Translations under genes and position numbers: made by a program
Notes under the pieces: model-generated
Told to the model about the DNA's origin: nothing
Seen by the model: only the letters and a program-made list of their open reading frames with translations
Database searches by the model: none
Assembly (NCBI GenBank): GCA_002335055.1
Contig: DDCH01000004.1
Location: 215,678-279,677, forward strand
Length of the DNA stretch: 64,000 nucleotides
Origin: Sulfurimonas sp. UBA2011
Lineage (GTDB): Bacteria; Campylobacterota; Campylobacteria; Campylobacterales; Sulfurimonadaceae
Direction: 5' to 3'
Shown: positions 1 through 64,000 of the stretch, piece by piece
Layout of the letters: each line of letters opens with the position of its first letter
How positions within the stretch are numbered: the stretch's first letter is position 1

Positions 1-1188
1 TTTATAGTTCCAGATGTAGGCTTTGAAGTTTTTAATATCTTGCCATTTCGAATTTATGGAATTATGAACAATACAACTCTTATGGCAGTACCTCTTTTTA
101 TCATGATGGGACTCATTTTAGAAAAGTCAGGCATGGCTGAGAAGTTACTTATATCTATGAGTAAACTCTTTAAGGGTGTCCGTGGTGGACTTGGTGTGAG
201 TGTAGTTATCGTAGGTGCAATTCTAGCAGCTTCAACAGGTATAGTCTCAGCTTCGGTTGTAATGATGAGTGTTATAGCCTTACCACTTATGATAAAAGCA
301 GGATATGATAAATCCCTTGCAAGTGGAACTATCGCCGCTTCAGGAACTTTAGGTCAGATTATTCCACCTTCTATCATTCTTATCATTTTAGGTGATGTTA
401 TGAGTGTTAGTGTTGGTGACTTATTTGTAGGAGCCGTACTTCCTGGACTAACACTAGTAAGTCTTTATATCCTTTACATTCTAATCCGTGCTTATATAAG
501 AGAAGAAGATGCACCAGCTTTAGTAAGTGATGAAAAAATAAATATTTTTGAAATCATAAAAGCAATAATTCCACCACTTCTTTTAATGGTTTCAGTGTTA
601 GGAAGTATCTTTGCCGGGATAGCTTCTCCTACTGAGTCTGCTGCGTTTGGAGTAGTGGGTGGTCTTATACTCTCCAGCCTTAACAAGACATTTTCTCTAA
701 ATATGCTGAAGTATGTACTGTCTGAGACTATGAAACTCACAGGTATGATTTTTATGATTCTAATAGGTGCTACTGCATTTAGTCTAGTTTTTAATGAACT
801 AGGCGGTAGTGATTTAATTCTAGAGTTTTTTAGTGAAGATATAGGTGATGTGTGGGTTTTTATAGGTCTATCAATGCTCGCTATTTTTATTCTTGGTTTT
901 TTCATAGACTTTATAGAGATAAGTTTTATCATAGTCCCTATTTTAATACCGGTAACGGAGGCTTTTGGTATAGACCCTATCTGGTTTGCCATTTTAATAG
1001 CGATGAACCTTCAAGCCTCATTTCTCACCCCGCCTTTTGGTCTTTCACTCTTCTTTTTAAAGGGTGCAGCAGGAGATAGTGTAAGTACGATGCAGATATA
1101 TAAAGGTATTATTCCTTTTATACTTTTACAGTTATTAGCACTCTCTCTTGTTGTGATTTTTCCTGATTTAGTCTTTGCATTTTTATAG
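1..1188 (+). CDS. TRAP transporter large permease (DctM family), 5' end outside the window
   Basis: Frame 1 is open from base 1, with no stop before the listed TTG at 40. The product is a polytopic hydrophobic protein with DctM-like segments LMAVPLFIMMG, GGLGVSVVIVGAILAASTG and GQIIPPSIILI. Confidence 0.85.
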   Translation, partial: FIVPDVGFEVFNILPFRIYGIMNNTTLMAVPLFIMMGLILEKSGMAEKLLISMSKLFKGVRGGLGVSVVIVGAILAASTGIVSASVVMMSVIALPLMIKAGYDKSLASGTIAASGTLGQIIPPSIILIILGDVMSVSVGDLFVGAVLPGLTLVSLYILYILIRAYIREEDAPALVSDEKINIFEIIKAIIPPLLLMVSVLGSIFAGIASPTESAAFGVVGGLILSSLNKTFSLNMLKYVLSETMKLTGMIFMILIGATAFSLVFNELGGSDLILEFFSEDIGDVWVFIGLSMLAIFILGFFIDFIEISFIIVPILIPVTEAFGIDPIWFAILIAMNLQASFLTPPFGLSLFFLKGAAGDSVSTMQIYKGIIPFILLQLLALSLVVIFPDLVFAFL

Positions 1189-1200
1189 TCTCTAGTCTTT

Positions 1201-1589
1201 TCATTCAAATATAAAACAACTAGGGAGTAAATCCTTAGAATGAAGATATTTTACTGTAAAAAATTCTGAAACCATTATAGAACTTATAGATAAAACTGAT
1301 GCAAATGTAAGTATTGAAAGTCCACTAAGTCCTTGTCCAACTGTACACCCTATAGTTAACACACCACCTACACCCATAAGAGCACCACCAAGCATATTGT
1401 TTTTTATAGTATGTTCTTTTACCTGAGAGATACAGCCAAACTTATGCCAAATGATAAGTCATATCTTTCATAGTATGTAAAGAGCTCGAGTGTTTGAGCA
1501 CTTGGGTATACAAAAGAGAGGCTTGAGCATCCATCAGCTATCATCATAGCTATACTAAAAAGTATCCCACCAAAAACTATACTAAAATA
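1201..1589 (-). pseudogene. YeeE/YedE-family sulfur-compound transporter, frameshifted and without a start codon
   Basis: Minus-strand translation from 1589 reads YFSIVFGGILFSIAMMIADGCSS...GISLAVSLR and then hits TAA at 1419-1421. Another frame continues VKEHTIKNNMLGGALMGVGGVLTIGCTVGQGLSG (ORF 1201..1395). Both halves carry the YeeE/YedE G..G...GC repeat. No ATG/GTG/TTG precedes the first half. Confidence 0.55.
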
Positions 1590-1736
1590 TTAATAATTTT
1601 ATATATTTCAATGTCAAGAAAATCAAACAACTTCACACCTTCTAAATTTTATTATGAGTATATTACTATTTTATTTGTATAGTTTTTATTATGCATAATT
1701 TTGATACAATTCATGAAAAATATAAAGGTATAGCCT

Positions 1737-2066
1737 ATGTTAAGTGTTTTAGTAGAATTTAGTATGTTTCCAACTTCAAGTGATGGTCGTGAAGGTAGTG
1801 CTTCTGTTTCAAAACAGGTAAGTAAAATTATAGATGCGATAGATAAGTCTGGAGTTCCTTACCAGTTAACACCTATGGGAACTGTTATAGAGGCTTCAAG
1901 TATGAAAGAAGCTCTAAGTGTAATAGAACTTGCTTATGAGCAGGTAAGTGACTGTGAGAGAGTTTACTCATCTTTAAAGTTTGACATTCGTCATAACACA
2001 GAAGATAGATTAAAAACAAAAATAGCATCTGTAGAGAAAGTGCTAAACAGAAAAGTAAGCCACTAA
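1737..2066 (+). CDS. MTH1187/YkoF-like thiamine-binding family protein (DUF77)
   Basis: The 109-aa product resembles this family as I remember it: VEFSMFP...VSKQVSKIIDAIDKSGVPYQLTPMGTVIEA...ERVYSSLKFDIR. Size and layout are typical. Confidence 0.65.
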   Translation: MLSVLVEFSMFPTSSDGREGSASVSKQVSKIIDAIDKSGVPYQLTPMGTVIEASSMKEALSVIELAYEQVSDCERVYSSLKFDIRHNTEDRLKTKIASVEKVLNRKVSH

Positions 2067-2084
2067 TTTTTTAGGAGTATAAGA

Positions 2085-2576
2085 ATGGAAGATATTTTAT
2101 ATGCACCTTGGCGTACTGAGTATATCTCAGGTGAAAAGATAGAAGGTTGTGTGTTTTGTCATATCTCAAACAATGCAGATAAAGATGAAGACTTCCATAT
2201 CTTACATCGCGATGAGAAGTGCTTTATTGTGATGAATAAATATCCATATACTCCTGGACACTTTATGATTATTCCTCATCTTCATACAGATAAATTAGAA
2301 GAATTAAATGCAGAGACTTGGTTACATATGTCAGTATTAGCACAAAAGAGTGTAAGACTTTTAAAAGAAGGTTTTGGTGCGCATGGTGTTAACATCGGTA
2401 TGAACCTTGGAGCGGCAGCTGGAGCAGGGATAGCAGAGCATATACATATGCACCTAGTCCCGCGTTTCAACCGTGATACCAACTTTATGACAAGTATAAC
2501 TGAGACTCGTATTTACTCAACAGACTTTGAGAAAATTTATAAAAAGATAAAAAGTTTAATACCAAAGTATTTTTAG
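2085..2576 (+). CDS. HIT-family nucleotide hydrolase/transferase
   Basis: It carries the histidine-triad motif HIHMHLVPR, an N-terminal APWRTEYI segment and the PYTPGHFMIIP core. A Shine-Dalgarno AGGAG lies upstream. Confidence 0.85.
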   Translation: MEDILYAPWRTEYISGEKIEGCVFCHISNNADKDEDFHILHRDEKCFIVMNKYPYTPGHFMIIPHLHTDKLEELNAETWLHMSVLAQKSVRLLKEGFGAHGVNIGMNLGAAAGAGIAEHIHMHLVPRFNRDTNFMTSITETRIYSTDFEKIYKKIKSLIPKYF

Positions 2577-2786
2577 TGTTATTAAAGTTTTTACTTATTT
2601 TTACCCTTTTAATGGACTTTTCGTAAATACACATTTGTGTAACAAAGCTATCACTTTTTATGCCAAACATAAAAATGAGAATAACTTAGAGTGTTTGGTT
2701 ATAGAAAAAATATGGCTGATGAGAAGTTGTCTAATGAAACACAAGAACTCTTTGCTGCTGAGATATAGCACTCTTCTTATAACTCT

Positions 2787-3050
2787 GTGACACAAATAAA
2801 TTCAAAAAAAAGTGTCACGATTACTACAAAAAGGGTTAAAAATACAATAGAAGTATATTTACATAATAAAAATATTTATGATCTTACTATAAAAGTAAGG
2901 CATAATGTTAAAAATATCATTATGAGTATAAAACCACATAAAGAATTTGTTTTAGAAGCTAAGGCTACAAGTTCGGCTAAACACGAAACAATTTCTACAA
3001 AATTTTCTACACTTAATGGTATTTTAGAAAATCCGATTAAAGCAATTTAA
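2787..3050 (+). CDS. hypothetical protein (GTG start)
   Basis: This is an ORF only. It is Lys/Asn-rich, I recognise no motif, and an in-frame stop lies 21 nt upstream of the GTG. Confidence 0.3.
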   Translation: MTQINSKKSVTITTKRVKNTIEVYLHNKNIYDLTIKVRHNVKNIIMSIKPHKEFVLEAKATSSAKHETISTKFSTLNGILENPIKAI

Positions 3051-3122
3051 CTTTTTTAACTAAAAGTGATATAATACTTTTTGTAATAATATTTATAATA
3101 AATTTTAATAGGATAAGATAAA

Positions 3123-4319
3123 ATGCAAAGAAGAGAATTTTTTAAAACTTCAATAGTCGCATCTGCAGCACTTATAGGTACAAAGCTTAGTGCTGGACAA
3201 ACACATCAACCTAAAGATGGACAGAAAATATCAGATATGGCATTTCCTGAAAAACGTCCAATGATTACTTATTGAGATAGACCACCACTTTTAGAGTCAC
3301 CACGATCAGTATTTGCTAAGGGTATTACTTCAAATGATGACTTCTTTGTACGTTGGCACCTTCCAGATATTCCAACAAAGATAGACTTAGAGTCTTTTAC
3401 CATTAAAATTGATGGACTAGTTGAAAAAGAAATTAACATTACACTCAAAGAACTGAGAAATGACTTTGAACAAGTTGAAGTTACTGCCATACTTCAGTGT
3501 GGTGGTAATAGCCGTTCTGCATTTACTCCAATGGCTGGTGGTATTCAGTGGGATAGCGGAGCTATGGGTTGTGCTAAGTGGAAAGGGGTTAGACTCTCTG
3601 ACTTACTTAACAAAGCAGGACTTAAAAAAGATGCACATTGGATAGGTTTTAACGGTAAAGATAAGGCTGCTTATTATGAAACACCAAACTTTGTTCGTGA
3701 ACTTGAACTTGAAGAGTTAGATGACCATGTTATCGTGGCTTATGAGATGAACGGAGAAGACTTACCATACTTAAATGGTTTTCCTCTACGTTTAGTTATA
3801 CCTGGATACTATTCTGATTCTTGGGTGAAAATGCTCAGTAATATAACTGTTACAAACAAGTACAAGTCTCTTTTCTTTATGGATGTTGCTTACCGTGTAC
3901 CTGATAATGCAACTGAGAGTGAAACTCCAGAGAATAAGGCCAAAAAGACGAAACCTATTACTAACATGAATGTTAAGTCTATTATAGGCTATCCTGAGAA
4001 TGGTATGAAACTTTATCATAATGCACATCTTGTTATTCGTGGTGTTGCTTTTGATGATGGACATGGTATTCGTCAAGTTATGATTTCTACGGACGAGGGA
4101 AAAACTTGGAATGAAGCACTGCTAAAACAAGAAGATGGACGATATGCTTTTACTGAATTTAGATTTACTTATAAACCAACAAAGTATGGAAAACTAAATA
4201 TAATGGCAAAAGCGATTAATCGCTTAGGTAATGAACAGCCTTTATCCAAAGATATACTATGGAATCATGGTGGATATAAGTACAACGGTATAGATGTTGT
4301 TGAAGTTGAAGTGGTATAA
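3123..4319 (+). pseudogene. sorA: sulfite dehydrogenase molybdopterin subunit (SorA / sulfite-oxidase family) interrupted by one in-frame TGA at 3273-3275
   Basis: A single frame reads from ATG 3123. It gives a Tat signal (MQRREFFKTSIVASAALIG), then ...EKRPMITY*DRPPLLESPRSVF..FFVRWHLPDIP..., the Moco-cysteine motif ILQCGGNSR, and a C-terminal dimerisation-like domain. The listed ORF 3531..4319 is only the part after the first internal Met. Confidence 0.75.
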
Positions 4320-4328
4320 GGAAAAAAT

Positions 4329-4637
4329 ATGAAAAAAATATTATTTATAAGTTTATTAGCATTCGGTTCACTATTTGCACAAGTCCAAGAAGATATTGAA
4401 GTTCCTTATATTTCTTATGAAATTAAAATGGGAAAAGGTTTTGATACAGTGCAAGCAAACTGTTTAATGTGTCACTCATTTGGTTATATCATAAATCAAG
4501 GTCCACAATCACGTGAATTTTGGCTTAAAAAAACTGAAAAGATGATCACACACTTTAAATCTCCAATGATGGAAGAAGATATAGACACTGTAGTTGAGTA
4601 TCTTTTTGAGCATTATGGAAATGGAAAAGAAAAATAA
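4329..4637 (+). CDS. sorB: monoheme cytochrome c, SorB-like partner of SorA
   Basis: It has a signal peptide (MKKILFISLLAFGSLFA) and a single CxxCH site (CLMCH). It starts 10 nt after the sorA stop. Confidence 0.7.
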   Translation: MKKILFISLLAFGSLFAQVQEDIEVPYISYEIKMGKGFDTVQANCLMCHSFGYIINQGPQSREFWLKKTEKMITHFKSPMMEEDIDTVVEYLFEHYGNGKEK

Positions 4638-4662
4638 AGAGAGTTAATTCTCTTTATTTTTC
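4636..4662. terminator. stem-loop plus T-run after sorB, possibly bidirectional
   Basis: AAAGAGA-gttaat-TCTCTTT forms a 7-bp stem and is followed by ATTTTTC. Confidence 0.5.
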
Positions 4663-4754
4663 TTACTCTTTAGTACAAAATAAAATATTCCCACAATTAC
4701 TACAAATATAAGTATCCTTACTGTCAGTGTAGTTATGTCTACAGTATCATTCAT
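4644..4754 (-). CDS. possible 36-aa single-pass membrane peptide
   Basis: It reads MNDTVDITTLTVRILIFVVIVGIFYFVLKSKKNKEN, with GGAGA 6 nt upstream of the ATG. It is below the ORF-track size cut-off and no homology could be assessed. Confidence 0.3.
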   Translation of the reverse strand: MNDTVDITTLTVRILIFVVIVGIFYFVLKSKKNKEN

Positions 4755-4912
4755 ATAATATCTCCAGTTTAATTTTTAAATCCTAACATGAAACTATACT
4801 CTTAAAAAGATTATTTTTTTATAACAAGAGAAGCTGATATGAATAGAACATATACAAAAATAAATAAAGAAGTTGAAATAGATGAAGATATATTTTTTTA
4901 GAAGTGTAAAAA

Positions 4913-4987
4913 TGGATGGGGTGGAGGGACTCGAACCCCCGAATACCAGTACCAAAAACTAGTGCCTTACCACTTGGCGACACCCCA
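4913..4987 (-). tRNA. tRNA-Gln (anticodon UUG)
   Basis: The reverse complement TGGGGTGTCGCCAAGTGGTAAGGCACTAGTTTTTGGTACTGG...GGTTCGAGTCCCTCCACCCCATCCA folds as a cloverleaf. It has a U1-A72 acceptor, anticodon loop TTTTGGT and an encoded CCA. It closely resembles E. coli tRNA-Gln as I remember it. Confidence 0.9.
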
Positions 4988-5010
4988 TCATATATGTATA
5001 AATTAAATTG

Positions 5011-5087
<77 letters not shown>

Positions 5088-5207
5088 ACATTTAAAGTAT
5101 ATCTTTCTAAGAAGTTTAACTTATTAGATGGCGAAATTATAACAGTAAAAAGTTAGAAAAAGCTTAAAAAGTAGGGCACTACTTACTTTTTAGCTAAATT
5201 CTTTTTT

Positions 5208-5543
5208 TTAGTCGATTTTAATAGTAGAAGCGACTATATATAGGGGTGCACTATGTACATGTAGCATTGATGTACCTTTACCTAAAGCAAAACCATATAA
5301 GTCATTTTCTTTGATAAGTGTTATACCACTTGCCATATCAAGATAGGCTAGTACACTTTGTTCTAGTATTTTAGAAGACTGTATATCACTGAATCGTATT
5401 TTCACAGAGTACATATCTTCTCCATCTTCATCTTCATCTCCAAGTGTTACAATTCTTTCAGTAAGACTTATATACTCTACTGAACGAATCTGAGCACCTT
5501 TAAAGTTGTTGTATTTTTCTAATAGTGTATTAATTTCTTGCAT
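5208..5543 (-). CDS. hypothetical protein
   Basis: This 111-aa ORF has an acidic DEDEDGED stretch and no recognisable motif. It is the last gene of the tig-LRR-globin string. Confidence 0.45.
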   Translation of the reverse strand: MQEINTLLEKYNNFKGAQIRSVEYISLTERIVTLGDEDEDGEDMYSVKIRFSDIQSSKILEQSVLAYLDMASGITLIKENDLYGFALGKGTSMLHVHSAPLYIVASTIKID

Positions 5544-5581
5544 TATTTTCCTTTTTATAATTATAGCTAAAGTAGTTATGT

Positions 5582-5980
5582 CTAATCATCGTCATCGTCA
5601 TCATTTAACCCAAGGTTTTCGATAAATTGCTCAGCTATTATGTCTGCTTTTTTATAAAACTTGTCAGCGATACTAGGTATAAAATACTTTGTAGTAGTTT
5701 CTTTAAATAGTTTTAACCACTGCTCAAATGTTTCTTTATAAATTGGTCCAAGAAATGCATGAGGAGGAAAAGGGTCACCTTTGTACCCAGGTTTACCAAT
5801 CATCATTAGGAGCCAAAAGTCATCTAGTGTATGAAGATGTTCGTGCCATTTACCATTTTCTAGGTCACTTCCAAGTGAATTAGTAAAGTAAGGCCCAAGT
5901 ACATCATCTTTGAGTACAATAGCGTAAAACTCATGCACTAAGTGGTGTACACTATCTCTAGTAACTGTTTCATATAGCAT
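5582..5980 (-). CDS. group III truncated haemoglobin (Ctb-like)
   Basis: VHEFYAIVLKDDVLGPYF...WHEHLHTLDDFW...GDPFPPH...FEQWLKLFKET matches the Campylobacter Ctb-type trHb pattern from memory. The protein ends in an unusual DDDDDD tail. Confidence 0.7.
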   Translation of the reverse strand: MLYETVTRDSVHHLVHEFYAIVLKDDVLGPYFTNSLGSDLENGKWHEHLHTLDDFWLLMMIGKPGYKGDPFPPHAFLGPIYKETFEQWLKLFKETTTKYFIPSIADKFYKKADIIAEQFIENLGLNDDDDDD

Positions 5981-6003
5981 TATATATCCTAATTTTAATT
6001 TGT

Positions 6004-6711
6004 TTAAAGTGAAACATCACAGTCATTGTTGCTTATTAAGCCATCTAACCAATGAAGGTGGTTTTGTGTAAACTCTATCTTATTGTAAAGGCAGTCAAAC
6101 ACTCGAAGTTTTTTGAGATGGATAATCTCATCTTCTAGTTGTGTTAGTCTATTTTTCCAAATTGTTAGTACTTCTAAGTTTTCAAGTTGTCCTATCTCAC
6201 GAGGAAGAAATGTAATGGCATTCTTACCTAGTTCTAATGTTTTTAGCTTCTTTAAGTTTCCTACCTCTTTTGGGATAGAAGTAAGGAGATTTTCTTGCAC
6301 CAAAAGAAGTTTTAGGTTGAGTAGTTGACCTATCTCAATAGGCAACTCTTTAAGGGCATTACCTGAGACATAGAGCTCTTCTAAGTTTGTAAGTTGACCT
6401 ATCTCAGAGGGTAAGCTTTCAAGCTTATTATCAAGAAGATAGAGTTTCTTTAGGTTTTTTAAGTTCGCTATCTCTTTAGGTAACTCAGAAATTTGAGAAC
6501 CCAAGAGGTTTAACTCTACTAGGTTTTCTAACTTAGTTTTATCTCTTGGTAAACCACGATAGTACCCTGCGTTTAAGTAAGAATCATGTTCAATCCACTC
6601 TAACTCAGATATACTATTTTTATCTGCCCATGCAAAGATAGTATCAGCCCACTGAGTGTCTATATCTCTACTTATGGAATCCAAGCATAATTCCAAATAA
6701 TTTGTCCTCAA
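6004..6711 (-). CDS. leucine-rich repeat (LRR) protein; TTG start uncertain
   Basis: It has six full 23-residue repeats and one partial repeat of the form LxxLxLxxNxLxxLPxEIGxLxN (for example LKKLYLLDNKLESLPSEIGQLTN). No signal peptide is visible. The 5' end overlaps the tig 3' end by 17-44 nt, depending on which TTG is used. Confidence 0.85.
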   Translation of the reverse strand: MRTNYLELCLDSISRDIDTQWADTIFAWADKNSISELEWIEHDSYLNAGYYRGLPRDKTKLENLVELNLLGSQISELPKEIANLKNLKKLYLLDNKLESLPSEIGQLTNLEELYVSGNALKELPIEIGQLLNLKLLLVQENLLTSIPKEVGNLKKLKTLELGKNAITFLPREIGQLENLEVLTIWKNRLTQLEDEIIHLKKLRVFDCLYNKIEFTQNHLHWLDGLISNNDCDVSL

Positions 6712-7924
6712 TGAGTCCCATTTTTGCAGAAGTCATTAAGTTGTTCTCTTGATAGTACTTCAGTAGCTCTTGTGCATCTTGACCAGCCATCATTGCTTGG
6801 TATCCAAGGGCCGCATGTACTTCGTTTTCAAGAACTTCTACATTTTCTTTGGCTGCTAAAGCTTCAACAATAAGAGCTATTTTTATACTGTCACGTGAAG
6901 CTTGACGAACAGACTCACGTATCTCCATAAACTTACCCTTATCTTCCATAAATTCTTTATGTTGCTCCTGGGTATAAGCTCTAGTTTTTTCACGAACCTT
7001 CGCATCTATCTCTTGTTCTACTATGTTATTAGGAAGTGTAAAATCATACTTAGAAAGTAGTGCTTCAATCATCTTAGGTTTGATCTCATTCATATAAACA
7101 CGTGAGAGTTCTTCTGAAGTGATTTGATCTGCAAATTTTTCTTTTAGTGTAGCTAGTGTTGCCTTATCATCACTCAATATATTTTTTGCAAAAGAATCAT
7201 CTGGAGTAATAGGGTGTTGTTCTTGAATCTCATGAAGAGTAACAACAAACTTAGCTTCTTTACCTGCTAAGTCTTCAGCTTGATAATCATCTGGAAAATT
7301 AAGAACTACATCTCTAGTCTCACCGTACTCCATACCAATAAGTTTCTCTTCAAATCCAGGAATAAATGAATCTGAACCTATTTTAAGATTAAAATTCTTT
7401 GCACTACCACCTTCAAATGCTTTACCGTCAATAAAACCTTCAAAGTCGATTACAGTTACATCATCATTTTCAATTGCTTTAGGTGTTGGTATAGTTGTAA
7501 AAGGAGCTTGTTTAAGTGCAAATTCTGCAAGTTTCTTTTCTATGTCTGCGGACGAAGCAACAGGTTTAGTAAACACAGGAGTTATTTCTTTATAGTCTAC
7601 ATCTGTATGAACTACAGGACTAATTGAAAGTTCTACCTCAAAAAATACTTCATCTTTTCTCTGCTCATATTTTTTAAGACCAGGTTGACCTAGGATAGTC
7701 TCAACAGCAATATTTGCCTCTTTGACACCTGCCGCAATAAAGTCTTTAAAAACTTCTCCAGCTGCATCTTGCTCGATTTTTTCGTCAGTTGGAGTATCGT
7801 CTTTTTTATCTTCTTTAGCTATTGCGGCTTTTCTTATCTCAACTTTTTCTTTTATAAGAGAGTTCTCAACTGTACCACTTAAAATAAAGTTTATATCATC
7901 TATTTTTTCTACTGTTACTTTCAC
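6668..7924 (-). CDS. tig: trigger factor
   Basis: The 418-aa product has the MKVTVEKIDD... N-terminus, a central FKBP-like segment (FEGFIDGKAFEGGSAKNF..IPGFEE) and a C-terminal chaperone arm. Confidence 0.9.
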   Translation of the reverse strand: MKVTVEKIDDINFILSGTVENSLIKEKVEIRKAAIAKEDKKDDTPTDEKIEQDAAGEVFKDFIAAGVKEANIAVETILGQPGLKKYEQRKDEVFFEVELSISPVVHTDVDYKEITPVFTKPVASSADIEKKLAEFALKQAPFTTIPTPKAIENDDVTVIDFEGFIDGKAFEGGSAKNFNLKIGSDSFIPGFEEKLIGMEYGETRDVVLNFPDDYQAEDLAGKEAKFVVTLHEIQEQHPITPDDSFAKNILSDDKATLATLKEKFADQITSEELSRVYMNEIKPKMIEALLSKYDFTLPNNIVEQEIDAKVREKTRAYTQEQHKEFMEDKGKFMEIRESVRQASRDSIKIALIVEALAAKENVEVLENEVHAALGYQAMMAGQDAQELLKYYQENNLMTSAKMGLIEDKLFGIMLGFHK

Positions 7925-8010
7925 TAGAGTCCTTTTTAGTTTTAATTACGCAATTTTAACATTATTGTCTAAAAATAACTTTTTAATTGAGATAAGTTTG
8001 ATTATATTGA

Positions 8011-8050
8011 TTTTTTGTAAGTTTTTGTAAGTTTTTGTAAGAGTTGTAAA
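8011..8050. repeat. 10-bp tandem repeat (GTTTTTGTAA x3 plus one degenerate unit) in the tig upstream region
   Basis: It reads ttttttgtaa gtttttgtaa gtttttgtaa gagttgtaaa. The helical-phase spacing suggests intrinsic bending rather than coding. Confidence 0.6.
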
Positions 8051-8093
8051 ATAAGGGGAGGGTATAAAGGTGATAAATAAATGATGAAATATA

Positions 8094-8110
8094 CTCACCC
8101 AAAAGGGTGA
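8094..8110 (-). terminator. putative terminator of oxidoreductase operon 1
   Basis: CTCACCC-aaa-GGGTGAG lies 17 nt after the delta-1 stop. On the minus strand it is followed by TATATTTCATCATTT. Confidence 0.5.
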
Positions 8111-8126
8111 GAAATATTGAAAGTGA

Positions 8127-8351
8127 CTACTCTTCGTGACCAGCCATTTCCATTGTGATACAGTTACGATCAAGCATATCAGTACAAACGTATACACATA
8201 GTGCACACCCTTTACATCTATCTTCATCTACCCAAGATGTGTTACCATCTTTGTTGAACATAAGCGTATTTGCTTCTGGACAATATAATGTACAAGTGTT
8301 ACACTTGTACTCAGCACACATATCTGAATTAACTTTTGCTACATAATACAT
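8127..8351 (-). CDS. 2-oxoacid:ferredoxin oxidoreductase delta subunit (2x[4Fe-4S] ferredoxin-like), operon 1
   Basis: The 74-aa product has CAEYKCNTCTLYCP and CKGCALCVYVC cluster motifs. It is the last gene of operon 1 and is identical in protein sequence to 18883..19107. Confidence 0.85.
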   Translation of the reverse strand: MYYVAKVNSDMCAEYKCNTCTLYCPEANTLMFNKDGNTSWVDEDRCKGCALCVYVCTDMLDRNCITMEMAGHEE

Positions 8352-8362
8352 TTATAAAATCC

Positions 8363-9064
8363 TTATACTTTTAGTCTAACGATTAACTCGTTACCAGTAA
8401 TATCAACAGTATCAGCCATTTTGAATGTTTCATTGATAACATTCATGTTAGCTTCAAGTAGTTGCTCTTTTTTCTTGAACTTTTTCTCAATAGCAGAGTC
8501 AAGTGCAGCAGTACCACCAGATGCAACGAAAGAGTTTCCAAGGAATCTCTCACGAACTGCAGCTTCGATATGCTCTGTATTAACAAGCTTAGTAAGACCA
8601 AGAACCATACCCATCATTGCCATGTTTGTTGCAAGCTCAGTACCAGCAATTTTCATTGCTAGTCTAGTTGCGTCAAACTGAACAACAGTTGCGTTTTTTT
8701 CTTCAAGTACTGCTCTGTCATCTTCATTAAGAACATCAAAGTCAGTATTGATGATGATTAGTGCATTTGGCTTAAGACCAGTATAAAATGGCATAGTATA
8801 AGACTTACCATGAGTTACAACTTGTGAGTGGTAAATCAGGATAATATCTGGGTAAATTACTTCACCTACTTCATAAATTGGATCTGTTGATGCTCTTACA
8901 TAAGCTTCAACAGGTGCCATTCTTTTCTCAGAACCAAAAAATGGAACTAGAGATGCATAGTTACCTGCATTATCAAGACATGAACCAAGGATGTGTGCAG
9001 TAGTTACAACACCTTGACCACCTAGACCAGAAATACGTATATTATATCTTTTCTTTTCAGCCAT
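8363..9064 (-). CDS. 2-oxoacid:ferredoxin oxidoreductase gamma subunit, operon 1
   Basis: It starts MAEKKRYNIRISGLGGQGV, the gamma GxGGQG motif. I prefer the ATG at 9064, which is 1 nt after the beta stop and matches the paralogue's N-terminus, over the listed start at 9091. Confidence 0.85.
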   Translation of the reverse strand: MAEKKRYNIRISGLGGQGVVTTAHILGSCLDNAGNYASLVPFFGSEKRMAPVEAYVRASTDPIYEVGEVIYPDIILIYHSQVVTHGKSYTMPFYTGLKPNALIIINTDFDVLNEDDRAVLEEKNATVVQFDATRLAMKIAGTELATNMAMMGMVLGLTKLVNTEHIEAAVRERFLGNSFVASGGTAALDSAIEKKFKKKEQLLEANMNVINETFKMADTVDITGNELIVRLKV

Positions 9065-9065
9065 T

Positions 9066-9983
9066 TTAGTTAACCGCCTCTGCTGCTGCAACTTTTGCTG
9101 CTTTTCTTGCTTTTCTTGCTACTTTTTCTTCGCCTTCAACACGCTCGATTACTATTTTAGCTTCATCAGTCATATACTCATCAAATTTGAATCTACCTTT
9201 ACCAAGCTCAATAGCATCAGCAAAAACATCTTCAGTAGGAATAGAATACTCAATGTTACAAGAAGTGTAAGCATGAATAAAAGTTGGACCAACTTCACGT
9301 GCAACGAAGATTGCTCTTCTAATAACTTTTGCAGCTTGTTTGATGTTAGTTGGTGACATTCTTACAATGTAAACACAACCAGCAGCTTTAGCTAAATCAG
9401 TCGCAGGCATTTTCTCGAAGTCTTTACCCATTGGAGCCATCTTAAGAACAGCACCTTTTGGAGACATACCAGATGATTGACCACCAGTGTTTCCGTATAC
9501 TTCATTGTCAAGCATGATTGTAGTAAATCTTTCACCACGAATCCATGAGTGCATAGTCATAGAGAAACCAATATCCATAGTACCACCGTCACCGGCAATA
9601 GTAAGAACATCTTTAGTCTTATCAGGGAAACGTAATCTAAATGCACGAGTAAGACCAGAAGCCATTGCATTTTGATCACCATAGTTACCATAGATAAATG
9701 GAACAGCAGCTTGAGAAATCGCAAGACGACCACAACCAGCAGTACCAATTGTTACTGTTTCTTCCGGGCATGGAAGTGCAGCAAAAATTAATCTAATATA
9801 GTAAGCCATCCAGCAACCTGAACACATAGGGTGCTCTTCCATTAATTCTTTAAACTGACCCATGTTACCTGGACCAGCTTCTTCTTGTGTCTTTCCAAAA
9901 GGACCGAAGTCGATTAACTCAACGTAGTCTTTTGGTAAATATTTCTTAAATCTCTCTGATGGAGTAATATATGCTAAACTCAT
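9066..9983 (-). CDS. 2-oxoacid:ferredoxin oxidoreductase beta subunit (TPP-binding), operon 1
   Basis: It carries the TPP motif GDGGTMDIG...DNEVYGNTGGQ and N-terminal cluster cysteines (CSGC...CP...GC). Confidence 0.9.
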   Translation of the reverse strand: MSLAYITPSERFKKYLPKDYVELIDFGPFGKTQEEAGPGNMGQFKELMEEHPMCSGCWMAYYIRLIFAALPCPEETVTIGTAGCGRLAISQAAVPFIYGNYGDQNAMASGLTRAFRLRFPDKTKDVLTIAGDGGTMDIGFSMTMHSWIRGERFTTIMLDNEVYGNTGGQSSGMSPKGAVLKMAPMGKDFEKMPATDLAKAAGCVYIVRMSPTNIKQAAKVIRRAIFVAREVGPTFIHAYTSCNIEYSIPTEDVFADAIELGKGRFKFDEYMTDEAKIVIERVEGEEKVARKARKAAKVAAAEAVN

Positions 9984-9998
9984 AGTTTTATCCTTTTA

Positions 9999-11183
9999 TT
10001 ATAATTTAATATTGTGCTCAATACCGAGCGCATCGTATAGTTCAACCATGATAAGTTCAACTGGAAGTGTCATACCACCGTAAACTCTTGGACCTTCAAC
10101 AACGATACCACCATTAGGGATAGTCGCTTGAATTTCCTTAGATAACCAACCAATAATGTTGTGCTCAGGAACGATAAGAGCTTTAGCATTTTTAGCAGCT
10201 TCACGGATTTCATCTTTAGGGAAAGGTCTGATTGCTTTAACTTTAATTAAACCAACTGATAAACCTTCCTCTTGTGCGTATCTCCATGCTTCTCTAGCTT
10301 GTGCAGCAGCACAACCAGATGCAACAACAAATACATCAGCTTCAGGGTTTTGAACTTCAATTGGTCCACCAAGATACTCATAGATATATTTCATTGCACG
10401 AGAGTTAGAATCCCAAATCTCTTGTTGCCATACTGAGTGAATTAAATAACTCATAAAGTTTGACTTTTGAACAGGAGCATCACGTTGAATTCTTGCTGGA
10501 GGAGTTTCATTGTCCATTGCTGGAACTGGTGAAGCTACTGGATCAAATTCTTTGTAAACTAAGTCTTCAGACATCATGTCTACATAACCCTTAGCGTGTG
10601 TTACGAAGAAACCTTCTGTAGCAACTGCAACTGGAATATAAACGTCAACTTTTTCAGCAATAGCGAATGCTGCAAGTGTGAAGTCAAATGTATCTTGCTG
10701 ATTTTCAGCATGTAACATAACTGCACCACAATGCATCATATAAGCCATTTCGATATTATCAGGTTGAATTGATAATGGAGCATTAATAACACGAGTAAGG
10801 ATACCAAGTACCGCTGGAACTCTGTGTCCTGGCCATGAAGCGATTGCCTCTAAACCACGGATAAGTCCTGGTCCTGAAGTAGCTGTAAATAGACGAACAC
10901 CAGCTCTTGATGCACCAGCGATTGCTGACATTGTACCAAGCTCTTCTTCCGCTCTATAATACTCTTTAATGTGACCTTGAGCAAAAACATCACCAACAAG
11001 GTGCATAACCTCTGATTGTGGTGTAATTGGGTAAGCAATAGCCATGTCAACATTTGCTCTTTTAACAGCTTCAGACATTGCTTGCGCACCTGTGATGAAG
11101 TGTTTCTCTCTTGGAGCCTCATGTAGAAGATAGTTCATCTCTACTTGTTTTTTATTTAATACTGGTCTTTGAACTGCACTCAT
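9999..11183 (-). CDS. 2-oxoacid:ferredoxin oxidoreductase alpha subunit, operon 1
   Basis: AYPITPQSE, SGPGL and the C-terminal IRPFP segment are typical of KorA/PorA-type alpha subunits. Confidence 0.9.
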   Translation of the reverse strand: MSAVQRPVLNKKQVEMNYLLHEAPREKHFITGAQAMSEAVKRANVDMAIAYPITPQSEVMHLVGDVFAQGHIKEYYRAEEELGTMSAIAGASRAGVRLFTATSGPGLIRGLEAIASWPGHRVPAVLGILTRVINAPLSIQPDNIEMAYMMHCGAVMLHAENQQDTFDFTLAAFAIAEKVDVYIPVAVATEGFFVTHAKGYVDMMSEDLVYKEFDPVASPVPAMDNETPPARIQRDAPVQKSNFMSYLIHSVWQQEIWDSNSRAMKYIYEYLGGPIEVQNPEADVFVVASGCAAAQAREAWRYAQEEGLSVGLIKVKAIRPFPKDEIREAAKNAKALIVPEHNIIGWLSKEIQATIPNGGIVVEGPRVYGGMTLPVELIMVELYDALGIEHNIKL

Positions 11184-11195
11184 TTAATTTCTCCC

Positions 11196-11909
11196 TTATT
11201 CCGCGTCAGTGATATGCTCACCCTTCTTAGTCATGATGAGACTTCTATACTCGCCATAATCAGCAGGTGATAATGTACTGTTGTCCTCTTTTGGTAAAGA
11301 TGGATTTTCAGGTGGTAAAGTAGTTTCCCACTTAATGCCTAATTTATTTCTTTCTTCAATCACTATTTCTTTGAACTTAGCGATATCTGAAGCATGTAAA
11401 TCTCTAATTGATGCCATAGCTTCTTCATGTCCCATATAAGCACATAATGCAACTGTATAACAGTTAGTACCAGCACGAATCATTCTAAGTGTAAGGTTAG
11501 CATAGTGACAATGCACACCAACAAAAATACAAGCTTCGATTCTATTATCAAGGATTGTTAAGTTGGGGTGATTTGGGTTAATCTCAGCCTTAACATCAAT
11601 CTTTGGATATTTAGGTCTGTAATCTGGCATTGGAATAATTTTACAATTAGGAATTTCAGATGCTAGATCTAAAATAGCTGCTGATTTTTCTGCAACATCT
11701 TCTTTCCAGTCCCAAAGAACTTGAGGCCCAGGGAATATTGTTGGATTTTTTCTTGTAAGTAATGCAATAGCTGCATCTCTCATCGCCTCTTCTGGTGTCA
11801 CAGTATTACCATAGAGTAAAGCTGAACCTTCTGGTGCTAGTTCAACCCCCATCGCTGGTGCGGACGTTGGCATATAGCCTGCGGGGCCTACTTCTACTAT
11901 TTTCGTCAT
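11196..11909 (-). CDS. fifth (epsilon-like) subunit of a five-subunit 2-oxoacid:ferredoxin oxidoreductase, operon 1
   Basis: It is the first gene of the operon and a paralogue of 19250..19819, sharing IFPGPQVL, DYRPKYPKID, INPNHPNLT and GVHCHYAN. A subunit of this size accompanies the For/Por five-subunit enzymes of Hydrogenobacter, as I recall. Confidence 0.65.
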   Translation of the reverse strand: MTKIVEVGPAGYMPTSAPAMGVELAPEGSALLYGNTVTPEEAMRDAAIALLTRKNPTIFPGPQVLWDWKEDVAEKSAAILDLASEIPNCKIIPMPDYRPKYPKIDVKAEINPNHPNLTILDNRIEACIFVGVHCHYANLTLRMIRAGTNCYTVALCAYMGHEEAMASIRDLHASDIAKFKEIVIEERNKLGIKWETTLPPENPSLPKEDNSTLSPADYGEYRSLIMTKKGEHITDAE

Positions 11910-12432
11910 ATTAACTCCTTATATTTAATGAAAAAGTTTTGTTTAATACACTCTAATAAGTATATAAAACATTTTAAATTCAATATCTAATTATACATTT
12001 ACAACTAGATATAAAGTCCTACAAAAGAGTATAGCATCAGCTACTCTCTCGAAAAACTTGAATTTGTGCCTAATTGTATCGAAATAATCTTTAAGTAGAT
12101 TAAAATAATCCTCTGAATTTTCTATTAAGGACATAGATACAGTGGATTTAAAAGGAATATAAAGGAGAAAAGAGAGCATAGTATTTCAGATTGTTAGTCT
12201 AATATATGGCTTTAAGCATAGTAAAATAGGGCTTTATCGAAGATATGTTACTTGTTTTGTGACATAGTAGGAGATAGTTCTAAATATCGAGGAAAATGCG
12301 ATTATGTCAGGAGCTTTAAATTGTCTTATGTGGGTATATTCGTTACACTAATATATGGAGAAAAACCATATATTAGCTAGGGTGAGTATATTTGTTACAC
12401 ACTGATATAATAAATGTGTGTTAAAAATCTAC

Positions 12433-12690
12433 TTAACAACCGCAAGAACCACAACTATCTGTACTACAACTATCTTCTGAACCATTATTAGCTGCTACTC
12501 TAATTAAATATTCATTATCATTTGACTTTTCAGCATAAAACATATGTGTTTTACAAAAATCTTCATTCATCATTTCCATGAGACTTATTGTGTATTTGTA
12601 AGCTTCTGGTTGAAATTGAAATGTAGACTCTTTTTTATATTCACTTTTTAGAAAACAAGCACATTCGCGCTCCATTGTAACTGTATACAT
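12433..12690 (-). CDS. small Cys-rich protein, CxC...CxxH family, with CSTDSCGSCGC tail
   Basis: The 85-aa ORF has AAGGA 5-6 nt upstream and a TATAAT hexamer (12728-12733) about 38 nt upstream. It is a paralogue of 12862..13179, sharing MYT..[MI].[RK]ECACF.KS and N..FC..H.F.A. Confidence 0.6.
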   Translation of the reverse strand: MYTVTMERECACFLKSEYKKESTFQFQPEAYKYTISLMEMMNEDFCKTHMFYAEKSNDNEYLIRVAANNGSEDSCSTDSCGSCGC

Positions 12691-12821
12691 AGTGTTCCTT
12701 TTGGGTATTATTAACGAAAGTATAGTTATTATAACTGAAATAGAGGTATTTTTAATATGTAGTTGTGGTTGATAAAGATTTTTTTATTTTAAAGAAGTGA
12801 AAGTTTAGAAAGATATGCAAG

Positions 12822-12840
12822 AAGTGAGGTATACTCACTT
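12822..12840 (-). terminator. putative terminator of the dab operon
   Basis: AAGTGAG-gtata-CTCACTT (7-bp stem) lies 22 nt after the stop of the 105-aa gene and is followed by a moderately T-rich tract. Confidence 0.4.
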
Positions 12841-12861
12841 GTTACATAGTGTACAGTGTGC

Positions 12862-13179
12862 TTAGTTTCCACCAGCATCTTTTGGTGGTTTTTCACCAGC
12901 ATCAAAGCCGATTACAACACCACTTCTACTAACAAGCTCACTTGCTGTCTCAATATCATCTTCATCGTCTTCAATAGGTCTAACATTACTATGAATAATA
13001 ATCTTATCTTGATAGTCAACAGCTTGGAAATAATGCTTCATACAAAAGTTTTGATTCATAAGGCATTCTATAACACGTGCTTTATTAATCATGTCCTCTC
13101 TTGTCTCAAATTCCATATTGTTTTTTATGTCACTTTTTATAAAACAAGCACATTCTTTGTCAATTTCTATTGTATACAT
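12862..13179 (-). CDS. small CxC...CxxH protein, last gene of the dab operon
   Basis: The 105-aa ORF has AAGGAG 5 nt upstream and lies 26 nt after dabA. C10, C12, C46 and H49 are at the same positions as in the 85-aa paralogue. The C-terminus is acidic and Gly/Pro-rich. Confidence 0.6.
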   Translation of the reverse strand: MYTIEIDKECACFIKSDIKNNMEFETREDMINKARVIECLMNQNFCMKHYFQAVDYQDKIIIHSNVRPIEDDEDDIETASELVSRSGVVIGFDAGEKPPKDAGGN

Positions 13180-13205
13180 TTATTCTCCTTGAATATTTTT
13201 TGAAA

Positions 13206-16073
13206 TTATATCTCTTTTATAACAATAAACTCACCATTTTCATAAGAATAGACTTTTTTAGCCTCTCTATCTATGATGACGGGGCGAATCCATTCATTTA
13301 AAATAAATTCTTTTGCGATAGAATTCTCTACTGCTTTACCTACCATTTCTAAAGGTGCCTCAACAAATGAGATAAGACGAACCGGTTCGTGGTATGCTTC
13401 ACCTTCTAAAAATACAGACTGAATAGGTAGCCCAATTTTTAAGTCACTGTAGTTACCACTAAATACACCGACTTTTGATACGACGTTGTGATACACTTTT
13501 GAACCTGCACCATAGACATGGTTATCAACTGTAGAGAAGTAATGTTCTAGATTAATCCACTCACCTACAATTAATGGTCCATCAAAAATAGCTGTAAGAA
13601 TTTCAGCATCTTGGTTATCTACTTTATAGTCATAAGAGTGCATAAAAAATCTATTGTTAAGTTCTAGGTGTTTAGTATAAGACCTTGGCCCTGCAAATAC
13701 ACCCATATTACGTGCTAGTCCCCACTCAGGTCTAGTCTCAGACCAGTCCATAGACTTTATAAGCATCTCTTCTTTTGTGTTTGTAAAAGGAAGAGTTTGT
13801 GATCTCTCCTCACGTGAAAGTTGTGATGCCTTGTTGAAGTCATCTTTAATTTTTGAAAACTTTTCAGACTGTTCATCATTTAAAATTTCAGTATCAAAAA
13901 ACTTAATTTCATCAGTTGATGTAATATGAAGACCAGGCATAAACCTTGTATTTTCTGGAAGATGAATGCCTTTTTCTTTGATTTTTTCTCTAACATCTGG
14001 AGTATTAGCAATCATACAAAGCGCACGTGTGTTTGGTAAACTAATATTTCCACCACAAGCACCACAATCAAGTGCTGATTCAAAAGGATTATTATCAGAA
14101 ACAGATCCATGTCCAATTATTGTAATAAATTCTGGAAAGTTTTTCACCTGTCCAATCATTGTTAAGTATTTATATAGATAAGAAACTTTTTCTTCTAAGG
14201 TAAAACCAACCATAGCAAGCTTTTTCTTTTGGTACTCATAATCTTCTGGTGTAATCTGATATGATGTTTTAAGCTCATCGATCAAAGTGTCAGGTAAGTC
14301 CTTTTTTAATGCTTCATTAAAAAGAAGGTGTTTACGAAGATTTTCTACATCATCATCAGTACAGTTTTTCTTATCATGATCATCTAAAACAGCATGAATA
14401 ATCTTAGTATGCAGTTTTTTAACATAAAATTCAATTTCATCTGATGAGAGTTTATCAAGTGTGTAAGTCGTTTTTGGCTTACTTGGTTTCATCTTAGAAA
14501 AGAACTTGTTTGTTTTGATCGGTGAAAATGTTTTACCAAATAAAGTAATACCAAAAATCCAACCAATGGCTTCTACCATTATATATGGAGTATATGGGTT
14601 GTTCTTTAAGTCACTTAAAACTTTTTTTGTCGTTTTGTAAGTTCCTTTTTTTGAACTGTACTCTTCATGTACTTCAACCGGTAATTCAAATACAACATTT
14701 TGTGGTTTAATGATAGCAGGTGCTAAAAAAAGCTCATGTGCTTTGTCAAACTCTACAAAGGCTATAGGAAGACCAAGAAAACCTCCCGCTCCAAAAGTTT
14801 CATAGGCACCTTGGCTTTCAATTGAGCGGCGCATAACTTCTGAACGAACATCTAAACAAAAAGTTGCTGAGGCTATTGCTTTTTCTTTTACAGGTACAAC
14901 ATTAACAACTTCATCTACATAATGACTAATATATGTGTCTTCTAAAGATTTAAGCCAGATATACCCTTCTTCTTCTCGTAACTTATCTAAAATAGGAGAG
15001 AGCTCAGTTAAAGGAAGTTTACTTTGCAGAACTTCATTTGAGTGTTGAATTTGAAGTGCATCTAAATGTAATTCATTTTTAACATGGTCTGCTAAGACCT
15101 TTGAAGTCTCTTCCTTGTCTTCTAACTCATCTAAAGCTATTCCAAATAGCATATTTTTATGTTTGAGTAGTTGTAAAATTACATCACTTAAGTTTGCTTC
15201 AGCATATGCAGCAAAAATCTTAAAAGTACTAATCTTATTCGTTTTTACTGCTTTGAGTTCATAGTAGAGTCTAATAGCCATATAGTCTATAAGCTCAGAT
15301 GGATACTCTTGTTGTGAAACATTATCTGGATCTTCTGAACGATACTTAATAAATCCTGCCCAACCATGAAGTTTAAGAAGGTGTGTTAAAAAGTAAGACT
15401 CAATGTCCTCTACTTGAAGTTCTTTAAATGCCTCTTCTACAAAACTCTCAGCATTTTTTGGATAATCCACAGCCTCAAAAAGTTTAAAAACCTCAAACAT
15501 ACCTAAGTTTCTGTTTGGCATAGGCATTGTAGTCTGGTCTTCATCTAGAAAACGAGAGATAAATTCAATAATACTCTTTTCAATTCCATCTTTATCATCA
15601 AGCCCAAAGAGTGCATCATTAATCTCATATAGAGTCATGTGTTTGATAAGTTGGGCTAACCATGCTTTCTCATCAGAATATAAAGAGTGTGACTGTAAGT
15701 ATGCATATAAATCATCATCAGTTTTTTCTACTTTAGAAATAAGTTCTACTCTAAGACTTGACCATAAAGGACTTACTTCCATTAAGAACTTCTTAGCAAA
15801 CTCTAAAGGAATATTAAAACCCTTGTCTGTGAGAACTTTTTTGATATTTTCTTCAAATATGCTATCGTTAATTTTACCTTCTTCATAAAGATCTTTGTAA
15901 TATGAAGAGTCCATGTAAACCTGACCACCAAAAATACTTTTAGCCTTACTCAGTCCATCTTTAAAGTGCATGTTTTCAAAACCCTTTAAAGGGTTATGAT
16001 GAATAAACGATCCAATAGGCCAATAATGCGGTACGGTGCTCTTTACAGCATTAAGTTTTTCTATAATACTCAT
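13206..16073 (-). CDS. dabA: DabA (DUF2309 family), catalytic subunit of a DAB inorganic-carbon pump
   Basis: The 955-aa product starts with HYWPIGSFIHHNPL. It has beta-carbonic-anhydrase-like metal-site motifs FCLDVRSE (C-x-D-x-R) and GHGSVSDNNPFESALDCGACGG. It is encoded next to a NuoL-like subunit. Confidence 0.85.
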   Translation of the reverse strand: MSIIEKLNAVKSTVPHYWPIGSFIHHNPLKGFENMHFKDGLSKAKSIFGGQVYMDSSYYKDLYEEGKINDSIFEENIKKVLTDKGFNIPLEFAKKFLMEVSPLWSSLRVELISKVEKTDDDLYAYLQSHSLYSDEKAWLAQLIKHMTLYEINDALFGLDDKDGIEKSIIEFISRFLDEDQTTMPMPNRNLGMFEVFKLFEAVDYPKNAESFVEEAFKELQVEDIESYFLTHLLKLHGWAGFIKYRSEDPDNVSQQEYPSELIDYMAIRLYYELKAVKTNKISTFKIFAAYAEANLSDVILQLLKHKNMLFGIALDELEDKEETSKVLADHVKNELHLDALQIQHSNEVLQSKLPLTELSPILDKLREEEGYIWLKSLEDTYISHYVDEVVNVVPVKEKAIASATFCLDVRSEVMRRSIESQGAYETFGAGGFLGLPIAFVEFDKAHELFLAPAIIKPQNVVFELPVEVHEEYSSKKGTYKTTKKVLSDLKNNPYTPYIMVEAIGWIFGITLFGKTFSPIKTNKFFSKMKPSKPKTTYTLDKLSSDEIEFYVKKLHTKIIHAVLDDHDKKNCTDDDVENLRKHLLFNEALKKDLPDTLIDELKTSYQITPEDYEYQKKKLAMVGFTLEEKVSYLYKYLTMIGQVKNFPEFITIIGHGSVSDNNPFESALDCGACGGNISLPNTRALCMIANTPDVREKIKEKGIHLPENTRFMPGLHITSTDEIKFFDTEILNDEQSEKFSKIKDDFNKASQLSREERSQTLPFTNTKEEMLIKSMDWSETRPEWGLARNMGVFAGPRSYTKHLELNNRFFMHSYDYKVDNQDAEILTAIFDGPLIVGEWINLEHYFSTVDNHVYGAGSKVYHNVVSKVGVFSGNYSDLKIGLPIQSVFLEGEAYHEPVRLISFVEAPLEMVGKAVENSIAKEFILNEWIRPVIIDREAKKVYSYENGEFIVIKEI

Positions 16074-16801
16074 AGTAGTATCTCCTTAAGTCCATATAGA
16101 CTAAACAATAGTAACATACCAACGATAAGCATGTGTGGTATTTTTTCTTTTATTGTCATATGTACATAATGTATGTTTGCGTTTGGTCTTCCAAAAAGTG
16201 TTTTTTTCATTACACCCATAGAAAGAAAAAAGTTACCAAAAAAGAGTGTTATAACAACAGCAAACCAAAGAGGATTCGACTCGCTTCCTAAAATATAGTG
16301 TAGAAAAAAGAGTGAATTTGGAAAAGGTGGATATAGCGCTACTGCAATCAGGTAAAAAGTTAAGTAACTACCAATGTATGGTCTCACTAGTGTGATCCCT
16401 GTTATGTAACGATAATTAGCACTACCATAGTTTTTCTCATAAAATCTTCCTATCAAGTAGAGACCTGAAAGGGATAAAAGAAGAGAAAGACTATATAAAG
16501 AACTCTCTCCTTCATAAAGAACAAAAAATGGAGCATTAACAAATATAAAATAATATGCAAGTTTATAAAAGTTTGTTGTTTTTGTTGCTCTATAGATAGT
16601 AAAGACTGCATTTATGAGTGAAATAATTACAAGTGATGTTTTATGCTCATTTGGTACATACAGTGAAAGCCCAATATTAGATAAAAGTGCAAAAGCACTC
16701 AGTAAAAATATATGCTTACTTTTAATAGCAGGAATTTTTTCCAATATAAGATAATAAGGAACTCCTGCGGCTAATATCAAAAATAGAATATTATAGATCA
16801 T
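16070..16801 (-). CDS. polytopic membrane protein resembling the C-terminal half of an antiporter-like (NuoM/N/L) subunit
   Basis: The 243-aa product has about 7-8 hydrophobic helices. The segment ALYPPFPNSLFFLHYILGSESNPLWFAVVITLFFGNFF recalls the PP.GF..K region of Nuo/Mrp antiporter subunits. Its start overlaps the dabB stop by 11 nt and its stop overlaps the dabA start (ATGA). Confidence 0.65.
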   Translation of the reverse strand: MIYNILFLILAAGVPYYLILEKIPAIKSKHIFLLSAFALLSNIGLSLYVPNEHKTSLVIISLINAVFTIYRATKTTNFYKLAYYFIFVNAPFFVLYEGESSLYSLSLLLSLSGLYLIGRFYEKNYGSANYRYITGITLVRPYIGSYLTFYLIAVALYPPFPNSLFFLHYILGSESNPLWFAVVITLFFGNFFLSMGVMKKTLFGRPNANIHYVHMTIKEKIPHMLIVGMLLLFSLYGLKEILL

Positions 16802-18422
16802 TTTTATTCCTTTTTAGGGCTTTAATAATATTAAAGAAGTAACCTTCTTTTGCTAGAAATTTATAAAATGACCATTTAAGGCTATTTTTGTTTTCGTTAG
16901 TTTTAAGGACTTTTGCAAAGTGTTGTGTATACATAAATAACCACCCTACAATCATAATAGCGGCTAAGATAACAAGTAACATAATAGTAGTTATGTTAAA
17001 TGTTGCTGCTTCATAAAAGAGAATTGCATTTTCTCCGTAGATAAAATGTTCTAATGATAAACCAATAAACTCATATGTAAAAAGAATAATAACAAATGAA
17101 CTTACAAGTGCTAATATAACCTTGAATGAGTCGGCTTTAGATACTTTAAAGAATGAGAGAAAAAGTTGTGTACCAGTTAACCAAGCAAAGGCCAATATAA
17201 TGATAGAAGCATTAAGCTCAAAGAAGTCATCAGTTAATACCATTTTTACACCTACAAAAGTCACAACAGGTAAGATAGTGAAAAAAGCTAAGTAGTTAAA
17301 CAGTTTTTTACTATTACTTTTAATCTTTTCTTCCCAAAAGAGCTCATATGTAAGGCGTTTAGGTAGGTTTGAGTCATGACGCGCTAACTTAATCAATGCT
17401 CCTGACTCTAAAAAGAGTGTAGCTTTGAATATACCATGGACTATGAGGTGATAAATAGCAAGAGAGAAAGCACCAAGGCCTATCTCCATAATCATATATC
17501 CCATCTGTCCAACTGTGGAGTATCCTAAAGAGCGTTTGATATCAGAGACAACAAGCATAATCAAAGAGGCAAAAATTGCTGTTACTAAACCAACTACAAA
17601 AGCGATGTTAAGTACAGCAGGTGCAAGTAGTAAAAGAAAAGCGAGTTTGTTAAGTAAAATTCCTCCTACATTAACTACACCAGCATGCATAACAGCAGAT
17701 ACAGGAGTAGGGGCTTCTGATGTATATGGTAACCAGATATGAAAAGGCATAATAGCTGACTTCATCATAGCCGCTATTAAAAAGAGTAAACCAATAACAA
17801 AAATCATTGGATTATCTACTGGTTCATGCGACATAGCTAACCATTTCTCACTTAATATAGTTAAGTCTAAACTATCAAATGTTTGATATGTTAAGATAAT
17901 AGCGATTATAAAGACTAAATCGGCAGCTTTATGAATTATCATAACCCATTTTGCATTTTTTACAGCAGTGTTTGAGCCGACATTAAATGAAACAAGCAGA
18001 TATAAACTAATACTAAGTAGTTGCCAAGCAAGAGCAAGTACTATAAGGTTGTTACTCATTACAAATAGATATATAGAAGCGAAGATAAAGTTTAAAAGAA
18101 TAAAAAATCTTCTATAACCTGCTTCATCCCACATATACTTAGTTGCATACTTTCTTATGACAAGACCGAGTATAGCAACATAAGGGACTAGTATCGCTGA
18201 GAGTTCATTATATACAAGAAGGCCATCAAAGCCAATAATCTGTGTATCATTACTTATGACATAATATGTACCATACAATGCAAGTAGTGCTATCATACTT
18301 GAAAGCATGATACTAACCCTTGGTATAAGTTCTTTTTTTCCGATAAATAGCAATAAGAATGCTATGAAAATTGGGATACCCGGAATGAGTAATATTATTT
18401 TTTCCACTGTAACTCCTGACAT
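16791..18422 (-). CDS. dabB: DabB (NuoL/ND5-like proton-conducting membrane subunit)
   Basis: The 543-aa product carries KSAIMPFHIWLPYTSEAPTPVSAVMHAGVVNVGG and DIKRSLGYSTVGQMGYM...HGIFKATLFL, the PF00361-type signature as I remember it. Confidence 0.85.
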   Translation of the reverse strand: MSGVTVEKIILLIPGIPIFIAFLLLFIGKKELIPRVSIMLSSMIALLALYGTYYVISNDTQIIGFDGLLVYNELSAILVPYVAILGLVIRKYATKYMWDEAGYRRFFILLNFIFASIYLFVMSNNLIVLALAWQLLSISLYLLVSFNVGSNTAVKNAKWVMIIHKAADLVFIIAIILTYQTFDSLDLTILSEKWLAMSHEPVDNPMIFVIGLLFLIAAMMKSAIMPFHIWLPYTSEAPTPVSAVMHAGVVNVGGILLNKLAFLLLLAPAVLNIAFVVGLVTAIFASLIMLVVSDIKRSLGYSTVGQMGYMIMEIGLGAFSLAIYHLIVHGIFKATLFLESGALIKLARHDSNLPKRLTYELFWEEKIKSNSKKLFNYLAFFTILPVVTFVGVKMVLTDDFFELNASIIILAFAWLTGTQLFLSFFKVSKADSFKVILALVSSFVIILFTYEFIGLSLEHFIYGENAILFYEAATFNITTIMLLVILAAIMIVGWLFMYTQHFAKVLKTNENKNSLKWSFYKFLAKEGYFFNIIKALKRNKNDL

Positions 18423-18882
18423 TTTTTATTAATAGTATAAGACTTTTAGCATTTATATTTTTAAGTTAAGTTAAATATATAAATGAATTTAGATAGTAAA
18501 GCTAATATTTAGTGACTCTATCAGTTTACCATATTTGTAATACATTTCGACAGACTATTGTTAAAGGTGTAAAAAGTAATACTGTTTTGAAAATAAAAGA
18601 TAAATTTTACATGACTTGTTACACTTTGTAGCACAAGTATAGTGAACCTAAAAATAAAATCTGATTGATTTAATTAAATCATCGACAAATTTGTGTTTAT
18701 ATTAGGTAAAATCTTAACTAAATAGATAAAATAAGATTGTAATGTCTTAAATTAAAGAGAATTAAAAGGTTATTTGAGTAAAGTGCTATTCGAGAAACAT
18801 AAATTATAGTTTAAAACTATTGTTAGGTCTTATTTATATAAGAACTGATACCAATGTTTAAGTCATCATTAAGGAGTAAATA
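18423..18882. promoter_or_regulatory. 460-bp divergent control region between dabB and oxidoreductase operon 2
   Basis: This is the longest intergenic spacer of the locus and is extremely AT-rich. It must contain the dab promoter and the delta-2 promoter. SD AAGGAG lies 7 nt before ATG 18883. Confidence 0.5.
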
Positions 18883-19107
18883 ATGTATTATGTAGCAAAA
18901 GTTAATTCTGACATGTGTGCTGAATATAAATGTAACACTTGTACTTTATATTGTCCAGAAGCGAATACGCTAATGTTCAATAAGGATGGTAACACATCTT
19001 GGGTCGATGAAGATAGATGTAAGGGGTGTGCACTATGTGTGTACGTATGTACTGATATGCTTGATCGTAACTGTATTACGATGGAAATGGCTGGTCACGA
19101 AGAGTAG
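18883..19107 (+). CDS. 2-oxoacid:ferredoxin oxidoreductase delta subunit (2x[4Fe-4S]), operon 2
   Basis: The protein is 100% identical to that of 8127..8351. There are 16 nucleotide differences, all synonymous. It is followed by a 142-nt spacer. Confidence 0.85.
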   Translation: MYYVAKVNSDMCAEYKCNTCTLYCPEANTLMFNKDGNTSWVDEDRCKGCALCVYVCTDMLDRNCITMEMAGHEE

Positions 19108-19249
19108 ACTCAGTAGTGTTGTACACATTGTGTATTATGTATGAGGTTATTTAGTAACAGTGAAAACTGTGTTTAGATAGTTGAAATACAAGAAAATAAA
19201 TCTATAGTTAGTATTTAATTATAATATATAAAAATTTATAGGAGAACTT

Positions 19250-19819
19250 ATGGCAAATCAAGGCCCCGCGTATTATTCACCGTATCCTGCGGCATTATAT
19301 GAAGGTGTAATTACACCACCAGAAGGAAAAGCACTTTTATTAGAAGAAGTGGTAGACGAAGAAATTGCAATGAGAGAAATCGCAAAGCAAATGTTAACTA
19401 AAGAAAATGCAACAATTTTCCCTGGTCCACAAGTGTTATATGGTTACAATGAAGAAGCAAAGAAAAAAGCTACTCTAATTAAAGAGATGGCTGAAGTTCT
19501 TAATGCTAAAATGATTCCAATGTATGACTACAGACCAAAGTATCCTAAAATTGATGCTGAAGTTGAAATCAATCCAAATCACCCGAACTTAACAATTTGG
19601 CATAACAACATTAAAGCAGCAATTTTTATTGGTGTTCACTGTCACTATGCTAACGTTGCATTAAAAATGGTTAGATGTGAAACAGATTGTTACACTATCG
19701 CTATTTGTGGTTTGTCAGGGCATGAAGATGCTATGGCTACATTAAGAGATCAGCATTCTTCAGAACTTGAGAAATTTATCAAGATAGCTAGAGAAGTAAA
19801 AGCAGAACTAAAATTATAA
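19250..19819 (+). CDS. fifth (epsilon-like) subunit, operon 2
   Basis: This 189-aa protein is a paralogue of 11196..11909 and lacks that protein's roughly 45-aa C-terminal extension. Confidence 0.65.
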   Translation: MANQGPAYYSPYPAALYEGVITPPEGKALLLEEVVDEEIAMREIAKQMLTKENATIFPGPQVLYGYNEEAKKKATLIKEMAEVLNAKMIPMYDYRPKYPKIDAEVEINPNHPNLTIWHNNIKAAIFIGVHCHYANVALKMVRCETDCYTIAICGLSGHEDAMATLRDQHSSELEKFIKIAREVKAELKL

Positions 19820-19834
19820 GAAAAGGAGAACTAA

Positions 19835-21034
19835 ATGGCATCAATTAAAGATATGACAGATACACATAACTGGTCTGGACAGAAATTAGTTACAGCAGAT
19901 CACATGCTTTTCGAAGCACCACGTGAAAAGCACTTCATGACTGGTTCTGAAGTTTTAAAAGAAGCGGTAAAAAGATGTACAGTAGATGCATCAGTATCTT
20001 ACCCAATTACACCACAATCAGAAGCAGCTCACCTTATCGGTGAACTATGGGCTGAAGGTTATGTTGGTACATACTTCCGTGGAGAAAATGAGTTCGGTGT
20101 TATGTCAGAAGTTGCTGGTTGTGCAATGGCTGGAGCAAGAACTATTACTACGACTTCAGGTCCTGGTACACTTAGAGCAATGGAAAACTTTCCACAATGG
20201 TCTGGTACAAGAATTCCTTGTCAACTAATCCTTATGGCTCGTGGTATTAACTCACCACTTACTATTCAACCTGATAATCTTGAAGTTACATTCATGTTAG
20301 AAACTGGTTGTATGATTTGGTATGCTGAAAATGTTCAAGAGTTATTTGACATGAGTATCGCTGCATTTATCGTTGCTGAAAAGCCTGATGTACATGTGCC
20401 TATCGTTACTGTTGTTGATGGTTTCTTTGTATCTCATACACGTGAGTCTGTAATGTTACCAGCTGATGATATCGCTCTTTTACCTTACGAGCCATACAAA
20501 TCTCCATTACCTCCGATTGATTCTGAAACTCCTCCAGGTCGTTTCTTAAGAGATCCATTTGTAATGAAGTCTAACTATATTTCTTATGCAACTCACGCTT
20601 CATGGCAGTGGGAAGTGAGATCTGCAGTTGAGCGTTCACGTCCATATGCTAAGCACTTCCTTAACGGTCTTGTTCATGTAACTGGAGCTCCTGACGCTGA
20701 AATCGCATTTGTTACTTGTGGTACTGCTTCTCATCAAGCAAAAGAAGCTGAAAGAGAGTTAATGAAACTTGGTGTTAAAACTAAGGTTATTAAACTTAGA
20801 ACTATCAGACCATTTCCAAAAGAAGAACTTCTTGCTGAGCTTGAAGGCGTTAAACATATTTTCGTACCAGAATTCAACGTTGTTGGTTGGTTAGAAAAAG
20901 AAGTTAAAACTGCTCTTCATAACAATCACACAGCTGAAGTTGTTGGTGGCCCTAGAGTTGCTGGTGGTATGAGTATGCCTGCTGAAGCGATTCTTAAAGA
21001 AGTGTTTGAACACATTAACGTAGAAGGAAAATAA
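19835..21034 (+). CDS. 2-oxoacid:ferredoxin oxidoreductase alpha subunit, operon 2
   Basis: It carries the SYPITPQSE, SGPGT and IRPFP motifs. Confidence 0.9.
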   Translation: MASIKDMTDTHNWSGQKLVTADHMLFEAPREKHFMTGSEVLKEAVKRCTVDASVSYPITPQSEAAHLIGELWAEGYVGTYFRGENEFGVMSEVAGCAMAGARTITTTSGPGTLRAMENFPQWSGTRIPCQLILMARGINSPLTIQPDNLEVTFMLETGCMIWYAENVQELFDMSIAAFIVAEKPDVHVPIVTVVDGFFVSHTRESVMLPADDIALLPYEPYKSPLPPIDSETPPGRFLRDPFVMKSNYISYATHASWQWEVRSAVERSRPYAKHFLNGLVHVTGAPDAEIAFVTCGTASHQAKEAERELMKLGVKTKVIKLRTIRPFPKEELLAELEGVKHIFVPEFNVVGWLEKEVKTALHNNHTAEVVGGPRVAGGMSMPAEAILKEVFEHINVEGK

Positions 21035-21035
21035 G

Positions 21036-21905
21036 ATGGCAATTGATATATACAAAATCAACCCTGAATTCCGTGACATTATGCCTAAAGAGATTATTGA
21101 TCTTGAGGAAAATGCAACATGGGCTCAAAACCGAATAAAACCACGTGGTATTAAAGAAATGCCAGATACTAAAGAGATTCTAGAAGAACACTCTTTATGT
21201 GCTGGTTGTCCTGAATCTGCTGCACTTAGATATGTTCTAGCAGCATTACCATGTCCAGAAGAGACTATAATTGTTAACTCAACTGGTTGTACTTCTTTGA
21301 TGTTCCCACACATCGCACTTCATACTGTTCACTCACTTTTTGGTAATCAAAATGCTGTTGCAACTGGTATTAAGCGTGTTCTTGACTGGAGATTTCCAGA
21401 TAAGCAAAAAGATGTTATGGTTCTAGCTGGAGACGGTGCTACTGTTGATATCGGTCTTGACTATACACTTCAGTCTTTCTTTAGACAAGAAAATATCACT
21501 ACAATTTGTTTTGATAATGAAGTTTATGCAAATACTGGTGGACAAGAATCAGGTGCAACTCCAAAAGGTCAAGTTTTCAAAATGGCACCTTTAGGTAAGA
21601 AATTTGAAAAAGTTAAAATGTGGGAATTAGCTACTACTGCTGGTTGTCATTATACTATGAACATGACTGCTTCTGCTCCTAAAGCAGTTGCTAAAGCTGT
21701 TCGTGAAGCTATTTTAGTTGCAAGAGAAATCGGACCAACATTCCTTAACATTTATACTCCTTGTATTCTTGAAATTGGACTTAGTGCAAATGAAGGTCTT
21801 GGCGAAATGAAAGATCAAGATAAAGATAGATTTGCATCTTACAAGTTTGTTTCTCCAGAAGCAGAAGAATACTTGAAAAAATGTAAAGCAGAAGGAAAGT
21901 TATAA
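21036..21905 (+). CDS. 2-oxoacid:ferredoxin oxidoreductase beta subunit (TPP-binding), operon 2
   Basis: It carries GDGATVDIG...DNEVYANTGGQ and the CAGC...CP...GC cysteines. Confidence 0.9.
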   Translation: MAIDIYKINPEFRDIMPKEIIDLEENATWAQNRIKPRGIKEMPDTKEILEEHSLCAGCPESAALRYVLAALPCPEETIIVNSTGCTSLMFPHIALHTVHSLFGNQNAVATGIKRVLDWRFPDKQKDVMVLAGDGATVDIGLDYTLQSFFRQENITTICFDNEVYANTGGQESGATPKGQVFKMAPLGKKFEKVKMWELATTAGCHYTMNMTASAPKAVAKAVREAILVAREIGPTFLNIYTPCILEIGLSANEGLGEMKDQDKDRFASYKFVSPEAEEYLKKCKAEGKL

Positions 21906-22627
21906 TGGCTAAAGATTCAATCAAAGTAAGACTTCCGGGTCTTGGTGGTCAAGGTGCAGTTACAGCTGCACACATCGCAGCTACTGCTGCTGATACTGAA
22001 GGATACTTCGCTGTGTCTAATCCATTTTTTGGTGCAGAAAAGCGTATGGCTCCATCTGAGTCTTATGCAAGAATAGGTACTGTGCCTATTTACGATAGAG
22101 GGGAAGTAATTTATCCTGATATCGTTATGATTTTCCACCCACAAGTTATTACTATGGGTAAATCATACACTATGCCTTTTTATGCTGGTATTAAAGATAA
22201 TGGTCTTGTTATTATTAACTCTGATATTGATCTTTTAACTGATGTTGATAAGAGAATTCTTGCTGACAAAAATGTTAAAGTACTTACTCGTGACTTTACT
22301 AAGTTTGCAATTGAGCAAGCTGGTACTGAACTTGCTACAAACATGGCTATGCTTGGTGCATTATTTGGTGCTCTTGGTACAATCTCTAAGTCTGCTATTG
22401 AAGAGGGAATCAAAGATAGATTCCTTAAGAAATATACAGCTTCTGGTGGTACTGCTACACTCGATTCAGTTATTGAAAAGAAATTTAAGAAAAAGAAAGA
22501 ACTTATTCAAAAAAATCTTGATACTGCATCAGCTGCTTATGATTTAACTGCTGCTTGGGCTAAAGAAGTAGGACTAGAACAAATTCTAGAACCTTCTAAG
22601 CACAACAACGGTAACATCGTAAAGTAA
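21905..22627 (+). CDS. 2-oxoacid:ferredoxin oxidoreductase gamma subunit, operon 2
   Basis: It starts MAKDSIKVRLPGLGGQGAV and is collinear with 8363..9064. Confidence 0.85.
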   Translation: MAKDSIKVRLPGLGGQGAVTAAHIAATAADTEGYFAVSNPFFGAEKRMAPSESYARIGTVPIYDRGEVIYPDIVMIFHPQVITMGKSYTMPFYAGIKDNGLVIINSDIDLLTDVDKRILADKNVKVLTRDFTKFAIEQAGTELATNMAMLGALFGALGTISKSAIEEGIKDRFLKKYTASGGTATLDSVIEKKFKKKKELIQKNLDTASAAYDLTAAWAKEVGLEQILEPSKHNNGNIVK

Positions 22628-22634
22628 TAATTTT

Positions 22635-22661
22635 AACTGTGCCTTTGGCACAGTTATTTAT
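22635..22661 (+). terminator. rho-independent terminator of operon 2
   Basis: AACTGTGCC-ttt-GGCACAGTT (9-bp perfect stem) is followed by ATTTAT. Confidence 0.7.
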
Positions 22662-22746
22662 CCTCCTCACCAAACACTCACAAACTTTTTTTATAAACAC
22701 TTAAAGCCAAGCGCTTATTAAATAAGTTTAGCACCAAGGAATACAT

Positions 22747-23721
22747 ATGATACAGTCATTTATAATTACAGGATTTTTAGGCGTTGGTAAAACAACTATG
22801 TTAACTAATACAGTTAAAGAGCATTTCGCTGATAAAAAAGTAGCTATTGTAGTTAATGAGTTTGGCGATATTGGAATCGATGGAGATATACTCAGTAATG
22901 TATATAGTGAAGTCCTTGAAATTTCAGAGGGTTGTATCTGTTGTCAACTCTCAGAAGAGTTTGAAAGCGGTGTAATGGAAATTATTGAGAAGTATAAGCC
23001 TGAAATTATCTTCGTAGAGACTTCAGGAGCATCTGAGCCTTTTCCTATTTTTATGTCTATGCAAAACCTTGGTGTTACAGTCGAGGGTATTATTTGTGTG
23101 ATTGATTCTAAAAACTTAGACTCTTACAAAGATAATTCTACTGCAAAGTATCAGGTTGGTGGGTCAAATATAATTGTTTTAAATAAAACAGACCTAGTAA
23201 ATGATGAAGAGTTAGCAGTAGTTAAACAGCAAGTTATAGAGATGAAAGACTCACATAATATAAAGAATAATCTTACTGGTGAAACAGTTTTTAATAACTA
23301 TGTAATTACTGAAGCTTCAGAGGGTCTTGTAAAGAAAGATATCTTTGAAGGTGTATATAAAATTGATGAGATTATTGGACTTGCTAAAGACTATCAACAT
23401 CCAGATCATACTCATGATGACTCTATAACTCAGCAAATAGCTTACCTCAAAGAAGATATCAAATTTGAAGATGTTGACATAATACTAAAGAATATTCCAA
23501 AGAGTGTTTATAGAGTAAAGGGAGTGGTTAAGGTGACAGATGTACCTAACCCAATAGTTGTAAACTACTCTTTTGGTAATGTTTCATTTGAAGAGCTTGA
23601 TGAGTATGCCCACCCATCTATCATGATATTTATCGGAGAGTCTATACTTGATGATGTAGAAACATTATGTGAGCAGTACTCTTATATAAATATACCGAAG
23701 TTTAAACTGACTTCATTTTAA
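22747..23721 (+). CDS. COG0523/CobW-family G3E GTPase (putative metallochaperone)
   Basis: It has Walker A GFLGVGKTT, the CxCC motif EGCICCQ, NKTD, and a His-rich stretch DYQHPDHTHDD. Confidence 0.85.
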   Translation: MIQSFIITGFLGVGKTTMLTNTVKEHFADKKVAIVVNEFGDIGIDGDILSNVYSEVLEISEGCICCQLSEEFESGVMEIIEKYKPEIIFVETSGASEPFPIFMSMQNLGVTVEGIICVIDSKNLDSYKDNSTAKYQVGGSNIIVLNKTDLVNDEELAVVKQQVIEMKDSHNIKNNLTGETVFNNYVITEASEGLVKKDIFEGVYKIDEIIGLAKDYQHPDHTHDDSITQQIAYLKEDIKFEDVDIILKNIPKSVYRVKGVVKVTDVPNPIVVNYSFGNVSFEELDEYAHPSIMIFIGESILDDVETLCEQYSYINIPKFKLTSF

Positions 23722-23766
23722 TACAATTTTTTATATAATGAATACAAAATAATTAAAAGAGAATTT

Positions 23767-24795
23767 ATGACACCTATTCAAAGAGTACTAGAAGCTATTG
23801 ATGAGATAAAAAAAGGCAATATGGTCATCATGATTGATGATGAGGATAGAGAGAACGAGGGGGACTTAGTGTATGCCGCTGCGTTTAGTACTCCTAAACA
23901 TGTTAACTTTATGGCTACACATGCAAGAGGACTTATTTGTGTTGCTCTTTCTAAAGCAATAGCAACTCGTTTAGACTTAAACCCTATGGTAAGCTCAAAC
24001 ACATCTTCGTATGAAACAGCGTTTACTGTCTCAGTTGATGCAAAAGATGCACTTACTGGTATATCGGCAGGTGAGAGAGATGATACTATTCGTATACTTG
24101 CAAATCCTATAGCAAAACCGATGGAACTCGTTAAACCTGGACATATATTTCCCCTTATCGCTAAAGATGGTGGAACACTTATTCGAACTGGACATACTGA
24201 AGGTTCAGTTGATATCTGTCGTTTAGCAGGGCTTAGTGAAGCAGGTGTAATCTGTGAAATCATTAAAGAAGATGGAAGTATGGCTCGTCGTGATGATTTA
24301 GATATTTTTGGAGATAAGCATAATCTTAAAACTATTTTTATCTCAGACATAGTTGAGTACAGACTTGCAAACGAGTCTTTAGTAAATGAGACATCAGTAG
24401 AAGAGATAGAGTTTTTTGGTGTTAAAGTTAAAAAACATATATTTACAGACCATGATGGTATAGAACATACTGCTATAGAGTTTTATTCTACTGGTAGTAT
24501 TGCAAATGTACGTGTGCATAATGTTGTGCCAGATATGGAACTTTTATTACATCAAGAAAAATACAATAACTTAATAAAATCAATAGAGTATCTCAAAACA
24601 AATAGCGGTATTTTAGTCTTTATAAATAAAACACACCATCAAGATAACTCTGCACCTAAAGAGCTTGGTATTGGTGCTCAGATAATCAAATCTTTTGGAA
24701 TTGATAAAATGAACCTTATTACACCACTTAAATCTACAGAGTTTGGTGGATTAAGTGGATTTGGTTTAGAGGTAAATGAAACTATAGACATCTAG
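23767..24795 (+). CDS. ribB: 3,4-dihydroxy-2-butanone-4-phosphate synthase with a degenerate GTP-cyclohydrolase-II-like C-terminal domain (RibBA-type)
   Basis: The N-terminal half has DDEDRENEGDLV...GHTEGSVD, the RibB signature. The C-terminal half aligns to RibA around RVHN but contains no cysteine where the RibA zinc ligands (RVHSEC...CDC) would lie. Confidence 0.8.
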   Translation: MTPIQRVLEAIDEIKKGNMVIMIDDEDRENEGDLVYAAAFSTPKHVNFMATHARGLICVALSKAIATRLDLNPMVSSNTSSYETAFTVSVDAKDALTGISAGERDDTIRILANPIAKPMELVKPGHIFPLIAKDGGTLIRTGHTEGSVDICRLAGLSEAGVICEIIKEDGSMARRDDLDIFGDKHNLKTIFISDIVEYRLANESLVNETSVEEIEFFGVKVKKHIFTDHDGIEHTAIEFYSTGSIANVRVHNVVPDMELLLHQEKYNNLIKSIEYLKTNSGILVFINKTHHQDNSAPKELGIGAQIIKSFGIDKMNLITPLKSTEFGGLSGFGLEVNETIDI

Positions 24796-24798
24796 TAG

Positions 24799-25725
24799 AT
24801 GAAACTTCTCTTCGTACTCTTTATATTTCTTTGTTTAAATGCAGAAGAAGCCTTACAAACAAGAACAAAGGTACTTATGAGTACTTTTGCTACGATTAGC
24901 CTTAACGAGTCTAATAAGGGCTTCTTTAAAGGTGCTTTTACTATTTTAAGCACAGTAGATACATCTCTATCCTCATATAATCAAAACTCTCCAATATATA
25001 AACTCAATAAAAATAAAAAAGCTGATATTAACCTTTATGCTTATGAGGCACTTTTATTGAGTCAAAAGTATTATATAAAGAGTGCAGGGTACTTTAATAT
25101 AGCTATTGGCAGTGTGACAAAAGATTTGTATCGTTTTGGAGAAGATGAGAGAGTCCCTAGAGATTGGGAATTAAATGCGAGTGATACCTCATTTGACACT
25201 TTGACTTTTGATAAACACAGTGCAAAACTAGGTCAAGGTGTAAAAATCGACTTGGGTGGTTTTGGCAAAGGTTATGGTGTTGATAGAGTAGTCGAGTATC
25301 TCAAAATCAATAATGTTAAAAAAGCCAGGGTGGCACTCAGTGGTGATATCCGTTGTCTTGGAATCTGTGAGATAAGTATAAATAACCCTTACTCAGATAT
25401 AGCTCTACTGCGTTTTATTACAAGAAAAGAAGAGATGGCTACATCAACAAGTGGAAATTACAATCATTTTGTAGGTACAGAGAATAATAATCATCTAATT
25501 AATCCAAAAACAAAACAATCACAAAAAACCTTTATATCCATTACACTTATTTCTACACTCCCAAACTCTGATGTAGATGCATATGCAACAGCTGCTAGTG
25601 TGATGCCAAAAGAGTTGGCTTATAAGTTTTTAGACTCTTTAGACCTAGCCTATGTTATTTTAGAGAGTGATAGAAAACTGGTGATAAGTGAAAATATAAG
25701 TTTATATGTTAACGTTCAAAAATAG
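24799..25725 (+). CDS. apbE: FAD:protein FMN transferase (ApbE)
   Basis: It has KIDLGGFGKGYGVDRV and TSGNY motifs and an N-terminal signal-like sequence. Confidence 0.8.
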   Translation: MKLLFVLFIFLCLNAEEALQTRTKVLMSTFATISLNESNKGFFKGAFTILSTVDTSLSSYNQNSPIYKLNKNKKADINLYAYEALLLSQKYYIKSAGYFNIAIGSVTKDLYRFGEDERVPRDWELNASDTSFDTLTFDKHSAKLGQGVKIDLGGFGKGYGVDRVVEYLKINNVKKARVALSGDIRCLGICEISINNPYSDIALLRFITRKEEMATSTSGNYNHFVGTENNNHLINPKTKQSQKTFISITLISTLPNSDVDAYATAASVMPKELAYKFLDSLDLAYVILESDRKLVISENISLYVNVQK

Positions 25726-26155
25726 AAGAGAGTAAGAGCCAAAAAACATACAATAAGAGTAACTCTAATGATATAAAAGAGATAAGTTTTACATACGCAA
25801 AAAATTCTAAACCCATGATAATAAAATAGGGACTAAACATTTCTAAAAACCCCATAAAAAAGATAGCATAAATAAGTCTAATAAATAGTTTTGATGTTTT
25901 ATGTTTTGTAAAAAGTAAGAAATGGAGTACAACCATAAAAAAAAGTCCAAAAGCAAAAATATGCGGTAGGATTATTTTTAAAATTGTGGACCATGACTTC
26001 TGAACTAAAAATTTATCTTCATTCCCAAGGTAGTACTCTAAAACAGAACTTACGGAAAAACCTATTTTATTTTCAAATAGTAATAATGAACTGCCTAAAA
26101 GAAGTAGACTAAAGCTTAAAAAATAAAAAACTGCGTATTTATATGCTTGTTGCAA
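25709..26155 (-). CDS. 4-TM membrane protein with intramembrane His residues, paralogue of 26139..26621
   Basis: The 148-aa product shares the pattern G.s...v..y.GN.D.f...(13-20 aa)...H with its neighbour. It has HIFAFGLFFMVVLHF. Confidence 0.55.
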   Translation of the reverse strand: MQQAYKYAVFYFLSFSLLLLGSSLLLFENKIGFSVSSVLEYYLGNEDKFLVQKSWSTILKIILPHIFAFGLFFMVVLHFLLFTKHKTSKLFIRLIYAIFFMGFLEMFSPYFIIMGLEFFAYVKLISFISLELLLLYVFWLLLSSIFER

Positions 26156-26621
26156 AGTTTAGGTTCCATAAAGAGTGTAGGGCCATAATAAATGCTGTGA
26201 TATGCCAGATAAAGTATGAAAGAACATAAACACTTAAGAAGCTTGGAGCATAAAAGTAGCTAATCGCTAAACTTATGAGTGCGAGTAGGGCACTGAGCAT
26301 TAAAATATTTATAATTATAATAGAGTAGTTTTTTATGGAGCAGAGTCTTGCATACACTGTACTTAGTGTTAAAAGAATCATCATCATAAAAAAGATCTCT
26401 CCGTGAATGTACTCTAAAAACACTGACTTATCTATTGGGTCTATGTACTCATCTATATTTCCAAAAAGAGTCATTTTAATATCTTCAACTAGGAGACCTA
26501 GTGTGGTATCTATAACAAAAATATCAGCTATTAAATACATTAGCATAAATATCAATAAACCATTGAGTAAAGGTTTCATCGTGATGTCTTGTTTGAGGTC
26601 TTTTATGAGAGTAAAACGCAA
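26139..26621 (-). CDS. 4-TM membrane protein with intramembrane His residues
   Basis: The 160-aa product has FGNIDEY...LEYIHGEIFF and WHITAFIMALH. It overlaps the downstream paralogue by 17 nt. Confidence 0.55.
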   Translation of the reverse strand: MRFTLIKDLKQDITMKPLLNGLLIFMLMYLIADIFVIDTTLGLLVEDIKMTLFGNIDEYIDPIDKSVFLEYIHGEIFFMMMILLTLSTVYARLCSIKNYSIIIINILMLSALLALISLAISYFYAPSFLSVYVLSYFIWHITAFIMALHSLWNLNFATSI

Positions 26622-26623
26622 AC

Positions 26624-27148
26624 TTATTTTCCTTTTACTAGCTCGTTATATACAGCAAAAGCAATACGAGAACTTTCAACTACACTTCGAGCACTCATCG
26701 TAGCACCAGTTATACTTGGGATATCACGGTTGAGTCTAAGCATTTTAGCTGTGTTAATATCTTCAAACTGTGAGTTCCATCTATCTGTTGTGAGGTACTC
26801 GAGTGCTTCGTTAAAAGCAATGACTTCAATACCTAGAAGATTGTTATTTTTTATGAAGTAGAGGACAACTCCATTTTTTGAACGAACCTTTCTACTTACT
26901 AAAACACCATAACCAAGGATTTTATCATCTTTTTTAGCTGTAAATATTCTATAGATTTTTGTATCTAGTTTTGTTTTTGCATTTTTTTGTATATTTTTGT
27001 ATTTTGTATTTGAGAGTAAAAAATTCTTTTTTGTAATTGTTGCATTTAGGTCATAGGCCTCTTTCATTGCATCTATTGGTGAGATAAGCATCTGTGCTTG
27101 AAGTGTGCTAAAAGAAAGAAAAAGAAAAAGTGTAAATATTGTTTTCAT
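26624..27148 (-). CDS. periplasmic FMN-binding-domain protein (flavinylation target)
   Basis: It has a signal peptide MKTIFTLFLFLSFSTLQA. The C-terminal SITGATMSARSV matches the (S/T)GA(T/S) flavinylation motif of NqrC/RnfG/NosR-type FMN_bind domains. Confidence 0.7.
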   Translation of the reverse strand: MKTIFTLFLFLSFSTLQAQMLISPIDAMKEAYDLNATITKKNFLLSNTKYKNIQKNAKTKLDTKIYRIFTAKKDDKILGYGVLVSRKVRSKNGVVLYFIKNNNLLGIEVIAFNEALEYLTTDRWNSQFEDINTAKMLRLNRDIPSITGATMSARSVVESSRIAFAVYNELVKGK

Positions 27149-27261
27149 GGTTATTATCTTTAATGTTTAGTTGTGAAAGTGTAGCAAAAAAATATGAGTT
27201 TTGTACTGAAATTATGTACAAAACCCTATATAAGGAGGAAGAAAGTATATGCGTGTGTTCT

Positions 27262-28512
27262 CTAGAAAATGAAACCCATTGAAATACTTGCAATGTTATT
27301 GTCTGGTTCCCCTTTTTCAGTAACCATTGCATAGTCTGCTTTTAATACAACTTGTGGGTGTGGGAAAAAGTTTGCTCCGATAGTTATTGTATCTATACTA
27401 TCACCATCTACTTCACCTACCGTAGATGCTTCAGGTGTAATTGTCTCATATTGAACAAATAAAGGAAGAGCTTGTTCCATTGAAGTGAGAGATAAGACAT
27501 CAAAACTAGCATTTAAGTATCCACCATTTGCACTATCAACCTGACCAGCTGTTGCATCAGAACGAGTTGTTGCTGTATATACACCATATACTCTTGCACC
27601 ACTAACTTTATAGTCAATATGTGCATCATACATTAGTAGTTGTTCGTCATTATATACTGATACACCTGTATTAAGTCCATCTAAACCAGTATAGTCAATT
27701 CTAGCTGTCACACCTGGTTTTATATCTTTATTTTTGTATGCTGCACCACGACCATTTCTTATCCATTTTGTACCTGAGTCTTTGGGCTTAAGAGCCGTTT
27801 GTACAAAAAATTTATACACTAGCCCATCTACAATATTACCATATGCCATAATACCAGACTCATGCCAAGTTGATGGTATAAGATATTTAGAAGTTCCAGG
27901 GCGTTGTACAGTAGTAAATAGTGTAGGTTCATGTCTCTCATTTATTATACCCATTGGTACTAGCATGTTACCTAGTCTTAAATTAAAACTCTTATTAATA
28001 AGGAAGTCAAGATACATAAATTCAACTTTTGCATACTCACCTTTTTGGCTTAAGCTTGCATCTGTAACAAATCCATCACTGTCTTTTTCTACATTAAGTG
28101 ATGTTATTTGAGAACCACCATGTTCAAATTCTAACTCAACATTTAGGATGATATTGTCAGTAAATTTATAACCAATATAAGGAACAAATCTATAAACATC
28201 TACAATAGATTTACCATTACCACCATCTGATGCATACATCTCACCATAACCACCAATACTTAGTGGTGATTTAGAGAAGTAAACTTTTGAAGCAGCTGCT
28301 CCAAGTCCACTATATGATTTTTCAGGATCAACAGTTGTATAGTTAAAACCAGTTTTAAGATCACTAGTCTCATCTGTTAAAGTTTGAGCCATTTCTTGAA
28401 GCTCTTTAACTTGTTGTTTAAGTTCTGCGATGTCTGATTTGTCATCTGCAAAAGAAGAAGTACTAAGTGCTAGTAGACTAGCTAATATTAAAGATAGTTT
28501 TGTATTTTTCAT
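27262..28512 (-). CDS. outer-membrane porin-like beta-barrel with N-terminal coiled coil
   Basis: It has a signal peptide, a coiled-coil segment (IAELKQQVKELQEMAQTL), alternating beta-strand-like sequence, and a C-terminal ...ISMGFIF ending in Phe. Confidence 0.65.
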   Translation of the reverse strand: MKNTKLSLILASLLALSTSSFADDKSDIAELKQQVKELQEMAQTLTDETSDLKTGFNYTTVDPEKSYSGLGAAASKVYFSKSPLSIGGYGEMYASDGGNGKSIVDVYRFVPYIGYKFTDNIILNVELEFEHGGSQITSLNVEKDSDGFVTDASLSQKGEYAKVEFMYLDFLINKSFNLRLGNMLVPMGIINERHEPTLFTTVQRPGTSKYLIPSTWHESGIMAYGNIVDGLVYKFFVQTALKPKDSGTKWIRNGRGAAYKNKDIKPGVTARIDYTGLDGLNTGVSVYNDEQLLMYDAHIDYKVSGARVYGVYTATTRSDATAGQVDSANGGYLNASFDVLSLTSMEQALPLFVQYETITPEASTVGEVDGDSIDTITIGANFFPHPQVVLKADYAMVTEKGEPDNNIASISMGFIF

Positions 28513-28698
28513 TTTTGTTTCCTATTTATATTTATGATATTTATTATCACAATCATGTTTTGGTGGAATTATAAACAAATAGTTAATGAATGTCAATAGC
28601 TTTGAGAGTTATTATCAGTAAGTTTTTAAATTTAGCTTTGAAGTTCGTAAAATAGGGGACTTAAGAAAGAAAGAATATATCAGTTTTGAGAAAAAACT

Positions 28699-28950
28699 CT
28701 ATTTTTCCACTCTTTTTTGCTTCATACATGTATTTTCAGTTCCTGAGACAACCAGAACAGGTAGTTCTTCAAATGAGTATTTTGTATGAATGTTGTTTAC
28801 AAGGTCGTAACCATTCATATCGGTGAGGTGTTTCCATGCTTACTCTCCATCTAAACACTGTATGCAGTTAAGGTTTTGAGAACTTAAAAGAATGGATAAC
28901 TGTGTTAAAACTAATGTTGAATCATCTACTAGTAGAATAGTTTTTCTATA
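28699..28950 (-). pseudogene. remnant of a response-regulator receiver domain
   Basis: The minus strand reads YRKTILLVDDSTLVLTQLSILLSSQNLNCIQCLDGE*AWKHLTDMNGYDLVNNIHTKYSFEELPVLVVSGTEN... There is no start codon. An in-frame TAA lies at 28840-28842. The segment that should hold the phospho-acceptor Asp is missing. Confidence 0.5.
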
Positions 28951-29229
28951 ATAGTATCAGTCTTCTCATCTAGTCGTATAATATACAAGTCATAGTTTAG
29001 TAAACATTATATATCTTGATTTAAATTGTTAATAGCTGATATAGTACTCATGAGAGAATACTTTATACTTTGCTGAAGACTTAGATTAAATCAAGTGTCA
29101 TCATCTAGTATAAATATTTTTTTGAATATTGATTCTTCTTATCATTTTATGTTAATTTTAATCTTTATACAATTTGAGTATTCACAGTATAATTTGATAT
29201 AATGTAAAAAAATAATAAATAGAGAGATT

Positions 29230-29976
29230 ATGAGAGAATATTTTACAAGAATAGAAGATAACAGTACCGTTCATATAGAAATCGAGCTTAATGCTTTTGC
29301 CTTTAGTGGTGAGAACCCTTGGTTATTTAGTATCTTTATAAAGTTCGATGGTATAGATGAGAGTAAAAATGGTTTTGAAGAATTTCTAGAGACTAAAGAG
29401 TCACTTATTATTGCAATAGAACACGAGGATAAAGCTAAGTATGTTGGAGCACGTAATGTAGATGGCTGGAGTGAGCTTTACTTTTATGCAAAAGACTCTA
29501 AAGAACTTGAACATGTAGCACAACATATACTAAGAGAGAGTAACTATGTGTATGAGAGTAGTGCTGTTAAAGATGCAAAATGGAACTTTCATCATAAAAA
29601 CCTTATTCCATCAGAACTTGAACAGTGTCATATTCAAAGTGAGAAGATAATTTTTATGCTTAAAGAAGAAGAAGACGATTTAAGTATAGTGCGTCCAGTA
29701 GAACACTATATCTCTTTTGAATTGCCTACACAAAAAAATCGTTTTATAAATACACTTAATATGGAAGGTTATACACTTAAAGATGAGATAAGTACTGAAG
29801 AGTTTGAAAATGGAATTGCACTTGTTAAAGAGCATAATGTACAAAGCCAAACACTCAAAGATGAGATAGATAAACTTTTTGTAGAGATTAAAAAGTGTCA
29901 AGGCTATTATGAAGGTTGGAGCACTACTTTAGTTGTAGACGAAATAGAAGAAGAAGAAACAGAAGAAGAAATATAG
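29230..29976 (+). CDS. DUF695 / RraB-like two-domain protein
   Basis: The 248-aa product has an acidic C-terminus. The overall pattern (N-terminal DUF695-like, C-terminal RraB-like HYISF...GWST) is recalled from memory only. Confidence 0.45.
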   Translation: MREYFTRIEDNSTVHIEIELNAFAFSGENPWLFSIFIKFDGIDESKNGFEEFLETKESLIIAIEHEDKAKYVGARNVDGWSELYFYAKDSKELEHVAQHILRESNYVYESSAVKDAKWNFHHKNLIPSELEQCHIQSEKIIFMLKEEEDDLSIVRPVEHYISFELPTQKNRFINTLNMEGYTLKDEISTEEFENGIALVKEHNVQSQTLKDEIDKLFVEIKKCQGYYEGWSTTLVVDEIEEEETEEEI

Positions 29977-29977
29977 T

Positions 29978-31813
29978 ATGTATAAAATAGTAGGTGTCAT
30001 AAACTACATTATTGTTATATTTTTAAATGCTTTTACGGATTTAGGTCATAAAATCATCATTCAAAATACTATTTTTAAAGTATATGATGGTGATATGCAA
30101 GTTGTTCTTACAGCTGTTGTAAATGCACTTATACTACTACCTTTTATTTTAGTCTTTTCTCCTTCAGGGTTTTTAGCAGATAGATTCCCCAAAAATAAAA
30201 TCATGGAATACTCATCTGTTTTTGCAGTTTTGATCACACTTGGTATTACCTATTCTTACTACAATGGTTATTTTACACTAGCTTTTATTATGACATTTAT
30301 ACTTGCTCTTCAAAGTGCTATTTATGGACCTGCAAAATATGGTTATATTAAAGAACTTGTTGGTGAAAAGTATATAAGTTCAGGAAATGCAGCAATTCAA
30401 GCAACAACTATAGTAGCTATTCTTGGTGGTATTATTTTTTATACAGTTTTATTTGAAGGAATGTATAGTGACTCATTTGTTGATGAGAGCCAAATACTCA
30501 AGGCAATTGCTCCATTAGGATGGCTTTTAGTTATTAGTTCAATAGTAGAATGGTTTTATGCTTCTAAACTTCCAAATAAAATGAAAGAAGCTAGTAAGCG
30601 TGAGTTTAAAGTGAAACGTTACCTTAGTGGTGCTTATCTTAGAAAAAACATGAAATTACTAACACGAAAACGAGAGATTTTTAATGCAATTATTGCGCTA
30701 AGTCTTTTTTGGTCTATTTCTCAAGTTGTTTTAGCAATTTTTGGAGAATATGCAAAAAGTAACTTGGGTGTTACAAACACTATCTATGTACAAGGTGTAA
30801 TGGCTCTAGCAGGTATAGGTATAGTTCTTGGGTCTATAATGGCTTCTAGGTACTCAAAATATTATATAAACCTAGGTTTAGTCGGTCTAGGTGCAAGTGG
30901 TATAACAATCGTTGTTTTCCTTGTTCCGTTTGTAGACTCAATTGCTTTAATGGCACCTCTTTTTATGCTTTTTGGTGTCTTTTCTGCGTTTTTAATGGTT
31001 CCCCTTAATGCTCATATTCAGTTACTCGCTTCTCGTGTTCATTTAGGTATCATTCTTGCAGGAAACAATTTTATACAAAATATTTTTATGGTGACATTTT
31101 TAGCACTTACTACAGTTTTTGCTTATAATGGTATGGATACTGAGATTCTTTTTTATCTTATGGGTATTGTTGGAATTTATTTAAGTTTTATGACACTTAG
31201 ACATTATTTTGTAGATACATTTTGGGCGAAAATGTTTATACTAGGTTCTTTGAGACACAAGTATATTTATCATGGTTTAGAAAATGTACCAAAAGAGGGT
31301 GCTGCACTTCTTTTAAGTAATCATGTTAGTTGGTTAGATTGGATTGTTTTACAGTTACCTTTTAATCGTTATCTCAACTATATGATGGAAAAAGATATAT
31401 ATAACTGGCCTGTATTTCATGTATTTTTTAAAAAAGGTGAAGCTATTCCTATCTCTAGTAAAGCAAGTAAAGATGCTTTTAAAGAAGCATATAAAAGACT
31501 CAAAAATGGAAAACTTGTGGCTATGTTTCCAGAAGGTAGCATAAGTAGAGATGGAAAACTCTCACGATTTCGCGAAGGTTATGAGTGCATAGAAAGTGAT
31601 TATGAAGGTTGTATAATTCCTGTATTTATAGATGGTGTTTTTGGAAGTCTATTTTCTCGTTATAAAACAAGTAATAAAAAGTATTTCTGGCAACGTAGAG
31701 TTATAAATGTTTACTATGGAGCACCTTTGAGTACACAGACTAACTCTGAAGAACTAAGAGAAGTTATACAAAGTATGAAGGACAAGTATGAAATTAAACA
31801 AACCCAAGCATAA
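29978..31813 (+). CDS. lysophospholipid transporter (MFS, LplT-like) fused to a PlsC-type acyltransferase
   Basis: About 12 TM helices are followed by acyltransferase motifs NHVSWLDW (HX4D) and FPEGSISRDG. Confidence 0.8.
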   Translation: MYKIVGVINYIIVIFLNAFTDLGHKIIIQNTIFKVYDGDMQVVLTAVVNALILLPFILVFSPSGFLADRFPKNKIMEYSSVFAVLITLGITYSYYNGYFTLAFIMTFILALQSAIYGPAKYGYIKELVGEKYISSGNAAIQATTIVAILGGIIFYTVLFEGMYSDSFVDESQILKAIAPLGWLLVISSIVEWFYASKLPNKMKEASKREFKVKRYLSGAYLRKNMKLLTRKREIFNAIIALSLFWSISQVVLAIFGEYAKSNLGVTNTIYVQGVMALAGIGIVLGSIMASRYSKYYINLGLVGLGASGITIVVFLVPFVDSIALMAPLFMLFGVFSAFLMVPLNAHIQLLASRVHLGIILAGNNFIQNIFMVTFLALTTVFAYNGMDTEILFYLMGIVGIYLSFMTLRHYFVDTFWAKMFILGSLRHKYIYHGLENVPKEGAALLLSNHVSWLDWIVLQLPFNRYLNYMMEKDIYNWPVFHVFFKKGEAIPISSKASKDAFKEAYKRLKNGKLVAMFPEGSISRDGKLSRFREGYECIESDYEGCIIPVFIDGVFGSLFSRYKTSNKKYFWQRRVINVYYGAPLSTQTNSEELREVIQSMKDKYEIKQTQA

Positions 31814-32159
31814 TCTTTTTCGTAATGCTGGTTATGCAGTAGAAGGTTTTATAGATATCGTGAAGAATGAGACATCTTTTAAATGGCAACTACTTATGCT
31901 CGTAGTTATGGGAACGCTCTCTTGGAGTTTACCAATTGAGTTTGCTTACTCTGCGATTCTTTTTATCTCTCTTTTTATTCCTGTTATCTGTGAAGTTATA
32001 AACTCAGCGATAGAGAGGGTCGTAGATCTTGTTACACAAGACTATCACATACTAGCAAAGCAGGCGAAAGATGTGGGTGCTACTATCGTTTTACTTTCTC
32101 TCATTATAACTACTCTTATATGGTTAAGTGTTTTAGCACTAGCTTACGAGATAGTATAA
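31788..32159 (+). CDS. dgkA: diacylglycerol kinase
   Basis: The 123-aa product has three TM helices and the GYAVEGF...ETSFKWQL...NSAIERVVDLV pattern. Confidence 0.85.
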   Translation: MKLNKPKHNLFRNAGYAVEGFIDIVKNETSFKWQLLMLVVMGTLSWSLPIEFAYSAILFISLFIPVICEVINSAIERVVDLVTQDYHILAKQAKDVGATIVLLSLIITTLIWLSVLALAYEIV

Positions 32160-32167
32160 GAAAATTT

Positions 32168-32554
32168 ATGAAGTTTATTTTACTTGTTTCCGTTTTACTT
32201 ACATTTTATGGTAAGTATGGAAATACATATAAACAAGATGATATTCTAAGATTATCTGGAAAATTTAACTTAGGTGGTTTGTTTAACCTTTCATGATATA
32301 CACCATACTCTTTTCTTGGAGCTAATGTAGCATTAGCTATTTTTCGATACACTTATGAAATCAAAGATGGTGTTTTTTCTGTAGAAATAGGCAATACATG
32401 GAACGGAGATGACGAAGTGAATTACAATATGATGAAAAAGTCTGCTTCAATTTATGTAGCAGCAGATACATTACTTGGTCCATTGTATTTAGCATTTGCT
32501 TCTTGCTTAAATGGACACATGAGTGGATATTTATACTTAGGTGAGAAATTTTAA
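32168..32554 (+). pseudogene. small signal-peptide-bearing outer-membrane beta-barrel-like protein interrupted by in-frame TGA at 32294-32296
   Basis: It reads MKFILLVSVLLTFYGKYGNTYKQDDILRLSGKFNLGGLFNLS*YTPYSFLGANVALAIFRYTYEIKDGVFSVEIGNTWNGDD...GPLYLAFASCLNGHMSGYLYLGEKF. One frame is used throughout and the protein has an OMP-type C-terminal Phe. It is absent from the ORF track because both pieces are short. Confidence 0.45.
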
Positions 32555-32555
32555 A

Positions 32556-33752
32556 ATGATAAAAAGTGAACGAACAACATTAATAATTGGTGCAGGTGGA
32601 GTAGGTCGGGTTGTAGTACATAAGTGTGTACAAAATGCCGGAGTATTTGGTAGAATAATTTTAGCGAGTAGAAATATAGAATCTTGTGTAAACATAAAAA
32701 AAGAGCTACCTACTGCTGATATATTTGTAACACAGCTTGATGCAGATATTACAGATGATGTAATTAAACTTATAGAAAAAATTAATGCAGATATTGTTAT
32801 CAATGTAGCACTTCCATATCAGGATTTGACTATTATGGATGCATGTATAGCTACTTCGACTCCTTATCTTGACACTGCAAACTATGAGCATCCAGATGAG
32901 GCCAAGTTTGAGTATAAGTTGCAATGGGCTAGAGATGAGAAGTTTAAAGAAGCTGGAATAATGGGACTACTTGGAAGTGGTTTTGACCCCGGTGTTACAA
33001 ATGTATTTTGTGCATTTGCCCAAAAACATTACTTTGACACTATCGATACCATAGATATTTATGACTGTAACGATGGAAATAATGGTTATATCTTCGCAAC
33101 TAACTTTAATCCTGAGATAAACTTACGCGAGGTTTCAGCAAAAGGACGATACTGGGATGCTGGGCGTTGGTTTGAAACAGAACCTCTTCAGATGAGAAAA
33201 ACTTGGGACTACCCTGAGATAGGAGAGCGAGACTCATATCTCATGTACCATGAAGAGATGGAATCACTTACTAAAAATATCACAGGCTTAAAGCAGATTA
33301 AGTTTTATATGACTTTTACAAAAGCTTATCTAGACCATATGCATGTGCTGCAAAATGTTGGAATGCTTGGTATTAAAGAGATAGAGCACAAGGGACAAAA
33401 AATTATACCCATTGAGTTACTAAAAACACTACTTCCAGACCCATCAACTCTTGGTAAACGTACTAAGGGTAAGACAAATATTGGTGTAGTTGTAACTGGG
33501 ATGAAAAATGCTAAACGCAAGCGCATATATATCTACCAAGTAAGTGATCATCAAAAATGCTATAAAGAGGTAAACTCACAAGCTATATCCTATACAACAG
33601 GTGTTCCAGCTATGATCGGTGCGAAACTTATGCTTGAAGGTAAGTGGAGTGGCTCTGGTGTCTTTAATATGGAAGAATTTGACCCTGATCCTTTTATGGA
33701 AGAGTTAGTAAGTCAAGGTTTACCTTGGAAAGTAAAAGAGTTAGAGGTTTAA
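32556..33752 (+). CDS. carboxynorspermidine synthase/dehydrogenase (saccharopine dehydrogenase family)
   Basis: It has the Rossmann motif IIGAGGVGRVV and is adjacent to nspC. I prefer the ATG at 32556 over the listed GTG at 32541, which overlaps the previous gene. Confidence 0.8.
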   Translation: MIKSERTTLIIGAGGVGRVVVHKCVQNAGVFGRIILASRNIESCVNIKKELPTADIFVTQLDADITDDVIKLIEKINADIVINVALPYQDLTIMDACIATSTPYLDTANYEHPDEAKFEYKLQWARDEKFKEAGIMGLLGSGFDPGVTNVFCAFAQKHYFDTIDTIDIYDCNDGNNGYIFATNFNPEINLREVSAKGRYWDAGRWFETEPLQMRKTWDYPEIGERDSYLMYHEEMESLTKNITGLKQIKFYMTFTKAYLDHMHVLQNVGMLGIKEIEHKGQKIIPIELLKTLLPDPSTLGKRTKGKTNIGVVVTGMKNAKRKRIYIYQVSDHQKCYKEVNSQAISYTTGVPAMIGAKLMLEGKWSGSGVFNMEEFDPDPFMEELVSQGLPWKVKELEV

Positions 33753-33753
33753 C

Positions 33754-33984
33754 ATGAACTTTAGAAGTATAGTACATCATATAGATTCTTTACCACCACT
33801 CTCTGACACAACGCAAGTAGTTAGAAAACTCTATCAAGCAGATCCTGAAAATGTAGCCAATGTTTTTACAGACGATTCGATAAATGATGCAGCAGAAATA
33901 GTTTCTGATATGAGACTTGATGTAGAACAGTTTAAGACTGTTTGTGTAAAAATGAAAGAGATATATTTAGAGAAAAATGCTTAA
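33754..33984 (+). CDS. small hypothetical protein wedged between the two polyamine genes
   Basis: This 76-aa ORF starts 2 nt after the upstream stop and ends 2 nt before the nspC ATG. The N-terminus IVHHIDSLPPLSDTTQVV faintly resembles the start of HDOD domains. Confidence 0.4.
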   Translation: MNFRSIVHHIDSLPPLSDTTQVVRKLYQADPENVANVFTDDSINDAAEIVSDMRLDVEQFKTVCVKMKEIYLEKNA

Positions 33985-33986
33985 TT

Positions 33987-35126
33987 ATGCAAAATATAGA
34001 AACACCATATTACCTTTGTGATGAAAGCTTATTAGAAAATAACCTTAAAATACTTGATGATGTACAAAAACGTAGTGGTGCAAAAATAATTGTAGCACTG
34101 AAAGGTTTTGCAATGTTTGCTACATTTGCTTTAGTATCTAAGTATCTTAAAGGGTGTAGTGCAAGTGGACTCTATGAGGCACACCTTGCAAAAGAAGAAT
34201 TTTTGAAGTACAATAGTGAAGCCGAGGTACATACATACTCACCTGCGTTTAAAGAATCAGAGATAGAAGCCATAGCAAAAATCTCAAGTCATATAGTATT
34301 CAATTCACCTAATCAATTAAACAAATTTCTTTTAAAAACCAAAGAAATAAATCCAAAAATTCTAGTTTCCTTACGGATAAATCCGGAAGTTTCAAGCTCT
34401 CCTAAGGATATATATAATCCCTGTGGACTCTATTCTCGTTTAGGAACTACACTCTCAAATATCGATAAGGAGTCCTTAAATAGGATAGATGGACTAAACT
34501 TTCATGCTTTGTGTGAACAAAATGTAGATGCACTTGAAGAGGTATTACTAGCATTTGAAAGAGATTTTGGTATATATTTTAAAAATTTAAAATATATCAA
34601 TTTTGGTGGTGGACATCACATAACTAAAAAAGGTTATGATATAGATAGATTAGTTTGTATAATCAAAGATTTTTCTTTGAAATACCAAATAGATGTCTAT
34701 TTAGAACCGGGTGAAGCTGTTGGATGGGAAACAGGTTATTTAGTCTCGAGTGTTTTAGATGTTTTTGAAAATGGAATGAATGTCGCCATCTTAGATACTT
34801 CAGCAGAAGCACATATGCCAGATACACTAGCTATGCCCTATAGAGCAGAAGTTAGAGGTGCTGGAGTGAGTGGAGAGAAAAAGTATACATATCGTTTGGG
34901 TGGAAATACTTGTCTCGCTGGTGATATTATGGGAGACTACTCATTTGATGAACCTTTAAAAATAGGGGATACTATAATCTTTGAAGATCAGATACATTAT
35001 ACATTTGTGAAAAACACTACATTTAATGGTATAAAACTTCCATCCTTAGTTATAAAACGACTCGATGGAACTGTTGAAATTGTTAAAGAGTTTGGATATG
35101 AAGCTTATAAAAGTCGCTTAAGTTAA
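33987..35126 (+). CDS. nspC: carboxynorspermidine decarboxylase
   Basis: MQNIETPYYLCDE..., FGGGHHITK and EPGEAVG are PLP-dependent decarboxylase (NspC-type) features. The ATG at 33987 is preferred to the listed 33942. Confidence 0.85.
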   Translation: MQNIETPYYLCDESLLENNLKILDDVQKRSGAKIIVALKGFAMFATFALVSKYLKGCSASGLYEAHLAKEEFLKYNSEAEVHTYSPAFKESEIEAIAKISSHIVFNSPNQLNKFLLKTKEINPKILVSLRINPEVSSSPKDIYNPCGLYSRLGTTLSNIDKESLNRIDGLNFHALCEQNVDALEEVLLAFERDFGIYFKNLKYINFGGGHHITKKGYDIDRLVCIIKDFSLKYQIDVYLEPGEAVGWETGYLVSSVLDVFENGMNVAILDTSAEAHMPDTLAMPYRAEVRGAGVSGEKKYTYRLGGNTCLAGDIMGDYSFDEPLKIGDTIIFEDQIHYTFVKNTTFNGIKLPSLVIKRLDGTVEIVKEFGYEAYKSRLS

Positions 35127-35312
35127 CTCTTTTATGGATGCAGCTAAAGAGCCTGACTTTAAAATTACGGCATCACCATTTTTAATGTCAGTTGCAACTG
35201 CTCTAAAAGGAATACTGAGTTTATCAAAGTCTCTAATATCACATACACTTTGAGTTAATTCATCAAACTTTTCAACCATATACTCTTTTAAAATTTGCAA
35301 TATTGCTATCAT
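35118..35312 (-). pseudogene. fragment of a patatin-like phospholipase
   Basis: DFDKLSIPFRAVATDIKNGDAVILKSGSLAASIKEL matches the central patatin/RssA block (IPF.AVATDL.TGE.V.L..G.L..AI.AS). The N-terminal GxSxG and C-terminal parts are absent. Confidence 0.45.
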
Positions 35313-35456
35313 AAAAAAAACTACAATGACTATGATACTTAAAACAGTGATGGAAATTGTGGTATGTACGAGTACACTATTAATGATAAATGCAAGGAAA
35401 TTAGAGAGATTATTATATAGTTCTACAATTATGTAACCAAGCTATGAGGATAAAGA

Positions 35457-36011
35457 ATGATAGAAGATAAACAACGCTGGAACAAACGCCATATAGAAAA
35501 ACCAATGCGACATAACATTGAGCCAATTTTACAAAAGTATATAGATGAGGCTCAAGTAGGTGAGGCATTAGATATCGCATGTGGTACAGGAAGAAACACT
35601 CACTTTATGGCAGAAAAAGGTTTTATAGTTGATGCTGTAGACATAAGTGATTATGCACTAGGAGAGATTAAAGATACAAAAAATATAAAGAAGTTTGAAG
35701 TTGATTTAGATACTTATAATTTAGAGATAAACAAGTATGATCTTATTGTAAATATTAACTTTCTCTCAAGGCGTTTATTCCCTCAGATAAAAGAGGCACT
35801 TCGTGATGGTGGCCTTGTGATATTTGAGACATTTATTATAGCTCATGGAGATTTTACTCAACCTGTAAACCCTGAATTTCTTCTTCGAAAGAATGAGCTC
35901 TTACATGCCTTTATAGGGCTTGATGTTATCTACTATGAAGAACGAAGAGATACGAATTTAAGAGGTGAAGATACTATGGTTGCCTCACTTATAGCTAGAA
36001 AATCTTCTTAG
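35457..36011 (+). CDS. class I SAM-dependent methyltransferase (TehB-like)
   Basis: It has SAM motif I, ALDIACGTGRNTHFMAEKGF.VDAVDIS. Confidence 0.75.
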   Translation: MIEDKQRWNKRHIEKPMRHNIEPILQKYIDEAQVGEALDIACGTGRNTHFMAEKGFIVDAVDISDYALGEIKDTKNIKKFEVDLDTYNLEINKYDLIVNINFLSRRLFPQIKEALRDGGLVIFETFIIAHGDFTQPVNPEFLLRKNELLHAFIGLDVIYYEERRDTNLRGEDTMVASLIARKSS

Positions 36012-36082
36012 TCTTTTCAAAGGAGTCTGAACTACTCAGGTTTACGACCTGTGATTTAAAAGTATCAATGTAGTATTTCGTT

Positions 36083-37522
36083 ATGAATATAGATAACATG
36101 ATACTGCAAACTCCTTACCTCACACTTGATGAAGAGTTTTACAACTTAACTAAGAGTGATCCACTTGAAGAGCCTTACCTTATAAGCTTTAATCCCAATG
36201 CTGCAAAACTAATAAACCTTGACGAAGAGAGTGCTACTGACCCTCTTTTAGTTTCATTACTAAATGGTACTTTTATTCCTAAGGGTGCATCTCCTTTTGC
36301 TATGTGTTATGCTGGACATCAGTTTGGACACTATAACCCATGGCTTGGAGATGGCAGGGCAAATAACCTTGGAACTCTAAATGGTTGGAATCTCCAGACT
36401 AAAGGTTCAGGGGAGACTCTCTACTCAAGATCAGCTGATGGAAGAGCAGCTATCCGTTCTTCAATTAGAGAATATTTAATGAGTGAGTCTATGTTTCATC
36501 TAGGCATCGCTACAACAAGAGCATTAGGTATCATAGGCTCAAAAACAAAAATCATCCGAAATACAGTAGAAAATGCAGCAGTTGTTATGCGAATGTCTAC
36601 TAGTTGGGTGCGTTTTGGGACTTTTGAATACTTTTACTATAGACGAGAGTATGATAAGCTTCATTCACTTGCAGAGTATGTTATAGAAGAGTCGTATCCA
36701 CATCTACAAAGTGATGAAGATAGACTGCTGAAGATGTTTTGTGAAGTTGTTGATAGAACAGCTACACTTATAGCTCAATGGCAGGGTATAGGCTTTAACC
36801 ACGGTGTAATGAATACGGATAATATGTCCATAGCAGGACTAACAATCGATTATGGTCCTTTTGCTATGATGGATGACTTTAATTTTGGTTATATCTGTAA
36901 CTGCTCAGACACAGTTGGTCGTTATAGTTATGCAGAACAACCAAATGTAGCCTACTGGAACCTGACAATGCTTGCTAAAGCACTCTCACCAATCATCTCA
37001 AAAGATAAAATGGATAAAAAGTTAGAAGAGTATGGCACTTCTTTATATCCAAATGCCTACATAGATGTGATGTGTAAAAAAATCGGTCTTACTCAAAAAC
37101 TAGATAGTGATGCACAACTTGTTGAAGACCTTATTGTAGCACTGCATGATGCTTTTGTTGATTACACTCTTTTCTTTAGAACTTTGAGTCATTATGATGG
37201 CAATAGAGAAGATTTATATGACATTGCTATGAATCCTATAGTGATTGATAAATGGTTAGCACTCTATGACAAAAGACTTGTGTTTGAAGAGTTTACACAT
37301 GAACAGCGTAGCAGCCAAATGCTACAAGAAAATCCAAAATATGTCTTAAAAAACCATATGATTCAAGAGGCTATAGTTTTAGCAGAAGATGGTGACTTTT
37401 CTAGGGTAGAACAACTTTTATATCTAGCAGCTCACCCATATGATGAACTACCAGAGTTTGAACACTTTGCAGGGGATACTCCTGAAGAGTATAAAAATAT
37501 AGGACTTTCTTGCTCCTCTTAA
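36083..37522 (+). CDS. selO: protein adenylyltransferase SelO (YdiU/UPF0061)
   Basis: It has YAGHQFG, LGDGRA, KGSG.T.YSR and HGVMNTDNMSI motifs. Confidence 0.9.
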   Translation: MNIDNMILQTPYLTLDEEFYNLTKSDPLEEPYLISFNPNAAKLINLDEESATDPLLVSLLNGTFIPKGASPFAMCYAGHQFGHYNPWLGDGRANNLGTLNGWNLQTKGSGETLYSRSADGRAAIRSSIREYLMSESMFHLGIATTRALGIIGSKTKIIRNTVENAAVVMRMSTSWVRFGTFEYFYYRREYDKLHSLAEYVIEESYPHLQSDEDRLLKMFCEVVDRTATLIAQWQGIGFNHGVMNTDNMSIAGLTIDYGPFAMMDDFNFGYICNCSDTVGRYSYAEQPNVAYWNLTMLAKALSPIISKDKMDKKLEEYGTSLYPNAYIDVMCKKIGLTQKLDSDAQLVEDLIVALHDAFVDYTLFFRTLSHYDGNREDLYDIAMNPIVIDKWLALYDKRLVFEEFTHEQRSSQMLQENPKYVLKNHMIQEAIVLAEDGDFSRVEQLLYLAAHPYDELPEFEHFAGDTPEEYKNIGLSCSS

Positions 37523-38632
37523 CTACACTAGTTCAAATGTGACCTCTTTAAAAACTACACCATTTATAAGTATGGAGAGCTTTTGCTCCCCTTTGTAGTA
37601 AACCCTAGTGCTTATAGGCCTAAAAGAGTAGGTTTTGGAGACTGCTTTAGTCATCTCTTTATAAGTACCTTCGGCTATTTTAAATACTTTTTTATTGTGT
37701 TGATTATTTTTGCGTAAAAACCCCATAACAAATTCTATTCGTAATTTTTTTAGTTCAACTGGACTGATAATATCAAAAGAAAACTCTACTTCCTCACCCA
37801 TTCTTACATTATGAGTATGCGTGAAATTTTCTAAAGTGATACGGGAGGGTTTAGTAAAACCAAAAAGGGCTAAAACTTCGCTGTCACTTGCTTTAAGTAA
37901 TGTCCTGCAGCCATGTTTTAAAAGAGCATCTCTCTCTTTAGAAAAGCCTAGCCACTTTTTTGTAAGTCCTTTAACAAGTTCAGGGTTGTCTTTGGAAATA
38001 TCATTTAAGTTATTAGCCACACTTTTACGAACATAAGGACTAATATCATCCTTTAAAAAGTCTAAAATCTTTAAAACTGATGCAGGATTACTTTTAAACG
38101 CAGGAAGTGCAATTGCCCATGGTAAATGTGGACGACAACCTTCAGAGGATAAACGTCTGAGATGTTCATCTTCACGAGTAGCCCATATACACATCTGTGC
38201 CATCGTTTTTTCTTCATACTTAAGTATAAACTGTCTAATTGCAAACTCTGAAGAGCACTTATGTGTAAAAACCTCTAGTGCTTTCATAGAAGTATCAAAG
38301 GAATCTAAACCAAACACTTCAACAAAATCTTGAAATACCATATTCTCAAGTCCATATTTATGATTAAAATTAGTAAATATCAATTTAAGGATATCTATTG
38401 CCTTAGCATACTCTTTAGGTAAGAACTCCCCAAGAGTAGTACTTATATGCCGCATTCTTTCTTTTAGTTCATAGTCTTTGAAGTCTACATTAAAAATGGC
38501 TACTTTAAAAGAAGTTTGCTGAAAACTTGAGTACTCAAGACTTATATTTTTACAAAGAAGTTCTATGTACTCCTCGTTATATAAGTCTTTTAGTAGTGGT
38601 GCCACTATAAACCTTCCAAAATTACATTCCAA
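37523..38632 (-). CDS. DNA alkylation repair (AlkD-like HEAT-repeat) family protein
   Basis: EHLRRLSSEGCRPHLPW...SPYVRKSVANNLNDISKDNPELV is typical of this family. Confidence 0.7.
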   Translation of the reverse strand: MECNFGRFIVAPLLKDLYNEEYIELLCKNISLEYSSFQQTSFKVAIFNVDFKDYELKERMRHISTTLGEFLPKEYAKAIDILKLIFTNFNHKYGLENMVFQDFVEVFGLDSFDTSMKALEVFTHKCSSEFAIRQFILKYEEKTMAQMCIWATREDEHLRRLSSEGCRPHLPWAIALPAFKSNPASVLKILDFLKDDISPYVRKSVANNLNDISKDNPELVKGLTKKWLGFSKERDALLKHGCRTLLKASDSEVLALFGFTKPSRITLENFTHTHNVRMGEEVEFSFDIISPVELKKLRIEFVMGFLRKNNQHNKKVFKIAEGTYKEMTKAVSKTYSFRPISTRVYYKGEQKLSILINGVVFKEVTFELV

Positions 38633-39222
38633 AGTCTATCGACCTCTTTATCACTTAAAAATAGAGTGGACTTGTTCTCATAAAGTTCATCTAAGGAATT
38701 GCGTTTAATACCATAAGTATGTGTGCAGTTATAGTGTGTTGGTAAAAATGCTCGTATAAGTGAGATATCACCTACTATCTCCTTAGAACATAAAAAACAG
38801 TAATGCTCTTTATGCAGACGACCCTCATGTTCTAGAAGTTTTGTATAGAGTTCTATAGCTACTCTTTTAGGGTTTTGTTTGTTCCACTGGGTTTGAGCCT
38901 CTTGAAATAGATCAAAATAAAAAGAGCCAAGTTCTTCAGCATCTTTGAGGTGTTTATAAAAAAGCCCTGTAAAGTCTTGCCAAAAACGCAGGAGTTTATA
39001 GTCATTTATCCATGGGTAACCGATGTGTAGAACATCTTTGAGTCGTCCAATCGTACTCTTAGAAGATGGCTCTATTTCATAATCTATCTTAAAGCCAATA
39101 TTTATAGTTCCATGACGAGCACCGTAGAACCGGTAAAGGGTCTCTAACTTATCTTTAGATAAAATGGTTACTATTAAGTCCTCATCTTTAACTTTATTAA
39201 TGTTTATGATAAAACCTTGCAT
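38605..39222 (-). CDS. recO: DNA repair protein RecO
   Basis: This is the roughly 200-aa epsilonproteobacterial-size RecO. It has an OB-fold N-terminus (MQGFIININKVKDEDLIVTIL...LYRFYGARH) and a Cys-containing C-terminal region. Confidence 0.75.
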   Translation of the reverse strand: MQGFIININKVKDEDLIVTILSKDKLETLYRFYGARHGTINIGFKIDYEIEPSSKSTIGRLKDVLHIGYPWINDYKLLRFWQDFTGLFYKHLKDAEELGSFYFDLFQEAQTQWNKQNPKRVAIELYTKLLEHEGRLHKEHYCFLCSKEIVGDISLIRAFLPTHYNCTHTYGIKRNSLDELYENKSTLFLSDKEVDRLWNVILEGL

Positions 39223-39334
39223 GCCGAGATTATACCAAATTAACCTTATTTTAATGCTTCTTTAGATATCCTTCCATACTTATAATATTCATAAAATATA
39301 AAAGAATTACCTCTCATAATTACGAAGGATTACA

Positions 39335-42300
39335 ATGGCATGCAATTTAGATTTATTAACTTCTTTTAAAGACAACTGTGGATTTGGACTTTTAGCTTCA
39401 ATAGACAATAAACCTACACATAAAAACTTAGAAGATGCAATAACTTCATTATCAAGAATGATGCACAGGGGTGCAGTCGCGGCAGATGGTATAACAGGAG
39501 ATGGATCAGGTTTATTACTTTCCATTCCAAAATCATTCTTTGAAAAAGAGCTTTCACAAGATGGTGTAAATATTCCCCAAGAGTATGCTATAGCAATGGT
39601 GTTTTCAAATAATGAAAGCGATTTTGATATTATAGAATCTATATGTAAAAATAATGATCTTAAAGTTGTTTATACAAGAGATGTGCCTATCAATACTAAT
39701 GCACTAGGTGCTCAAGCATTAGAGTCACTTCCAAGTATTAAGCAGCTTTTTGTTGTACCAAATTCTCCAGTTGCAACTGAAAGACTAGATGCACTTGTAT
39801 ATCTTTCAAGAAAGGAGATAGAAGCGAAGCTTAAAGATGATGCAACATTTTACATCCCATCATTTTCAACAACCGTAGTATCATACAAAGGTCTTGTTAT
39901 GCCAACGCATATCAAAGAGTTTTATACAGATTTAGCATCAGAGGATTTTAAAATATCTTTTTGTCTGTTTCACCAAAGATTCTCTACAAACACTTTACCA
40001 CAATGGAAACTCGCACAACCATTTAGAACTATTGCACATAATGGTGAGATCAACTCTGTTACAGCAAATCGATTTAATGTAAAAATGAAAATGGCTGCCG
40101 TTAAGTCTGAAATATTTACAGATGAAGAGATGACAAAACTAATGGATGTTATTCAAGATGGTATGAGTGATTCTGCTAGTTTAGATAACTTTATGGAGTT
40201 TTTACATGTAAATGGAGTGGACTTCTTTAAAGCAGCACGTTCTCTTATCCCTGCACCTTGGCATAATGACCATGCTATGGATTCAAAGCTTAGAGCCTTT
40301 TATGAGTATGCAAGTGCTTGTTTTGAGCCATGGGATGGACCAGCTGCCGTAAGTATGACAGATGGAAGATTTATCGGATGTGTGATTGATAGAAATGGAT
40401 TAAGACCATCTAAATATATTCTTACAACTGACAATAGAATACTTATCTCATCAGAATATGGTGTACTAGAATTACCTGAAGAGGAAATTGTTGAGAGAGG
40501 ACGCCTTCAGTCTGGAGAAATGATCGGAATCGACCTTAAGTATGGAAAAGTACTTAAAAATGAAGATATCAACGAGCATCTTAAATCTATGCATAATTAT
40601 GATAAATGGCTATCTGAAAATATGTCTTACCTTCAAGAGCATGCTATTACAGCTGATTTTGAAGATTGTGAGTTCCAAGAGAGTGAAATGGAAGCAAAAC
40701 AGCGATACTTCAACTACACTCAAGAGTTAAATAAACAAGTAATCGGACCAATGTTAAAAGAGGGTAAAGAGACAACGGGTGCAATGGGTGATGATACACC
40801 AATTGCAGCTTTCTCAGCTGAGCAAAGAAACTTTACAGACTTTTTCAAGCAAAAATTTGCACAAGTAACAAATCCACCAATTGACTCAATTAGAGAAAAA
40901 ATTGTAATGAGTTTAAATACTGGTTTTGGAGAAAAAAGAAATATTCTTGCAGATGATGCGGAACATGCGAAGAGACTTAAAACTGTACTTCCTATTATGT
41001 CAAAAGAAAAATTCTTAATTTTACAAGAGTTTGGTGATAAAACATCTTCAAAATATGATTCAGCTTATAAGGTTGGTAAATATTCAACAACATATACTAA
41101 TGATCTTAAAGGCTCTCTAGATGCTTTAATTGAAAAGATTATAGTGGATGTAAGAGATAATGGTGTAAGAACTATTATTTTAGATGATAGAGAGTTAGAT
41201 GCAAACAATAAAGTAATTCCAATGCTAATGCTAATTGGTTGTGCGAGCCAAAGACTACTAGATGTAAAGCTAAGACACCTTGTAAGTATGGTAGCCGTTA
41301 CCGGAGAAGTTTACGATCCACATTCAGCCGCTTGTATGATAGCATATGGTGCAGTGGCAATTTTTCCTTATCTTCTATACTATACAGTTGAGCAAATAGC
41401 AGAAGGTACAGAATATGCAGAGGATATGCCTCATAATCTAAGAAGATTCAGACGTGCTATGGGTGCAGGTCTTTCAAAAATTATGTCTAAAATGGGAATT
41501 GCAACTATTTCTTCATACAAAAACTCTCGTCTTTTTGATGTCATTGGCTTAAGTGAAGAAGTTGTAAATGATTGTTTTAATGGAAGTATTTCATTGTTAG
41601 CAGGGCTAGGTTATGAAGATATTGACGAGAGATTAAATTCTAATCATAAAAGAGCATTTACAGATGAATTTGAAGGTAAAGACAAAGCACTATACAAAGG
41701 TGGTTACTACAAGTATAGAAAAGGTGAAGAGTTCCATGATCTTTCTAAACCAACGATTGCAGCAATTCAAAATGCTGGGGCATCTGGTAAAAAAGAAGAC
41801 TGGAATAAACTAAAAGAGTTAGTAGATGGAAGAGATAAAAAGTTTATTAGAGATTTCTTTGAACTTAAAAGTGATAGAAAAGCGATTCCAGTTGATGAAG
41901 TTGAGCCCTTATCAGAAATTTTTAAAAGATTCTCTACAGCAGCAATGTCTATGGGATCTATTTCACAAGAAGCTCATGAAACTTTAGCCGTAGCTATGAA
42001 TACAATCGGTGGAAAATCAAACTCAGGTGAGGGTGGTGAAGCAAAAGAGAGACTTAAAAGTAATAGAAACTCTAAGATTAAACAGGTTGCATCAGGTAGA
42101 TTCGGTGTTACTCCGGAGTATTTACAATCTGCTGAGGAGATACAAATTAAGGTTGCTCAAGGTGCTAAGCCTGGTGAGGGTGGACAGTTACCAGGATCAA
42201 AGGTTTCTCCACTTATTGCAACACTTAGATTTACAAAACCTGGTGTGACGTTGATTTCACCTCCACCACACCACGATATTTACTCAATTGAAGATTTAGC

Positions 42301-43768
42301 TCAGCTTATTTATGATCTCAAACAAGCTAACCCTAGAGCAAAAATTGCAGTTAAACTTGTATCTTCTGCCGGTGTTGGAACAATTGCTTCTGGTGTTGCT
42401 AAAGCATACGCTGATAAGATCATTATCTCAGGCGGAGATGGTGGTACTGGTGCTGCACCTATAGGATCAGTTAGATTTGCAGGTAACCCATGGGAATTAG
42501 GTCTCTCTGAAGCACATAATGCTCTAAAAGTAAATAACCTAAGAGGACAAGTTACACTTGAAACTGATGGTGGGCTAAAAACTGGCTTAGATGTTATTAA
42601 AGCTGCTATATTTGGTGCTGAACAGTATGCATTTGGTACTGGTGCACTTGTAATTGTTGGGTGTATTATGCTTAGAGTCTGTCACTTGAATACATGTGCT
42701 GTTGGTGTTGCCACGCAAGATGAAACATTACGAGCAAAATTCAATGGTAATGTTGAGAAGGTTATTAACTATTTCACACTATTAGCTGAGGATGTTAGAG
42801 AAATTCTTGCATCACTTGGATATAAATCTTTAGAAGAGATTGTCGGTCAAGATCAGCTTCTTAAAGTTATTGATGATGAGTTTGCTAAGAAATTTGACTT
42901 TGAATCATTAATTTATAGAATAGAGGGTGTTAATACGTGTCAAGTAGAGTTTAATGAACCCTACGATAAAAATGAGTATGAAAAAGAGCTTATTAAAGAG
43001 TTACTTCCTACAATTGAAAATCCACAAAAACCAATAGTATTAGAAAAAAATATCTCTAACTTAAATAGAAGTTTTGCTACAAGAATATCAGGTGAGATTG
43101 CTAAGAGATATGGAAATGATGGATTACCTGACAACACAATTACATTAAATATGAAAGGTGTAGCAGGACAATCACTTGGTGCGTTTATGACTAAGGGAAT
43201 CAACATCAACATAGATGGTGCAGGTAATGACTATATCGGTAAAGGTATGAATGGTGGAAACATTGTAATTACTGCAAAAAATAGCGGGCAAAATTTTGCA
43301 CTTGGTGGAAATACTTGTCTTTACGGTGCAACTGGTGGTTCTCTTTACATCAATGGTCAAGTTGGTGAGAGATTTGCTGTAAGAAACTCTGGTGCTACAA
43401 CTATTGTTGAGGGTACTGGAGATCATCCATGTGAATATATGACAGCTGGAACAGTGGTAATACTTGGTAAAACAGGTGTTAACTTTGGTGCTGGTATGAC
43501 AGGTGGTAAAGCATTTGTTTATGATGAAGATAGAACATTCTACGAAAAGATCAATACAGAGCTTGTAGAAGCAATCAGAATTGATAATGATGAGTTTGAT
43601 GCAGACATGTTTGAGCTTAAAAATCTTCTTAAAGACTTTGTAGAGAAGACAGGAAGTAAAATAGCACAAGATATTTTGAATAATTTTAGAAGTGAAGTTC
43701 GAAAAATATGGATGATAATTCCTATAGGTGCTAGACCTTCATTAGAAGCCAGTAAAAGAGGGGAATAG
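39335..43768 (+). CDS. gltB: glutamate synthase large subunit
   Basis: The 1477-aa product has an Ntn amidotransferase N-terminus (CGFGLLA), an FMN/3Fe-4S central domain and a C-terminal GXGXG beta-helix domain. Confidence 0.95.
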   Translation: MACNLDLLTSFKDNCGFGLLASIDNKPTHKNLEDAITSLSRMMHRGAVAADGITGDGSGLLLSIPKSFFEKELSQDGVNIPQEYAIAMVFSNNESDFDIIESICKNNDLKVVYTRDVPINTNALGAQALESLPSIKQLFVVPNSPVATERLDALVYLSRKEIEAKLKDDATFYIPSFSTTVVSYKGLVMPTHIKEFYTDLASEDFKISFCLFHQRFSTNTLPQWKLAQPFRTIAHNGEINSVTANRFNVKMKMAAVKSEIFTDEEMTKLMDVIQDGMSDSASLDNFMEFLHVNGVDFFKAARSLIPAPWHNDHAMDSKLRAFYEYASACFEPWDGPAAVSMTDGRFIGCVIDRNGLRPSKYILTTDNRILISSEYGVLELPEEEIVERGRLQSGEMIGIDLKYGKVLKNEDINEHLKSMHNYDKWLSENMSYLQEHAITADFEDCEFQESEMEAKQRYFNYTQELNKQVIGPMLKEGKETTGAMGDDTPIAAFSAEQRNFTDFFKQKFAQVTNPPIDSIREKIVMSLNTGFGEKRNILADDAEHAKRLKTVLPIMSKEKFLILQEFGDKTSSKYDSAYKVGKYSTTYTNDLKGSLDALIEKIIVDVRDNGVRTIILDDRELDANNKVIPMLMLIGCASQRLLDVKLRHLVSMVAVTGEVYDPHSAACMIAYGAVAIFPYLLYYTVEQIAEGTEYAEDMPHNLRRFRRAMGAGLSKIMSKMGIATISSYKNSRLFDVIGLSEEVVNDCFNGSISLLAGLGYEDIDERLNSNHKRAFTDEFEGKDKALYKGGYYKYRKGEEFHDLSKPTIAAIQNAGASGKKEDWNKLKELVDGRDKKFIRDFFELKSDRKAIPVDEVEPLSEIFKRFSTAAMSMGSISQEAHETLAVAMNTIGGKSNSGEGGEAKERLKSNRNSKIKQVASGRFGVTPEYLQSAEEIQIKVAQGAKPGEGGQLPGSKVSPLIATLRFTKPGVTLISPPPHHDIYSIEDLAQLIYDLKQANPRAKIAVKLVSSAGVGTIASGVAKAYADKIIISGGDGGTGAAPIGSVRFAGNPWELGLSEAHNALKVNNLRGQVTLETDGGLKTGLDVIKAAIFGAEQYAFGTGALVIVGCIMLRVCHLNTCAVGVATQDETLRAKFNGNVEKVINYFTLLAEDVREILASLGYKSLEEIVGQDQLLKVIDDEFAKKFDFESLIYRIEGVNTCQVEFNEPYDKNEYEKELIKELLPTIENPQKPIVLEKNISNLNRSFATRISGEIAKRYGNDGLPDNTITLNMKGVAGQSLGAFMTKGININIDGAGNDYIGKGMNGGNIVITAKNSGQNFALGGNTCLYGATGGSLYINGQVGERFAVRNSGATTIVEGTGDHPCEYMTAGTVVILGKTGVNFGAGMTGGKAFVYDEDRTFYEKINTELVEAIRIDNDEFDADMFELKNLLKDFVEKTGSKIAQDILNNFRSEVRKIWMIIPIGARPSLEASKRGE

Positions 43769-43796
43769 TAAAAATAACTCTGTTATAATGTAATTA

Positions 43797-43918
43797 GGGT
43801 TTGATCCTGTGGTAGCATCTTTCTTAGCAGAAAATGGAATCGAGACTAACTCTTCGTTACGGCTGCGTTTGATGGTCGTGAAGCTGCAAGAAGTATCTCT
43901 GAATCTTTACTAAAGTAA
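43797..43918 (+). pseudogene. gltD: remnant of glutamate synthase small subunit gene (gltD)
   Basis: Two short frames survive. GFDPVVASFLAENGIETN lies in frame 0. LFVTAAFDGREAARSISESLLK* lies in another frame and resembles the conserved C-terminus of GltD-type flavoproteins (..AI..GR.AA..I..YL). G+C is higher than in true spacers. Confidence 0.4.
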
Positions 43919-43938
43919 AACTTACAAAGTATCAGTTT

Positions 43939-43955
43939 GTACATTTTTCATGTAC
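43939..43955 (+). terminator. stem-loop after the gltB/gltD remnant
   Basis: GTACAT-ttttc-ATGTAC is followed by a T-rich tract. Confidence 0.35.
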
Positions 43956-44051
43956 GAATTGATATTCTTCTTTGATTAAAAACTACATTTCTTTCCTAAA
44001 ATAAGTATAAATAAGCTATAATAATAGCTATATATAATTTAAGGATTTTTT

Positions 44052-44894
44052 TTGAACCTACTCGATCTATTTCATAAAACTTTTGATAACAAACCAGCTA
44101 TAAAAGAAGAGGCATCTTCACACTGGATTACATGTAAATCTTGCAATTCAACTATGTACTATAAAGAAGTTGAGAACCAAAATTATGTATGTCCTAAATG
44201 TGGATACCATATCCGTATCGGTGTAAAAGAGAGAATAGAACTTCTTTCAGACGAAGGAACTTTTGTTGAGTTTGATGCTAATTTAGAACCAGTTGATCCA
44301 TTGAAGTTTGTTGATAAGAAACCTTATAAGCAAAGAATCGAAGAGGGCTTTAAAAAAACAGGACGTAAATCATCGGTAGTTTCAGGTAGTTGTAAAATGA
44401 ATGGAGTATCTATCCAAATAGTGATTTTTGACTTTGCTTTTATGGGTGGAAGTTTAGGCTCCGTAGAGGGTGAAAAAATAGTTCGTGCAGTAGGTCGTGC
44501 TATAGAAAATAGAGAAGGCCTTGTAATACTTTCTGCTTCTGGTGGTGCACGTATGCAAGAGTCTACATTTTCATTACTTCAGATGAGTAAAACATCAGCT
44601 GCTTTAGCAAAATTAGCAAAACAGAATCTACCTTATATTTCTGTACTTACTGACCCAACAATGGGTGGTGTATCTGCATCATTCGCAACACTTGGTGATA
44701 TTATCATAGCTGAGCCTGGTGCACTTATTGGATTTGCAGGACAGCGAGTTATCGAGCAGACTATTGGTTCAGCACTTCCTGATGGTTTTCAACGTGCAGA
44801 ATTTTTACTTGAAAAAGGTTCTATTGATATGATAGTAAATAGAAATGAGCTTAAAAAAACACTCTCAGATCTTTTTACACTTTTAAAAGTATAA
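44052..44894 (+). CDS. accD: acetyl-CoA carboxylase carboxyltransferase beta subunit
   Basis: It has a TTG start, a zinc ribbon (CKSCNS...CPKCGYH) and the carboxyltransferase core GGSLGSVEGEK...GGARMQE. Confidence 0.9.
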   Translation: MNLLDLFHKTFDNKPAIKEEASSHWITCKSCNSTMYYKEVENQNYVCPKCGYHIRIGVKERIELLSDEGTFVEFDANLEPVDPLKFVDKKPYKQRIEEGFKKTGRKSSVVSGSCKMNGVSIQIVIFDFAFMGGSLGSVEGEKIVRAVGRAIENREGLVILSASGGARMQESTFSLLQMSKTSAALAKLAKQNLPYISVLTDPTMGGVSASFATLGDIIIAEPGALIGFAGQRVIEQTIGSALPDGFQRAEFLLEKGSIDMIVNRNELKKTLSDLFTLLKV

Positions 44895-44897
44895 AGG

Positions 44898-45461
44898 ATG
44901 AGACTCTATGCCCTCTGTGATCAAGATATGCTTGATACAAAAGGGGTTAGTATCGAAGAATATATTACTGCAGCTAAAGAACATAATGCTGAGATAATTC
45001 AGTACCGTAATAAAAATGCTGATATGGAGTTTATTAAAGAACAACTTATTTTTATCAGAAAAATATATGATGGTTTTTTAATCGTTAATGATGCTATTGA
45101 ACTAGTTGAGTACTGCGATGGAGTACATCTTGGACAAGAAGATCTTTTAAAAATTGATGAAGATATCCATAAGGCTGTTAAACTTGTTCGTAGTGTGGTA
45201 ACCGGAGATAAAATTTTAGGTATATCAACACATAACAAAGAAGAAGTACTCCAAGCTAATAGTCTTGACTTAAACTACATTGGTTTAGGGGCATATAGAA
45301 GTACTGACACTAAAAAAGACATCACTGGTATACTAGGAGACTCTTTAGAAGATATCGCCTCAGAATCTAAGCATTTGGTTGGAGCTATTGGTGGTGTGAG
45401 ACTTGATGATGAGTTTACTCATGTTACTTATAATGTTATAGGAAGCGGTCTTCTCAAATGA
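44898..45461 (+). CDS. thiE: thiamine-phosphate synthase
   Basis: It has [19 protein letters not shown] and GAIGG motifs. The TGA stop overlaps the rlmH ATG. Confidence 0.8.
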
Positions 45462-45916
45462 ATATAGAAATCATCAGTATTGCTAAAAAAGAGAAAACTA
45501 TTTACGATCCTCTCTATAAAGAGTTAACAAAAATGATTTCTCGCTTCGCAAATGTAAAAGATATTGAAATTTTTAACAAAGATGTAACAAAAGCACACAC
45601 TATTTCCAAAAAGTCAGCACAGGTGGTATATACAAAGGTACTAGAACCTCATATTAGCTCTACTTATAGTGTTGTTTTACACCCAGATGGTAAAATAATC
45701 GATAGTTTTGAATTTAGTAAGCTTTTAGATGGTAGAATGTCAATTAAATTTTTCATAGGTGGTGCATACGGTTTTGAAGATGACTTTTTAAACAAAAGTG
45801 ATGTTGTCATAAGCCTAGGAAAAATCACGATGAGCCATAAGATTGCTAAAGCAGTTTTGCTCGAACAGATATATCGTGGTTTTTCTATTTTAACAAATCA
45901 TCCATATCATAAGTAA
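45458..45916 (+). CDS. rlmH: 23S rRNA (pseudouridine1915-N3)-methyltransferase RlmH
   Basis: It has the SPOUT C-terminus FFIGGAYGF...[22 protein letters not shown]...NHPYHK. Confidence 0.85.
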
Positions 45917-45928
45917 AGGGATATATAA

Positions 45929-46279
45929 GTGCAAGCAAGTGAGTTAAGTTATTTTAAAGAAATACTAGAAAATCGTAAAAAACAGATAAATAGTAATATT
46001 GACGGTGTTAACAGAGAGTTAAGTCAATTAAACGAATTAGAGTTAAATGATGAGGGTGACCATGCCGCAGTTAATAATAACTCGATGGTAGAGAGTGCTA
46101 TAATTATACAACAAACACAGGAACTCCATGAGATTGAAGTTACTTTAGGTAAAATATCATATGGTGACTACGGTATTTGCGAAATGTGTGAGGACGATAT
46201 AGGTTTTCAACGTTTAAAAGTAAAATCACATGCAATATATTGCATTGACTGTAGAGAGATAGTAGAAAAAACTCAATAA
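45929..46279 (+). CDS. DksA/TraR-family C4 zinc-finger protein
   Basis: It has a GTG start, a coiled-coil N-terminus and CEMCEDDI...CIDCRE. Confidence 0.8.
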   Translation: MQASELSYFKEILENRKKQINSNIDGVNRELSQLNELELNDEGDHAAVNNNSMVESAIIIQQTQELHEIEVTLGKISYGDYGICEMCEDDIGFQRLKVKSHAIYCIDCREIVEKTQ

Positions 46280-46290
46280 TAGGAAAAAGA

Positions 46291-47310
46291 ATGTACATCA
46301 AAAGATATACAATAACTGCACTCATTTTAATGGCTTCATTAGGAGCCTTTGTTTATACATATGTGACGCAGGAAACAACATCAATTGATTTGTTTGGTAT
46401 ACCTTTACCTGCTTTATCTATAGCAGTATGGATAGTAGTTCCAGTTTTTATTCTTTATGTGGCAAGTGTCTTGCATATGTCTTTTTATTCTCTTCTTGGA
46501 AGTATGAGTTTACGTAAGTACGAAAAAGATTATGACAAAATTATTAATGCAATCGTTGACGCTTATTTAGGAAAAAAATCTAGAAGTCACACTTTTAAAA
46601 CTGATAGATATGCACTTCTTGGTAAACTACTAGAAAACACTACAATGTTTCCGGTGGGTAATGTTGTAGGACTTACTTCAAATGAAAAAGTTGATGGCGT
46701 TTTACAAATCATCGAAGATATTAAAAATGGTGATGTTGTTGATTTAAAACCGTACAATCTTTTAAAAGATAATGAACTTGTAGTTCAAAATGAACGTAAT
46801 CAGTATAAAAAAGGAATTCTTACAGCTGAAAGTATCCTTTCTAACTCTAGTAAATATGCTGATGTGCTTAGAGAAGAAGCTTATATTGATTATGTTCAAA
46901 CTGCTTCAATATCTAACCTACTAAAATATAAGGGACTTTTAACTAAAGAGTCTTTATACATAATTTTAGCCCGTGTAAATACGAATGAATTTGCTCTAGA
47001 ACTTAAAAATGAAGAACTACTCTCTCTTATTAACTCACTTAATTTAAGTGTAGCCGATTATATAAAACTATCGGCTGTAATTGCTAGTGGTGGTATGCTT
47101 CCAGAACAACGCATAAAACTTTTTGAAATGTTAAGTGATGAGAAAGAAGATGCAATAGACTCCTATCTTTATACACTATTTGATTTAGAAATGTTCGCTC
47201 CTGTTGATAGTATTCTTGATAACTCTTCGGATAAAGAGTACCAAAATTTTAAAGCATATCGTGCTTTGAAATCATGTAATAAAAACTTTAGTATAGAAAT
47301 ATTTGTCTAG
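46291..47310 (+). CDS. conserved membrane-anchored hypothetical protein
   Basis: It has two N-terminal TM helices and a soluble helical domain. It sits between dksA-like and dus, an order I recall from Campylobacter genomes (not checked). Confidence 0.55.
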   Translation: MYIKRYTITALILMASLGAFVYTYVTQETTSIDLFGIPLPALSIAVWIVVPVFILYVASVLHMSFYSLLGSMSLRKYEKDYDKIINAIVDAYLGKKSRSHTFKTDRYALLGKLLENTTMFPVGNVVGLTSNEKVDGVLQIIEDIKNGDVVDLKPYNLLKDNELVVQNERNQYKKGILTAESILSNSSKYADVLREEAYIDYVQTASISNLLKYKGLLTKESLYIILARVNTNEFALELKNEELLSLINSLNLSVADYIKLSAVIASGGMLPEQRIKLFEMLSDEKEDAIDSYLYTLFDLEMFAPVDSILDNSSDKEYQNFKAYRALKSCNKNFSIEIFV

Positions 47311-47313
47311 TTC

Positions 47314-48264
47314 ATGTTAAAGAAGCTTTCCTTTGATCAACCCCTTTATGTATTGGCTCCTTTAGCTGGTTTTACTGATCTTCCATTTCGTAGTGTAGTA
47401 AAAAAGTTTGGAGCAGATCTTACTATTAGTGAGATGCTTAGCTCAAATGCTCTTGCCCATGGTTCAGAAAAAACACTACATATGTTAGAAAAGTCAATTA
47501 ATGAAGACCCTTACTCTGTACAGATTTCTGCTTCACAAGTAGACATAGCTAGACGTGCAGTTGAAGTTCTTAATGAGCAAGCTGGTATAGATATCATAGA
47601 CCTTAACTGTGGTTGTCCTGTACCTAAGGTTACAGGGCATGGAAGCGGTAGTTCCCTTCTTTTAGATTTACCACTTATGGGCGATATTATTAGAACTATA
47701 AAAGATACTTCAAACAAGTCTATGACATCTGTAAAAATTCGTCTTGGTTTTGAAGAAAAAAACCATGTTGATATTGCTAAAATGGTTGAAGATAGTGGTG
47801 CAGACTTTATAGCTGTGCATGGTCGTACTCGCATGGGAAAATTTAAAGCACCTGTTGATTATGACGCCATTAGAGAGATAAAAGAGGCTGTTAATATTCC
47901 TGTAATTGCAAACGGTGATATAGACTCTTACGAAAAAGCTAAATGGGTTACTGAGCATACTGGTGCTGATGGTATTATGATAGGACGCGGTGCTGTTGGT
48001 GCTCCTTGGATTTTTCATCAACTGCGCTCAGGTGAAGAGTATATAGATTTTGCTCTAAAACATGAGATAATCATGGAACATTTTGATAAGATGATAGAGT
48101 TTTATGGTGCCCATGGTGTACCGATGTTTAGAAAACACACTCACACATACTCTAAGGGCTATAAAGGCGCTTCGGTACTTAGAAATGATGTGAATTCAAT
48201 TACTGACATACAAGAGTATAGAAACTTACTAGATGATTTTTTTAGAAACGGAGAGTTTGCATAA
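47314..48264 (+). CDS. dusB: tRNA-dihydrouridine synthase
   Basis: It has LAPLAGFTDLPFR, DLNCGCP, HGRTR and GRGA..PWIF motifs. Confidence 0.9.
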   Translation: MLKKLSFDQPLYVLAPLAGFTDLPFRSVVKKFGADLTISEMLSSNALAHGSEKTLHMLEKSINEDPYSVQISASQVDIARRAVEVLNEQAGIDIIDLNCGCPVPKVTGHGSGSSLLLDLPLMGDIIRTIKDTSNKSMTSVKIRLGFEEKNHVDIAKMVEDSGADFIAVHGRTRMGKFKAPVDYDAIREIKEAVNIPVIANGDIDSYEKAKWVTEHTGADGIMIGRGAVGAPWIFHQLRSGEEYIDFALKHEIIMEHFDKMIEFYGAHGVPMFRKHTHTYSKGYKGASVLRNDVNSITDIQEYRNLLDDFFRNGEFA

Positions 48265-49425
48265 ATGTCACAAATACACCCTTTAGATATGAGTGAATCA
48301 ATTAGGCTTTTAGAAACTGGTGATATAGCTGATAACCTCTATCACTATGATTACAATACAAAACATTTACTTTCACTTTTAGCAAAAAACATACAAGTAG
48401 ACGATCCAGCATATATGAGTTCATTTCGTTCATTTGAAGGTGAAGTATTTGAGAACTTTATATATGAAAAGTTACTACGTTATGCACAAGATAATGATTA
48501 CATAGATAAGTTTGTGCTCAAAGGTTTTCATCAAAATAAACATAAGGCATTTGCAAATACTCTCTCTATAAGTGAAAAAGAGCAGATAGTATATAGAACA
48601 AAATCACGTGAGATTAGTGAGTTTGATGCGATGTTTATAACTGTAAAGAATGAGTTATACTTTGTAGAGATGACACTTGTTAAGTCAGTACTTAAGCTAA
48701 GACGTCGTTTACGTAAGAAAAAAGCGCTCTTAGAGATTGCCTTCCCTAACTATGTGATAAAGGCTTTAATCATCTTAAATGATGGTGCAACAGGTGCAAA
48801 ACAGTTTCCAGGTTTTTGTAAGGTCTGGTTTACTAAAGAGTTTTCAGCAGGTGATGTCTTAGATCAAATCATCGCAAAAAATAAACGCCAGTTGACTCCT
48901 AAAGATATAATTAGTGGTGGATGTATGATAGAAGCTCATGAGCTAAAGTTACACCCATTTAGATACTATAATACTATGTCATGGATTACTAAAACTATTA
49001 GAAGTAATAAAAAACATATATTAGATATGTCATTTTTGATGAACTTTAAAGTACAGCGTTATCATAACCTTTACAATAAGTTTTATGTTGGTTATTTAAA
49101 TATTGAAGATGCAAAGAGTCTTCTTAAGCTTGATGGTGAATATCCAGATACACAGCGTGTGATGGTTGCTCTAGAGAAGAAGCACTCTGATGAGATAGTT
49201 CTTACATACTATATTCAAACAGGCCGTAAGAAATTATATCTTTATACTATAGAAAATGGAAAAATCACCAAAGAGAAAAAAGATCCCTATGGTATCACGG
49301 TAACAGAAGTATTTCATATTAATAAACAAATGGATAACTCATATGAGATGAACTTAACTCATATCGGAGTTGTAAAGAAGCTTTTAAAAGACTGTTTTAG
49401 TTCTGCTGTAACAAAGGAAGACTAA
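48265..49425 (+). CDS. hypothetical protein, possible N-terminal PD-(D/E)xK/NERD-like nuclease fold
   Basis: GEVFENFIYEKL...EISEFDAMFITVKNELYFVEMTLVKS loosely fits an E...D...E.K nuclease core. The rest is unrecognised. Confidence 0.5.
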   Translation: MSQIHPLDMSESIRLLETGDIADNLYHYDYNTKHLLSLLAKNIQVDDPAYMSSFRSFEGEVFENFIYEKLLRYAQDNDYIDKFVLKGFHQNKHKAFANTLSISEKEQIVYRTKSREISEFDAMFITVKNELYFVEMTLVKSVLKLRRRLRKKKALLEIAFPNYVIKALIILNDGATGAKQFPGFCKVWFTKEFSAGDVLDQIIAKNKRQLTPKDIISGGCMIEAHELKLHPFRYYNTMSWITKTIRSNKKHILDMSFLMNFKVQRYHNLYNKFYVGYLNIEDAKSLLKLDGEYPDTQRVMVALEKKHSDEIVLTYYIQTGRKKLYLYTIENGKITKEKKDPYGITVTEVFHINKQMDNSYEMNLTHIGVVKKLLKDCFSSAVTKED

Positions 49426-50348
49426 GCTTCATCTGCATAAATCAGTGAAGCAGCTCTTTCCTTATATGCCTCAAGAGGCTCTTTATACTGAGGCTTAGAG
49501 TATGTTTGTTTACTCTCATCTATACCTAAAAAATCCTCTAACTCTTGGTTTCTCTCTTGTAGTATAGAATCAAACTCACTTTGTGATGTAGGTTTGTTGT
49601 CTTTAAATTTATCAAGTAAAATATTACTATTTCCCATTAAAACTAAATAACTTTCATGTCCAAAGTCTAACATAACAACACTATTTTGATTGTCAATAGC
49701 CTTTTGAAAGCGGATAGAGACTATAGAATCAGAACTGTTTGGCTTAAATGCTAGGTCTACTTTTTTATCTTCAGTTGGTTTAGCATCATTAGAGTTAAAC
49801 AACCATGACTTATTTTGTTTTGTATTGCCTGGTAGCATCATTCTCTTCTTTAAAACGAGTAAAATAATAATCCCAATAATTAATATAGTCACTACGATAT
49901 AATAACTCGTAGACATTTCTCCATTCTTTTTAGTCGGTAACTTTGATAAGCTATTATTTATAGTGCTTGCCTGTGCAGTTTTTGTTTTTGCAATTTTGGC
50001 AGATGTAAATCTAAGTCTTAGTCCATAAGCATCAGATGTTTTTGAGGCAATTAGTCTAACATTTGGAGAGATAGATGCAACAATCTGTGTTTGACCCTTT
50101 AAGGGTGTTATTGTGAGTGAATGTAGGAAGTCAGAATTTACTCGTTTTGTACGTGATGATTCAATAGAAGCATTTTCTAGTTTTATAATAATTTTATTTG
50201 TACTTTTACTCTGTTTTATAACACCTTTAAAGGGTGTATCAAATGTTATCATCACATCAGCACGATTACTTCTCTCATAAATATTATAAGATAAAATTTT
50301 AGAAGCATAGAGAGAAAACGGAAGTAGAAAAAGAAGTAGGTATTTCAT
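49422..50348 (-). CDS. FliO-like flagellar export protein with large periplasmic N-domain (tentative)
   Basis: It has a signal peptide, a roughly 130-aa periplasmic domain, one TM helix (YYIVVTILIIGIIILLVL) and a cytoplasmic tail. It lies immediately downstream of fliN, as I recall for Helicobacter fliO. Confidence 0.4.
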   Translation of the reverse strand: MKYLLLFLLPFSLYASKILSYNIYERSNRADVMITFDTPFKGVIKQSKSTNKIIIKLENASIESSRTKRVNSDFLHSLTITPLKGQTQIVASISPNVRLIASKTSDAYGLRLRFTSAKIAKTKTAQASTINNSLSKLPTKKNGEMSTSYYIVVTILIIGIIILLVLKKRMMLPGNTKQNKSWLFNSNDAKPTEDKKVDLAFKPNSSDSIVSIRFQKAIDNQNSVVMLDFGHESYLVLMGNSNILLDKFKDNKPTSQSEFDSILQERNQELEDFLGIDESKQTYSKPQYKEPLEAYKERAASLIYADEA

Positions 50349-50686
50349 TAAAGGCGCTCTTTTGATAGGTGGTAAAGTACAGCACTTGAGTCTAGTATCT
50401 CATTTATACGAATAGCAAGGTTCTTCTCATGCACCATAACCTCGCCTTTACCTAAAATACGACCATTTACATAAGACTCAACAGACTCACCTGCTGGTTT
50501 TTTTAAGTCAATTATAGAACCTTTTTCAAGTTTAAGAATTTCCCCTACTGAGAGTTTAGTTTCACCTAGATCTGAAACAAATTCTACTTCCATATCTAAG
50601 ATACCTGAATAGTCCATCCAGTCTAGTTCATCTTTATTGTATGGTTCTTCTTTACCTGATTTATATTGTCTAGTAGGTTTAGTCAT
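50348..50686 (-). CDS. fliN: flagellar motor switch protein FliN
   Basis: It has the SpoA domain VGEILKLEKGSIIDLKKPAGESVESYVNGRILGKGEVMV. Confidence 0.85.
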   Translation of the reverse strand: MTKPTRQYKSGKEEPYNKDELDWMDYSGILDMEVEFVSDLGETKLSVGEILKLEKGSIIDLKKPAGESVESYVNGRILGKGEVMVHEKNLAIRINEILDSSAVLYHLSKERL

Positions 50687-51107
50687 GTAGTTCCTTGATA
50701 GCTATAGTTATTTCATCTTCGTTAATTGTAATAGTTTGTGCACTGTCATGCTCTAAGTCAAAAGTCCCTATTTTTATAAAATGAGGTGTACAAATAGTGT
50801 ATGGATTCTCGGCTAATTCTTCAGCGATGACTTTTGCACTTCCTATAATAAGGTTAGCTGTCTCTAATGTCATATCTATAAGTGTCTCTTCATCACTCGC
50901 TTCTTCTTCTAAAAAAAGATATGAAACTCTCTGCATAAAAGCCTCATCTGAAGCGATATATACACGGTGCGAAGTACCATCCTGGACATCTATGTCTATA
51001 TAAGCAATTAGTGTTCTCTTTTTGGAGAAACCTTCACTGACACTATGAGATTCCCTAATTTGGTGTATACAAAAATTTTCTGTTGCTTTTTTAATAGTTG
51101 TTAACAT
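50679..51107 (-). CDS. CheX/CheC-like phosphatase-fold protein
   Basis: It carries the D-x3-E-x2-N motif (DMTLETAN) followed by Pro about 17-23 residues later. Confidence 0.55.
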   Translation of the reverse strand: MLTTIKKATENFCIHQIRESHSVSEGFSKKRTLIAYIDIDVQDGTSHRVYIASDEAFMQRVSYLFLEEEASDEETLIDMTLETANLIIGSAKVIAEELAENPYTICTPHFIKIGTFDLEHDSAQTITINEDEITIAIKELHD

Positions 51108-51201
51108 TTACGAAGCCTTTAAATTATTCTAATAGATTATACTTTAACAAAACACAAAGCAAAATAAAATGGTATAATTCCCGAAAAAATATAGGTGATA
51201 T

Positions 51202-51933
51202 ATGCTTGAACTAAGCTTTATAGGGATTATTGTCGGTATTCTATCTGGTTTTTTTGGTATTGGTGGTGGCACTGTTCTTATACCACTCCTACTGCTTTTA
51301 GGTTATGAGATAAAAGTAGCCATTGGTATTTCAGTAATACAGATGGCTTTTAGTTCTGTTTATGGATCTTATCTTAACAACAAAAAAGGTAGTTTAGATA
51401 TATCAATGGTTTTGTATATTGGTATAGGTGGTTTTATCGGAGCACTTTTTAGTGGAGTACTTACAGCTGTATTTAGTGCGAGAACTTTAGAGTTTATATT
51501 TTTAGCTTTTGCTATTTTTGCACTGCTGAGACTTTTTTTAAAAACGCAAGAGCATCAAGAGCAAAAAGAGGTACATAAACTTTTACTACTTCTTATAGGT
51601 TTTTTACTTGGTGCTTTGAGTATGACTATCGGAGTAGGTGGAAGTATTATTCTTATTCCAGTTTTAGTTGGGTTTTTACATGTGCCTCTTAAGAAGGCAG
51701 TTTCAGCAGGACTCTTTTTTGTTATGTTCTCCTCAGTGTCTGGTTTAATTGCCCACTCTATAGAAGAGCATGTAGATTATGAGAGTGGAATTATCATTGG
51801 TATGGCCTCTTTAGTGGGGGTTTATGCAGGTATACATTTAAAAGATACTGTAGGTGTTAAACTACAAAAAAATCTATTAGTAATATTTTACATGCTTGTG
51901 GTAGCATATTTAATACAGAGAATATTTATATAA
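51202..51933 (+). CDS. TauE/SafE (TSUP) family anion exporter
   Basis: It has eight TM helices and a duplicated GIGGG/VGGS motif. Confidence 0.8.
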   Translation: MLELSFIGIIVGILSGFFGIGGGTVLIPLLLLLGYEIKVAIGISVIQMAFSSVYGSYLNNKKGSLDISMVLYIGIGGFIGALFSGVLTAVFSARTLEFIFLAFAIFALLRLFLKTQEHQEQKEVHKLLLLLIGFLLGALSMTIGVGGSIILIPVLVGFLHVPLKKAVSAGLFFVMFSSVSGLIAHSIEEHVDYESGIIIGMASLVGVYAGIHLKDTVGVKLQKNLLVIFYMLVVAYLIQRIFI

Positions 51934-51951
51934 GTTTATAGGATAAATGAT

Positions 51952-54780
51952 TTGAAAAAACAAGATAGTATAGTTATAACGGGTGCAAGAGAAAATAATT
52001 TAAAAAATATTAATTTAACGATTCCAAAAAACCAGTTAGTTGTAATGACAGGTATAAGTGGTAGCGGAAAATCTACACTTGCGTTTGACACTCTTTATGC
52101 TGAAGGACAACGTCGTTATATGGAGTCTCTCTCCTCATATGCTAGACAGTTTTTAGATCGTGTTGGAAAGCCTGATGTAGATAAGATAGAGGGTCTTACA
52201 CCAGCTATCGCGATAGACCAAAAAACTACAAGTAAAAATCCACGTTCAACTGTTGGAACTATCACAGAAATATATGACTACTTTAGACTTCTTTATGCCC
52301 GTGTTGGGATACAGCACTGTCATAAATGTCATAAGGTTATTTCACAAATGTCAGCTGCCGATATCATTGGTGAAGTGCATAAACTCCCACAAAATGCAAA
52401 ACTAGTACTCTTAGCTCCACTAGTACGTGAGAAAAAAGGTTCATATGCAGATATGCTTGAATCACTTGTTCATAAAGGGTATGTTAGAGCTATGATTGAT
52501 GGTGTAATGGTTCGTCTTGATGAAGAGATAGAACTAAGTAAGACAAAAAAACATACTATTAAAGTTGTAGTTGACCGTGTTGTTGTGAAACCTGAGAACA
52601 TAGAAAGAATCGCTGCTGATGTTGAAAAAGCACTTAAAGAGTCTTATGGTGAGTTAGAGATAGATATCTTAAACCACGAAGAACTTGACTGTAAAGCACA
52701 TATGCATTACTCAGAACATAATGCTTGTTTTGATTGTAAGATAAGTTTTGATCCACTCGAACCACTCTCTTTCTCGTTTAACTCTCCTAAGGGTGCCTGT
52801 TCTGAATGTGATGGTTTGGGTCTGCGTTATGCTTTAGACCAAGAGAAGATAATTGACCAAGATTTAAGTATAGAAAAGGGTGCTGTTAAAATTGTATATG
52901 GTTTTAATAAGGGTTATTATTTTACATTTTTAAAAGGCTTCTGTGCTCATAATGGCATAGATATTACTGTGCCATATTCATCACTTGAGGAGTATCAGAA
53001 AAAGGCTATTTTACATGGAAATATTGATGAAGTTACTTTTCTTTGGAAAAAGCATGAAGTAAAACGCCTCTTTCCCGGAATCATTCGTATTGCCTACGAT
53101 ATGTTCAAAGATGAAAAAGAACTTCAAGACTACATGAGTGAAAAGATATGTAATATTTGTGACTCAAATCGTTTAAAACTCGAGAGTTTAGCTGTTAGAG
53201 TTGCAAACAAAGGTATATCGGAACTTCTTAAAATGCCTATTGCAAAAACTTATGAGTGGTTTGCAAATGAGGAACACTTTGCAGGTATGAATGCACAAGA
53301 TGCACAGATATCTGCTCCTATACTTAATGAAATTCGTGAGCGTTTATACTTTTTGTTTGATGTTGGCTTAGGCTACCTTACTTTAGGTCGAGATGCTCGA
53401 ACTATCTCTGGTGGAGAAGCTCAACGTATACGAATAGCATCTCAAATCGGTTCTGGTTTAACAGGTGTTTTATATGTACTTGATGAACCAAGTATTGGGC
53501 TACATGAACGTGATACTCAAAAGCTTATAAGAACACTGCGTTCGCTACAAGAAAAGGGAAACAGTGTAATAGTTGTAGAACATGATAAAGAGACCATTGA
53601 AAATGCAGACTTTATTATCGATATTGGTGAGGGTGCTGGTAAGTTTGGTGGAAATGTTGTTTTCGCTGGAACACTAGATGAGCTTAAAAAGGCTAAAACT
53701 CTTACTGCTGATTATCTTTATGGTCGTAAAAAGATAGAGTATTTTTATAGGCGTAAACAAGATAAATATATAGAGATAAAAAATGTTACTGTTAATAATA
53801 TTGTAGATTTAAGTGTAAAAATTCCACTGAACAACTTTGTATGTATCACGGGTGTAAGTGGAAGTGGTAAAAGTTCTCTTATGTTGCAAACACTGCTTCC
53901 AACTGCACGTGAGCTTTTAAACCATGCAAGGAAGGTAAATAAGGTTGCGGGTGTTGAGATAACAGGATTAGAACATGTAGATAAGGTTATTTACCTTGAC
54001 CAAAGTCCAATAGGGCGAACACCTCGTTCAAACCCTGCAACATACACAGGGGTAATGGATGAAATCCGTAACTTGTTTTCTCAAACAAAAGAGTCACAGA
54101 TAAGAGGCTACACAACATCACGTTTTTCTTTTAATGTTAAAGGTGGACGTTGTGAGAAGTGTCAAGGAGAAGGACAGATAAAGATAGAGATGCACTTCCT
54201 TCCAGACATTTTAGTCAAATGTGATGCTTGTTATGGAACTCGTTATAACCAGCAGACATTAGAAGTATTTTACAAGGGTAAAACCATATCTGATGTTTTA
54301 AACATGTCAGTGGATGAAGCATATGAGTTTTTTGCTCCAATTCCTAAGATAAATTTGAAGATGAAAACACTTGTAGATGTTGGTTTAGGTTACATCACCT
54401 TAGGTCAGAATGCAGTAACACTTTCAGGTGGTGAAGCACAGAGAATTAAACTAAGTAAAGAGTTAAGTCGTAAAGATACTGGTAAAACACTTTATATCTT
54501 AGATGAACCTACAACAGGACTCCATTTCGCAGATGTAGATAGACTTACTAATGTTCTGCATAAGTTTGTTGAGTTAGGTAACTCAATGCTTATCATCGAG
54601 CATAATTTAGACATGATTAAAAATGCTGATTATGTCATAGATATGGGTCCTGAAGGTGGTTCTGGTGGTGGACTTATCATCGCGGAAGGTTCTCCTGAGA
54701 AACTAGCAGAAGAACATGAAAAAACAGGTTCTTTTACAGGAGAATATCTTAAAAAAGAGTTAGCTTTACATAATAACTAG
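51952..54780 (+). CDS. uvrA: excinuclease ABC subunit A
   Basis: It has a TTG start, two ABC modules (GISGSGKST, GVSGSGKSS, LSGGEAQR twice) and zinc-finger cysteines. Confidence 0.95.
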   Translation: MKKQDSIVITGARENNLKNINLTIPKNQLVVMTGISGSGKSTLAFDTLYAEGQRRYMESLSSYARQFLDRVGKPDVDKIEGLTPAIAIDQKTTSKNPRSTVGTITEIYDYFRLLYARVGIQHCHKCHKVISQMSAADIIGEVHKLPQNAKLVLLAPLVREKKGSYADMLESLVHKGYVRAMIDGVMVRLDEEIELSKTKKHTIKVVVDRVVVKPENIERIAADVEKALKESYGELEIDILNHEELDCKAHMHYSEHNACFDCKISFDPLEPLSFSFNSPKGACSECDGLGLRYALDQEKIIDQDLSIEKGAVKIVYGFNKGYYFTFLKGFCAHNGIDITVPYSSLEEYQKKAILHGNIDEVTFLWKKHEVKRLFPGIIRIAYDMFKDEKELQDYMSEKICNICDSNRLKLESLAVRVANKGISELLKMPIAKTYEWFANEEHFAGMNAQDAQISAPILNEIRERLYFLFDVGLGYLTLGRDARTISGGEAQRIRIASQIGSGLTGVLYVLDEPSIGLHERDTQKLIRTLRSLQEKGNSVIVVEHDKETIENADFIIDIGEGAGKFGGNVVFAGTLDELKKAKTLTADYLYGRKKIEYFYRRKQDKYIEIKNVTVNNIVDLSVKIPLNNFVCITGVSGSGKSSLMLQTLLPTARELLNHARKVNKVAGVEITGLEHVDKVIYLDQSPIGRTPRSNPATYTGVMDEIRNLFSQTKESQIRGYTTSRFSFNVKGGRCEKCQGEGQIKIEMHFLPDILVKCDACYGTRYNQQTLEVFYKGKTISDVLNMSVDEAYEFFAPIPKINLKMKTLVDVGLGYITLGQNAVTLSGGEAQRIKLSKELSRKDTGKTLYILDEPTTGLHFADVDRLTNVLHKFVELGNSMLIIEHNLDMIKNADYVIDMGPEGGSGGGLIIAEGSPEKLAEEHEKTGSFTGEYLKKELALHNN

Positions 54781-55014
54781 TATAAACTTTATGAGAGAGA
54801 TAAGTATTAGGAACTGTTAGTTTAATCCTATTTTCACTAATACAAGGGTATGCAATAGGTTTGTTAGTGTAATTTTCATAGGAATTATTAGAAAAAATAG
54901 AGTTATTTTATCTTGAGACTATTACTAGTATGATGTAAGAGTATAGTACAAAAATAAAACGACCTAAAAACCTCTAAAATATAGTATAATTTCAAAAAAT
55001 CTTAAAGGCTATAT

Positions 55015-55938
55015 ATGTCAGTTTATGTTTTTGGACACAGAAATCCTGATAGTGACTCTATTGTAGGCGCTATTGCAGTATCATACTTAAAAAATCAATT
55101 AGAAAATGAAGAATATATTGCTTGTCGTCAAGGTGATATATCTGATGAAACAGCATTTATTTTAGATCACTTTAACGGTGTTCTTCCTATCCTTAAAACA
55201 TCAGTAGCTGGTGAGAAAGTTTACCTTGTTGACTCAACAGACAAAGTGCACTTTCAAGATGACATAGATGAAGCTACTATTCTTGGTATCATAGACCACC
55301 ATAAACTAGGTGATATTATGACATCCACTCCTTTAGAGTGCTGGATACGTCCTATTGGGTGCTCAAACACTGTTGTTAAAGAAGTGTATGATGCTTTAGG
55401 TGTAACTATTCCTAAAGATATCGCCGGTATGATGATGATGGCTATTTTAAGTGATACTGTTATCTTTAAATCCCCTACATGCACAAAAGCAGATACAAAA
55501 GCTGTAAAAGAACTTGCAATAATTGCAGGGATAGAAAAGTATAAAGAACTTGCTATGGAGATGTTTATTGTTAAGTCGGCAACTAAAGGTGCAAGTGCTA
55601 GAGACCTTAACACAAAAGACTACAAACCTTTTGTTATGAATGGAGAAAAAGTAGGTGTAAACCAGTTAGAAATGATAGACATCTCAGCACTTGATGATAG
55701 AATAGATGAGATTTATGCAGATATGGTAAAAATGAAAGCAGAAGAGGGTCTACATACTATGATCGTTTTACTTACTGACATTATGAAAGAGGGTTCTCAA
55801 CTTTATTGTGTGAGTGATGATGCTAGTAAAATAGAAGCTGCATTTGATAAAAAACTAGTTAATAACCAAATGTGGTTAGAGGGTGTCCTTAGTCGTAAAA
55901 AACAAGTTATCCCTTTCGTGCAACCCCAATTTAACTAA
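55015..55938 (+). CDS. ppaC: family II (Mn-dependent, DHH) inorganic pyrophosphatase
   Basis: It has GHRNPDSDS, IIDHHKLG and the DHHA2 C-terminus SRKKQVIP. Confidence 0.9.
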   Translation: MSVYVFGHRNPDSDSIVGAIAVSYLKNQLENEEYIACRQGDISDETAFILDHFNGVLPILKTSVAGEKVYLVDSTDKVHFQDDIDEATILGIIDHHKLGDIMTSTPLECWIRPIGCSNTVVKEVYDALGVTIPKDIAGMMMMAILSDTVIFKSPTCTKADTKAVKELAIIAGIEKYKELAMEMFIVKSATKGASARDLNTKDYKPFVMNGEKVGVNQLEMIDISALDDRIDEIYADMVKMKAEEGLHTMIVLLTDIMKEGSQLYCVSDDASKIEAAFDKKLVNNQMWLEGVLSRKKQVIPFVQPQFN

Positions 55939-57006
55939 TCTTTTTATAATCTCTGTTTTTATAGTTTTGAAGTTGAGTGCATTCTCACCTTCAAGCTGAT
56001 AAATTAAACTATCCAAGTCCTTATCTCTTCGTAAATAAACAACAATAACTTTATATAATTCATTTCTTTTAAGAGAAGACTTTAGTAGTGATATAAATGG
56101 TAGTCTTTTTTTTCTTTTTTTTCTTCTTAATACTTTATATAGAGACAAAAGTACAAGGATAGATATGGCCCCCAAGAAAAAGAAAATATACTTGTCATAA
56201 TTGTTTAAACCTTGTGTCTGCTTTTGCACATAATCATCTATACTAATTTGTATGAGAGAGGTACTACTCTTTTTCACAAGGTTTTCCTCTTTGTCAAAAT
56301 AGTGTAGTTCAAGTGAGGGAATAATAAAGGGTGTGTCCGAAATAATTTCATAGACTTTAGTTTGAAGGTGTTGACGTTTACTTTTAGTTGAATAGATTAA
56401 GTAAATAGTTGCATTTTGTATATTTAGCTCTATAGCATCTAAGTTTTGAATATTTCCATCTCCATTGAGAGAAATACTAAGTGTAAGAAGTTCTCCCCTT
56501 TTAACATGGCTCTTATCTACTGTAGCTGTGAGTGTATAGTTCCCTATGGCAGATATATTATCTGGAAGTTTTTTCACCTCTAGTTTGATTGGATTAGCTC
56601 TAACGGAGAACCTTTTTGTATATTTACTTCTATTATCAAAGTTCTTATAATTAGCATCGATTATTTGAGTTTCTACATATAAGTTAGAAAGGGAGAAGTT
56701 CCCTTCATGTTGGGCTAAAAGCGAGTAGTTAACCTCTTCAACTGTATAAACATTCGTATCAGTATAATCTTTAGAATATAACTCCTTTACTGTGATACCT
56801 GAGAACTCAGGCTCAACTATTGCATAGTCTTCTACATCTTTATATTTATAGATGAGTTTTAATTGTACTGTCTCACCAAGGAGTATACTTGTGTCTGAGA
56901 GTTGTGCCTCTAAAGTATAACCCTTTGGTGTACTGATAATTTGAGATGCATACAAAAAAGATGAAAAAATTGATAATAAAAGTAGGGTACTAATCTTGTA
57001 AAACAT
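55876..57006 (-). CDS. BatD-like (oxygen-tolerance family) membrane-anchored protein
   Basis: It has a signal peptide, a beta-rich ectodomain, a TM helix and a basic RRKKRKKR stretch. It is the last gene of the Bat-like operon. Its 3' end overlaps ppaC convergently by 63 nt. Confidence 0.55.
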   Translation of the reverse strand: MFYKISTLLLLSIFSSFLYASQIISTPKGYTLEAQLSDTSILLGETVQLKLIYKYKDVEDYAIVEPEFSGITVKELYSKDYTDTNVYTVEEVNYSLLAQHEGNFSLSNLYVETQIIDANYKNFDNRSKYTKRFSVRANPIKLEVKKLPDNISAIGNYTLTATVDKSHVKRGELLTLSISLNGDGNIQNLDAIELNIQNATIYLIYSTKSKRQHLQTKVYEIISDTPFIIPSLELHYFDKEENLVKKSSTSLIQISIDDYVQKQTQGLNNYDKYIFFFLGAISILVLLSLYKVLRRKKRKKRLPFISLLKSSLKRNELYKVIVVYLRRDKDLDSLIYQLEGENALNFKTIKTEIIKRLVKLGLHERDNLFFTTKDTL

Positions 57007-58465
57007 TATTGCTTCTCCTGTGTATAGTAAGCTTATGTAAAAATATAATTGGTTTTTGTTTTTTTATTGTTTTGAGTATTTTTTCCTCTTCACTTAAAAC
57101 AATTTTATTGAGGGTGACAATATAGTCAGAATTGACAGTCTCAAGTGGTTCTTTTTTATTTATAGATATCCTCTGTGGAAGTTTATAGTTATCTTCTTTA
57201 GAGCGTTTTTGTTTTGATAATATGTCAACAATTTGTGCTAAATTCTCTTGTGTTTGTATGTTTTGGACGAGTTTAAGTGACTTCTTATAATACTTTTTTG
57301 CTAGAGATAGTTTGTGTAGTTTTGCATAAGCATTTGCAATATTATAATAAATCTTCGCATTAAAAATATCATCTGTGCCAAGAGAATGTACATAGTTTTT
57401 AATAGCTTTATCAAAGAGTCCAAGTTTGTACTGTGTATTTGCCGTGTTGTAGAGTACTTCCTGCGTTTGTGAGAGCTTTTTGTAGGATAGCAAGGCATTT
57501 GTATAGTCTTGGTCCTTCAATGAGCTCTTCGCATCTGCTAGGTGATAAAAATCTAAAAGAGCTGCTTCTATTTGTGTAGTAGAAGTAAGATGAATAAGAG
57601 AAGCTATGAGGTTGAGGCTTTTATGCTTGAACTCCAAACGATAAGAATAGATAAAAAGAAGTAAGAAAAGAGCTAGTAATAAGGGAAAATAAAACAACTC
57701 AACTTGATTCTTAGTTTCTCTATTTTGTTCTGTCTGTCTTACTTCTTGAAGATTTTTTAAAATAGTATTTATATCCTTAGAAGAGTAGGTGAGAGACAGA
57801 GAATCTTTTGTAAAACTAAGGAGAGTGACATTTAACTTAGACTCTTTGATGTAAAGAGACTCTTCTTTAAAATTTTCTAAACTTCCAATATCACTAAGAA
57901 TAAGAAAGTTTTTCGTTTTATACTCTTTTAACATGAGTGTTGCCCCTTCTAATGCTGCAAAAAGATTTGTCTTATCTTCAATAACCTTTGTATAGTCTAT
58001 ACTCTGCGAGATAAAAAGAACTGAGCTTTTATCTTCGCTAAGAGGGTGGGCAAGATAAGCATTATTGGCAAAGAGAAGTAGACCTACTCTTAGGTTTGTG
58101 TCTGATTTCATAAGGGTATCTATTTTTGAGAGTGCGAATGCAAGTCTACTAGGATAAAGATTATCTTTTAACATAGACTTAGAAATATCTAGTGCTATTA
58201 CAAGTGGTATACTCTTTCGTTTATGAGTAAGTGAGTTGTGATTCCAAATAGGTTGTACTAAAGAAAAAACGAATAAAATAGCAACAAGTAAAAAAAGTTT
58301 ATACTTTAAAGCACTGTTTACAATCTGTGTATTTACACTAATAATTTTTAATATAGCTGGAGAAAAAACTGAGTCTAGTGTCTGCCTTTTTGAACGAAGT
58401 GAGTAGATAAATAAGAGAAGTGGAAAAATTAATAATAAGAGAAAAAAAGGATGATTAAAATACAT
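56990..58465 (-). CDS. vWA-domain plus TPR protein (BatB/BatC-like)
   Basis: It has the N-terminus MYFNHPFFLLLLIFPLL, a vWA MIDAS-like ALDISKSM, and C-terminal TPR repeats (YYNIANAYAKLHKLSLAKKYYKKSL). Confidence 0.7.
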   Translation of the reverse strand: MYFNHPFFLLLLIFPLLLFIYSLRSKRQTLDSVFSPAILKIISVNTQIVNSALKYKLFLLVAILFVFSLVQPIWNHNSLTHKRKSIPLVIALDISKSMLKDNLYPSRLAFALSKIDTLMKSDTNLRVGLLLFANNAYLAHPLSEDKSSVLFISQSIDYTKVIEDKTNLFAALEGATLMLKEYKTKNFLILSDIGSLENFKEESLYIKESKLNVTLLSFTKDSLSLTYSSKDINTILKNLQEVRQTEQNRETKNQVELFYFPLLLALFLLLFIYSYRLEFKHKSLNLIASLIHLTSTTQIEAALLDFYHLADAKSSLKDQDYTNALLSYKKLSQTQEVLYNTANTQYKLGLFDKAIKNYVHSLGTDDIFNAKIYYNIANAYAKLHKLSLAKKYYKKSLKLVQNIQTQENLAQIVDILSKQKRSKEDNYKLPQRISINKKEPLETVNSDYIVTLNKIVLSEEEKILKTIKKQKPIIFLHKLTIHRRSNNVLQD

Positions 58466-59190
58466 TATATTTTCTCACTATTTCTAGACTTATAGGCTAT
58501 GAGCAAAGCAAAGAATAGACTTAACACAAGTGGATAAAAGTAAAAGTACTCTATAACCTTGATAGTTGAGAGCTTATGAGTACTTAATTCTAATGAACTA
58601 ATCTCTTTATACACTTCATTTAAATTTTTTTTATTATTGGCTATAAAACTTTTTGCATTAGTTTTACTAGAGATAAGTTGCAGTAAATTATTATTACTCT
58701 CACCTATAGCGATTGTATAGACTTTTATATGATGTTTTTGTAGTAGTGTAAGTACTATCTCTAGTGGAAGTTTACTTGCTGTATCATCACCATCGCTCAG
58801 AAGAATGATGAGTTTTGAAGAGCTAAGAGAATACTGAAGAAGTGAGGTAGCTGTTGCAAGTGAGTCTATAAGTGCGGTACTTCTACCAACAAGACCTATA
58901 CTAATGTTTTGTAGAGTACTTAGAGGCGAAGTATTATCATAAGAGAGAGGTGAGACTATAGCACTTGTATCTCCAAAAATCACCATGGATATTCTGTCTT
59001 TTGTGCGCTTTTTTATAAAGTCACTTGCAACATCTTGTACAACACTCCAACGAGATTGATTGTAGTCAAATTCATTAAAACCGTTTAAACTCATAGATCC
59101 ACTAGTGTCTAGACTCAGAACTATGTCTAATGAGTGTTGTGTATCATCTGGTATTTGTTTAATAAGAGTTGGACTTGCTAGAGAAATCAA
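58465..59190 (-). CDS. vWA-domain protein (BatA-like), apparently 5'-truncated
   Basis: It has the MIDAS motif LDTSGSMS. The only in-frame start is a TTG that removes the usual N-terminal TM region. The frame stays open upstream to about 59316 without a start codon. Confidence 0.55.
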   Translation of the reverse strand: MISLASPTLIKQIPDDTQHSLDIVLSLDTSGSMSLNGFNEFDYNQSRWSVVQDVASDFIKKRTKDRISMVIFGDTSAIVSPLSYDNTSPLSTLQNISIGLVGRSTALIDSLATATSLLQYSLSSSKLIILLSDGDDTASKLPLEIVLTLLQKHHIKVYTIAIGESNNNLLQLISSKTNAKSFIANNKKNLNEVYKEISSLELSTHKLSTIKVIEYFYFYPLVLSLFFALLIAYKSRNSEKI

Positions 59191-59252
59191 AAGAGTTATA
59201 AGTATAGAGTACTTTAGTATTGTATTTGGAATTGTAGTCTTACTTGTTAATG

Positions 59253-59840
59253 CTAACTTTGTAATGATATTTTGAATATAATAAGCACCACCTCGTGTTT
59301 GTGTGCTAAAGATCCTATTTCTAGCCTATGCGTATCTAATAAATCACCGACAAAAAAAAATGAGTGATCGCTTTTGCAGTATTTTATAAAAAGATCTAGT
59401 GAGGTTTTCGTAGTTGACACTTTGCCCAAGCAGGAGTGTATCGTTTATCTTCTCTAACATTTCACGAACACTAAAGATATGCTTACTCTTTTGTGTATAT
59501 TTTGATTATAGATATAACTCTCATATGAATCTTGCTGTTTAACACATGAAAAAGTAAGAAGAGCTATAGTCTCTTTTAGGACATCAAATTTTAGCTTTTG
59601 TGTTCCAAAATTTAGTGAAGTGTTTAGTATGGGTACAATGACAATATTGAGCTCTTTTTGATCTATAAAAACTTTTACATGTGCTTTATTCATCTTTGAA
59701 CTGATAATCCAGTCAATATGCTTGATATCATTACCACTTGTATACTCTCGCAACTCTATAAAGTCAGAACTAAGGCCTTTGAAAAAAGTACTGTTTTCTC
59801 CAATACTAGAGCTAAAAACATTCTTTTGAGCCTTAAACAT
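59253..59840 (-). pseudogene. DUF58-family protein, at least two frameshifts
   Basis: Frame 1 reads ...FIELREYTSGNDIKHIDW... and stops at 59454-59456. A second frame reads KSKHIFSVREMLEKINDTLLLGQSV...KRSLIFF. A third frame follows the A9 run (59352-59360) and reads GDLLDTHRLEIGSLAHKHEVVLIIF...*. Confidence 0.6.
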
Positions 59841-59852
59841 AAACCTATCAAG

Positions 59853-60329
59853 TTATGCTTCAGGAAGTGAGTATGCTCCTTCTTGTTCTATAGGGTTTTG
59901 TGTAGCAAGCACTAAAAATGGTTTATCTATCTTAAAACTTTCATCTCCGATAGTCACTTGGTTTTCTTGTATAACTTCGAGTAGAGCAGACTGAACTTTA
60001 GCAGGTGCGCGGTTAATCTCATCTGCTAAAAGGAGATTTGTAAAAACTGGACCGTGTTTGATTTTAAAATTACCACTTTTTACATCATATATCTCAGCAC
60101 CTATGATATCAGAAGGGAGTAGGTCTGGTGTAAACTGTACTCGTTTAAAGTTTAGGTTAAGTGCTTGTGAGAGTGCATTAACGGCTGTTGTTTTTGCTAA
60201 ACCTGGAACACCTTCAAGAAGTATGTGTCCATCTGTAAAAAGACCGATGAGAAGAGCATCAACCATATCACTATGGCCGATAACTTGCTTTGCTATCTCA
60301 AGTTTTAAAAGGGAGAGTTTATTTTTCAT
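59853..60329 (-). pseudogene. MoxR-type AAA+ ATPase, nonsense codon plus loss of the C-terminal half
   Basis: It has Walker A GVPGLAKT, Walker B LLADEINRA and sensor ATQNP. It then reads LPEA-TAA(59853-59855)-LDRFMFK, where MoxR proteins have LPEAQLDRF. The frame then runs straight into DUF58 sequence, so the lid domain is deleted. Confidence 0.7.
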
Positions 60330-60368
60330 ATTGTTAAGGGTATCTTATTAGTGTAAAGTTTATATAAA

Positions 60369-62039
60369 CTACTCAGTATATATAAAACGCTTTATTTTTT
60401 TAGTAGGTGTTTTAATAAATGGTTCTATCTGTTCTACAAACTTCACCATTTTAGAGTAAGAAGCTACTTGTGTATTTACATCTTGACGCATTTCCTCAAG
60501 TAAGGCATTTATCTTTACTTTAACCTCAGCATCTGGTACATTATGAGCTTCAAACATTTTATCTATAAGTTCGTAATCTAAGTGAATTTTTGCAATAAGT
60601 TTATCATCGCGCATCATCATAAGTGAATCAAGAACAGCTTCATGTTGGTTTATTGTCGCTTCTATCTGTTCAGGGAAGATATTTTCTCCACCACTACCGA
60701 TGATGACATTTTTACTACGTCCATTGATAAATATATATCCGTCCTCATCAACATACCCTAAGTCTCCTGAGTGGAACCAACCATCTTTATCTATAACTTC
60801 AGCACTCTGTTTTTCATCTTTATAATAACCCATCATAAGACTTGGTGATTTAAACAGAAGTTCACCTGAACCTGTATCATCATCAGGGTCTTTTACTTTT
60901 ACCTCAACATATGGGAAGGTTGTTCCTGTTGACTTTAACTTTACTTTACTACCTAAAACTGTTCCTGCAAGAAGAGGAGCAGTTTCTGTTAAACCATAAC
61001 CAATGATATAAGGAAATTCTGCTTCTTTTAAAAAATTCTCAACATAAGGAGATATTCCAGCACCACCAATACCAAAGAAACGCAGTCTTCCACCAAAAGT
61101 CTCTATTAGCTTCTTCCCCGCTATTTTGTTAAGTTTTTTTCTAAAGAAAGCAATACCATAGAGTGCTCTCAGAATAAATGAACCTGTAAACTTTGGTAAT
61201 ACTTTGTTTTTATATATTTTTTCAATGATAAGTGGAACACTTATCATCATAGTAGGTTTAACTATACTAAAGGCTTTTAGTAAAACACTCGGTGTTGGAA
61301 CCTTGTCAATATATACAACACTTGAACCATGAAGAATTGGTACTAAAAAACCAACGGTACATTCTAGTGTATGGGCAAGTGGCAAGATAGATAAAAAGAC
61401 ATCACTTGGTAATATTTCTATTTTAGAGTAAGTTGAGAGAGCATTTGTTGTAAGGTTCTTATGTGAAAGCATAACACCTTTAGAGTTTCCTGTAGTTCCA
61501 GAAGTATACAGAAGTGCTGCCATATCATCTTCTTTTGGTACACTTAACTCTTTAGCTGATCTAAGTTTTTGTTTGATTTTTGAGATATAACTGTGGTTAG
61601 TAAGTGATGTGACTATCTCTAAGTCATCAAGTTTGATAACAAAATGAAGTTTAGAATCATTAAGCTCTTCTATTGTAGAAAGGTGTTTATCTGAGACAAA
61701 AATTGCCTTAGCTTCTGAGTGATGAATTATGTGATGTACATCAGACATATGAAAGTCAGGTAGTATTGGGACAGCAACAGCTCCAAAATATGTAATACTG
61801 AGATAAGCAACTCCCCAGTTTGGCATATTTTCACTCAAAATAGCTACTTTATCACCTTTTTTTATACCATTAGCATGAAGCATTATAATAGTATCTTGGA
61901 TATTTTGTCGTAACTCATCATAGCTCATTGGATCTTGACCAACTTTTGCTAATGCAGGCTCATTAGGATACAGAGTAACAGAACGGTCTATAAGACTTTT
62001 TAACGTAAAGTTTTCTAAGTTATCATAAGGGTAAATCAT
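60369..62039 (-). CDS. long-chain-fatty-acid--CoA ligase (AMP-binding family)
   Basis: It has the AMP-binding motif YTSGTTGNSKGV, plus GYGLTE and GDLGYVDEDGY. Confidence 0.85.
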   Translation of the reverse strand: MIYPYDNLENFTLKSLIDRSVTLYPNEPALAKVGQDPMSYDELRQNIQDTIIMLHANGIKKGDKVAILSENMPNWGVAYLSITYFGAVAVPILPDFHMSDVHHIIHHSEAKAIFVSDKHLSTIEELNDSKLHFVIKLDDLEIVTSLTNHSYISKIKQKLRSAKELSVPKEDDMAALLYTSGTTGNSKGVMLSHKNLTTNALSTYSKIEILPSDVFLSILPLAHTLECTVGFLVPILHGSSVVYIDKVPTPSVLLKAFSIVKPTMMISVPLIIEKIYKNKVLPKFTGSFILRALYGIAFFRKKLNKIAGKKLIETFGGRLRFFGIGGAGISPYVENFLKEAEFPYIIGYGLTETAPLLAGTVLGSKVKLKSTGTTFPYVEVKVKDPDDDTGSGELLFKSPSLMMGYYKDEKQSAEVIDKDGWFHSGDLGYVDEDGYIFINGRSKNVIIGSGGENIFPEQIEATINQHEAVLDSLMMMRDDKLIAKIHLDYELIDKMFEAHNVPDAEVKVKINALLEEMRQDVNTQVASYSKMVKFVEQIEPFIKTPTKKIKRFIYTE

Positions 62040-62127
62040 AACTAATCTCTTCTTTTGGATTTATTTAGTATTATTATACATATAAATAGTGTACATATAA
62101 TAATGTTTCACAAAAAAAGGCAAATTC

Positions 62128-63909
62128 TTGAGCAGACGTCACAAAAGCAATCAACCTAAACATGATACTGTTAACTTTACACAAGCAGATTTTCTCCCAA
62201 CAACACGAGCTGATATGGATGCAAGAGGATGGGATTATTGTGATATTATCCTAGTAAGTGGCGATGCTTATATTGATTCACCTTTTATAGGTGTAGCAAT
62301 GGTCGGTCGTATGCTTGAGCGTATGGGTTACAAGGTAGGAATGATAGGACAACCTGACATTAAAAGCCCTGATGACATTAGACGTTTAGGTGAGCCGCGC
62401 CTGTACTGGGGAGTAAGTGGTGGAAGTGTTGATAGCATGGTTTCTAACTACACTGCGACAAAAAAGTTTAGAAACTCAGATGATTATACTCCAGGTGGAA
62501 AGAATACTAAACGTCCAGATAGGGCTATAAGTGTTTACTGTAATCTTATTCGTCAACACTTTAAAAATACTGTTCCTTTAGTTCTAGGTGGAATTGAAGC
62601 GAGTTTAAGACGAGTAACACACTATGACTACTGGTCAGATAAACTAAAAAAACCAATCCTTTTTGATGCAAAAGCAGATGTTCTTATTTATGGAATGGGT
62701 GAGACTGCTATAGAAGAGTTAACACGCGCTATGGATGAAAAACGCGACTATAGAGAGGTAAAAGGAATTTGTTATATTTCTAAAGAACCTGTAGAAAGAT
62801 TTCATCAAATGCCTTCACACCAAGACTGTTTAGATGATAAAGAGAAGTATATAGACCTCTTTGACCTTTTTTATGATAACAATGACCCTATCGCTGCAAA
62901 TGGTTTATGTCAAGCAGTAGATAAACGCTACCTTATCCAAAATCCACCTTGTAATCACCTCAATGAAAAAGAGATGGATGCAAACTCTAACCTTCCTTTT
63001 ACAAGAGAGTTACACCCTCACTATGCAAAAGAAGGAAAGGTCAAATGTTTAGAAACTATTAAGTTCTCTATCATGACACACCACGGTTGTTGGGGAGAGT
63101 GTAACTTCTGTGCTATTGGTGTGCATCAAGGGCGTAGTATTCGTACTCGTAGTGAAGAGAACATACTTGCAGAAGCAAATGACTTTAACAAGTATAAAGA
63201 CTATAAGGGAATTATCTCTGATGTAGGTGGACCAACTGCAAATATGTACGGTTATGAGTGTAATAAAAAAGAAAAACTCGGTACATGTGATCATCAGCGT
63301 TGTGTAGATGCTTCTCATCTTTGTCAGTCTATGAAACCAGACCACTCTCGCAATATTAACCTTCTAAGACAGATTCGTGAAGTACCAGGAGTACGTAAAG
63401 CCTTTGTAGCATCTGGTGTTCGTTATGATCTTATCACGGCTGACAAAGAGCATGGGTACTCTTACTTAAAAGAGATGGTCAAACACCATATATCTGGACA
63501 GATGAAAGTAGCACCTGAGCATACACAGCAGCATGTTCTAGAACTTATGGGTAAACCTGGTAAACAGACACTTATAGACTTTAAAAAGTTATACGATAAG
63601 CTAAACGCAGAAGAGGGTAAAAAACAATTTTTAACTTACTACCTTATAGCCGCACACCCTGGTTGTGAAGAAAAAGACATGCATGAGTTAAAACGCTTTA
63701 CTACAGAAGAGTTACAGATGAACCCTGAACAGGCTCAGGTCTTCACTCCAACACCTGGAACTTACTCTGCTGTTATGTACTATACAGAAATGGACCCTAA
63801 GACTAGAAAGAAAATCTTTGTTGAAAAAGACACTAAACGCAAAGAAAAACAAAAAAATATCGTTGTAAATAAAGAACACTTCTCTTCTGCAAGTGGATTT
63901 GCTTCTTAA
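62128..63909 (+). CDS. YgiQ-family radical SAM protein (UPF0313)
   Basis: It has a TTG start, the cluster motif CWGECNFC, an N-terminal YgiQ-type domain (DIILVSGDAYIDSPF) and a basic C-terminal tail. Confidence 0.85.
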   Translation: MSRRHKSNQPKHDTVNFTQADFLPTTRADMDARGWDYCDIILVSGDAYIDSPFIGVAMVGRMLERMGYKVGMIGQPDIKSPDDIRRLGEPRLYWGVSGGSVDSMVSNYTATKKFRNSDDYTPGGKNTKRPDRAISVYCNLIRQHFKNTVPLVLGGIEASLRRVTHYDYWSDKLKKPILFDAKADVLIYGMGETAIEELTRAMDEKRDYREVKGICYISKEPVERFHQMPSHQDCLDDKEKYIDLFDLFYDNNDPIAANGLCQAVDKRYLIQNPPCNHLNEKEMDANSNLPFTRELHPHYAKEGKVKCLETIKFSIMTHHGCWGECNFCAIGVHQGRSIRTRSEENILAEANDFNKYKDYKGIISDVGGPTANMYGYECNKKEKLGTCDHQRCVDASHLCQSMKPDHSRNINLLRQIREVPGVRKAFVASGVRYDLITADKEHGYSYLKEMVKHHISGQMKVAPEHTQQHVLELMGKPGKQTLIDFKKLYDKLNAEEGKKQFLTYYLIAAHPGCEEKDMHELKRFTTEELQMNPEQAQVFTPTPGTYSAVMYYTEMDPKTRKKIFVEKDTKRKEKQKNIVVNKEHFSSASGFAS

Positions 63910-64000
63910 GTTTTAAAGTACTCTAACTTAGTATTGAGTTCTTGTGCTGAGCCATTTAGTTGATTCGCTATTTGTGCAAGTTCTTGCATACTTGTATTAT
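63906..64000 (-). CDS. C-terminal end of a methyl-accepting chemotaxis protein (rest outside the window)
   Basis: The minus strand reads ...NTSMQELAQIANQLNGSAQELNTKLEYFKT*, a typical MCP signalling-domain tail. Its stop overlaps the ygiQ stop. Confidence 0.45.
   Translation of the reverse strand, partial: NTSMQELAQIANQLNGSAQELNTKLEYFKT

Follow-up and report, generated by a model that had tools for sequence, protein, structure and literature searches.

A probable DAB1-type CO2-uptake operon with a divergent DabC subunit in Sulfurimonas

DAB systems are known in two types. DAB2 systems, among them H. neapolitanus DabA2-DabB2 (PDB 9rd0), H. crunogenus Tcr_0853/0854 and S. aureus MpsAB, combine a PF10070 and a PF00361 protein and consist of dabA and dabB only. 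DAB1 systems, represented by H. neapolitanus Hneap_0907-0909, N. hamburgensis and T. albus, have three genes with a small membrane protein in the middle. Such loci, in which dabA and dabB flank the small gene, have been in the literature since 2018/19 (bioRxiv 10.1101/476713; PMC13144422), and DAB1 is told apart from DAB2 by this third gene, dabC, which encodes a small transmembrane protein. A 2026 cryo-EM study of Thermocrinis albus DAB1 revealed a 1:1:1 DabABC heterotrimer in which DabC, a NuoM-like protein of half the size of NuoM and without a Pfam family, is probably a structural subunit, with hydrophobic residues at its pathway positions and no water chain (bioRxiv 10.64898/2026.05.01.722082). 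DabC was required in assays in CA-free E. coli, and H. neapolitanus and T. albus are the only cases in which complex formation and the need for all three proteins have been demonstrated (bioRxiv 10.64898/2026.05.01.722082).

We analyzed a locus within a 64,000-nucleotide stretch of Sulfurimonas sp. UBA2011 DNA (the window), in which an earlier note had singled out three overlapping genes as a departure from DAB systems taken to be strictly two-component, a premise that the known three-gene DAB1 loci contradict. The ORF list contains exactly these three genes, all on the minus strand and in the order dabB-X-dabA: dabB (16791..18422, 543 aa), encoding a NuoL-like proton-conducting membrane subunit; X (16070..16801, 243 aa), encoding a small polytopic subunit that is the counterpart of only the C-terminal half of NuoM-like antiporter subunits; and dabA (13206..16073, 955 aa), encoding a DabA1-like, cytoplasmic beta-carbonic-anhydrase-like subunit. 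We consider it very likely that they form a DAB1-type (three-subunit DAC) CO2-uptake operon, dabB-dabC-dabA, in which X is DabC. The same gene order occurs in the N. hamburgensis operon and the T. albus constructs, and the conserved third gene sets the locus apart from DAB2.

Both gene junctions were read directly in the minus-strand sequence. The dabB stop overlaps the dabC start by 11 nt (ATGATCTATAA, 16791..16801), and the dabC stop overlaps the dabA start by 4 nt (ATGA, 16070..16073), with Shine-Dalgarno-like motifs (AGGA-type and AAGGAG) 7-8 nt upstream of the X and dabA starts. In related loci a 4-nt overlap is the usual form of the dabB/dabC junction, and overlaps of 4, 10 or 13 nt are found at the dabC/dabA junction in nearly all cases. 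Because start and stop codons overlap, co-translation of DabB, DabC and DabA is favoured, as the earlier note had proposed, and the conservation of these junctions fits co-expression; the overlaps and motifs quoted in the note are all present in the sequence.

Pfam searches bore out the assignment of the flanking genes. DabB matched PF00361 (4e-43) and PF00662, and its best PDB sequence matches were E. coli NuoL (1e-45) and H. neapolitanus DabB2 (2e-38). Its residues K221, H246, H325, H329 and K333 align with NuoL K229, H254, H334, H338 and K342, while Q134 occupies the position of NuoL E144, which is Gln in 5/7 aligned DabBs and Phe or Ile in the other two. DabB covers NuoL model positions 8-459 of 520 and, at 543 aa, is full length when set beside the 559 aa of DabB1 and 551 aa of DabB2 (bioRxiv 10.1101/476713). 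This completeness argues against X being a C-terminal piece of dabB displaced by a frameshift or an assembly error, a reading whose sole point in favour is the 11-nt overlap. The X profile matches no part of DabB (hhalign 0.45 %), and a separate ORF of ~243 aa is found in 50 genomes and in the best 120 of the 378 X relatives (all ~241-247 aa) retrieved by database search at E <= 1e-3, so the fragment reading is effectively refuted.

DabA matched PF10070 over the whole model (5e-204) and contains the FCLDVRSE and GHGS...DCGACGG motifs. Residues C406, D408, H655 and C670 align to the DabA2 zinc ligands C351, D353, H524 and C539 (ligand list from PMC13147460), confirming that the beta-CA-like zinc site, which is also shared with DAB2 systems, is kept. 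The best plasmid tblastn match was N. hamburgensis DabA1, an end-to-end alignment (99 % coverage, 31 % identity, 498 bits, 2e-149), whereas DabA2-type proteins gave only partial matches (267 bits, best stretch 617-936). By sequence, DabA is thus closer to DabA1 than to DabA2, and the long DabA1-like DabA, the zinc ligands and the DabB pathway residues are all common to the Sulfurimonas locus and DAB1. The most hydrophobic stretch of DabA, at ~495-520, is a candidate membrane 'finger/elbow'.

The identity of X was less immediate. It contains the peptide YPPFPNSLFFLHYILGSESNPLWFAVV, which the earlier note had likened to antiporter helices, and it gave no Pfam, NCBIfam or PDB sequence match, with PF00361 absent even at E <= 1. 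Pairwise BLASTP detected no match to N. hamburgensis DabC, placing the divergence of the Sulfurimonas protein from known DAB1 DabCs beyond the reach of that method. The N. hamburgensis operon consists of dabB, a gene for a 253-aa hypothetical protein, dabA and then P-II, and Phillips et al. (Supplementary Table 6) list it as 'DabC present'. When a proteobacterial DabC profile seeded on this 253-aa protein was compared with the X-family profile, hhalign returned a match of 97.5 % (E 7e-12) over 179 collinear columns, with the common motifs G..P...PPFP and LFG...Y.D. The narrow X profile alone reached 78 % (E 1.8e-5); because BLASTP was negative and the narrow profile gave just this value, the homology rests on profile methods, whose scores can be inflated for hydrophobic proteins.

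Searching 1.84 billion representatives with the X profile at E <= 1e-3 recovered only 34 clusters. HMMER E-values of 2e-10 and 1e-8, calculated over the whole 1.84-billion library, tie X to proteins sited between dabB and dabA. Among seven X-profile matches that were looked up, P0140, P0137, P0146 and P0150 are flanked by PF00361 and PF10070 genes; P0144, counted as the fifth of the seven, is directly followed on its 3.4-kb contig by a partial ORF that overlaps it and belongs to no known family, which is uninformative for dabA; and P0128 lies on an uninformative 1.4-kb contig. Distant relatives of 189-463 aa are likewise sited between dabB and dabA, and the longer DabC relatives do still score on PF00361. 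The missing BLASTP similarity and the compactness of the family could also indicate that Campylobacterota independently recruited an unrelated membrane protein, convergent with DabC rather than orthologous to it. This is improbable given the collinear profile-profile match with its shared motifs, the HMMER links, and the agreement of gene order, size and fold class with reported DabC. Profile similarity and gene position instead identify X as the known small subunit DabC, in a highly divergent form that had gone unannotated.

Structure prediction placed X, as DabC, in the antiporter fold class. The AF2 model (pLDDT 82, pTM 0.85) shows ~8 TM helices, with YPPFP marking a break, and the best Foldseek matches were ND4/NuoM, MrpD and NdhB (TMq 0.6-0.7, TMt ~0.35, approximately half of the target covered). 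The predicted fold superposes on the C-terminal half of the PF00361 proteins NuoM, ND4 and MrpD, and hhalign aligned X to residues 287-481 of E. coli NuoM, a region that takes in the broken helix with its PP motif; the description of X as a polytopic, half-size, antiporter-like protein therefore holds. In contrast to NuoM, ND4 and MrpD, X is half-sized, lacks the TM4-8 half and the TM12 Glu/Lys, and falls below the Pfam threshold. Sequence alignment and model together point to a NuoM-like antiporter subunit of which only the C-terminal helices are left: X derives from the PF00361 fold but does not belong to the functional antiporter modules.

We then considered whether X might be an active ion-conducting module, a second proton (or Na+) half-channel beside DabB that would give Campylobacterota a different coupling stoichiometry. 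Its origin in an antiporter-like fold with a broken TM12 helix would be compatible with such a role, as would the polar residues E21, N89, N190, H211 and H223, which are invariant within the Campylobacterota clade. At the position of NuoM TM12 Glu407 (NuoL K399), however, X carries Phe166. This is the only NuoM pathway position that can be mapped on X, because the alignment begins at ~NuoM 287 and X has no counterpart of the N-terminal TM5-8 half, where the TM5 Glu and TM7/TM8 Lys are located. The residues invariant across the wider family (P141, P158, P159, G204 and Y212) are all uncharged, and the hydrophobic pathway positions and missing water chain of T. albus DabC also speak against conduction (bioRxiv 10.64898/2026.05.01.722082). 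X probably conducts no protons itself, and an ion-conducting X is unlikely. Of the two roles that the earlier note had offered for X, the second half-channel is thus disfavoured, whereas the anchoring module agrees with the published structural or allosteric role of DabC.

The DabC assignment is accompanied by conserved synteny. Wherever flanks allowed the order to be read, dabB-X-dabA was found in 50/50 Campylobacterota species-representative loci, and it recurred in 41/42 loci seeded independently of X, establishing the conservation in Campylobacterota on which the earlier note had made its proposal depend. Because X has 378 relatives and the three-gene order recurs in 50 genomes, the dab genes are not chance ORFs. 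None of the loci examined had X in a nuo or mrp operon. Campylobacterota have no entry among the 50 DabA1 operons with DabC that have been listed in print, and we found no experimentally tested Campylobacterota DAB in the literature examined. The novelty here is modest and consists of a divergent DabC clade in Campylobacterota that the published DabA1 list does not include, together with the small genes downstream of dabA.

Downstream of dabA, the Sulfurimonas locus differs from other DAB1 operons. P-II follows dabA in the canonical DAB1 operons that were looked up, for example in N. hamburgensis; here it is absent, and one or two small CxC...CxxH genes stand in its place. The first (12862..13179, minus strand) lies directly after dabA and encodes a conserved 105-aa protein. 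Its family alignment shows an N-domain of ~65 aa, in which C10, C12, C46 and H49 are invariant, as well as an acidic linker and a GFD tail; it gave no Pfam, NCBIfam or PDB match and no fold match. This gene follows dabA in 44/50 Campylobacterota genome loci and in 73/74 judgeable metagenome loci, and probably serves the dab operon of Campylobacterota as an accessory gene. Its paralogue (12433..12690, minus strand) encodes an 85-aa protein, 32 % identical to the first, which shares the CxC...CxxH core and ends in a Cys/Gly-rich stretch (..CGSCGC); most related loci likewise have a second copy.

The dab operon is flanked on both sides by 2-oxoacid:ferredoxin oxidoreductase clusters, with no carboxysome or Rubisco genes adjoining it. 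Since the host is a sulfur-oxidising, rTCA-cycle Campylobacterota bacterium and the locus lacks a carboxysome context, it is less obvious what bicarbonate accumulation would do for the cell. One tentative reading is that the Campylobacterota DAB1 unit is a four- or five-gene system, in which a divergent DabC is joined by one or two previously undescribed small CxC...CxxH proteins (with a ~65-aa beta/alpha domain) that replace P-II. These may be a new partner of DabA, with a regulatory or zinc-handling function, and may adjust CO2 uptake to the ferredoxin-dependent rTCA-cycle carboxylases encoded nearby. Still less likely is a further part of this proposal, that the clade-specific invariant polar residues might give X an active role that T. 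albus DabC lacks.

For the DAB1-type operon itself, the literature and homology suggest that the Sulfurimonas proteins would share complex formation, the requirement for DabC, CO2 as substrate, proton coupling and stoichiometry with characterised systems. In the model developed for T. albus DAB1 (bioRxiv 10.64898/2026.05.01.722082), and by analogy with characterised DABs, CO2 would diffuse into the cell and undergo hydration at DabA's buried zinc site. Protons flowing through NuoL-like DabB would drive conformational changes that render hydration one-directional, leading to accumulation of cytoplasmic bicarbonate. DabC would most likely pack on DabB where NuoM packs on NuoL, and most likely helps to dock and stabilise DabA. 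Vectorial CO2 hydration driven by the proton motive force is presumed for DAB2 and the Sulfurimonas DAB alike. Cyanobacterial NDH-1MS/MS' (NdhD3/NdhF3/CupA) parallels DAB1 in joining NuoL-like and NuoM-like subunits to a zinc CO2-hydrating protein for vectorial hydration; unlike DAB1, it is redox-driven through NDH-1, CupA is unrelated to DabA, and NdhD3 is full-size.

The main value of these results is corrective, and the known DAB mechanism is unchanged by them. In Sulfurimonas, Sulfuricurvum, Sulfurovum and relatives, the gene product so far labelled 'hypothetical protein' that is encoded between dabB and dabA can now receive the name DabC, and these rTCA-cycle autotrophs of vents and redoxclines, missing from the published DabA1/DabC survey, can be counted as carriers of a DAB1-type CO2 pump. 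DabC emerges as one family of 189 to 463 aa, extending from nearly full NuoM-like to minimal forms, a range useful for tracing subunit reduction and the helices that are indispensable. Finally, the small Cys/His proteins in place of P-II offer a testable lead for the regulation or metallation of DABs.

The interval singled out by the earlier note is filled exactly by three minus-strand open reading frames: dabB (16791..18422, 543 aa), X (16070..16801, 243 aa) and dabA (13206..16073, 955 aa). Direct reading of the DNA placed the dabB stop and the X start within ATGATCTATAA, an 11-nt overlap, and found ATGA shared by the X stop and the dabA start, a 4-nt overlap; together with the ORF list, this bears out the three-gene layout, both overlaps and the peptide motifs quoted in that note. 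These overlaps would favour coupled translation of the three subunits. The X and dabA starts are each preceded by a purine-rich, Shine-Dalgarno-like motif, and a promoter and terminator scan returned nothing above shuffled expectation. The proposed HMM check recovered the expected Pfam domains in two of the products — PF00361 (4e-43), along with PF00662, in DabB, and PF10070/DabA over the full model (5e-204) in DabA — and left X with zero matches in Pfam or NCBIfam. Nor did X match any PDB sequence even at E <= 10, in a set without the Thermocrinis albus DAB1 structure.

Complexes of this type, known as DABs or DACs, were reportedly described by Schmid and colleagues in 2021 with one, two or three subunits, every one of them needed. 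The view that DAB systems are only two-component fails against published three-subunit DAB1 complexes: one DAC comprises hneap_0907, hneap_0909 and the small transmembrane protein hneap_0908 (Lo et al. 2026, PMC13144422), and the third DAB1 protein has been named DabC (Phillips et al. 2026, bioRxiv 10.64898/2026.05.01.722082). The latter study solved T. albus DAB1 at 2.13 A as a DabA-DabB-DabC heterotrimer, with a P-II gene accompanying the construct, and found that DabC is needed to rescue CA-free E. coli (bioRxiv 10.64898/2026.05.01.722082). The locus examined here is a divergent DAB1 (DabABC) of this already known kind, not a new three-gene variant.

Our reference DabC is encoded on the Nitrobacter hamburgensis X14 plasmid, whose DabA was the top plasmid tblastn match of the window DabA (99 % coverage, 31 % identity, 2e-149). 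Its operon runs dabB, a 253-aa hypothetical protein, an overlapping dabA and then P-II, and has been tabulated as DabA1 with DabC present (Phillips et al. 2026, bioRxiv 10.64898/2026.05.01.722082). On this plasmid dabB-dabC-dabA occurs in two tandem copies (L003 2557-8443 and 9476-13069), whose DabCs share one protein accession, WP_011504819.1. X and the N. hamburgensis DabC showed no similarity in pairwise BLASTP, nor did the X profile match this one sequence in hhalign, although both proteins contain the motifs G..P(x16)PPFP and LFG...(Y/V)D. Similarity was detected by profile-profile comparison only: an alignment of the X family with its remote relatives (23 sequences) matched one of proteobacterial DabCs (24 sequences) with an hhalign probability of 97.5 % (E 7e-12) over 179 collinear columns, covering X residues 57-240, and a narrow X-only profile matched proteobacterial DabC with a probability of 78 % (E 1.8e-5). 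A HMMER search of 1.84 billion representative proteins with the X profile returned just 34 clusters, and a word-indexed search with a mixed alignment only 4 proteins.

Genomic context was checked for seven X-profile matches from outside the Campylobacterota, a set that did not take in P0131, P0151 and P0155. Four of these proteins, P0140 (189 aa), P0137 (463 aa), P0146 (412 aa) and P0150 (434 aa), are each encoded between PF00361 and PF10070 genes, with P-II next in the operon for the three long forms. P0144 (463 aa, PF00361), on a 3.4-kb contig, is followed by an overlapping partial ORF with no family assignment and has no dabB upstream within reach; P0128 lies on a 1.4-kb contig, and neither contig informs on gene context. 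DabC therefore forms a single family of 189-463 aa to which X belongs. The minimal 189-aa relative (L001 5001-5570, L002 2652-3221) is flanked by dabB (521 aa) and dabA (941 aa), and its host is a low-GC uncultured genome (GCA_002341805.1). The long relatives (412-463 aa; L055 6001-7392, L056 2071-3462, L058 2813-4051 and L059 5001-6305), placed between dabB and dabA and followed by P-II in other lineages, score weakly on PF00361. These long forms suggest that DabC was derived from a NuoM-like subunit shortened step by step. An upstream beta-CA gene is present at L055, and at L059 the operon is flanked by a pyruvate/2-oxoacid:ferredoxin oxidoreductase cluster and nuo genes.

Conservation of dabB-X-dabA in Campylobacterota was confirmed by two scans. 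Across 50 loci, from one genome per species in Sulfurimonas, Sulfuricurvum, Sulfurovum, Arcobacteraceae and Sulfurospirillum, the three genes lie on one strand wherever there is enough flank; almost all have an X/dabA overlap of 4, 10 or 13 nt, and the dabB/X overlap in related loci is usually 4 nt. In a metagenome scan seeded with a gene other than X, an X homologue ends at the dabA start in 41 of 42 judgeable loci. We considered whether X might be a displaced fragment of dabB produced by a frameshift, as the earlier note had allowed. This reading is ruled out: the window DabB is full length (543 aa, versus 551-559 aa for DabB2 and DabB1) and covers positions 8-459 of the 520-position NuoL model, the X profile does not match it (hhalign probability 0.45 %), and X is a separate ORF of ~243 aa among the best 120 of 378 database relatives. 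Membership of X in a nuo or mrp operon is likewise ruled out, with no such neighbours in any Campylobacterota locus examined. In one Sulfurimonas MAG (L052 7001-7486) the X homologue ends after ~160 codons, leaving a 244-nt gap before dabA, and another MAG (L014 4124-5280) lacks the 5′ part of dabA; assembly errors or pseudogenes probably account for both irregularities.

AlphaFold2 predicts about eight membrane helices for X (pLDDT 82, pTM 0.85), with a break in one helix at YPPFP. The model's top Foldseek matches in the PDB were ND4/NuoM, MrpD and NdhB, and because TM-scores were 0.6-0.7 on the query and ~0.35 on the target, the modelled X corresponds to half of such a subunit. With the X-family profile also aligning to E. 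coli NuoM 287-481 (E 3.8e-4), the description of X as half-antiporter-like stands. Its suggested function as a second proton half-channel is unlikely, because X lacks the TM12 glutamate and the charged TM5-TM8 half: in the alignment, Phe166 stands where the broken TM12 helix of NuoM has its charged residue, Glu407, and X has no counterpart of the half with the TM5 Glu and TM7/TM8 Lys. N. hamburgensis DabC carries Met at the Glu407 position; by eye, the short and long DabC forms carry Leu or Phe there. T. albus DabC similarly has hydrophobic residues at the NuoM proton-path positions and no water chain, and was proposed to have a structural or docking role (bioRxiv 10.64898/2026.05.01.722082); by analogy, such a role would fit X best. 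Only P141, P158, P159, G204 and Y212 are invariant across the wide family. Because E21, N89, N190, H211 and H223 are invariant polar residues within the Campylobacterota clade alone, X may have a further role beyond structure.

The Campylobacterota DabC clade is far diverged from described DabCs. Its members are annotated only as hypothetical proteins, and none is among the 50 DabA1/DabC operons listed in the literature, all from Pseudomonadota and Aquificota (Phillips et al. 2026, bioRxiv 10.64898/2026.05.01.722082). The gene after dabA is P-II in the N. hamburgensis and long-DabC operons, but the window operon has none; one or two small CxC...CxxH genes take its place. Here these are a minus-strand gene directly downstream of dabA (12862-13179) and a paralogue beyond it (12433-12690, minus strand), which share a ~65-aa domain with invariant C10, C12, C46 and H49 and differ in that one has an acidic linker and GFD tail, the other a Cys/Gly-rich tail. 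Of the 50 genome loci, 44 have such genes after dabA, as do 73 of the 74 metagenome loci that could be judged. L115 (1729-2034) is the sole judgeable metagenome locus with the small gene but no upstream dabA. The small proteins had no match in Pfam, NCBIfam or PDB sequences, and a model of one (pLDDT 65) gave no significant fold match.

The 14 kb around the locus is 91.7 % identical at the DNA level to the Sulfurimonas sp. MAG NORP9. On either side of the dab operon lies a multi-subunit 2-oxoacid:ferredoxin oxidoreductase cluster, one downstream on the same minus strand (8363-11909) and one divergent from dabB on the plus strand (18883-22627); the two are paralogous, with corresponding subunits ~42-56 % identical, and most related loci show the same layout. 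From sequence features and the Pfam annotation of a similar neighbour at L059, we assign them as putative ferredoxin-dependent 2-oxoacid oxidoreductases, the reductive TCA cycle carboxylases. Earlier work had already pointed out that DIC transporters are co-located with these enzymes in Campylobacterota (PMC13147460).

In DabA, C406, D408, H655 and C670 align to the four DabA2 Zn ligands, consistent with an intact catalytic part, which the earlier note thought functional. In DabB, K221, H246, H325, H329 and K333 occupy the positions of NuoL K229, H254, H334, H338 and K342, and Q134 that of TM5 E144; seven aligned DabBs have Gln there in five cases and Phe or Ile in two, with the central Lys/His chain conserved. 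The most hydrophobic DabA segment (~495-520) is plausibly the counterpart of the membrane-inserted finger/elbow. By homology, DabA, DabB and DabC would form a membrane complex, with a 1:1:1 stoichiometry taken from the T. albus structure, in which CO2 would be hydrated at a zinc site buried in DabA. Protons passing through DabB would drive the conformational switch, opening the way out for bicarbonate and blocking the back reaction, and DabC would buttress DabB and DabA.
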